A DNA stretch of 38,472 nucleotides from Promethearchaeota archaeon (GCA_008080735.1 SHMW01000035.1:1-38472); one strand, 5' to 3'; positions 1 to 38,472 are shown, numbered from the stretch's first letter. Made by a program: numbers and translations. Notes: generated by a model from the sequence alone, not told the origin.

Positions 1-1180
1 TCTCGGCGACGGACTTTACGCCCGCCAACCCGTTTCCCAGAGTCTATAGCGCCAGCAGCTTCGGAGTTTAAGAGAGGGGTGAAGGATCTCTCCTCCAGAC
101 ACCTCAGTTAGTGCTCTACGCCACTGGCCACCTCGTCTGAGACTTGGCTGAGACCAACTTCGGAAGGAACCAGCTATTACCGATCTAGATTAGCCTTTTG
201 CTCCTATTCCCAGTTCATCCAAGCGAATTGTACGTCAGCACTGGTGCAGACCTCCATCGTCCTTTCGAACGACTTCATCTTAACCAGGAATAGATCGACC
301 GGCTTCGGGTCTTGCAGCAGCGACTTTAGGCCCTTTAAGACCGTTCCTCTGACCTAATTCCTTAGAAGATGTCACTAACCCTTTGCGGAAACGGCAAAAC
401 CGCACCGAAAGAATTAGGTCGATCTAATGTGATAACTAGGCTGCAGGAATATCGGTTTCCCTTTGCCTCCATGTTGGTAAACATTTAAGCTCGCCTCTAC
501 TGCAAACTCCCTGGCCAATGATTCCAGACTGATGAAGCGACGATAGTCCTCTCCAATATGATATCCCGTCACCAGGACTCATTCTCGGAGAATCTGTCCT
601 TCCACGCCGCTTCCCTACTAAACTATTTGGTTTCAAGCGCTTTTCACGGCCCTTCCGGGTTTCTTTTCATCTTTCGCTCACGCTACTACTACGCTATCGG
701 TCTTGGGACATGTTTAGATTTGCCAATGTGTATCTGGCATGTTCACACGAGAAAACTATCCCGCATTACTCGGGGACACTCGAAGCAACCTTCCAATTTA
801 CAGTTACGCGGCTATCACGCTCTATGGCTCCGCTTTCCAGGGGTATTCACTTTCAATGGTTAGGTCGTACGAGGCCCACACACCACATTTCCACTAGATT
901 TCTCTAGGGATTCGGTTTGATCTGTTCCGCTTTCGCTCGCCGTTACTCACGGAATCACTCTTGTTTTCTCTTCCTCCCGATACTAAAATGTTTTACTTCT
1001 CGGGGTTCCCCTTCTCACAGGAGAATCTCGCGGATTATTGAGCCGCGAGTGGATGTCCTATTGAAGAATCTCGGGGTCAACGTCTACGTGCGACTAACCC
1101 GAGCTTATCGCAGCTTGTCACGCTCTTCATCGGTGCCCAAGCCTAGATATCCACCAAATAGTGAAGGCGTATTGGCAACT
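1..1180 (-). rRNA. rrl: 23S rRNA, 5' portion (continues beyond the window's left edge)
   Basis: The reverse complement matches conserved LSU rRNA blocks, e.g. GGTGGAT..CTAGGC...CCGATGAAGAGCGTGACAAGCTGCGATAAGC near the 5' end. Plus-strand blocks include TTCGCTCGCCGTTACT, CTTTCGCTCACGCTACT..CGCTATCGGT and TTCGGAAGGAACCAGCTAT. The 5' end is approximate (+/-10 nt). Confidence 0.97.
342..451 (-). other. Large rRNA expansion segment at the ES9 (H28-H31) position
   Basis: About 110 nt lie between TAAGAC and TCGGTTTCCC, which are adjacent in bacterial 23S. Nested inverted repeats: TTCCT/AGGAA, GACCTAATTC(351-360)/GAATTAGGTC(411-420), TGCGG/CCGCA. Confidence 0.8.
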
Positions 1181-1580
1181 ACTCAGGGAAAGGTTCAGAG
1201 AGCTCACATATAGGGTGTCGTGTATGAGATACTACGATCTCAAGACAATTAAAAATTTGAGACGATTTCAAGAAGACTTATTCCATGTTTATTTTACATA
1301 AATAATATGAAATATTATCTTTTTGGGGTGTGTTCCTATGAGCATGATTCTTCTCACGCTTGGCACGGTATCCTTAAGCTAACCAAGGATAAGAGATTAT
1401 TTTGATCGTATGGTCGCGTAAGCACCTATTTCCTGTCGCATCGAAAATACCAATGGACTTCCATAGGGCCATGCCAGTTATCGGTGATGTTTCATCAATA
1501 GATGAACCATGGAACCATCCAATAACTTGCGATGAATGTAATAGAAGTTTTTTTACGCAAACTTTCATCCATCGACAAAT
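1181..1580 (-). other. Structured 5' leader (external transcribed spacer) of the 23S gene
   Basis: Non-coding region, GC-richer than its flanks, with several inverted repeats, lying between the promoter and the 23S 5' end. Confidence 0.6.
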
Positions 1581-1597
1581 ATTTTAAGTAATTCAGA

Positions 1598-1618
1598 TAT
1601 TAAAAGCTTTATGGTTTG
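1598..1618 (-). promoter_or_regulatory. Putative BRE-TATA promoter of the 23S gene
   Basis: The minus strand reads CAAACCATAAAG-CTTTTAATA, about 25 nt upstream of the start of the structured leader. Confidence 0.6.
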
Positions 1619-1867
1619 AAAACCAAAAACTTTAATAGGGAAGATAGCGACACAAACAATTAATTGTTTAATAATTTGTTCATTGCTTTTATGGTTTGGA
1701 GTTAAGATTGGGATCAGAAATGAAAAACACCTTTTTTCATGGGACTTATTTTCGGACTATCTATAATTTTTTTATGGGGTAAACTAAATTTGCTCTTCTA
1801 ATTTGAAAAAAAATCTTTTTTTGGTAATATATCTTATAGTGAATAAGCAGTTAATAAACTAAAGAAA

Positions 1868-2734
1868 ATGTCGAAGAGAACATATATTGGGTGTTCGGGC
1901 TGGAGTTATGAGGATTGGGTCGGACGGTTTTATCCTAAAAGCTTAGAGAGTAAAGATTTTCTCAATTATTATTCTAAAATTTTCTATACGAATGAGATTA
2001 ATACGACCTTTTACAACATTCCTTCGAAGTGGATAGTGGAGAGTTGGGCGACGCGCACTCCTGATGATTTTGTATTTACGGCAAAAATTCCCCGTGTGAT
2101 CACACATGAGAATAAGTTAGATTTGTCAGACTGCTACCATCATTTAGAGGTCTTTTTGAAAGTGATGGAGCCTTTAATTCAATCGGGAAAATTACTGGCA
2201 CTCCTCATTCAGTTGCCCCCCTCATTTAATAAAGACGAGCATTATGATAACTTAAAAGAGTTCATAGATGAATGGCCGATGGATTATCGGGATGCGCCAT
2301 ATAAATTAGCCGTAGAATTCAGAAATAAATCGTGGATGGAAAAGGAAACATTTGCATATTTGAGGAAAAATGCTCTAACCTATTGTGCAGTAATAGAACC
2401 AACTCTCCCTCCCAGAATGGATGTAACCAATCAAGAGTTTGCCTATATTAGATTTCACGGTTTTGGGGAGAAAATTTGGTTTGATTATCTATTTAGCGAT
2501 CAGGAAATCGATAAGTACACCGAGATGGTGAAAGTTGTTATTGATTCTGCTAAAGTCGTGGGGATATATTTCAATAATCATTTTTCCGGATATGCCCCTA
2601 AGAATTCATTAATGATGATGGATAAACTAAATATACAACCGAGAAATAATCCCGAAGAGATTGACATTTTAGAGGTCAAAAAAGATTCGGGAACGGTCTC
2701 AAAAGGTCAGACAAGTTTAGATAAATTTTTCTAA
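1868..2734 (+). CDS. DUF72 (YecE/UPF0759) family protein with C-terminal PIP box
   Basis: IGCSGWSY, EINTTFY, QLPPSF, AVEFRN.SW, YIRFHG and YFNNH motifs; C-terminus QTSLDKFF. Confidence 0.92.
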   Translation: MSKRTYIGCSGWSYEDWVGRFYPKSLESKDFLNYYSKIFYTNEINTTFYNIPSKWIVESWATRTPDDFVFTAKIPRVITHENKLDLSDCYHHLEVFLKVMEPLIQSGKLLALLIQLPPSFNKDEHYDNLKEFIDEWPMDYRDAPYKLAVEFRNKSWMEKETFAYLRKNALTYCAVIEPTLPPRMDVTNQEFAYIRFHGFGEKIWFDYLFSDQEIDKYTEMVKVVIDSAKVVGIYFNNHFSGYAPKNSLMMMDKLNIQPRNNPEEIDILEVKKDSGTVSKGQTSLDKFF

Positions 2735-2768
2735 AATAAAATTGTATAATTGAGGAAGAAGGCTACAT

Positions 2769-3758
2769 ATGAACAAAAGTATCATTAAAATCGCATTCAT
2801 CGGGGCGGGTTCGATTGGAAGTTTATTTGGGGGTTATTTAGCGAACATTTCTTCAGAAAAGTATGAAATCGAGATGAATTTTTTTGGTAGAAAAGCGCAT
2901 ATAATGGCGATAAACGAAAATGGTTTGATATTGGAAAAAGGATCAGAAGAAATACTTATTGAAAGTATCAATGGATATACCGATATTCACGATTATTTGA
3001 ATCATAATCCGGAGAGTCGTTTGAAATTTGTTTTTCTTACAACAAAAGCTTATGATATTGATGAGGCATTGGTCGAATATAAGGGTTTAATTAAAAAGAT
3101 GGATTGGATAGTTATTCTTCAAAATGGAATAGGGAATGAAGATATTGTTAAACATTATGTTCCTAAAAATAAAATTATTCGCGCAATTACGTCTAATGGG
3201 GCTTTAATTCGCCAACCAGGAAAAGTGAAGCATACAGGACTCGGTTTCACGAGAATAGGATTTCCTTTTAAGGACGATATTCCAGAAGAAGAGAAAGAAG
3301 GTGCCATTGCAGATTTGGGCTTGTGTGCAGAATTAATGTCAAGGGCGGGGATTAAAACGGAGATTGTCAATGATATCATTGGGAATTGCTGGGAAAAGAT
3401 CTTCGTAAATATAGGAATTAACGCATTTGGTGCTTTAACTCGCCTTAAAAATGGGGAATTAATTAATAGTGAGAAACTAAGAAATCTGATTCGAGATGCT
3501 ATAGAAGAAGCATTAAAAATTGCTCGGCAGAGAAATATTAATTTAAGTAAGAAAAATTACATTGATGTGTGTTTTGATGTTGCCCGAAACACTAAAGATA
3601 ATCTCAATTCAATGTTGCAAGATATTATCAAAGGGAAGAAGACGGAGATCGATTTTATTAATGGAAGAATAGTTACATATAGCGAAGATGAAGATCAAGT
3701 ACCAATAAATCGGACAATCACATATTTAATAAAAGGTCTTGAAAACTCTGAACTATAA
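2769..3758 (+). CDS. panE: Ketopantoate reductase (2-dehydropantoate 2-reductase)
   Basis: GAGSIG Rossmann motif, TKAYD, LQNGIG, WEKIFVN..IN, SMLQD, TEIDFING. Confidence 0.93.
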   Translation: MNKSIIKIAFIGAGSIGSLFGGYLANISSEKYEIEMNFFGRKAHIMAINENGLILEKGSEEILIESINGYTDIHDYLNHNPESRLKFVFLTTKAYDIDEALVEYKGLIKKMDWIVILQNGIGNEDIVKHYVPKNKIIRAITSNGALIRQPGKVKHTGLGFTRIGFPFKDDIPEEEKEGAIADLGLCAELMSRAGIKTEIVNDIIGNCWEKIFVNIGINAFGALTRLKNGELINSEKLRNLIRDAIEEALKIARQRNINLSKKNYIDVCFDVARNTKDNLNSMLQDIIKGKKTEIDFINGRIVTYSEDEDQVPINRTITYLIKGLENSEL

Positions 3759-3762
3759 ACAG

Positions 3763-4299
3763 TTATATTTTTGTTTTGCGTACCATATAATAGGCATTTT
3801 CGCCATCCCTATAATACGCCTTCTTAATTGTCTGAATTTTATACCCTAAACGCTTGTAAAGATTAATTGCGGGGTAATTCGAGACACGAACTTCTAAAAC
3901 ATATTCGGAGATATCTTGTTTCTTAATTTCGGGCATACTTTTCTTAAGAAGTGCGGTGGCAATACCTTTTCTACGCCATGCCTCTGAAACTGCGATACTG
4001 ACTAGATGGCCTTTATTGACTAATTTCAAGCTATTTATCGATGGAGTACGCTCTATTCTCCACATTACATACCCGATTATTTTCTCGAGGTTGTCTCGTT
4101 CGCATGCAACTAAAAAAGAATCGGAATAATTATCCAAAATGCTTTTGTAGAAAAAATAGGGATAATCTTCGGGGAGTTCTCTTTCATTTACTTCAATGAC
4201 CCCCTCCAAATCATCTGTAGTACATCTTCTGATGATATAGTCCTTTTTTTTGGTGTGTATACCAAAAAAGTTGGATTTTGATTCTTTTTCAGTTCCCAT
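3763..4299 (-). CDS. ard1: N-terminal acetyltransferase, Ard1/RimI family
   Basis: LPEDY, GHLVSIAV, RRKGIA (GNAT motif A), LEVRVSN..AI.LY, YYRDGENAY. Confidence 0.9.
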   Translation of the reverse strand: MGTEKESKSNFFGIHTKKKDYIIRRCTTDDLEGVIEVNERELPEDYPYFFYKSILDNYSDSFLVACERDNLEKIIGYVMWRIERTPSINSLKLVNKGHLVSIAVSEAWRRKGIATALLKKSMPEIKKQDISEYVLEVRVSNYPAINLYKRLGYKIQTIKKAYYRDGENAYYMVRKTKI

Positions 4300-4388
4300 C
4301 GTCAGTTTGCGATCGTTTAGTAATTAGTGTAATTATAATATATTAATGAAATAAAAACATTTATTCTTTTTTGAAATGTACTTAAGGT

Positions 4389-5192
4389 TCAAACATCTAA
4401 TCCCTTGAATGCCTCTATTTTTTGTTCTTCGATATAGGAAATTATCAAATCTAAGGAAGCTTGGATGTTTTTAACATTATCGAAATTAGCGATTATTGAT
4501 TTTAATTCATCTCTGGGAAATTTTTTAAATTTTTGGGTAATTTTAATCATGAGGGGCACAGCGCGAATAATGTTATCAACAATCGTAATATCGGCCCATA
4601 GAGCGGTCCTACTTATTGGATTTAAATCTACGGTGATAATTTTTTTTCCATTTTTCTTGAGAGCTTCCGTTCTATCTCCATCCTCTAGTGGTACAAACAC
4701 TATATCTGCTTTTTTAATCCCCCGAGGATCTACTAATCGTCTATTACTCGATAATTCTTCAATTTCAACCATCTCGCTTTCATTTATACCAAGTAAGTTT
4801 TGTGCTCCTGCCTGTCGTAAAACCTTTTCTATCGCTTCAATTCGCCCCTCTTTCCTATAAAACAAATTAATTTCTAAAGGAGCAGAAATAACTTGAGAAA
4901 ATTTTACTAATTCTTCTGGTATAAGAGCAGCCACGTTTCCATTTACACTAATAACGGGATGGTCTGCCAAAAGAAATGCGGCGATTGCTGCTTCTATTGC
5001 TTTCTTCGCAGTTTCCGTAGTTCTTTCTCCAATAATATAATCGAAAGCTTCCCCTCTCCCATGTGCAATTAATCCCGCTTCAGCGACAATTAAATTTTTC
5101 ATCCCTTCGATAATTTTGTGACGATATGTCAAACTTTTATAACGTGGATGATCCATGGGAATAGAATGGCTTTTTTCTTTCTGGTTCGTCAT
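4389..5192 (-). CDS. pps: Phosphopantothenate synthetase (archaeal 4-phosphopantoate--beta-alanine ligase)
   Basis: HPRY.SL..R, GLIAHGRGEAFDY, SVNGN, VPLEDGDR, DLNPISRT. Confidence 0.93.
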   Translation of the reverse strand: MTNQKEKSHSIPMDHPRYKSLTYRHKIIEGMKNLIVAEAGLIAHGRGEAFDYIIGERTTETAKKAIEAAIAAFLLADHPVISVNGNVAALIPEELVKFSQVISAPLEINLFYRKEGRIEAIEKVLRQAGAQNLLGINESEMVEIEELSSNRRLVDPRGIKKADIVFVPLEDGDRTEALKKNGKKIITVDLNPISRTALWADITIVDNIIRAVPLMIKITQKFKKFPRDELKSIIANFDNVKNIQASLDLIISYIEEQKIEAFKGLDV

Positions 5193-5286
5193 TAATAGCT
5201 AATTCCTATCATTTTTTACGTTATATTTATGAGATATATACGAAAAACTATTAATTTTTGGATAATTATAAAATTTGTAGATTAAG

Positions 5287-6561
5287 ATGAGCCAACAAAG
5301 TGAAGAAAAAGGTGTGGATCTTAAGAGATATAGGACGAAAAAACTTATAGAAGACCTTAAAGATAAAAAAGGATTTCACACAGAATTGGTCAGTTTATAT
5401 ATTCCACCCGATAAGAAGTTGTCTGATGTTACTAATTATTTAAAAAATGAAGTAAGTGAAAGTCAGAATATCAAATCCAAATTAACCAGAAAGAATGTAC
5501 TTGACAGCATCTCCAGCTTACTTGGACAATTGCGAACTTTCAAGGAAATTCCTAAAAATGGACTGATTATGTTCTCTGGGGCAATACCTCAAAATGATAC
5601 TCCAGGAACGGAAAAAAACGAACTTTATATCGTAGAACCTCCGAATGTAGTTAATACGTTTCGCTATCATTGTGATAGTAAATTTTTGCTATGGCCCCTG
5701 GAAGATATGCTCCAAGAAAAAGCAACTTATGGTTTAATTGTAATTGGGCGTCAAGAATCGGCCGTAGGATATGTTAAGGGGAATAGAGTAGAGGTTGTAC
5801 GAGAATTCACCTCTGGAATACATAGCAAACATCGCGCAGGTGGGCAGTCTCAAAGACGATTTGAACGATTAATTGAGGAAGGAGAGAAGCGTTTTTATCG
5901 CAGAATTTCCGATGAGATCAACAAAATATTCTTAGATATGGAAGAGCTCCGAGGCATTTTTATAGGGGGCCCTGGACCCTCCAAAGAGAAGTTCGTGAGA
6001 GATGAAAGTTTGGATTATCGATTGCAAGAAAAGATTATGGACGTTGTGGATTTAGGCTATGGTGGTTCTGAAGGAATCCGAGCACTATTAGAGCGCGTAA
6101 AAGATAATATTGAAGACATTAAATATATTCACGAAAAAAAGGTTATGCAGAAATTTATGAGCGAAATAACGAGCGATTCTGGGTTAGCCACCTATGGGAT
6201 TAAAGAAGTGGAAAAAGGATTAAATTATGGTGCTGTTGACATGCTGATTATCTCTGAAGAGTTGGACAAATATCGTGCAAAATTGGAGTGCTCAAATTGT
6301 GGTTATACCGAACATCGAATCATAAAAGAGGAAGAATTTGAAGATACAGAAACAATAATTCAAGATGAAGTCTGTCCGAAATGTAGCTCCAATACTTTTG
6401 GGTTAGTCGACCATAAATCATTGGTAGAAGCATTTGGAGAAATGGCAGAGAGCACCGGCGCCGATATAGAAATCATCTCTAAAGAGACAGAAGAAGGAGA
6501 AACATTATATAGCACTTTTGGGGGAGTCGTCGCTCTATTACGTTATAAATTCTCCTATTAA
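5287..6561 (+). CDS. prf1: Peptide chain release factor aRF1
   Basis: TELVSLYIP, NIKS, YxCxxxF and GGQS motifs; CxxC...CxxC Zn-ribbon insert in domain 3; FGG..ALLRY end. Confidence 0.97.
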   Translation: MSQQSEEKGVDLKRYRTKKLIEDLKDKKGFHTELVSLYIPPDKKLSDVTNYLKNEVSESQNIKSKLTRKNVLDSISSLLGQLRTFKEIPKNGLIMFSGAIPQNDTPGTEKNELYIVEPPNVVNTFRYHCDSKFLLWPLEDMLQEKATYGLIVIGRQESAVGYVKGNRVEVVREFTSGIHSKHRAGGQSQRRFERLIEEGEKRFYRRISDEINKIFLDMEELRGIFIGGPGPSKEKFVRDESLDYRLQEKIMDVVDLGYGGSEGIRALLERVKDNIEDIKYIHEKKVMQKFMSEITSDSGLATYGIKEVEKGLNYGAVDMLIISEELDKYRAKLECSNCGYTEHRIIKEEEFEDTETIIQDEVCPKCSSNTFGLVDHKSLVEAFGEMAESTGADIEIISKETEEGETLYSTFGGVVALLRYKFSY

Positions 6562-6650
6562 AGATTGAAAAAGTAAAGTTTACGCTAAATATCATAAGTT
6601 TATAAAACTATTTAATGAAGTAAAATAAAAGATCATAAAATCAATTAATT

Positions 6651-7634
6651 ATGGAATTAAGAGAGATTCTTTTAAATCGAAAAATGGTCATGTTCGGAGG
6701 AAAAGGAGGTGTCGGCAAGACGAGTTGCGCAACAAGCTCTGCGATTTGGGCGGCCGAGCATGGTAGGAAAACACTAATAATCAGTACAGATCCCGCACAT
6801 TCACTTGGAGATAGTTTAGATATAGAGTTGCCCCCAGGAGACCCTACACCTATAGAAGGGGTGGAAAATTTGACCGCTTTAGAAATTAATCCGAAAGCGA
6901 ATATGTCTGAATTTGAGGGAATGACCAACATTAATCCAATAGAAGAGATGGGCTTACCGGGAATGGGGGATATGGGAATGTTTGGAGATTTACAGGAGCT
7001 TTCTACTATGAATCCTCCCGGCATTGATGAAGCTTTAGCATTTGCCAAGGTCTTAGAGTTTATAGAAACAGATCATGAGTACGAGTTAATCATTTTTGAT
7101 ACCGCACCAACGGGTCATACTTTAAGATTTTTAGGGCTTCCCGAAACCTTATCTGGATGGATTGGGAAATTACTCAAATTGCGACTTAAAGTGGGAAAGA
7201 TTTTTGGTTCGATAAAAACCTTCTTTACCCGGGGGGAAGAAAAAGAAGATGATAATTCCCTTGAACTTTTGGAAAAGTTAAATGAGTCTATTAAGAGAGC
7301 TCGGGAAGATTTGACAAATCCCAATGTAAATTCTTTTGTTATTGTAATGATTCCCGAAGAAATGGCGATTGCAGAAACGGGTCGTTTAAATAATCAACTA
7401 GTTAAATATCAAATTCCCTCCTCGAATATAATTGTGAATCAATTATTTCCCGATACTCAAGAGCTATGTGATTTTTGTCAAAGCAGGAGAAGTATGCAGC
7501 AGAAACATTTAGAAAGAGTAAAGAAAATATTTGGAGAAAATATGAATAAAAACATAATCGAGGTTCCTCTCTTTAAAGAAGAAATCAGAGGAAATTCAAT
7601 GCTAAAAAAAATGGCGGAACAATTGATAAACTAG
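6651..7634 (+). CDS. Get3/TRC40-type ArsA-family ATPase
   Basis: GKGGVGKT, STDPAHS, PGIDEA and DTAPTGHTLRFL motifs; CDFC...R...Q motif; single ATPase domain. Confidence 0.9.
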   Translation: MELREILLNRKMVMFGGKGGVGKTSCATSSAIWAAEHGRKTLIISTDPAHSLGDSLDIELPPGDPTPIEGVENLTALEINPKANMSEFEGMTNINPIEEMGLPGMGDMGMFGDLQELSTMNPPGIDEALAFAKVLEFIETDHEYELIIFDTAPTGHTLRFLGLPETLSGWIGKLLKLRLKVGKIFGSIKTFFTRGEEKEDDNSLELLEKLNESIKRAREDLTNPNVNSFVIVMIPEEMAIAETGRLNNQLVKYQIPSSNIIVNQLFPDTQELCDFCQSRRSMQQKHLERVKKIFGENMNKNIIEVPLFKEEIRGNSMLKKMAEQLIN

Positions 7635-7641
7635 TATCTTT

Positions 7642-8625
7642 TTACTTTATTTCTTGTACTAATTGACAATAGCTACAGATATCATAATTCGATGTGGGAT
7701 ATCCGCATAGAGAGCAAAAATTTGGATTGATATCTTTATATTCTTTTCTCAGAATCTCAGAAAGCTCAATAAATCCATTAAAAAGGTTAAACTCTGTCTC
7801 GGGACTAGTTTCTTTTAAATTAACGATAAAATTTAACACCTTTTTTCTTAATATGGGAAATTGTTTTCTGTACGGACATTTATCAGAATAGTAATCCAAT
7901 TTCTTCGATTTTATATATATTGAGATTTCCTCCTCGGGAAGTTTCATTAACGGACGTATTTTTTTTAGATAATATGTATTCGACTTTACAGACTCATCAA
8001 ATGGTGATTGTTGCGCAATTAAAGGAAATCTTTTAAATAAGATATTCATAAGAAATGTTTCGGCAATATCAGTTAGGTTATGGCCCAATGCTAAGACTGT
8101 CCCTCCTAATTCGATGGCAATATCATTTAATAATCTACGTCGGATAAGAGCGCAGTAATTGCACGGATATCTAAAATCTATATCGCTTTTCTTGAGGTTT
8201 AATAATTCATCAAGTGTTTTCCCAACTTTTTCCTTAAATGAATGGATTTCATGTCTAATACCAAATCTTTGGCAAAATTTGCGTGCTGATTTTATGCTCT
8301 GAGTTCTGTACCCATTTATGCCCTCATCAATAGAAAGTGCGATGAGGGGTTTGGCATCATATACTTTTTTTTGTATTTTCATAAGATTATATAGCAGAAC
8401 AATAGAATCTTTTCCCCCAGAGAGTCCAACAATAATCTTATCATCTGGTGAGAGCATATTATATTTCGAGACGGTCTTATTAATGATGCGTTCGATACTT
8501 TTCGTGAGGCACCTTGAGCAGAAAGATTGTCCTGCGTGTGGCCTATAATAGACAGAAGTATTTTTCCCACATTGATCGCATGTTCCTACTTCAAACATAT
8601 CGAGATCCTTGATCTGTTCATTCAT
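7642..8625 (-). CDS. tRNA 2-thiolation protein, TtuA/Ncs6 family
   Basis: N- and C-terminal Zn fingers, SGGKDS PP-loop, CxxC..RR, GHNLTD, CPY. Confidence 0.9.
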   Translation of the reverse strand: MNEQIKDLDMFEVGTCDQCGKNTSVYYRPHAGQSFCSRCLTKSIERIINKTVSKYNMLSPDDKIIVGLSGGKDSIVLLYNLMKIQKKVYDAKPLIALSIDEGINGYRTQSIKSARKFCQRFGIRHEIHSFKEKVGKTLDELLNLKKSDIDFRYPCNYCALIRRRLLNDIAIELGGTVLALGHNLTDIAETFLMNILFKRFPLIAQQSPFDESVKSNTYYLKKIRPLMKLPEEEISIYIKSKKLDYYSDKCPYRKQFPILRKKVLNFIVNLKETSPETEFNLFNGFIELSEILRKEYKDINPNFCSLCGYPTSNYDICSYCQLVQEIK

Positions 8626-8631
8626 TTATTA

Positions 8632-10407
8632 TTATCCCGGAAGCCAAAAGAGATTAAATCCGAATTTAACGAAGGAAAGAATGAAGTTTCCCGCAACAAC
8701 AAATAAGGTAATTGCTCTTATAGCATTGAGTATTATTCGTTTTAATTTGCGTTTAGTATCATGCAAATATGTATAGGATACTTCTATGACTGTCCCTTTG
8801 TTTATTTTTGAATCCCCTGGGAGCTTCAAAGTAATTGTTGATGTAAATCCATCTCCAATCTCGTCAACAAGATCATAATTTTCTTTCCCCAATAATATTT
8901 CATTCCGCTCAGACCCATTTTCCTCTATAAATTGTATTGAATTGATTTGTTCCACGCGATATTCCGTCAATTCTAATTTGTTATCATCTGGATCAAACCT
9001 GAACTTATCTTTCTTTGACTTTATTTTCTCGTAATTCTCTCCCACCCCCCAATCAATGAATTCTTTCACGATTCGGTCCCCATCAAATACAGGAAGAGGA
9101 AGCATATTAAATAAAGTGAGACTAAATGCGATGGCAAACAACCAAAAGAGTTCTTGGCTCACGAAATAGGGCCAAAAATTAGTGAAAAATTGTCCAATTG
9201 CGTTCTTATACATGAATGAAGATGCACTTGTTATCCCCACATAAGGATCCCCACTTTTGACGGGATAGATGTAATCATCACCCCCTTCTGAGGTCAAATT
9301 AATTTCATTTAAGGTGAAATTGATCCGAAAGCTCCAAAAAGTTATCCCGTTTGAATAATTTATGAGCTCTCCATTGATTTTTGTAATATTTATGTTTATT
9401 TCTTGGGCATTTGTATAATTATAGGTAAGAATTATATATGTGTCGTAGATTTCGTACTTTAGGGGAATTTTGGGGCCTAAAGTAATGTTTTTTTCTATGA
9501 TCCCAGTAGCCGGATTGAAGAGTTTGAAGGTGAGTTTATCTCCTACGGATACATCTATCCCTTCTGTTTTGTTTTCAAGGATACTTGTTAAATCGATTCC
9601 CTGATACGCGTCTAAGGAAACATAATTGGCTTCAGAATCCGATGCGTGCTTGATAGCAAGAATCTGATCATTTACAGATATATTCCCATAATTATATCCC
9701 CCCTCTTGAATTGTTAAAACCTCTCGAATCTGAGGAACTTGTGAATAGAACGGGGAGATCATCAATGGCGCGGCAAGAATTAGCAAAAAACCAATCCCCG
9801 CGGTAATTGCATTCACATATGTACCCGCGGCACTGATTCGTAAACGTGTACCTCGTGAATATTTTTTAGAGTTTAATTGTTTCTCGTCTACTTCCACGAA
9901 AGCTCCAAACCCAATTAAAAAGAATAATCCTGCACCCAATACACCAGTTGATTCTATATTGACGTCATCTGCAGTTGCCGCAACACCATGCGCTAATTCA
10001 TGGGTTGTTACTATAAATAATAGCGGGAGTAGTAAATAGGCAAAGATCGGGAGATCCACCGTAACCCCGGGAATTAGGGGCGTTATTACGTTAGTAATTG
10101 AAGGACTGAATATTAAGCTAACAAAATTACTAAAAAAGAACCAGAATGCGAATATTGTAAAACTAAATGAGATAAATATACCAATAGTCCAAAAGACTTT
10201 CCAAAATCGAGGAGCTTTTTTGCCCAATTTATTAATAAATTTATTCAATCTCTTTGTCTTAAACATCGCTAAAAAAGGAAAAAAGACGTTATAGGCGTGT
10301 TTTCTATTACGGAGTGCGAGAACAAAGAGACCAACTATGCCCCAAAAAATCAAGGATACGATTGTCCATGGGTTTAATAAAAAATCAATTAAGAAATTAA
10401 GAGTCAT
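8632..10407 (-). CDS. Site-2 protease (M50 intramembrane metalloprotease) with large soluble inserts
   Basis: HELAH zinc motif, GAFVE, AAG..VN, NMLPLPVFDG; multiple TM segments. Confidence 0.92.
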   Translation of the reverse strand: MTLNFLIDFLLNPWTIVSLIFWGIVGLFVLALRNRKHAYNVFFPFLAMFKTKRLNKFINKLGKKAPRFWKVFWTIGIFISFSFTIFAFWFFFSNFVSLIFSPSITNVITPLIPGVTVDLPIFAYLLLPLLFIVTTHELAHGVAATADDVNIESTGVLGAGLFFLIGFGAFVEVDEKQLNSKKYSRGTRLRISAAGTYVNAITAGIGFLLILAAPLMISPFYSQVPQIREVLTIQEGGYNYGNISVNDQILAIKHASDSEANYVSLDAYQGIDLTSILENKTEGIDVSVGDKLTFKLFNPATGIIEKNITLGPKIPLKYEIYDTYIILTYNYTNAQEININITKINGELINYSNGITFWSFRINFTLNEINLTSEGGDDYIYPVKSGDPYVGITSASSFMYKNAIGQFFTNFWPYFVSQELFWLFAIAFSLTLFNMLPLPVFDGDRIVKEFIDWGVGENYEKIKSKKDKFRFDPDDNKLELTEYRVEQINSIQFIEENGSERNEILLGKENYDLVDEIGDGFTSTITLKLPGDSKINKGTVIEVSYTYLHDTKRKLKRIILNAIRAITLFVVAGNFILSFVKFGFNLFWLPG

Positions 10408-10702
10408 GTGAAATATCTAGAACAGACTATTTAAACTCTCAAATATAGAATTGAAATTAAATTTATTGTTTTTAATAAAACAAAAATCGATCATAAACTG
10501 AGGATATTATCAAAATTCTATTTATATATTCTGTATTTAATTGAAGGAGTGTTTGTTCATTCATTTTTCCCCGATAAGGATAATTACAACACAAATCGTA
10601 ATATTTCTGACATTTCTTTTCTTAACTCAATTTAATTTATCTTTAAGGATGGGTAGATTTTTCAATAAGTCATCTAAATAGATTGGGGTAAATAAGGAAA
10701 AA

Positions 10703-10809
10703 TGGTAGCGGGGGTTCGATTTGAACGAACGGTCTCAGGGTTATGAGCCCTGCGGCGTATTTAATAAGCGTAAACCGCTTGATTATAAACCAGGCTAGCC
10801 CACCCCGCT
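10703..10809 (-). tRNA. Initiator tRNA-Met(CAU) with a 28-nt intron in the D-arm (about 22/23; 10757-10784); CCA encoded
   Basis: AGCGGGG/CCCCGCU acceptor stem (A1-U72), anticodon stem CAGGG/CCCUG with three G-C pairs, loop CUCAUAA, T-arm GUUCG-UUCAAAU-CGAAC. Removing the intron restores a 79-nt cloverleaf. Confidence 0.93.
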
Positions 10810-11071
10810 ACGGTTGTGGAGTTAATTCAGATATACTTAGAAATATATGATAAATTTAATTTTGATTTACTTGTAAGAAAAATGAATTAAACATTTCTTA
10901 TATTTTTAATGCATATTACCTATGAGAAGAATTTCTAACTTAAAGTCTAAGATTTAGCAATATCTTCTATATCAAGGTGAATTCATAGGTTTGGAAGTTA
11001 ATAGTTAGGCTTTAAAACAATCTAATAAATATAATAATAGTAAAACATATCCGATAATTATCAGATGAAAT

Positions 11072-11818
11072 ATGAGTGAAACTGAAACCTATAAAAGATT
11101 TCCAGCAGTGAGATGCTGGATACATCATATAATGGAGGGAAACTATTCACCCGGAGATAAATCCCTTTATACGATTTTTGGTAAAGTAAAAAGAGTACGC
11201 ATAACGGCCACAATAATGGATAAGCGTGAAATACTTAGCACTCAGGAGAGTCAAGGGGATGATTTATTCGATGAGGATGAATCATCCAATATGAGAATAG
11301 AATTTGATTTAGATGATGGGACAGGGCTAATCCGTGCCACATTATGGCGTGTAGATCCAGAAAAATATGAGAAATTTTCAAAGGGAGATATTGTTGATGT
11401 GATTGGATTAATTCGCAAATGGAAAGAATTTGTATATGTATCGCCCGAGATTATGAAAACCATCGAGACCCCCAATTTCATCTTGCTGAGGGATGCAGAG
11501 ATAATAAAAAAGATACAAGATGGTGAGACAGCGGAGATTCCCGAAATTGGCGAGGCAGATGTGGAGATGGATGAGATGACTGATGAAATTGATATAGACT
11601 CCCTTTTTTCGGATGATGATGAGGAATTTCCTTCGATTAGAGATGAAATCATTTCAGTGGTTAAACAACATTCTAAGGGAGGGGAAGGAATTAGTTTTAA
11701 AGATTTAAAAGATAAATTAGGGATTTCAAAAGAAGAATTAAAAAATTATTTGCGAGATTTAGAGATGGAAATGGAAATCTATCAGTCAGAAGAAGGGATT
11801 TATCAGATTTATTCATAG
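11072..11818 (+). CDS. RPA2 (RPA32)-like ssDNA-binding subunit: OB fold, acidic linker, winged helix
   Basis: RVRITATI, LDDGTGLI and VDVIG OB motifs; D/E-rich linker; C-terminal wHTH (GISF..L...L.....L..L....EIY). Confidence 0.8.
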   Translation: MSETETYKRFPAVRCWIHHIMEGNYSPGDKSLYTIFGKVKRVRITATIMDKREILSTQESQGDDLFDEDESSNMRIEFDLDDGTGLIRATLWRVDPEKYEKFSKGDIVDVIGLIRKWKEFVYVSPEIMKTIETPNFILLRDAEIIKKIQDGETAEIPEIGEADVEMDEMTDEIDIDSLFSDDDEEFPSIRDEIISVVKQHSKGGEGISFKDLKDKLGISKEELKNYLRDLEMEMEIYQSEEGIYQIYS

Positions 11819-12003
11819 AAAACCTCATTATTGATTTTTAAATCTTTTCCGGAAAGAGGAAGGAAAATTATTTGGGTTCGAAATGGAAAATGCATTACCA
11901 TTATAATTCAAAAGTATTAATTTTAGGGTTTTATAACCATTAAATTATTTTTCCTTGATTGATTATTATAAATATAAAAATTATACCATCCTTAGTGAGA
12001 ATT

Positions 12004-12414
12004 ATGGACCTAAATAATTACGATGATTTGTTAAACAAAGCATATGATAAAATCCCAGAGAATGTAAAGCAGTCGAGCAGATTTGAAATTCCTAAAGTTG
12101 AGGTAAGATACGAAGGAAAAAATACCTATATTACGAATTTCAATAAAATATTAAATACACTAAACAGAGATAAAAAGCATTTTATTGGAATTTTTCTTAA
12201 GACTGCCGGTACTATGGGAGAGATTAGAGGAAATCAACTATTCTTAAAAAGCCGTTATAAATCGCATGTATTAGACAGATTAATTAGAGAATATGCAAAA
12301 GAATATGTATTGTGCGATATATGTAGTAAACCAGATACAAATATCGTCAAAGAAGGGAAGAAGGAATATTTAAAATGTACTGCGTGTGGTGCACGGACAG
12401 AGATTAAAGAATAA
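12004..12414 (+). CDS. eif2b: Translation initiation factor aIF-2 beta
   Basis: Y..LL.KAY, RFEIP, ITNF, YVLC..C.KPDT, C.ACGA. The ATG at 12004 is preferred over the TTG at 11959. Confidence 0.93.
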   Translation: MDLNNYDDLLNKAYDKIPENVKQSSRFEIPKVEVRYEGKNTYITNFNKILNTLNRDKKHFIGIFLKTAGTMGEIRGNQLFLKSRYKSHVLDRLIREYAKEYVLCDICSKPDTNIVKEGKKEYLKCTACGARTEIKE

Positions 12415-12432
12415 TAAAATCTGAATCAGATA

Positions 12433-12729
12433 ATGAAGGTATACATAAAAATCCACATCAGAAATGAAATAGAAACGGTGGCGTGTTGTGATAAGGATTT
12501 ACTTTGTAAAGTCTTCAAAGAAGGCAATTTGAGAATCGAAATTACGGACCAATTTTTTGGAGGCGAATTAGTTGATATATCGGAAGCAATCGCGATCCTG
12601 AAAGAAGCGTCTTACTTTAATATTGTCGGTGATAAAATCATAAAAGAGGCAATTGATTGTCAAATTCTTCCTAAGGAAGGGGTTCGTCGAATAAATGGTG
12701 TGCCTATGGCCTTAAAGATGATGTTCTGA
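12433..12729 (+). CDS. DUF424 family protein
   Basis: VACCD..LL, FFGG, NIVG, I.GVP motifs; typical position beside NMD3. Confidence 0.85.
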   Translation: MKVYIKIHIRNEIETVACCDKDLLCKVFKEGNLRIEITDQFFGGELVDISEAIAILKEASYFNIVGDKIIKEAIDCQILPKEGVRRINGVPMALKMMF

Positions 12730-13640
12730 TGCCTAATAGATTTTGTGCGATATGTGGGAAAGAAATTGACTCTTCCGCACCACATTACGGAATGTGTCTT
12801 GATTGTTATCTGAAAGAAAATCCTTTATTCGTATTGAAGGACTCTTTTTCGATTAATATATGCCTTGATTGTTTTAGTTATTCCAAAAAGCAAGATTGGT
12901 ATGAGCCAGAGGTAAAAGATAAATTCTATCTTTTAGAAGAAGCTTTAGAAAGATTTATCCTCAAACCATATCTGAAAAATGATAATGTCTTCTTTGAAAT
13001 GCAATTTGATGAGGAAAATTTTGAATATTCTTCGAAAGATCTTTTGAAAACTTTGAATGTTAAAATCATTGGGAGACTAAAGGAGAATCCACGGATTAAG
13101 CATACAGAGGAGATCCGAATCAATATAAATTATGAATTATGCGATAATTGTCAGAAAATTCGAGGGGGTTCTTATTATACCGCAATTATTCAACTAAGAG
13201 TGAATAGTGAGGAGGATCTTGATATTATTAATAATATATTAAAAGATATAGAACAATATACGGAAAAGTTATTTGAAAAGGAACCGAGGCATTTTATATC
13301 TCAAATAAAGGATCAGACGAATGGGATTGATTTATATCTGAGTACCAATGAACTTATGAATTATCTCATTACTTTTCTGAATAATAAATACCATTTTTTA
13401 CTAAAGAGATCAAAGAAATTGGTTGGCAGAGATAATCAGAAAGGGAAAAATGTATATAGATTGAAAGCTTCAATAAAAGTACTTCCAATCAATAAGGGAG
13501 ATACATTATTGATTAATAATAAAGAATATCTCGTGGACACAGTTTTAAAGAATAAGATAGTTTTAAAAGATAAGAAGGGAGAAAAAATAACCAAAAATTA
13601 TCAATTCTTTTTTAGTGCTGATTATAGAAAATTAAGCTAA
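12729..13640 (+). CDS. nmd3: NMD3 family ribosome biogenesis protein
   Basis: FC..CG, C..C pairs, C..C....G.YY.AIIQLR, GIDLY, KLVG.D..G...YR. Stop and start overlap (TGATG) with DUF424. Confidence 0.9.
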   Translation: MPNRFCAICGKEIDSSAPHYGMCLDCYLKENPLFVLKDSFSINICLDCFSYSKKQDWYEPEVKDKFYLLEEALERFILKPYLKNDNVFFEMQFDEENFEYSSKDLLKTLNVKIIGRLKENPRIKHTEEIRININYELCDNCQKIRGGSYYTAIIQLRVNSEEDLDIINNILKDIEQYTEKLFEKEPRHFISQIKDQTNGIDLYLSTNELMNYLITFLNNKYHFLLKRSKKLVGRDNQKGKNVYRLKASIKVLPINKGDTLLINNKEYLVDTVLKNKIVLKDKKGEKITKNYQFFFSADYRKLS

Positions 13641-13672
13641 TGTGAAATTTTTCTATGAGGTAGGTAAATTTT

Positions 13673-14482
13673 ATGAAAAAAGATGAAGAAAATGAAGAAT
13701 TTTATGAATTAAGTTCTCATGTTGATAATTTGATTAAAAAAAAAATTGACACTAAGCGAATAAGAGAAGTTGATAGATCAAAAAAGACCGCAGCTTTTGA
13801 ATCAGTCTTAGATGAGCGAACTATAACCCAACTACAGAAAATTTTAGATAAAGGAATATTAAATGATATTGAAGGAATTATTTCAGCGGGTAAAGAGGCA
13901 AATGTCTATTTAGGGTATGTTCAAAATAGTCATGAAGTTGCGATTAAGATCTATAAGATAGATAGCAATACATCACGATGGATGAAAAATTATATTATAG
14001 GAGATCCGAGATTTAAAAAAGTACCGAAAAATATTGCAAAAATAATATATTTATGGGCAAGTAAAGAATATAAAAACTTAAAAAGAGCGCAGAGAGCAGG
14101 ATTACGAGTACCTAAACCCATATATGTCAGAGATAATATCCTCATTATGGAATATATTGGTTTTGGTAGTATACCTGCCCCTAAATTAAAAGATATAGTA
14201 AACCCCATAAATAAAGAATTTCTGTTAAATGATATTTTGGATTTCATTAAGAATTTATATCAAAAATCTAAATTGGTTCATGGAGACTTATCCGAATTCA
14301 ATATTTTATATCATAATCAAAAACCTTTTTATATTGATATTTCTCAAGCAGTCTCAATAGAGCATCCGAAATCTGAGAAATATCTAGTACGAGATATTAA
14401 AAATGTCTTCCGATATTTCGAAAAATACAATATGGCATTACCTAACCCCGAAGATTTCTATTATGAGACTATTGAGGTTTAG
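13673..14482 (+). CDS. rio1: Rio1 serine/threonine kinase
   Basis: ISAGKEANVY, AIKIY, YI.GDPRF, WA.KE.KNL, LVHGDLSEFNIL, IDISQAV. Confidence 0.95.
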   Translation: MKKDEENEEFYELSSHVDNLIKKKIDTKRIREVDRSKKTAAFESVLDERTITQLQKILDKGILNDIEGIISAGKEANVYLGYVQNSHEVAIKIYKIDSNTSRWMKNYIIGDPRFKKVPKNIAKIIYLWASKEYKNLKRAQRAGLRVPKPIYVRDNILIMEYIGFGSIPAPKLKDIVNPINKEFLLNDILDFIKNLYQKSKLVHGDLSEFNILYHNQKPFYIDISQAVSIEHPKSEKYLVRDIKNVFRYFEKYNMALPNPEDFYYETIEV

Positions 14483-14582
14483 ATAAATATTATAGAGAGA
14501 TGAATTTGATAAGTAAGCAAGAATTATATTAAGTGCCATTTATATCGATATGTAATCCATAAAATGGAGCGAAATACAGATA

Positions 14583-15143
14583 ATGTTTAAATTGAATAAG
14601 GGCAGAATTGGGGTTGTGATTGGAACTGATGGAGAAACTAAAAGTCAGATTGAAAAAGATTTGGGTGTCGTTATAGAGATTGATAGTAAAACCGGTGATG
14701 TCGAAATAAAACCAGATATAGAAAGCGAGAATTATGATCCACTAAACCAACTCACTGCTAAAAAAATTATAAGGGCCATTAATAGAGGATTCAATCCAGA
14801 AAAAGCCTTGAGACTCAAAGATATGGATTATGAATTAGAGATATTTAATCTCGTTAAGATATTGGGGAGATCTGATAAAAAACTAAAAAGAATTAAAGGA
14901 CGTCTTATTGGACGAAATGGAGAGATTCGAAAAACTATAGAAAGGTATGCTGAATGTTTTGTCTCTATTTTTGGAAAAACTGTCTCTGTGATAGCGGACT
15001 ACGAAAATTTACAGATTGCGCGTAAGGCAATTAATATGATTATCAATGGGATGCCACACCACACAGTTCTACGTTTCCTTGAAGATAGGTATAGTGAAAA
15101 ACAAAAAGAAAGATTCCGAGAGATGTATAAACCAGAATTTTAA
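14583..15143 (+). CDS. Pre-rRNA processing KH-domain protein (Dim2/Pno1)
   Basis: RIG..IG..G, AI.RGF.PE.A, RIKGRLIG..G, G.PH..V; directly downstream of rio1. Confidence 0.9.
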   Translation: MFKLNKGRIGVVIGTDGETKSQIEKDLGVVIEIDSKTGDVEIKPDIESENYDPLNQLTAKKIIRAINRGFNPEKALRLKDMDYELEIFNLVKILGRSDKKLKRIKGRLIGRNGEIRKTIERYAECFVSIFGKTVSVIADYENLQIARKAINMIINGMPHHTVLRFLEDRYSEKQKERFREMYKPEF

Positions 15144-15512
15144 TTATTTCGATTTTATTCTATTTATGCAAGTTTTTACATCATTAAATAAATCTTTACC
15201 ATAGATAATTTCTTTTATTTCTCTAAATAAATCCTCCAACGTGAAAATTTGATTTATTGAAAAAATTTCCTTTTCCACTTGTTCATATGCTTCATTAAAT
15301 GAGACTTCAAAACTTTTGATTTCAAAAAAATCCTGTCCTTCTAATTTTGCGATAACAATATAGCGGGGATAAAGTGTTAATTCAGTTAATGATATGGACC
15401 AGCCATCAATAAAATATTGAATTTCGACCTTAAAAAAACATTTCCATTTATCCAAATATTCTAAAATGATCTTGATTTCTTTTTGAGATTTATTTGAATA
15501 CTTTATATTCAT
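15144..15512 (-). CDS. Hypothetical protein downstream of ftsZ
   Basis: 122-aa ORF that fills the gap exactly; no motif recognised. Confidence 0.65.
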   Translation of the reverse strand: MNIKYSNKSQKEIKIILEYLDKWKCFFKVEIQYFIDGWSISLTELTLYPRYIVIAKLEGQDFFEIKSFEVSFNEAYEQVEKEIFSINQIFTLEDLFREIKEIIYGKDLFNDVKTCINRIKSK

Positions 15513-15556
15513 ATAACTAGGTTATAAAAGAGGTATTAAAAATACAATAAATTCAT

Positions 15557-16663
15557 CTAATCAGAACTTATCTCGCTGATATTAAAGATTTCATCGGATA
15601 ATCCTACTTTTTCTTTTGAAATCGGTTGGTTAATATCCGATTCATCAGTATTTAATTCTTTTCCCAATATTTGGGGTGATTTAATTCCAGTTATCAATAA
15701 CATCACTCTTAAAAATCCTTCAAATTCATCACTCACCCTGGCACCCCAAATCACCATAGAATCTTTTACATCCATTTTTTCAGAAATTCTAGAAGCAACT
15801 GAATTGGCTTCCGCTAAAGTCATATCATTTCCTCCACATATATGTATTAGAGCACCTCGTGCACCAGATATATCAACATCCAGAAGGGGGGATCTTAACG
15901 CATCGTCAATAGCCTCTTCAACCCGATTCTCTTTTCCATTAGATTCTCCAACGCCCACAATAGTGACACCTCCAGTACCCAAGATTGTTTTTACATCTGC
16001 ATAATCTAAGTTTATAAGAGAAGGCATTGAAATTGTTTCTGTAATACCTTTTACCATAGTAGCCAAAACTTCATCAGCTACACTAAAAGCTTCTATTATT
16101 GGTAAATTAGGTGCAATTTCCAATAATTTATTGTTGTCAATTACTACTAAAGTATCCACATAATGTCTTAATTTCTGCAAACCCATTTGAGCATTATCAA
16201 TTCTGCCAATTTCCGATTCAAATGGTAGTGTCACAACCCCCACTACAATTGCACCTTCATTTTTCGCAATCTCTGCGATGATGGGTGCACTTCCGGTACC
16301 TGTTCCTCCTCCTTCTCCGCATGTGATAAAAACTAAATCAGATTCTCTCAAAATCTTTATGAGATCTTCTCGATCTTCCTCTGCAGCAGCTCTTCCTATC
16401 TTTGGATCACCTCCAGCCCCTAAACCACGAGTCAGGTTTTTTCCTATGAGTATCTTTATGTGAGATTCGATCATATCTAAATGTTGATGATCTGTGTTAA
16501 CTGCAACACACTTAGCGCCTTTTATACCAATTTTCATCAACCTATCTATCGTATTATTACCCGCACCACCAGCACCAACAATTTTAATATTTGCATAACC
16601 AATGTTTTGTCTATCTGGTCGCTGTATTGCTCTTTTTTTGGCGTTCTTAATAAATGATTCCAA
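15557..16663 (-). CDS. ftsZ: Cell division protein FtsZ (FtsZ2-like)
   Basis: GAGGAGNN, NTD, GLGAGG.P, GGGTGTG, PF..E..R. T7 loop PSLINLDYAD resembles archaeal FtsZ2. TTG start. Confidence 0.96.
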   Translation of the reverse strand: MESFIKNAKKRAIQRPDRQNIGYANIKIVGAGGAGNNTIDRLMKIGIKGAKCVAVNTDHQHLDMIESHIKILIGKNLTRGLGAGGDPKIGRAAAEEDREDLIKILRESDLVFITCGEGGGTGTGSAPIIAEIAKNEGAIVVGVVTLPFESEIGRIDNAQMGLQKLRHYVDTLVVIDNNKLLEIAPNLPIIEAFSVADEVLATMVKGITETISMPSLINLDYADVKTILGTGGVTIVGVGESNGKENRVEEAIDDALRSPLLDVDISGARGALIHICGGNDMTLAEANSVASRISEKMDVKDSMVIWGARVSDEFEGFLRVMLLITGIKSPQILGKELNTDESDINQPISKEKVGLSDEIFNISEISSD

Positions 16664-16792
16664 GGATAAATCACATATAATATTAAAATTTAGTTAAAAG
16701 AGAAGAAATAGAACAAGAATTAGAAATTATATAATACCCACATATTATCTAAATATTTTCAGAATAAAATGTATATATGTGAGATGAAAAAA

Positions 16793-18031
16793 TCAGATGG
16801 AAAAATCGTGCTGATTAGCAGGGTTGAATATTTCTTCATATTCATCTCCTTTAATATTAATTATAGTTGGCAATCGATAAGGAAATCTATTAGAAAAGGT
16901 AAGACAATACGCACCCACATTGGTAACGAGGACTTTATCATATAATTCTACTTGTTCAGTGAAAAAATAATCTTTTGCTAATACATCTTGATCAGTTGGA
17001 ATAATTCCAGCCAAATTTGTTTTATATTTATGTGATGCGTCAATTTTAGATACGTTATAAAATCTCAGAGAACATCGAGCAAATTTTGGACAAATATGAT
17101 TGCCGATATTTAGAAAGACCCATCGATTTTTAGCAATTTTAATGACATTTGCGATAAATATCCCCGAATCTCCGACAATATACCTTCCGGGTTCTACATA
17201 TATTTTCTCGATGTTGATATCTTTATTTTGTAAGGATGCATTTAATGCTTTAGCAATTCTAATTAGCTGTTTTTTAGGCATCACAGTTGCTTCTGGAAAA
17301 CCTCCACCAATGTTAATTCTTTTAATTTCAATACCATGTTTTTTGAGAATTTTTATTGCGTTAATTATAGTATCAAGATTTTCCAAGAATTGATTTACGT
17401 GGTTCATTTGAGTCCCATAATGAGAAAGAAGAGTGGTAAATTTAAGATTAGAGCACTTAGAAAAGGCTGTTTCTATACGGTTTGCATTCGTATCCGTTAT
17501 TTTTATACCTAATTTACTTTCATATTTCATGGAGTTGATTCTTAAGCAAATATTTTGAATTATATGATGTTTCTCTGCTATTTCTTGTACTCGTTCTAAA
17601 TCCTCAAGATTGTAAATAATTAACTCTTTTATCGAATGTTTTAAAGAGATTTCAATAAGATCATCTGGTAAGTAAGGACCTCCAACAATAATTCTTTCTG
17701 GAGAGAATCCTGCGTTTAAAGCCACTTTTAATTCGGGTAAGCTAATAATTTCTCCTCCCATTCGTTCTGAAGAGATAATATTGCAAATAGAAGGAAGATA
17801 ATTTGCCTTTAGAGAATAGAATCCTTCATATGTTTCAAAAATATTTCCAAAAACATCATTAAAATCACGAATATTATCTCGAATTCTGTTTTCGATAAAA
17901 ATCATTAAGGGTGTGTCAAAAAGATCTATTAATTCATGCAAATGATATGAATCAATAAAAATATCTTCATTATCTTGTCTAATATATGTATTTCCAGCAA
18001 TTTCTTTCATCTTAATATACCTCTTTTCCAT
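16793..18031 (-). CDS. Fold-type III PLP enzyme (LysA/ODC-like), divergent
   Basis: YSLKAN (PLP lysine), LRIN, SK.G, H.G.Q, NIGGGF, EPGR, GAY. The start may be the second ATG (about 18010). Confidence 0.82.
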   Translation of the reverse strand: MEKRYIKMKEIAGNTYIRQDNEDIFIDSYHLHELIDLFDTPLMIFIENRIRDNIRDFNDVFGNIFETYEGFYSLKANYLPSICNIISSERMGGEIISLPELKVALNAGFSPERIIVGGPYLPDDLIEISLKHSIKELIIYNLEDLERVQEIAEKHHIIQNICLRINSMKYESKLGIKITDTNANRIETAFSKCSNLKFTTLLSHYGTQMNHVNQFLENLDTIINAIKILKKHGIEIKRINIGGGFPEATVMPKKQLIRIAKALNASLQNKDINIEKIYVEPGRYIVGDSGIFIANVIKIAKNRWVFLNIGNHICPKFARCSLRFYNVSKIDASHKYKTNLAGIIPTDQDVLAKDYFFTEQVELYDKVLVTNVGAYCLTFSNRFPYRLPTIINIKGDEYEEIFNPANQHDFSI

Positions 18032-19313
18032 TTAGTGTATTAATTATTGAATGATAGAATTTATGAGTTTTCTCGGCAACAATTTTCCATGTGAAATTAT
18101 TTTTTACCTTTTTCTCTCCTGTTTTTCCTAATTTTTTCCTTAAACTCTTTGTACGCAAAAGTTTTAGAATATTACATTTAATACTATTAATATCATCAAA
18201 TTTGACTAATATACCATCATATTCATTCTCAACCACCTCTGGGATTGCACCGATATCTGCAGCTAAAACTGGTTTTCCGGAAGCCCATGCTTCTAAATAT
18301 GCGATTCCAAAAGCATCACTTCTGCTTGGCATTACATAGATATCCGTTTCTTTGAAGGCGGATAATTTATATTTATCAAAATATCCTGTTAAATTATCTG
18401 GTGTCAAATTGATTATCCTTGCTTTCTCTAGTTTTCTTACTTTAGATAATTCTCGATTAAACGCTTGGGTAGGTGGCCCAATAAAAACAAAATAGACTTC
18501 ATTGAGTTCCTTTATAATAAAAGGAATAGATTTCAATACAGATATCGCCCCCTTTTCATAGTTTTTATACCCACAGTATAGAACCATTTTATATCTTTTT
18601 TCATCCTTTTTAAAAAATTTTTGTTTAAAAGACACCTTATCATTAAATTTTTTAAATTTTCTGTAATCAACCCCCATGGGAATTACTTTTATTCTGTGCT
18701 GGTCTATATTAAAGTTTTCATATAAAAATTTTTTTTCCATTAGGGTGCAAGCAATTAAGAAATCAAATTTAGGTAGGATTTCTGCGGGCTCTTTCTTTAA
18801 GTATCTGGGATTAGTAAAGTGGAAAAATGGCGTACATATCGTTGGACACTTCATTTTTTCCCCCGCAATTAAGGCAATTATTAAATTGAAATATGGATAA
18901 TAGGTAGAATGTATTAAATCATACTTATTTTCTTGATTTAACAAGATTTCAATAAGTTCAGGTATAAATGGTCCATTTGAGATTATATTCTTTAGACATT
19001 TATCGGATAGGTTAAGGTTCTGATATGATTCAAATGATTTCATAAATCTAATTTTCTCATCCTGCGTAACGTTATATTTGATTGGAAAACGTTTTACACT
19101 GATATCATTAACTTTTCCGAATAGCGGATTTGATTTGTTAATTCTTTTTCCCTTTTGGGAGCGTAATGCAGTAAAGTCTATGGCATTTGATGTGTAGATA
19201 TCTATTTTATGGGTGTATAATTTTGTTAAAATTTCTGCCATCCTTTGAAAATAGAATTCCGCTCCAGATATTGAAGGAAAATATCTAGTGGGAAGATATA
19301 AAAAAGAGCACAT
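18012..19313 (-). CDS. GT-B glycosyltransferase family 4
   Basis: SGAE, IPMGVD, EKG, MPSRSDAFGIAYLEAWASGKPV, G.IPEVV. Confidence 0.92.
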   Translation of the reverse strand: MCSFLYLPTRYFPSISGAEFYFQRMAEILTKLYTHKIDIYTSNAIDFTALRSQKGKRINKSNPLFGKVNDISVKRFPIKYNVTQDEKIRFMKSFESYQNLNLSDKCLKNIISNGPFIPELIEILLNQENKYDLIHSTYYPYFNLIIALIAGEKMKCPTICTPFFHFTNPRYLKKEPAEILPKFDFLIACTLMEKKFLYENFNIDQHRIKVIPMGVDYRKFKKFNDKVSFKQKFFKKDEKRYKMVLYCGYKNYEKGAISVLKSIPFIIKELNEVYFVFIGPPTQAFNRELSKVRKLEKARIINLTPDNLTGYFDKYKLSAFKETDIYVMPSRSDAFGIAYLEAWASGKPVLAADIGAIPEVVENEYDGILVKFDDINSIKCNILKLLRTKSLRKKLGKTGEKKVKNNFTWKIVAEKTHKFYHSIINTLNGKEVY

Positions 19314-19374
19314 ATTTTTTTTTAGAAGATTTATCTTAATTTATATTGATAATTAAATATTTATAGTGTGAGAT

Positions 19375-19767
19375 ATGTCAAATATTTTTCTTGATGAATT
19401 ATCAAAAAAGATTGGAAATAAGGGAGTAATAGACAAAGAAATTATTCATTTAATCGAATCAAAATTACAGATCAAATCGGATTTGGTTTTAGGTACCCTC
19501 GAAAGGGGTATCACAAAATACATCTATAAACCTTCAAATAGAGTCCTTTGGATAGCTTTAGGAATTGAAAAAGAACATTTGATATATCCCAAATTGTATT
19601 GTAGTTGTCGCGATTTTTATAAAGAAGTTGTAATAAATAGAAATCGGAAATTTTGTAAACACATCGTGGCACAAGCTGCATCTGTGTCGCTTAATGAGTT
19701 TGATTATGTTGAATTAGAAGATGAAGAATTTGAAATGAGAATTAAGGAATTGAAATCAGAATTTTAG
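19375..19767 (+). CDS. SWIM zinc-finger protein, Sws1/ZSWIM7-like
   Basis: YCSCRDF...FCKHIVA (CxC-xn-CxH). Confidence 0.8.
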   Translation: MSNIFLDELSKKIGNKGVIDKEIIHLIESKLQIKSDLVLGTLERGITKYIYKPSNRVLWIALGIEKEHLIYPKLYCSCRDFYKEVVINRNRKFCKHIVAQAASVSLNEFDYVELEDEEFEMRIKELKSEF

Positions 19768-20406
19768 GATTTGTGCACTTTTTAACGTATTTTCTAATAT
19801 CTGAGAAAGATTTATTTTGTTTTCGGCTCTCTTTATTTCCTTTTTTTTCACATTAGTTTCAGGATATTGGGGATAATACTGACAAGAATTAATCTTATTC
19901 GAGCTTATAGAGTATAATCCAATACTTTTATTGATGTTTATAACATCCATCTTGTTAAGACCAATTAAAGGCATTAATTTAATGTAGTTCTTCAAAATTG
20001 CGTTATAGGAATATAAATTTGAAAGTGTTTGACTTGCTTGTTCTCCTAAGATATCACCAGTTAAGATAAGTCTGGTTGTCTCCTTATCAGCTATTTGACA
20101 TGCAACTCGCAACATCATACGTTTACATAAGATACATGTTAATTTTCGAGAGCACCGATTCTTGAAGATTTCCAAATTGGACGTGTATGGGATAAGGTAA
20201 GCTTTCAATTCGGTCTGAGAAAACTTTGATAACTTATTTAAAACGTTCCCTATTTTTTCCCGCATATCCGCTTCCTCTTGAACTGTGGTGAGGAAAGTAA
20301 GGAAAACGGGCAAAAATCCTTGTTTCATCATTAAATAGGCTGCTACGGGGCTATCAAATCCATCCGAAAGAAGACTTATTACCTTTTTATTCAACCGTGA
20401 TTTCAA
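19756..20406 (-). CDS. ThiI-like PP-loop sulfurtransferase domain lacking THUMP
   Basis: LLSDGFDSPVA, CILCKR.M, TGD.LGEQASQTL.N, PLIG..K..I. Confidence 0.85.
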   Translation of the reverse strand: MKSRLNKKVISLLSDGFDSPVAAYLMMKQGFLPVFLTFLTTVQEEADMREKIGNVLNKLSKFSQTELKAYLIPYTSNLEIFKNRCSRKLTCILCKRMMLRVACQIADKETTRLILTGDILGEQASQTLSNLYSYNAILKNYIKLMPLIGLNKMDVININKSIGLYSISSNKINSCQYYPQYPETNVKKKEIKRAENKINLSQILENTLKSAQILKF

Positions 20407-21001
20407 CTCTGTCCCATTCTCTTAAACATATATCAAATTCTTTTAGAGATATTTTTCTTGAGATGTTTATTTTTTTTTCTGCCTCTAGTTTTCTAATTTT
20501 CAGCATCAACTTTTTATTTTTTCTAAGATGGTCTTCCGCATTCTCATACTCTTTTTCAAATACTTTTTTAATCTCCTTCCAATCAATCTTTCTTAAGCGT
20601 TTATAGTTCTCATCATTATTTACAAATTTACAGAGAGGATCTATGTCGATGCGAAAATTATATGCATCCTCTTGTTTCAAAGATAATGGATAAGCTTTAC
20701 AAGCTATGGGTTTTATTTTTTGAATTGTGCATCCTCTTTTATCATTATAAAATGGACATGATTGAATTTCTTTTTCAAATTTAATTTTATATGTTAATAC
20801 TATTATATTCTCGTTTAAAATATCGGGAAATACCAAATCTTCTATTACTTTAAATTCAATATTTCTTTTTTTAGCAATATCAATTAATCTATCAACCTCT
20901 TCGGGATATAGGGGGATTCTTTTGCTGTAATTACCTGGAATTTCAAAGCAACAAACACCACATTTAAGGCATTGATAATGTAAATCTTCCATAAAAATCA
21001 T
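20387..21001 (-). CDS. YkgJ/UPF0153 cysteine-cluster (CxxCxxCC) Zn/Fe-S protein
   Basis: CLKCGVCC, CPFY, C.I...KP.AC..YP. Confidence 0.85.
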   Translation of the reverse strand: MIFMEDLHYQCLKCGVCCFEIPGNYSKRIPLYPEEVDRLIDIAKKRNIEFKVIEDLVFPDILNENIIVLTYKIKFEKEIQSCPFYNDKRGCTIQKIKPIACKAYPLSLKQEDAYNFRIDIDPLCKFVNNDENYKRLRKIDWKEIKKVFEKEYENAEDHLRKNKKLMLKIRKLEAEKKINISRKISLKEFDICLREWDRVEITVE

Positions 21002-21130
21002 CCTTTTTTTGATATATCATTACGGGTATAATTTACGATTAAAGCTAATTTTTTAATGCTCAAAAAAATTCTAGATCATACTGAATTTTATCAGTGTATC
21101 TATGTTATTTAAAACATCCGAGACATAAAA

Positions 21131-22090
21131 ATGAGTAGGGGAAAAGATGCGGCAATAATTGAATTTCACAATGTATCGAAAAAGTATGGAGATCTGTTAG
21201 CATTGGATAATATCTCTTTTCAAATAAATAAAGGAGATATTTTTGGGTATATAGGTCCAAATGGGGCGGGAAAAACAACAAGCTTAAAAATATTAGTAGG
21301 ATTGATAAAGAACTATTCAGGAGACGTTTTTATAAACCATAAATCAATTAGAGACAAAAAGGATGATCTTGGGATGATTTTGGGTTACTTACCACAAGAG
21401 ACAGGTTTTCAAGAATGGCGTACTGTTTATCATACACTTCAAACATTTGGAAGGCTTTCTGGAATGAATAAGGACTATTTAGATATAAGAATTCCGGAGG
21501 TTCTACAAACCGTAGGACTAGTGGAAGTTGATAATAAAAAAATAGAATATTTGTCGGGAGGAATGAAACAGAAGTTAAGATTTGCTCAAGCTATTCTGAA
21601 TAATCCAGAAATCTTAGTATTAGATGAGCCATTATCAGGTTTGGATCCTACCAGCAGATTTCAAGTTAAAAATATTATTAACAAATTTGCCGAGAAAGAT
21701 ATTACGATCTTATTCTCTTCTCACATTTTAACAGATGTTCAAGATTTCGCAAATAGAATAGGAATCTTGAATCGAGGAAATTTATTGAAAATTGGAACTT
21801 CAAAAGAACTTCAAGATGAATTTAATATTGGTAATATAATCGAAATTGAATATGCAAAAGAAGTACCTTCCACTGAACTGTATCATGATTTTCCATTTAT
21901 CGATTTCGTAAATATTAAAAATAACCAAATTCAAGAGATTCATCTCAGAAGGAATATCGATATTGATAATGCAATCTATAAAATAATGCAAAAACTGATT
22001 AATCACAGAAAAGATTTGAGAGGATTTAATCTACTAAAACCCAGTTTAGAAGAGGTATATTTGAAAATAATTGAGGCAGATAATAAATGA
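21131..22090 (+). CDS. ABC-2 type exporter, ATP-binding subunit
   Basis: GPNGAGKTT, LSGGM, LVLDEP, SSH; C-terminal SLEEVYL. Confidence 0.95.
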   Translation: MSRGKDAAIIEFHNVSKKYGDLLALDNISFQINKGDIFGYIGPNGAGKTTSLKILVGLIKNYSGDVFINHKSIRDKKDDLGMILGYLPQETGFQEWRTVYHTLQTFGRLSGMNKDYLDIRIPEVLQTVGLVEVDNKKIEYLSGGMKQKLRFAQAILNNPEILVLDEPLSGLDPTSRFQVKNIINKFAEKDITILFSSHILTDVQDFANRIGILNRGNLLKIGTSKELQDEFNIGNIIEIEYAKEVPSTELYHDFPFIDFVNIKNNQIQEIHLRRNIDIDNAIYKIMQKLINHRKDLRGFNLLKPSLEEVYLKIIEADNK

Positions 22091-22752
22091 GCTTGAAAAT
22101 ATTATTTTTCGATGAATTAAGAGGTTTTTATAAGTCTAAGATTATGATTATTCTTTGGGTTGGTTTACCTATTTTGTCAATTATTTTGAATTTATTAAGG
22201 TTGGACACTGAAGGGGTTCCGCTCTCTTATTTTGTAGGGCTATTCATAGCAAGCATTGGAGGAACACTCTCATCAGTCATGTTAAGTACTTCCATCACTA
22301 GCGAAATAAACAGACAAGTGTTTAATTTATTTCTGATTAGACCGGTTAAGCGAGAAAGTCTATTAATTGCTAAATATTTGGCAGTATTTTCTTGTCTAGT
22401 TATTGCAACCCTTATCACGTTAATAGTTGGAGTGTTTATTGATTGGATTACTACAGGAATACCTCAATCAATTGTGCTCATACAAAGTATGGAGAGTTTA
22501 GGTTTTAGTTTAGCTGCGATGAGTATCTCATGTTCTGTGGGGATTATAATTGGAATTTCAGTAAAAAATGTGGCAGCATCTGCAATTCTTTCTGTTTATG
22601 TGGGAAATCAGTTTTCATTAATTTCAATATTACCATCAGTTTTTCTCCCTGGTATACTTAATCCTTTGATTTTCTCGGGAAGTATGGGAATTCTATTAAC
22701 TGCTCTATTAATGGGGATTGGAATTATAATATTTAAAAATAAAGAATTATGA
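22087..22752 (+). CDS. ABC-2 type permease
   Basis: About 6 TM helices, E........L..PV.R..LL..K motif; 4-nt overlap with the ATPase gene. Confidence 0.88.
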   Translation: MSLKILFFDELRGFYKSKIMIILWVGLPILSIILNLLRLDTEGVPLSYFVGLFIASIGGTLSSVMLSTSITSEINRQVFNLFLIRPVKRESLLIAKYLAVFSCLVIATLITLIVGVFIDWITTGIPQSIVLIQSMESLGFSLAAMSISCSVGIIIGISVKNVAASAILSVYVGNQFSLISILPSVFLPGILNPLIFSGSMGILLTALLMGIGIIIFKNKEL

Positions 22753-22951
22753 TTTCTCTCTTAAATTTAAAAATTAATAATTCACTAAACTTACACCCCC
22801 GATTATGAGCATATTACACAATCCCAAATATGCTTAATTTTTACATTTTTTATATGTTTTTTCAAGAACACGTCAATAATATTTGTAATTTAATATAACG
22901 CAAATCTTGTATAGAATAGTGAGAATAAGTAAATAGGTAAAAAAAACAAAA

Positions 22952-23779
22952 ATGATGAATGAGTCTGTTCTTTCTGGAATCAAAATAATTAAACATATAG
23001 ATCTTACCCAAAAAGATTTTATCAATCCAGTTGCAATATTAGGAATGCCTGGTATTGCGGATGTGGGAAAATTCGCAATTGATACATTGATTGGACAGCT
23101 AGGTGCGCAAAATTATATGGATATAATCTTTGATGATTATCCAGCAGGTGCTATTGTCGATGATAGTCTATTATCTGCGCCAAAAGCGGAGATTTTATTT
23201 TGGAAAGATCCCCAAGAAAAGCGTGATATCATCTTAATAACTGCAGACGCGCAGAGTCTTACTCCTAAAGGGATATATAAAATTTCAAATTTTTTAACGG
23301 AAATTATATATAATTGTGGCATTAAACTCACAATTGCGCTTGGTGCATATCCTATCAACGGTAATAAATTGAATAGTAAAATTCCACGAATTTTTGCTAG
23401 TTCAACAAGTAAAGATTTACTGAGTACGTTTTTGGAAAAAAATAACTGTGAAAGGATTCAAAAAGGAGTAATTATTGGCGCTAATGGATTAATTCCCACC
23501 TTGGCAAAGGCGCGTTTTAATACGGATGGATTAGTCCTATTAGCGGAAACAGATAATATTGCTGTAGTTAATGAGGATATTACGGATCTAAAAGCGTCAA
23601 TAACCTTACTAGAAATGATTAAAGAATCATTTAATCTACCCATAGAAAAAAGATATTCCTTAGACAATTTAGAAGATATTTCAAAAAATCTTCAATCTAA
23701 ACGCGAGAAATTAGAAAAAGATCTGGAAACCTTACAAATAATGGATACCGAAGAAAAGCGAAAATCACTCTATATCTAA
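22952..23779 (+). CDS. PAC2/Pba family proteasome assembly chaperone with C-terminal HbYX
   Basis: GMPGIADVGK, LGAY, IIGANGL, LLAET motifs; ends in LYI. Confidence 0.87.
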   Translation: MMNESVLSGIKIIKHIDLTQKDFINPVAILGMPGIADVGKFAIDTLIGQLGAQNYMDIIFDDYPAGAIVDDSLLSAPKAEILFWKDPQEKRDIILITADAQSLTPKGIYKISNFLTEIIYNCGIKLTIALGAYPINGNKLNSKIPRIFASSTSKDLLSTFLEKNNCERIQKGVIIGANGLIPTLAKARFNTDGLVLLAETDNIAVVNEDITDLKASITLLEMIKESFNLPIEKRYSLDNLEDISKNLQSKREKLEKDLETLQIMDTEEKRKSLYI

Positions 23780-23998
23780 ATATTAATATTTCTTCTTCCC
23801 CCTCTTTTTAAATCATCACATTTTAGCTATAGGAATTCTTTCGATGAATTTCACGAAGAGCATTACTCCTCTTCTATTTTTATCGATAAATTTTTTAGAT
23901 ATAAAAAATAGTATAATATAATAAGAGATTCTCATTCACATTTTTTAATACTACTTCGAAAGAATCTCGTAAATTTATAAATATACAAGTGAAATATT

Positions 23999-24142
23999 TT
24001 GGAATATGTTTGCGCCCGTTGTGGAAAAGAGGTAAGTAGAAAAGAATTAAGTGCCCTCCCAGGCATAAAATGTTCCCATTGTGGATATCGGATATTATAT
24101 AAAAAGCGACCTGAGATTATAAAAAGACTCAAAGTAAAATAA
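23999..24142 (+). CDS. rpoP: RNA polymerase subunit Rpo12 (RpoP), 47 aa; absent from the ORF track
   Basis: Manual translation from TTG: MEYVCARCGKEVSRKELSALPGIKCSHCGYRILYKKRPEIIKRLKVK*. TTTATAAATA TATA box at about 23974. Confidence 0.93.
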   Translation: MEYVCARCGKEVSRKELSALPGIKCSHCGYRILYKKRPEIIKRLKVK

Positions 24143-24197
24143 TTGCATCAAAATTTCTCTTTTTATTCAGTGCGGAACAAAAATTTGTCACTTTATT

Positions 24198-25115
24198 TCA
24201 AATTACAGAATCAATGCTAAGATAATTCATTAATTCTTTGTATCTGTTCCGAATTGTCGTCTCTGTTACGTTCGCGATTTCTGAAATCTCTCTTTGTGTT
24301 CTACGTTCACCTTGTTCCATCGCTGCAAGGTATAATGCTGCCCCAGCTAAGCCCGTTGGTGCTTTCCCAGTTGTTATGCGGTGCTTTTTAGCCAGATAAA
24401 TTAATTCTGCTGCTCGATTTTGCGTTTTACCAGAGAGATTCAGTTCCGCACAAAATCGGGGGATGAAATTAATTGGGGACGAAACGGTCAGATTAATCTT
24501 AAGCTCATGGATTATTAATCGATAACATCTAGCAATTTGTTTTTTATCAATAGAAGTGAATTCAACAAAATCATCAAGCGTTTTTGGGATTTTGTTTAGT
24601 CTGCATGCGAGATAAACTGAGGCGATGAGCATAGCCTCTATGGAGCGCCCTCTAATTAACCCCTTAATTGCCATTTTTCTGTAAATATGTGCCGCTGTTT
24701 CTTTAAGATCTCTTGATAAACTCAATTGAGAAGATAATCTGTCTAATTGATTCATTGCATAGGCCAGATTTCTGTCAATAGATCTATTCGTTCTGGTTCG
24801 CGTATTCCATTTTCGCAATCTATAGATCTCTGCTTTTTTCTTTGGAGAGAGTTTCTGTCCAAATGCGTCCTTATTTTTCCAACCAATGATAGTACTAAGA
24901 CCTTTATCGTGCAAGGTAAGTGTGGAGGGGGCACCCACACGGACCTTTCTATTCGCCTCCTCTGTAGAAAATGCTCGCCATTCAGGTCCCGAATCGATCA
25001 GTCTTTGGTTTATCACTAATCCGCAATCATTACATATTATCTCTGCTCTCGAATTATCGATTATTAAATTACAATTTCCACATTCTGGACATTGATTAGA
25101 ATTATCTTGAGACAT
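24198..25115 (-). CDS. tfb: Transcription initiation factor TFB
   Basis: CPECG..C..CG Zn ribbon, ID.GPEWRAF, LHDKGLST, two cyclin repeats, TETTIRNRYKE. Confidence 0.97.
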   Translation of the reverse strand: MSQDNSNQCPECGNCNLIIDNSRAEIICNDCGLVINQRLIDSGPEWRAFSTEEANRKVRVGAPSTLTLHDKGLSTIIGWKNKDAFGQKLSPKKKAEIYRLRKWNTRTRTNRSIDRNLAYAMNQLDRLSSQLSLSRDLKETAAHIYRKMAIKGLIRGRSIEAMLIASVYLACRLNKIPKTLDDFVEFTSIDKKQIARCYRLIIHELKINLTVSSPINFIPRFCAELNLSGKTQNRAAELIYLAKKHRITTGKAPTGLAGAALYLAAMEQGERRTQREISEIANVTETTIRNRYKELMNYLSIDSVI

Positions 25116-25418
25116 AAATACCTCTATGATAAAAATTTCAATTCTTTAATTTCAATAATTATTGTCGAGCTTTTAAATGTTTCCGTTTTAAATAATTTTC
25201 CAGTTAATAAACTGACTAATATTAATTAGGTATTATAGGAATTAGCTTTTTAAATTGGTAGAAGGTTTTTGTCGGAGCCGTTGAGAGCCTAAATAGAAAA
25301 AATTAATTTAAGTCTAAATAGATTATTTTGTTAAAAATTGTATGCTTAAACTAAAAAGGGCGCTAATTATGAATATTAATCAAAAATTTATAATTATCTC
25401 CTAAATTTCAACTAAATA

Positions 25419-25853
25419 ATGCAACCTTTTCCAAGTACCCATGGGAAACATTGTACCTTGCGAACATTTAAGTCTGAGTGCCCTTCTTGCGGAGCAGATA
25501 TATTATATTGGGAATGTACACATGGTTGTAAGGTATTTTTTGAATATCCTCCATATGGGAAATTAATTAAACATAGATGTAAAAAAAATAAAGGTAAAAA
25601 TATAAGAAAAAAGTACGACATAATAGTTAAAACACCTAAGGGTTTATTAGAAAACACCTCAAAACATTGTCACGCATGTGGTAAAGTATTTAAAAATCAA
25701 CAAAGTTTAAATGATCACATAACTCAGATGGAGAAATGTGATTATTTTCATCAGATTTTATCAGCTAAAGGTTCTGAGGATCAAAAATCGGAAAAAAAAG
25801 AAAATAAATCCTATAAACCTAAATTTGGTCAGATAAATGTGAAAAGGAAATAA
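25419..25853 (+). CDS. Hypothetical multi-zinc-finger basic protein
   Basis: H..HC, CPSC, C.H, H.C clusters plus C..CGK.F.....L..H (C2H2-like). Confidence 0.75.
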   Translation: MQPFPSTHGKHCTLRTFKSECPSCGADILYWECTHGCKVFFEYPPYGKLIKHRCKKNKGKNIRKKYDIIVKTPKGLLENTSKHCHACGKVFKNQQSLNDHITQMEKCDYFHQILSAKGSEDQKSEKKENKSYKPKFGQINVKRK

Positions 25854-25961
25854 TAAATTATTAATACCTATTTTAAAATAATTTGTATAGATAATTTTAA
25901 TAATATTAATTTAGATAATACAATTAAAACAAATTACAATTTTAGGATAAGAATAATAAAT

Positions 25962-26579
25962 ATGCCATCAAGTCCAGAAGAAGCTATCAATAATCTCATG
26001 CAAAAAGACCCGACAATCATAGCTGCGACAGTAATAGAGGGAAATGATAATATTGTATATCAGACAGATAATTGGGATATAAGCCCTGACTTAGATCGGG
26101 TTCTCTCCAGTTGGCGTGGTCAGAATGCCCAATTTATAAAAATCTCAGGAATAAAATATTCTATGCTTCAGTGCACATCTGAAAGAATGGCAGCTACCTC
26201 GATAAAAGGAGAGGGGAGTATAGTTGCCGCAAAGGATGAAGAACACAAATTGATTGCCTACGTCTCTCCAGAAGGTGATATGAGGGGCGCTATGATGGAT
26301 ACCGCTCGTGCTGTTGGCGATATGAATTCAAGCAAACCATATATGGATGAGAGTTCTCAACTCGGAAAAGATATGGGTGGGGCGGTACAATCACAAGGGG
26401 GAGGTGCTGTTAGCATTGATCCGCAATTAAAGGCAGAAATAGAGTCATTTCTACAATGGGTAAAAGATGATGAGGGTTTAGCGGGATATATAAGATATTA
26501 TTTACAACAAGATAATGCACAAATAATTTCTCAATTATCTCAAGTCTATACTGATTTACGGCAACTTTTTGGAGTTTAA
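25962..26579 (+). CDS. Asgard profilin with a C-terminal helical extension
   Basis: aa 1-~122 show Loki-profilin motifs (QTDNWDIS.DLD, I.GIKY.M...T.ER...T.I.G.G.I, IAYV.P), followed by a G/Q/S linker and a ~55-aa helical tail. Confidence 0.82.
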   Translation: MPSSPEEAINNLMQKDPTIIAATVIEGNDNIVYQTDNWDISPDLDRVLSSWRGQNAQFIKISGIKYSMLQCTSERMAATSIKGEGSIVAAKDEEHKLIAYVSPEGDMRGAMMDTARAVGDMNSSKPYMDESSQLGKDMGGAVQSQGGGAVSIDPQLKAEIESFLQWVKDDEGLAGYIRYYLQQDNAQIISQLSQVYTDLRQLFGV

Positions 26580-26700
26580 AAACCCCATTCTAACTATTTC
26601 TCTCAACTAAATAGAACATTTAGATTTTAAATTCCATAATAGTACTCTTTTTCCTTGTTTTATCCATAAATTTAAAATTTTTCTTAGATTATCGAATATC

Positions 26701-27783
26701 ATGACATTGAACGTGGGTGTTGTAGGTGCAAGTGGATTTGCAGGTGGTGAAACGGTTAGAATATTATCTCAACATCCAAAAGTAAATTTAAATTACATAA
26801 CATCAAGAAGATTAGTTGGGAAATATTTTCATTCTATTTATCCAAATCTTAGAAATCTTGTAGATTATCAGTTTGAGGAATATAAAGTAGAAACTGCTCA
26901 AGAGAAATGTGATGTGATTTTTCTCGCCACACCGCATGGCGTTTCACAAGATATGGTGTCTTCTCTATTAGAAGTAGGGTTAAAAGTTATTGATCTAAGC
27001 GCTGATTTTCGATTAAAAAACCCAATTATATATAAAAAATATTACAAAAAAGAGCATAGCCATCCGGAGTTATTTTCAGATGCTGTATACGGATTACCAG
27101 AGTTGCATCGGGATCAAATTAAGGACGCATATCTGGTTGCGGTTGCGGGTTGCCATGCTTCAAGCGCAATTTATGGGTTATTCCCCTTAATTAGAGAAGG
27201 CGTGATAGAGCGTTCTAATATAATTATTGATTCGAAGACTGGATCATCGGGTTCAGGAGCAAGCGTAAATGAATCCACTCACCATCCAATTAGAGCAAAC
27301 AGTATACGCCCTTATAAAATGACAGGACATCGTCATACCGCAGAAATTGAACAAGAGTTGAATTTGCAGATAAGTGATACCAAAATTAAAGAGCCAGAGG
27401 TAAAAGTAGGTTTTTCAGCTCACGCAGTTAATCTAGTTCGTGGGATTTTGTCAACTTCTCATGCGTTTATTGCGGAAGATGTAGAAGTAAGTAATAAGAT
27501 GTTATTTAAGACCTATCGAAAAGCTTTTAGAGGTGAGCCGTTTTTACGCTTAATAAATCAAAATACAGGTGTATTTCGACTACCTGACCCTAAAATTATT
27601 GCGGGTACAAATTATTGTGATGTAGGATTTGAATTAGACCATCATTTGAATCGTATTGTGGTATTATGTACTCTTGACAATCTAATTAAAGGTACTGCCG
27701 GTAACGCGATCCAATCTATGAATATTATGTCCCGATTTCCGGAAAATATGGGTCTAGAGTTTTCTGGTTATTTTCCGAGTTAG
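26701..27783 (+). CDS. argC: N-acetyl-gamma-glutamyl-phosphate reductase / LysY-type reductase
   Basis: GASGFAGGE, ATPHG, IDLSADFRL, YGLPEL, AGC (catalytic), SGSG, HRH..E, RGIL, DNL.KG.AG.A.Q.MN. Confidence 0.92.
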   Translation: MTLNVGVVGASGFAGGETVRILSQHPKVNLNYITSRRLVGKYFHSIYPNLRNLVDYQFEEYKVETAQEKCDVIFLATPHGVSQDMVSSLLEVGLKVIDLSADFRLKNPIIYKKYYKKEHSHPELFSDAVYGLPELHRDQIKDAYLVAVAGCHASSAIYGLFPLIREGVIERSNIIIDSKTGSSGSGASVNESTHHPIRANSIRPYKMTGHRHTAEIEQELNLQISDTKIKEPEVKVGFSAHAVNLVRGILSTSHAFIAEDVEVSNKMLFKTYRKAFRGEPFLRLINQNTGVFRLPDPKIIAGTNYCDVGFELDHHLNRIVVLCTLDNLIKGTAGNAIQSMNIMSRFPENMGLEFSGYFPS

Positions 27784-27889
27784 TGGGAATTTTAAATTTT
27801 TAATGCAAATATATTGGATTTATTAGAAAAGAACAGCTTTATAAACTAGTTCTGTTTCAAATATTATTTTCAATTAAGGTGATTTTAGT

Positions 27890-28693
27890 ATTTCTGGGTA
27901 TATTGGCAAAAGTATTAGATTAGAACGTATTATGAATAGGGAGAATAGAAGAACTATAATTATTCCCATGGATCATGGGCTTACTGTAGGCCCAATCAAA
28001 GGCATAGAAAAGGACCTTGGAGAAAAGGTGAATAAGATAGCATTAGGAGGTGCAAACGCAGTTCTGGGACATATTGGAATCCCGCTCTATGCTCACCGAG
28101 GATATGGCCCAGACATCGGATTAATTCTTCATCTTTCTGGGTCAACATCTATTAGTCCTTCAAAAAATTATAAAGTGTTGGTAAATACAGTGTTGGAGGC
28201 AGTAAAGGTTGGCGCGGATGGGGTTTCACTACATATAAATATTGGAACGAATTCGGATCCCGAAATGCTTGAGATTTTGGGAACAATTTCAAGAGAATGC
28301 AGAGAGTTCGGAATGCCCTTACTTGCGATGATGTATCCTCGAGGTGATAATATTCAAGATGAATACGCTGTAGAAGTGGTAAAAATTGCTGCGAGAGCGG
28401 CGGCAGAATTGGGTGCGGATATTGTCAAAACAAATTGGACTGGGGATCCTGATTCGTTTAAAGAAGTCGTAGATGGTTGTATGGCCCCAGTCATAATTGC
28501 TGGAGGTGAAAAGGGAGGGACCCGAGAGATTTTAGAAATTACTAAACAATCAATAGATGTTGGCGGGGCAGGAGTAGCATTTGGGAGAAATGTATTCCAA
28601 GCGGATAATCCTACAAATTTAGTGCGAGCGTTGTATCTTATCGTCCATAAGGATTATTCAGTCGATGAAGCTATGAGGGAAGCAGAATTATAG
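27890..28693 (+). CDS. DhnA-type class I aldolase / ADH synthase (AroA'-like)
   Basis: PMDHG, GAD.VS.H.N.G, AMMYPRG, ELGADIVKT, AGG, GRNVFQ. The conserved GKxIRLERI lies upstream of the ATG at 27932; start inferred at ATT 27890. Confidence 0.88.
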   Translation: MSGYIGKSIRLERIMNRENRRTIIIPMDHGLTVGPIKGIEKDLGEKVNKIALGGANAVLGHIGIPLYAHRGYGPDIGLILHLSGSTSISPSKNYKVLVNTVLEAVKVGADGVSLHINIGTNSDPEMLEILGTISRECREFGMPLLAMMYPRGDNIQDEYAVEVVKIAARAAAELGADIVKTNWTGDPDSFKEVVDGCMAPVIIAGGEKGGTREILEITKQSIDVGGAGVAFGRNVFQADNPTNLVRALYLIVHKDYSVDEAMREAEL

Positions 28694-28731
28694 GAATATT
28701 TCTACTTTACATTAGAAGGGAAATTACAATC

Positions 28732-29109
28732 ATGAAACTAATTCTTGATAAATCTTTTCAAGTTGATAAATTAAAACTTTACTTAAAGCTATTTAAACTT
28801 CACAAAAGTTATTTAGCATTCTTATCAGATCAGAAGGAGATGGGGATAGGAGATGTGACTTTAGGGAGTCCTCAGAGGATAAAGGGGGTTAAATCTACTT
28901 CATCTACATATCATTTATTTGGAATTCAACAGAAGTTACTGAGCTCTGTTATAACTAAGAGGATGACAAATTTCTTAGATATGCCCGTTCTATTGCTCTT
29001 ATTTATCAAGGAAAAGGTCGAGGAAAATGAAATAGCTAGACCTATAGTCGATTTTATCAACGAAAATTTGAAAGATTTAAGAGAATCTGAGGAGCTTTTG
29101 GATTATTAA
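28732..29109 (+). CDS. Putative PAC4/PAC3-fold proteasome assembly chaperone
   Basis: 125 aa; beta-strand pattern followed by S...LFG.....S..I..R......PVL, resembling PSMG4 by eye. Confidence 0.55.
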   Translation: MKLILDKSFQVDKLKLYLKLFKLHKSYLAFLSDQKEMGIGDVTLGSPQRIKGVKSTSSTYHLFGIQQKLLSSVITKRMTNFLDMPVLLLLFIKEKVEENEIARPIVDFINENLKDLRESEELLDY

Positions 29110-29115
29110 AAAAAA

Positions 29116-29261
29116 TGCAGAGAGAGGGATGTGCTCTTATGGGACATTGTATTCCCACAACTTGAACCCCCGTACTCCTATGAGAATGGATCTTGAGTCC
29201 ATCACCGGTAATCCATACATTAAAATTTAAATGTATATTGACCGGGCTTGGTTATCTCTGC
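29116..29261 (-). tRNA. tRNA-Leu(CAA) with two introns: D-loop 21/22 (29208-29237) and T-loop 58/59 (29131-29161); CCA not encoded
   Basis: GCAGAGA/UCUCUGC+A acceptor, AUGGA-CUCAAGA-UCCAU anticodon arm, long variable arm, GGGGG-UUCAA|AU-CCCUC T-arm. Confidence 0.92.
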
Positions 29262-29280
29262 ATTTTATTAAAAAAATATA

Positions 29281-29508
29281 TTACATAAAGACAAACATAA
29301 GGACAAACATAACAACCATCATTCCAACGAGAAAGACGATTTGATATCTACTTTGCTTTTTTTGTTTCTTCTGTTTTTGTAAATACGAGTCTCTACAGTT
29401 TTGGCTGCAAAACTTTCTTTCTGGAGCCATAGCTTTTCCGCATACAGGACAATGCTGATGTGGACCCCATTTTTTTTGGATCTGGTTTTTCCATGAAGAG
29501 TGTGACAT
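29281..29508 (-). CDS. DUF2116 Zn-ribbon protein with C-terminal TM helix
   Basis: H.HCPVCG...FCS..C, basic helix, hydrophobic extreme C-terminus. Confidence 0.85.
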   Translation of the reverse strand: MSHSSWKNQIQKKWGPHQHCPVCGKAMAPERKFCSQNCRDSYLQKQKKQKKQSRYQIVFLVGMMVVMFVLMFVFM

Positions 29509-29584
29509 TTTAGTTTTTATTGAATTGTTCTATTATATTATATTGGATAATCTTCATTATTAAAAAAAATTTATTAAAAATAAG

Positions 29585-30295
29585 TTAACCCGATATGAGA
29601 GTCCCTATTCTTTTTACCTTACCTTCCCAGAAATCCTTAAACTTACTTAAATCCTTTCCTGAACCAACATGTACTTTTATATTACTCCTTTTTAAAATTT
29701 GTAATGAAACAGCGTCAAAAATTCTATACTCTCCTGCGGATGCTTGAGTTTCATCTGTTTCCTTGAATATAATACTTGATAATTCCGTTTTATTTATATT
29801 TTCTAGAAGTTTTGCGTCTTTAAATTGATTAGGATCCTTATTATAGATTCCTTCAACGTCCGTTAATATAATTACTTGTTCTGCTTGAATATATTCAGCA
29901 ATTTCTAATGCCACTGATGTGGTACTTTGACCAGGTTGAAGACCACCCATTATAATTATGCGATGAGATAGATGCGCTACAGAAAAAGCTTCAATCGTTT
30001 TCGGGATCAAAGGATAAGCAAGATCCTTTAAATATGAAACAAACAACTGTGCATTAATTCGAGAGACTTGTATCCCTAAAAGATCTGCTAAAGATTCATT
30101 TTTTGTGTGCTTTCTGATAAATTCAATATATTCTCTGGCGATCATCCCTCCGCCAACAACAATTACAATTGAATCATAAGATTCTTTATTTTTTATTACA
30201 TTACAGAGTTCTTCAACTTTTTGGGAATCGATTTCCATAGTTCTACGGAAAAGAAGAGAACCCCCAATTTTAATTACAATATTCTTTTTATCCAT
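29585..30295 (-). CDS. pyrH: Uridylate kinase (archaeal type)
   Basis: KIGGS, VGGG..AR.YI, D.LGI..SR.NA, GG..PGQST, TDVEGIY..DP. Confidence 0.93.
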   Translation of the reverse strand: MDKKNIVIKIGGSLLFRRTMEIDSQKVEELCNVIKNKESYDSIVIVVGGGMIAREYIEFIRKHTKNESLADLLGIQVSRINAQLFVSYLKDLAYPLIPKTIEAFSVAHLSHRIIIMGGLQPGQSTTSVALEIAEYIQAEQVIILTDVEGIYNKDPNQFKDAKLLENINKTELSSIIFKETDETQASAGEYRIFDAVSLQILKRSNIKVHVGSGKDLSKFKDFWEGKVKRIGTLISG

Positions 30296-30366
30296 AAGGA
30301 TACTTAATTTTAAATTGATTTTTCTTTTTATTATAATATCTTATTTAATCAAACTTATTAAAATAT

Positions 30367-31323
30367 ATGAGTGAAAGGAAGAAAATCATCATCAAAGTCC
30401 CACACCGAATTACGGGATTTTTTGAAATTCTTGACACTAAAAATGGGATTAAACTAGAAAATCCAGAGAAAATTGGTTCGAGAGGTGCTGGATTTACATT
30501 GAGTGCGATGGGGACGACAAAAATTATTTCAGAACGAATTGGGAAAAAGAATAGAGATCCTTCTAGCTGCGAAATATATATCAATGGTTCTCAAGTTAAT
30601 AAGGAGGCAGAAACTACATATTATATTTTTGATTATCTGAAAAGCTTTCTTCCAAAACCTTATTTTATAAAAATCGTTCACAATTTTGATCTTCCAGTTG
30701 GATGTGGATATGGGGCCAGTGGCTCGGGGGCTTTAGGAACAATATATGGATTAAATCATTTATTCGGCCTAAAGCTTTCTGATTTTGAGTGTGGTAGAAT
30801 CGCGCATATTGCAGAGGTTATTAATAAGACAGGGTTAGGCACCGTATGCGGTCAACTCTCTGCGGGACTAGGTATTGTTGCAGCACCTGGATATCCTTGT
30901 AAATATGAATATATCAAATTTCCAAAAAATATTCACGTAATTTGTACTTCCTTTGGCGAGATTTCCACAAAGGAATTCCTATCAAACCAATCACTTCATG
31001 CGATAGTTAATGAACCAGGTAGGGAGGCTTTAAGAAAGCTAAAAATAGATCCCGACATCAAAAATTTTATGAGGCTCTCATGGAATTTCGTAAAAGAAAC
31101 AAAGATTTTGGAAATTCTTCATTTATTTAAGATTAGAGATCTTCTTGAAGATTTAAACAAAAAACAGATAATTGGTGCAAGTTTAAACCAATTGGGAAAA
31201 TCAATCTTTGCTATTTGTAAGAAAAAAAGAGTTGATGAGATTAAAGAAATTCTTGAATCTTATCAAACGGTGAACAAGATATATTGTTTGAAAATAGAAG
31301 AAAAAGGTTTAAGAATATTATAG
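30367..31323 (+). CDS. pok: Pantoate kinase (GHMP family)
   Basis: P..ITGFF, GS.GAG, LPVGCGYGASG, AH.AEV...TGLG.V, APG. Confidence 0.9.
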   Translation: MSERKKIIIKVPHRITGFFEILDTKNGIKLENPEKIGSRGAGFTLSAMGTTKIISERIGKKNRDPSSCEIYINGSQVNKEAETTYYIFDYLKSFLPKPYFIKIVHNFDLPVGCGYGASGSGALGTIYGLNHLFGLKLSDFECGRIAHIAEVINKTGLGTVCGQLSAGLGIVAAPGYPCKYEYIKFPKNIHVICTSFGEISTKEFLSNQSLHAIVNEPGREALRKLKIDPDIKNFMRLSWNFVKETKILEILHLFKIRDLLEDLNKKQIIGASLNQLGKSIFAICKKKRVDEIKEILESYQTVNKIYCLKIEEKGLRIL

Positions 31324-31328
31324 GTCTT

Positions 31329-32132
31329 TTATTCTTTCATTGACTTTGACTTTAATGTGGCTGCTTCCACAGCAGAGATTAATGATGACCTAAGCCTAGA
31401 AAGTTCCAGTTGATGCAGAGCAGTAATTGTAGTTCCGCCAGGGCTTGCTACTTTATCTTTGAGAAGTGCGGGGTGTTCATTAGTTTCCAACACCATCTTA
31501 GCCGCCCCTAATACAGTTTTTGCCGCAAGTTTTATCGAAATATCGCGGGGCAAACCCATTTTCACACCACCGTCAGCTAAGGCCTCAATAATCATGAAAA
31601 CATAAGCGGGGCCACTTCCAGAGAGCCCTGTAACCGCATCCATGAGTTTCTCATCTAATTCGACAACCAGGCTTACTTCTCTAAACACATTTTTAATGAA
31701 ATCAAGATCTTTTTGATTAACATATTTATTATGACTAATAGCTGTGGCACCTTCTTCTATTAAGGCGGGAGTGTTAGGCATTACTCGAATTATTCCAATT
31801 TCTTTATTTATTTTTTTCATAATATGTTTCATAGAAACTCCTGCTGCGATAGAGATAATAATTTGATTATTTCTAATATTCATAAATTGATCTAAAATAT
31901 CATCAATAACTTGAGGCAGAACAGCGCATAATATATATTTAGAAGTGGTTATTAAATTGACATTATTTTTTGCTTCTTTCACATTATATTGATCGGAAAT
32001 TTCTTGCCGTTTTTTCTCATCAATATCATATATGATAATTTGTTGATTATCTATTGTCTTTAAAGCGGCTTTTAATAGGGTGCTGCCCATTTTTCCAATA
32101 CCTATGATTCCTAACAGGTTTTCAAATTCCAT
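31329..32132 (-). CDS. proC: Pyrroline-5-carboxylate reductase
   Basis: G.GKMG, SIAAG, RVMPNTP, GLSGSGPAY, ASPGGTT. The second ATG (32132) is preferred to avoid an overlap. Confidence 0.95.
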   Translation of the reverse strand: MEFENLLGIIGIGKMGSTLLKAALKTIDNQQIIIYDIDEKKRQEISDQYNVKEAKNNVNLITTSKYILCAVLPQVIDDILDQFMNIRNNQIIISIAAGVSMKHIMKKINKEIGIIRVMPNTPALIEEGATAISHNKYVNQKDLDFIKNVFREVSLVVELDEKLMDAVTGLSGSGPAYVFMIIEALADGGVKMGLPRDISIKLAAKTVLGAAKMVLETNEHPALLKDKVASPGGTTITALHQLELSRLRSSLISAVEAATLKSKSMKE

Positions 32133-32157
32133 GATAAGGCTTCTTTTTTTATTTTTT

Positions 32158-32691
32158 TTAATATAATGCAAATGAATCTAATCTAATAATTTGACAGTCT
32201 CGAATTCCAAAATCTTCCCATAGATGAATTTCTAAGACGATTCTATTGTCTTTTTTACCTTTTTGTCTAAACTTGAGACCAAGAAATTCGTTATTTAGAA
32301 AAAAGGAAATCCCTTTCTTATATTTATTCGGTAATTTTACATAAACGGTAGCATATCCGCGATTTTTCGTGATCATAATGAATGTATTAACCAATCTCTT
32401 CCCAATTCCGCTATTCCGATAATTTGGATTTACATATAATAAATGAAGGCATATACTAGGGAGAATTTTTTCCAAAGAGTCTATTCTTTTACTTTTGTCT
32501 TCTGCTACTAAGATAGCCGCTAAAATATTTTCATAATAGGCAACTAAGATGAAGTATTGTTGATTTAAAAATTTCGATTTGAAATTATCTATTAAGTCAA
32601 TAAATTCTTTTGCGCACAAATTCAAGTCGAAAAAGTTTTCTTTTTCGGCAATCTTTATTGTAATTTTTCTGAAATTGCTTTGATTTTCCAT
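32158..32691 (-). CDS. GNAT family acetyltransferase
   Basis: LYVNPNYRNSGIGKRLV motif A; FF...F end motif. Confidence 0.8.
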   Translation of the reverse strand: MENQSNFRKITIKIAEKENFFDLNLCAKEFIDLIDNFKSKFLNQQYFILVAYYENILAAILVAEDKSKRIDSLEKILPSICLHLLYVNPNYRNSGIGKRLVNTFIMITKNRGYATVYVKLPNKYKKGISFFLNNEFLGLKFRQKGKKDNRIVLEIHLWEDFGIRDCQIIRLDSFALY

Positions 32692-32693
32692 CT

Positions 32694-33428
32694 TTATGGA
32701 GCAATAAGTTCCTTTTTCAATTTTGTAATAAGGTCATATTTTATCATACCTCTATTCCGATCAAACCCTTCACAGACAGCACTCCTTACTCCGATTATGT
32801 CAGGATGAATTTTTTTTATTTTATTCATATCACCAATTTGTAATTTTCCGGCTAAAGCTACCTCCAGATTATATTTCTGGGCTAGATTTTTGAATTTATG
32901 TAAGTCATCTATATTAAGAAAGTCAAAAATATTTTTTCCATCCTTGATAAATGTATCCAACATAGCAATATCGGCACCCGATTTTGCTGCGATTAGAGGT
33001 ATTTTAAGAAAGTGCAGTCCATTATCCATTCTCGAAAAATCAGCATATCCTGCGGTTACAACTCTGACATTTTGATTATAGGTTTTAGTTGCTTTAACTA
33101 CTTTTTCCATTAAAAATCTACCCTCTTCTTCAGTTTTTGGTCCTTTTAATCCTACTTTTATAATATCTGCCCCAGAACATACAGCTCCAAGGGCTGCTAA
33201 TGAGGCACTACCTGGTAGATTAGGAAAGTCCCCTATAGTTGCACTTAATTTTTGTCCATTATTGCGCGGAATGATTTTTTTCATCTCCTTAATGATCCAA
33301 GGAAAATTTGCTCCAAGTGACCCCTCGTCTGGATTTTTGCAATCCACGTAATCTGCTCCAGCATCCACACAGATTTTAGCTTCGGTGATATTCTTTGGAC
33401 TGATAAGTAATTTGATATTATTATGCAT
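32694..33428 (-). CDS. mfnB: (5-formylfuran-3-yl)methyl phosphate synthase (methanofuran biosynthesis)
   Basis: LLISP...EA, D.KNP.EGSLGANFPW, SAT.GD, KVG, GYAD, MLDT..KDG, ALAG, GVRSAVC..DR. Confidence 0.92.
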   Translation of the reverse strand: MHNNIKLLISPKNITEAKICVDAGADYVDCKNPDEGSLGANFPWIIKEMKKIIPRNNGQKLSATIGDFPNLPGSASLAALGAVCSGADIIKVGLKGPKTEEEGRFLMEKVVKATKTYNQNVRVVTAGYADFSRMDNGLHFLKIPLIAAKSGADIAMLDTFIKDGKNIFDFLNIDDLHKFKNLAQKYNLEVALAGKLQIGDMNKIKKIHPDIIGVRSAVCEGFDRNRGMIKYDLITKLKKELIAP

Positions 33429-33658
33429 GACCTATCATTGTTGTAAATAAATGGAATGTTAATAAATTTTTTGCGAAGCTACCTAATATCGTGGAAATAA
33501 GTATTTTTTTAATCTGATTCTATGTATTACTTTGTACGGAAGAAGAATCACATTCTACGATATTTAACAAAATACTATAATATTGCAATCCTTTTAGAAA
33601 TTTTAAAAAATTTAAATTGGATCATTTTTATTATATACAAAAATTAAACAGTAAAAAA

Positions 33659-34186
33659 ATGTCTCCTAAAGAAGAAACGAAAATTGATATCACTCAAGAA
33701 GTTTTCAAAGAACCGATTGAAGTAATTAAGCAGTTGACTGCGAATGTAAATATTGAGTATACCAAAGTTATACAAACTTATGTGTTGGAAAATAGAATTT
33801 TAGAATTGATACTATTAAAAAATGGATCATCCTATTTCAAGGGAAAGGTGGTTTGGATTGGAAATCGTAAAGATGACTCACAAGGTACAGTATTTTGTGT
33901 TGATACTAAAACAGAACTTAAAAAGATAAACCCAACTGCTGAAAATACTGAAGAGATTATATTAGATAGTAAGAAAGAAACAATTCTAATCTCTACAGAA
34001 TCAAAAGCAAAATGCTCGGTATGTGGAAAAGATATTGAGATTTTTGATGAAGTGATGGGATGTCCTTTATGTGAAGCAAAAGCTCATAAAGAGCATATAC
34101 TAGATTGGATAAAAATGAAACATAATTGCCCAGTTTGCAAAAAATCTTTAGATATCTCCAGCACTGGACAGATAATCGTCGATTAA
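33659..34186 (+). CDS. Protein with a C-terminal RING-like domain (putative E3 ligase)
   Basis: CSVC-x12-CPLC-x4-H-x2-H-x3-W-x6-CPVC. The ATG at 33659 is preferred over the TTG at 33617. Confidence 0.8.
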   Translation: MSPKEETKIDITQEVFKEPIEVIKQLTANVNIEYTKVIQTYVLENRILELILLKNGSSYFKGKVVWIGNRKDDSQGTVFCVDTKTELKKINPTAENTEEIILDSKKETILISTESKAKCSVCGKDIEIFDEVMGCPLCEAKAHKEHILDWIKMKHNCPVCKKSLDISSTGQIIVD

Positions 34187-34189
34187 ATC

Positions 34190-34918
34190 CTATAAAATCA
34201 AATCTTCATGATCTATAGTCCCATCATATAATGCAGTTCCAATAAGAACGCCCGCATAGTTAGCTTTTTGATACGTTTTAATATCATTTAAATTCTTTAT
34301 ACCTCCCCCTACTAAGACTTTACCTGTAAATGTTTTTTTAATTTTTTCATATAATTTTGGAATACCACCCATTTTCTGCCCTACTCTGAACAAATCTAAC
34401 AGAATAATCTCAAATACTCCAACATTATTTAATTTTTCAATTACTTCTATAGGATCTAAATTATTGAGAGATTTACAATTTGATATGATTTTCTTTCGAT
34501 ACATATCGACACTTATTATAATCTTATTTTTTGGTAAGAAGGAAAAACAATTAGAGATCACATCCAAATTATAGACAGTTTCAAGACCAATGATTAGTTT
34601 ATTTATTCTTATATCTAAGTAGGTATTAATCTCTTTCTCACTCCTTATACCGGGATCTAAATAAATACTAACATCACTAATAGAAGTTATCTCTTCCAAT
34701 AGTGTTATATTTGGGTTTTTTTTGGTTATTGCATCTAAATCGGCAAGATAGATGCATTTAAAACCCAGAGAACTTAGTTTCTTAACTATTAGTACAGGAT
34801 CTGTAGTATTTAAAAGAGGAGATTCTAGTGGACGATATTTATTTCTTTCTCCCTTTTTAGCATGAACTGCTTTTGAATTTAGGATATCAATCACAGGTAT
34901 AATTTTAAAATCAGACAT
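34190..34918 (-). CDS. HisA/HisF-related TIM-barrel protein (C1-cofactor-associated type)
   Basis: IPVID....AVHA..G.R..Y.P, YLADLDAI, LDL.RVG...G, GGGI, GTALY.G. Confidence 0.82.
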   Translation of the reverse strand: MSDFKIIPVIDILNSKAVHAKKGERNKYRPLESPLLNTTDPVLIVKKLSSLGFKCIYLADLDAITKKNPNITLLEEITSISDVSIYLDPGIRSEKEINTYLDIRINKLIIGLETVYNLDVISNCFSFLPKNKIIISVDMYRKKIISNCKSLNNLDPIEVIEKLNNVGVFEIILLDLFRVGQKMGGIPKLYEKIKKTFTGKVLVGGGIKNLNDIKTYQKANYAGVLIGTALYDGTIDHEDLIL

Positions 34919-35083
34919 GATTAATTTAAAGAAGAAAAAGTCCTAATAAATTTAATAGTTGATAAATCATTTAATCAGAAGAGCTTAATTGTTTATAAGT
35001 TTATTAGGATAATTAATAACCTAATAAATGTATTTTTAAAGGATATTAAATACTATTTTTTTTATAAAAAACAGTGAAAAAGA

Positions 35084-36799
35084 ATGAAAACAGATATTTA
35101 TATCAAGAAAATTATTGAAGAGACGGGTTTAACAAAAAAGAAAATAGAGGATTTAGTCAATGAAAAGAAGCAAGAATTAAAGGGCTTAATCTCTGATGAG
35201 GGCGCACTCTTCATAATCGCAAAAGAATTGGGAGTAGATGTTAAAAATCAGAATAATGAATTAATACAAGATATTGAAATAAATGTGTCTGATATAACTT
35301 CAGATATGAGGAATATCACTTTAGTGGGGAGGATAAGGGAGATATATAGAATATTTAAATTTAATAGAAAAGATGGGAGTGAGGGAAAAGTCGGATCATT
35401 TCTTCTCCATGATAAGACGGGTGACATTCGAGTTGTGTTGTGGGATGAACAAACAGACGTATTTAAGAGCCCAGGTTTTGATATAAATGAGTTAGTTAAA
35501 GTTATTAATAGTTATGCTAAAGAAGGAAAGTATGGAGTTGAAATACATATCGGTAGATTAGGGAAGATTATTCTATCACCCGAGGATGTCAATTATAAAA
35601 ATTATCCAAAAATTACTAAAGAGATAATTCCTATTGAAGAGATAAACTTATCTCAAAGATCCATCTCGACAAAAGGAAAGGTCCTACGAGTAGCACCAAT
35701 CAATAAGTTTGAAAGAAAAGATGGAAATGAGGGAAGGGTTGGATCGCTTCATTTGGTGGATTCTACGGGCTCGATAAGGATTACCTTTTGGAATGAAGAT
35801 ACTGAAAAACTTTCGGAAGTAAAAAAAGGAGATAATATAAAAATCTCAAATCTCAATCCAAGACAGAGTAATTTTAATAAGAGAGAAATTGAACTATTTG
35901 CGAATTCCAATTCAAAAATATTACATACAAAGGAAGAAATCGATTTAAAGGGAAATTTTGTTGAGGATATTAAATCATTACAAAATATGGAAAATATTGT
36001 TTCCTTCAAGGGCATCGTATCTACTGTTGATAATTTAAAAAAGGTGACCTTAAAAAGCGGAGAAGAAGTATCTTTATTTAGCTTTGTAGTCAGTGATGAA
36101 ACGGATGGAATTCGAGTAACGTTATGGAGAGATCTTGCTGAGAAGTACTCAGAAAAAATAGAAAATAGCCAAGGGGTGTACTTAAAAAATGTCCTATTAC
36201 GATTCAGTAGTTTTTATAAGAGAAAAGAAATAAGTTTTATTGAAAATTCTGAAATAGAATTCATTGATCTGAAAATAGACCAAATAAAAGAAATAAATAC
36301 TAAAAACAAAAGAGAAGGATCCTCAAATTTTACTAGAAATTACTCTAATATAAAAGAGATTAATAGTTCTGGTTTTTTTGAACTAAAGGGGGTTATCGTT
36401 AAAGAAATTAATTCGATTACAGTTTATGATGCTTGCTCAAAATGTTTTAAGAAAGTTGATAATTGTCAATGTGAAGAGATAGGTGAAGTTGAAATAAGAA
36501 TGATCCTAAATATAGTAATTGATGATGGCACTGACACAATAAGATGTACATTTATTGGAGAGAATGCTGAAAAACTAATCGGAGAAAAAACGGAAATTGT
36601 GTCAAAGATTGTAGATTCGCCCGATATGGACAACTTTTTAGACAAAGTAAATCAAAAAATACTAGGTAAAGACATATTAGTGAGGGGTAAAGCGAAATAT
36701 AGCGATTTTTCGAATTTATATGAGGTTATCGTTTACGATTTCAAATATTTAAATATTAATAATGAATTAGAACACATTATTAACAAAATCGAAATTTAA
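35084..36799 (+). CDS. rpa: Replication protein A large subunit (RPA1-like, multi-OB with Zn site)
   Basis: N-terminal GLI...GA..IIA.ELG domain; three OB repeats (D.TG.IR..LW); C-terminal OB with CxxC..CxC and DDGT. Confidence 0.9.
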   Translation: MKTDIYIKKIIEETGLTKKKIEDLVNEKKQELKGLISDEGALFIIAKELGVDVKNQNNELIQDIEINVSDITSDMRNITLVGRIREIYRIFKFNRKDGSEGKVGSFLLHDKTGDIRVVLWDEQTDVFKSPGFDINELVKVINSYAKEGKYGVEIHIGRLGKIILSPEDVNYKNYPKITKEIIPIEEINLSQRSISTKGKVLRVAPINKFERKDGNEGRVGSLHLVDSTGSIRITFWNEDTEKLSEVKKGDNIKISNLNPRQSNFNKREIELFANSNSKILHTKEEIDLKGNFVEDIKSLQNMENIVSFKGIVSTVDNLKKVTLKSGEEVSLFSFVVSDETDGIRVTLWRDLAEKYSEKIENSQGVYLKNVLLRFSSFYKRKEISFIENSEIEFIDLKIDQIKEINTKNKREGSSNFTRNYSNIKEINSSGFFELKGVIVKEINSITVYDACSKCFKKVDNCQCEEIGEVEIRMILNIVIDDGTDTIRCTFIGENAEKLIGEKTEIVSKIVDSPDMDNFLDKVNQKILGKDILVRGKAKYSDFSNLYEVIVYDFKYLNINNELEHIINKIEI

Positions 36800-36863
36800 T
36801 TTTTTCTAATTTCTAAGTTTTAGACAAATATTCACCAAAAATTTATGAATCTACTCGCAATAA

Positions 36864-37805
36864 ATGAATAATATCAAAATTGTTGGATTAGGAGAAGTAG
36901 TCGTTGATTGGGTTGCAGAGGTACCACGATTTCCAAAACCAGATGAGAAATTAGACGCGATATCTGAAAACTATTTTTCAGGTGGAGTCACAGCCAATTA
37001 TTTGGTTGCAGTCTCTCGATTAGGTACAAGATGTGGATTTATTGGCGCAGTTGGTGATGATGATTATGGAGATTTTCTAATTAAGGACTTTAAAGAAGAA
37101 GGTATTGATACAACTCACACACTAAAACTCAAGAACAAAAAAACTCCCGTAAATTTCATATTTGTAGCTAAGGGTGAAAAAACAATAATTCAATCCCCAT
37201 ATATGAAAACTACTAAAATTAATACTAAAGATATTAAGTCCTCATATATTTCAGGCGCAAAATTGCTACATACTACAATAATTCATCCACAAATAACCGA
37301 AAAAGCTATTAAAATAGCAAAAAAGCACGATGTGAAATTAAGTATTGATTTAGAGGCCCAAATCGCAGAAAGAGGTTGGAAGAGTTTAGAGAAAGTCCTA
37401 TTAAAAGCGGATGTCGTTATTCTAAATAGAGAAGGTGCTAAAAAAATCACTAAAACTCACTTACCAGAAGAGGCAGCTAAAAAATTAGTAAATTATGGGA
37501 TACCTAGAGTCATTATCACTATTGGAAAGGAAGGAGCCATCATCACAACTTCAGACTTTCAAAAAAGAATTCCAGCTTTCGAGGTTGAAAAAGTTATTGA
37601 TACCACTGGGGCGGGTGATACGTTTAATGGAGCTTTTTCTGTTGCCCATTGGATTAAGGGTTGGGATTTGGAAAAATCATGCATTTTCGCAAATGCCGCT
37701 GCAGCCTTAAAAATACAAAAATTAGGTGCACGAACAGGGATGCCCGAAGAGAATGAAGTTCTAAATTTCCTTTCCAGGAGGAATATCGATTTTCTCACAT
37801 ATTAG
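36864..37805 (+). CDS. PfkB/ribokinase-family carbohydrate kinase
   Basis: GG..AN..VA..RLG, G.VGDD..G, N..., T.G.EG, DTTGAGDTF. Confidence 0.92.
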   Translation: MNNIKIVGLGEVVVDWVAEVPRFPKPDEKLDAISENYFSGGVTANYLVAVSRLGTRCGFIGAVGDDDYGDFLIKDFKEEGIDTTHTLKLKNKKTPVNFIFVAKGEKTIIQSPYMKTTKINTKDIKSSYISGAKLLHTTIIHPQITEKAIKIAKKHDVKLSIDLEAQIAERGWKSLEKVLLKADVVILNREGAKKITKTHLPEEAAKKLVNYGIPRVIITIGKEGAIITTSDFQKRIPAFEVEKVIDTTGAGDTFNGAFSVAHWIKGWDLEKSCIFANAAAALKIQKLGARTGMPEENEVLNFLSRRNIDFLTY

Positions 37806-38228
37806 TTATGTTATTAAACATATTTTTGAATATTTTTGGTGATTATCAACTAAAGTTCTACAATTATCAGCAAGTTCCTCAATTTCGACATCGCTCTTTT
37901 TTTGCTTGAAAGGCCACCTTCCTATAAGAATATTTCCCGTTTTTTTTTTAAAAGCGAAAAGAAACCCTTGTTTTTGGCCATTTAAAATAGTGAGTATTAC
38001 AAAAAAATTAGAATAATTTCTAATCGAATCTTTAGATCCAAATTCTTGTACAGAATCAATATTTTGAATATTTATAATATTGTTATTATTTGAACTTAGA
38101 GTTTTAAGCTTATCAGTGAATTCAGCAGGCATTTTTATAGATTTTTCATTTGGAATCTCCTCAAATGTTAATTTTAGATCTTCAAAATCAACCTCATTTA
38201 TACCTTTAAAATAGACTTTATAGACCAT
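37806..38228 (-). CDS. Hypothetical protein
   Basis: 140-aa ORF abutting the pfkB stop; no motif recognised. Confidence 0.6.
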   Translation of the reverse strand: MVYKVYFKGINEVDFEDLKLTFEEIPNEKSIKMPAEFTDKLKTLSSNNNNIINIQNIDSVQEFGSKDSIRNYSNFFVILTILNGQKQGFLFAFKKKTGNILIGRWPFKQKKSDVEIEELADNCRTLVDNHQKYSKICLIT

Positions 38229-38456
38229 AATTACAATTGAACGGTTTTATTGATAAATTAAATACAACCAGAATTAAAAAATCTTATCTTATTTTGAATT
38301 TAGTTCGTTAATTTATCTAAGTTTGATTATTAATTTCATATTTGGATCTTAAGAAGGAATTTTATTTAATTCAGAATTATCTAATTCATTTTAGAGAGCA
38401 TATTATAGAAAAATCTAAATATAATCTTTAATATTATTAATTAAAAAATAAATATT

Positions 38457-38472
38457 GCCTCCATAGCTCAGT
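38457..38472 (+). tRNA. 5' end of a tRNA gene, truncated by the window edge (isotype undeterminable)
   Basis: GCCTCCA-TA-GCTC-AGT reads as acceptor strand, U8-A9 and D-stem. TATA-like CTTTAATA lies about 25 nt upstream. Confidence 0.7.

Follow-up and report, generated by a model that had tools for sequence, protein, structure and literature searches.

The window analysed in this study is a stretch of 38,472 nucleotides from a member of the Promethearchaeota. In this window, an uninterrupted ORF runs from the ATG at 25962 to the stop codon at 26577-26579, and the opposite strand of 25962-26579 is closed by many stops. The start is consistent with the homologs, most of which open with MP-x-(D/S/T)-P in an alignment of 22 sequences. 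The product is a profilin that carries an additional C-terminal helical domain (the tail), and the three parts named in the initial annotation, a profilin domain, a flexible linker, and a helical tail, are all present in this ORF. The genes and features of the locus are as follows.

24198..25115, minus strand: TFB/TFIIB-like gene, 305 aa; in all 15 loci compared, a homolog adjoins the zinc-finger/profilin pair.
25419..25853, plus strand: C2H2-like zinc-finger gene, 144 aa, directly upstream of the profilin gene and ending 108 nt before its start.
25962..26579, plus strand: tailed profilin gene, 205 aa plus stop codon; computed mass 22.5 kDa, pI 4.4.
25962..26327, plus strand: Asgard-type profilin domain, aa 1-122 (phmmer against PDB; AF2 and Foldseek).
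26328..26369, plus strand: semi-conserved short motif, aa 123-136, after the C-terminal helix of the profilin domain (alignment).
26370..26411, plus strand: variable Gly/Ala/Ser/Gln linker, aa 137-150, predicted to be disordered.
26412..26576, plus strand: three-helix tail, aa 151-205, conserved; predicted pairing domain.

The 205-aa protein had 448 database homologs. The best 120 of the 448 were 198-211 aa long, and nearly all of these 120 aligned across the entire query. The mean pairwise identity was 0.74 in the tail, 0.71 in the profilin domain, 0.46 in the motif at aa 123-136, and 0.15 in the linker. Twenty tail positions were invariant among 22 sequences with overall identities down to 62%. 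Conservation on this scale is well outside what chance would produce. The tail is under purifying selection: its conservation equals or exceeds that of the profilin domain, in contrast to the drifting linker; the initial concern that the tail might be unconserved was thus not borne out (74% pairwise identity, 20 invariant positions). When the tail was modelled alone using 84 diverse sequences, AF2 gave a confident three-helix model (pLDDT 92; H154-168, H173-182, and H186-203). The tail is acidic (pI 4.2), and in a profile search, the tail profile matched the window at 26409-26573.

The linker differs in length between homologs, always in frame in the alignment, and ranges from 2 to 137 aa with a median of 19 among 149 tailed profilins. 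Its variable length and sequence, its 15% identity, and a pLDDT below 50 at aa 125-151 of the full-length AF2 model agree with its description as flexible. In the 22-sequence alignment, the motif at aa 123-136 follows the pattern PY-x-D/E-x3-Q-L-G with Y127 and G135 invariant, and the Y...(Q/K)(L/F)G pattern was also present in sister-family orthologs. This segment (26328-26369) might itself mediate binding.

Fifteen loci from three families of the order were compared, and in 14 of them the zinc-finger gene lies immediately upstream of the profilin gene on the same strand. In the window, its product gave sub-threshold zf-C2H2 matches only, and the gap between it and the profilin gene is very AT-rich. 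The product of the 305-aa neighbour we take, from a reading of its sequence, to be transcription factor B (TFB); the names argC and DhnA-type aldolase-like are likewise presumptive and were read from the sequences. The gene order that is shared across the family (22362-29561 of the window compared with L049-L062) begins with a ca. 270-aa gene, TFB on the opposite strand, the zinc-finger gene, and the tailed profilin gene, and continues with a variable gene, a DhnA-type aldolase-like gene, and a 125-aa gene. argC follows the profilin gene directly in the window and in two other loci, and after one intervening gene in a fourth locus. In the 6.0-Mb genome of a sister family, the gene immediately after the tailed profilin gene encodes a 245-aa protein that has transmembrane helices in its C-terminal part (L060:2752-3489, minus strand). 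With that protein as a query, no counterpart was found in the source genome, and no such gene is adjacent to 25962-26579.

To define the N-terminal domain, we compared the protein with solved structures. In a phmmer search of all PDB chains, only Asgard profilins were matched (5zza_P, E 6.8e-12; 7pbh_A, 4.2e-11; 5yed_A, 1.6e-08; 5zzb_A, 2.7e-08). The AF2 model built from 22 homologs had a pLDDT of 81-87 for aa 1-120, and its helices and strands follow one another as expected for profilin. In the Foldseek search of this model against PDB, the top match was Odin profilin 5zza_P, solved with rabbit actin (TMt 0.87, rmsd 1.4 Å, 32% identity). Loki profilin-2 and -1 came next, ahead of dozens of eukaryotic profilins. 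Profilins or profilin-like proteins filled all of ranks 1-48. The possibility raised at the outset that this domain is a roadblock/longin relative was rejected, since the first roadblock protein, Roadblock3 of MK-D1 (9jue), appeared only at rank 49 (TMt 0.58, rmsd 7.4 Å), and the assignment to the profilin fold holds. Pfam Profilin (PF00235) scored 19.1-20.7 bits against a cut-off of 25 bits and is therefore sub-threshold; because the phmmer matches to solved Asgard profilins were clearly significant, the protein is best regarded as a member of the Asgard branch that is poorly covered by the Pfam Profilin model.

Odin profilin (5zza) and Loki profilin-1/-2 (5yed, 5yee, and 5zzb) share the fold of the N-terminal domain (TMt 0.80-0.87, 27-32% identity). 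However, these solved profilins are single-domain proteins of 119-136 aa, whereas the protein described here has an extra linker and a conserved 55-aa tail. The structures reportedly come from Akil & Robinson 2018. By eye, the helices at aa 5-15 and 107-121 contain no Trp, Tyr, or His, and judging from these residues, the N-terminal domain would lack the eukaryotic mode of polyproline binding via terminal-helix aromatics. Loki and Odin profilins bind rabbit actin in crystals and show no polyproline binding (PMC8410842). We infer that the tailed profilin paralog binds actin as well.

The source genome assembly (4.15 Mb, 140 contigs, 93% complete) contains three copies of the tail, namely those of the tailed 205-aa profilin, a 231-aa paralog, and a free 53-aa ORF. 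It also contains three profilin domains (205-aa, 231-aa, and a short 147-aa protein) and five actin-family genes in six matched stretches, including a Lokiactin-like gene at 444 bits. The genes concerned on other contigs are listed below.

Contig C98, L076:2931-3626, plus strand: second tailed profilin, 231 aa; its linker is polybasic (KGNKQKLSRQKKDVRDK), and it carries the same tail.
Contig C98, L076:1497-2909, plus strand: 470-aa protein without Pfam family; ends 22 nt before the 231-aa profilin gene.
Contig C26, L003:1486-1647, plus strand: free 53-aa mini-protein, a stand-alone copy of the tail.
Contig C20, L006:428-1375, plus strand: actin-family gene, 315 aa (Pfam Actin, E 1.2e-24).
Contig C20, L006:1414-1857, plus strand: short profilin, 147 aa, 26% identical to the 205-aa protein.

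The 231-aa paralog is 39% identical to the 205-aa protein in the profilin domain, and its gene and the 470-aa gene look like an operon. The 53-aa mini-protein, with a mass of roughly 5.7 kDa, is small enough for gene callers to miss; an actin-family gene lies ca. 7.5 kb from it on the same contig. The short profilin gene is located 38 nt downstream of the 315-aa actin-family gene, in which only the first ca. 180 positions of the Pfam Actin profile were matched well, and the two are a possible pair of an actin-related protein and a profilin.

The initial annotation had called for a search for other fusions with the tail alone, and such a search recovered Ras-family GTPases in addition to the free 53-aa copy. 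In an exhaustive search of 1.84 billion representatives, aa 151-205 were found at the end of other proteins, although a word-based search for tail carriers of 360-2000 aa returned none. Four tail-bearing proteins had Ras-family GTPase domains, and one of them also had a sub-threshold match to a gelsolin repeat. Two of the fusions, from two genomes of the same family, are as follows.

L063:1681-2739, minus strand: Ras-family GTPase and tail fusion, 352 aa; degenerate Ras domain followed by residual profilin sequence and the tail.
L064:1114-2538, plus strand: Ras-family GTPase and tail fusion, 474 aa; Ras, a proline-rich stretch (KPPIPSPPLPLKPPGAP), and the tail with Cys knuckles on either side.

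The fusions of GTPase and tail are sporadic among the relatives, and none was found in the source genome. In a tree based on 60 columns, the GTPase tails nested within the profilin tails of their family (SH-aLRT 94), which fits recent domain shuffling out of a profilin gene. Homologous Zn-ribbon-like genes (CPIC...C-x-H-x-F...D-x-NF-x-VR-x-Y) without a Pfam family were found near the polybasic-linker profilin in the source genome (L076:4769-5623, plus strand) and near a GTPase-tail gene in another genome (L064:2631-3170, minus strand).

To examine the distribution of the tail, its profile was run against 400 genomes sampled across the phylum, including the source genome. It matched 153 of the 400, all of them from one order; by family of this order, it was found in 133/134, 1/1, 14/14, and 4/4 genomes. 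In this 400-genome sample, the tail was found neither in the seven genomes of the other orders of the class nor in the remaining phylum. With the copy from the source genome as a query, the free mini-protein was detected in 130/134, 1/1, and 12/14 genomes of three families, and in family f1 it is 53-54 aa long with a fixed start. In the fourth family, the tail profile revealed a free copy of 52-55 aa in 4/4 genomes and a tailed profilin of 216-219 aa, likewise in 4/4 (one is 238 aa from the first possible start). The usual genome of the order encodes one or two tailed profilins together with a free tail copy of 50-55 aa. Because the tailed profilin and the free tail are present in all four families, the pair is order-wide.

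In the tail tree (60 columns), the mini-proteins of the two large families grouped in a single well-supported clade, separate from every tail (SH-aLRT 99). The mini-protein is therefore an old paralog and not a repeatedly arising gene fragment. The mini-proteins of the fourth family grouped with the tails of their own family (support 87), for which independent origin, gene conversion, or co-evolution is possible.

Searches for known relatives of the tail were negative. Pfam searches with the tail alone and with 84 tail sequences gave noise only, NCBIfam gave one irrelevant sub-threshold match, and the tail profile found nothing credible among PDB sequences, the best match being a 16-residue stretch of Pcc1. 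Foldseek with the tail model returned no match in PDB at E up to 10. The best Z of VIA-align against 48,161 chains was 5.2, from unspecific helical matches below the level that is meaningful for helical bundles. A search of the ESM Atlas by features gave no usable match for the tail; the search by shape gave only three clusters of Promethearchaeota "hypothetical proteins" of 189-214 aa, which are the tailed profilins themselves.

SAM domains and the dimerisation/docking (D/D) domain of PKA RII are small helical modules that pair with themselves and are flexibly linked to varied proteins. By analogy, the tail resembles them as a small helical module on flexible linkers that is predicted to pair with its own kind, but a relationship to the tail is not detectable. 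The SAM domain (PF00536 and PF07647) was rejected as a candidate: there was no match to the tail at E up to 10 or 1, none of the three tail copies was matched in a genome-wide scan with SAM_1/SAM_2, and the SAM fold is a five-helix bundle, whereas the tail model has three helices. Neither SAM nor D/D structures occurred among the structural matches of the tail in Foldseek and VIA (best Z 5.2). The villin headpiece (PF02209) had no Pfam or Foldseek match to the tail and was not among the top 50 rows of VIA, where even the best Z, 5.2, was unspecific. The tail is an undescribed domain on a real, conserved, order-specific profilin variant.

We predicted the complex of the tail with the 53-aa mini-protein of the same genome. 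The score was 0.85 (0.85, 0.85, and 0.84 in the three runs), compared with 0.00 as the best of three for the controls. In the calibration, 58 of 80 solved complexes and 2 of 110 mismatched pairs scored this high; these counts apply only roughly here because custom alignments were used. The runs shared at least 94% of contacts, the pLDDT of the partner was at least 91, and the predicted interface comprised ca. 100 residue pairs. The contacts with the lowest error were reciprocal at equivalent residues (1:52–2:12 and 1:19–2:44; 1:48–2:9 and 1:16–2:40). In the predicted complex, F163 and Y196 of the tail thereby face Y44 and F12 of the mini-protein. This reciprocity points to a pseudo-two-fold dimer, and the same face could equally make tail-tail dimers. 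Since near relatives of a true partner pass as well, the score does not distinguish tail/mini-protein from tail/tail pairs, nor does it single out the pairs that form in cells.

Since no similar complex has been solved, recall of a known structure is unlikely to explain the prediction. The model of the tail monomer was already confident (pLDDT 92), so the partner is not needed to explain the fold, and as the interface takes up ca. 62% of the tail, the invariant residues are not enriched there (14 of 20). Small hydrophobic helical modules may co-fold in silico. At the level of modelling, these results support pairing of the tail with the free mini-protein. The initial proposal, in which the tail serves to oligomerise the profilin or to tether it to a partner or membrane, is strengthened in silico as far as pairing with a partner is concerned (0.85 vs 0.00), whereas direct membrane binding is unlikely for a tail as acidic as this one (pI 4.2).

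To our knowledge, only single-domain profilins of Asgard archaea and eukaryotes have been studied biochemically. The initial annotation took Asgard profilins to be essentially single-domain, which is roughly right; however, ProGel fusions (bioRxiv 10.1101/2025.11.30.690169) and N-terminal extensions (PMC8410842) have been published. Like the tailed profilin, the Heimdall and Thor profilins (6yrr and 7pbh; PMC8410842) are Asgard profilins with an appended segment, which in their case modulates activity. Their extension consists of ca. 20 disordered N-terminal residues and occurs in ca. 5% of Asgard profilins (PMC8410842), whereas the appendage described here is a folded C-terminal domain that also occurs on other proteins and free. 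According to the supplement of a preprint, ProGels are profilin-gelsolin fusions of Thor, Heimdall, and Odin archaea (bioRxiv 10.1101/2025.11.30.690169). They too are composed of an Asgard profilin domain and a second module, but this module is a gelsolin domain, whereas no gelsolin domain was matched by Pfam in the whole tailed profilin or in its aa 125-205 at E up to 10. The tail-less profilin-bearing proteins of ca. 400 aa that were returned by the exhaustive search may be ProGels. We found no description of a C-terminal domain on Asgard or Loki profilins in the literature; a mention in Akil & Robinson 2018, Akil et al. 2020 (review), or Ponlachantra et al. 2023 is possible.

A tailed profilin has probably already been recorded in the proteome of Lokiarchaeum ossiferum. 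The sister-family genome G138 (single contig, 6,035,313 bp) encodes a tailed profilin of 207 aa with a computed mass of 22.83 kDa at 3.13 Mb. In the preprint, the profilins of L. ossiferum are B35_Pro1 (GNAMCCOK_02671, UYP46361.1, 22.82 kDa) and B35_Pro2 (GNAMCCOK_02587, 14.47 kDa) (bioRxiv 10.1101/2025.11.30.690169). Given the agreement in mass (22.83 vs 22.82 kDa) and a position that fits the rank of the locus tag, we read B35_Pro1 as the tailed protein; judged solely by its mass and its place in the genome, it is the probable ortholog of the tailed profilin.

In Supplementary Tables 2-3 of this preprint, the mean log2 intensity of B35_Pro1 (19.5) was higher than that of the short B35_Pro2 (17.4) (bioRxiv 10.1101/2025.11.30.690169). 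In the Lokiactin co-IP of the same source, B35_Pro2 was enriched (log2 ratio 1.07, p 0.0018), whereas the enrichment of B35_Pro1 was not significant (log2 ratio 0.31, p 0.17) (bioRxiv 10.1101/2025.11.30.690169). In the sections examined, B35_Pro1 is named simply profilin, and the discussion there deals only with Pro2 and does not mention the tail. The initial annotation had envisaged a localised actin delivery or nucleation factor, and the only in-vivo datum found, the co-IP of the apparent ortholog, points the other way.

The best explanation of these observations and its rivals overlap in part. The explanation that we prefer, to which we give roughly even chances, is that the protein is a genuine, actin-monomer-binding profilin of the Asgard type and that its tail serves for homotypic pairing (docking), as the modelled complex suggests. 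The tail and a second copy of it would form an intimate, roughly two-fold symmetric helical dimer. The possible partners would be the free mini-protein of 50-55 aa, the tail of a second profilin molecule, and the tail of the paralog with the polybasic linker; in some relatives, the tails borne by Ras-family GTPases could be further partners. Acting through the flexible linker, such pairing would yield a bivalent profilin or connect the profilin with another regulator, and the polybasic-linker paralog could reach anionic lipid. The free mini-protein could serve as a cap or competitor, which would set the share of profilin that is paired. We infer that the tail would also have consequences for actin dynamics.

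In eukaryotes, polyproline-based recruitment delivers profilin-actin. Since polyproline binding is lacking in the published Loki and Odin profilins, the tail is perhaps the order's own recruitment route. More tentatively, and with considerable doubt on our part, the tail and the mini-protein may constitute a lineage-specific system of homotypic coupling that joins profilins, Ras-family GTPases, and occasional gelsolin-bearing proteins and replaces polyproline-based recruitment, with the 53-aa protein as a dedicated cap or competitor.

The alternative that survives best, which we nevertheless consider rather unlikely, is that the tail docks onto a receptor without a tail of its own, for which Lokiactin filaments, a membrane protein, or some other hub would be examples. 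In that case, the predicted dimer would merely reflect paralogy, and the mini-protein would compete for the receptor. The strong conservation and the portability of the tail would suit any shared receptor, the conserved upstream zinc-finger protein is a candidate partner, and the complex score is also passed by close cousins of true partners. However, a candidate receptor was not identified in this analysis, and the individual versions of this explanation are met by contrary observations: the acidity of the tail (pI 4.2) argues against direct binding to anionic lipid, and a filament-binding headpiece is at odds both with the lack of a Pfam match to the villin headpiece or another family and with the co-IP data, in which the apparent ortholog was not enriched with Lokiactin.

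It is quite improbable that the protein has kept the profilin fold, lost the handling of actin, and acts in another pathway, e.g. small-GTPase signalling, in the manner of roadblock/longin relatives. The sub-threshold Pfam Profilin score, the occurrence of the same tail on Ras-family GTPases, and the non-significant Lokiactin co-IP of the apparent ortholog are consistent with such a change. On the other hand, transient profilin-actin complexes are easily lost in co-IP, roadblock ranks far lower in Foldseek, and the nearest proteins by sequence and fold are profilins that were crystallised with actin (5zza, 5yee, and 5zzb). Least probable, and very much so, is that the tail is an intramolecular regulator that folds onto the profilin domain and masks its actin- or lipid-binding face until released, because, even though the flexible linker permits fold-back and the data of the preprint show the presumed tailed form of L. 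ossiferum to be less enriched with Lokiactin than the short profilin, the tail also occurs on Ras GTPases and free, so that its role is independent of the profilin domain, and the full-length AF2 model has no confident inter-domain packing (pTM 0.55, linker pLDDT below 50).

Profilin is among the few actin regulators that are common to Asgard archaea and eukaryotes. In the order that includes the 6,035,313-bp genome, the conserved profilin is the tailed form, which, by the data of the preprint, is apparently the more abundant one in the proteome of L. ossiferum. Since the module is confined to one order, it is a lineage-specific elaboration and not one of the ancestor of eukaryotes. If the tail is a pairing module, as we prefer to read it, this order would have a concrete and testable means of linking profilin molecules with one another, with a lipid-binding paralog, or with small GTPases, and a conserved and easily overlooked 53-aa protein would be assigned a role. 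Such a coupling would be relevant to the positioning of actin assembly in cells that crawl and have actin-filled protrusions.
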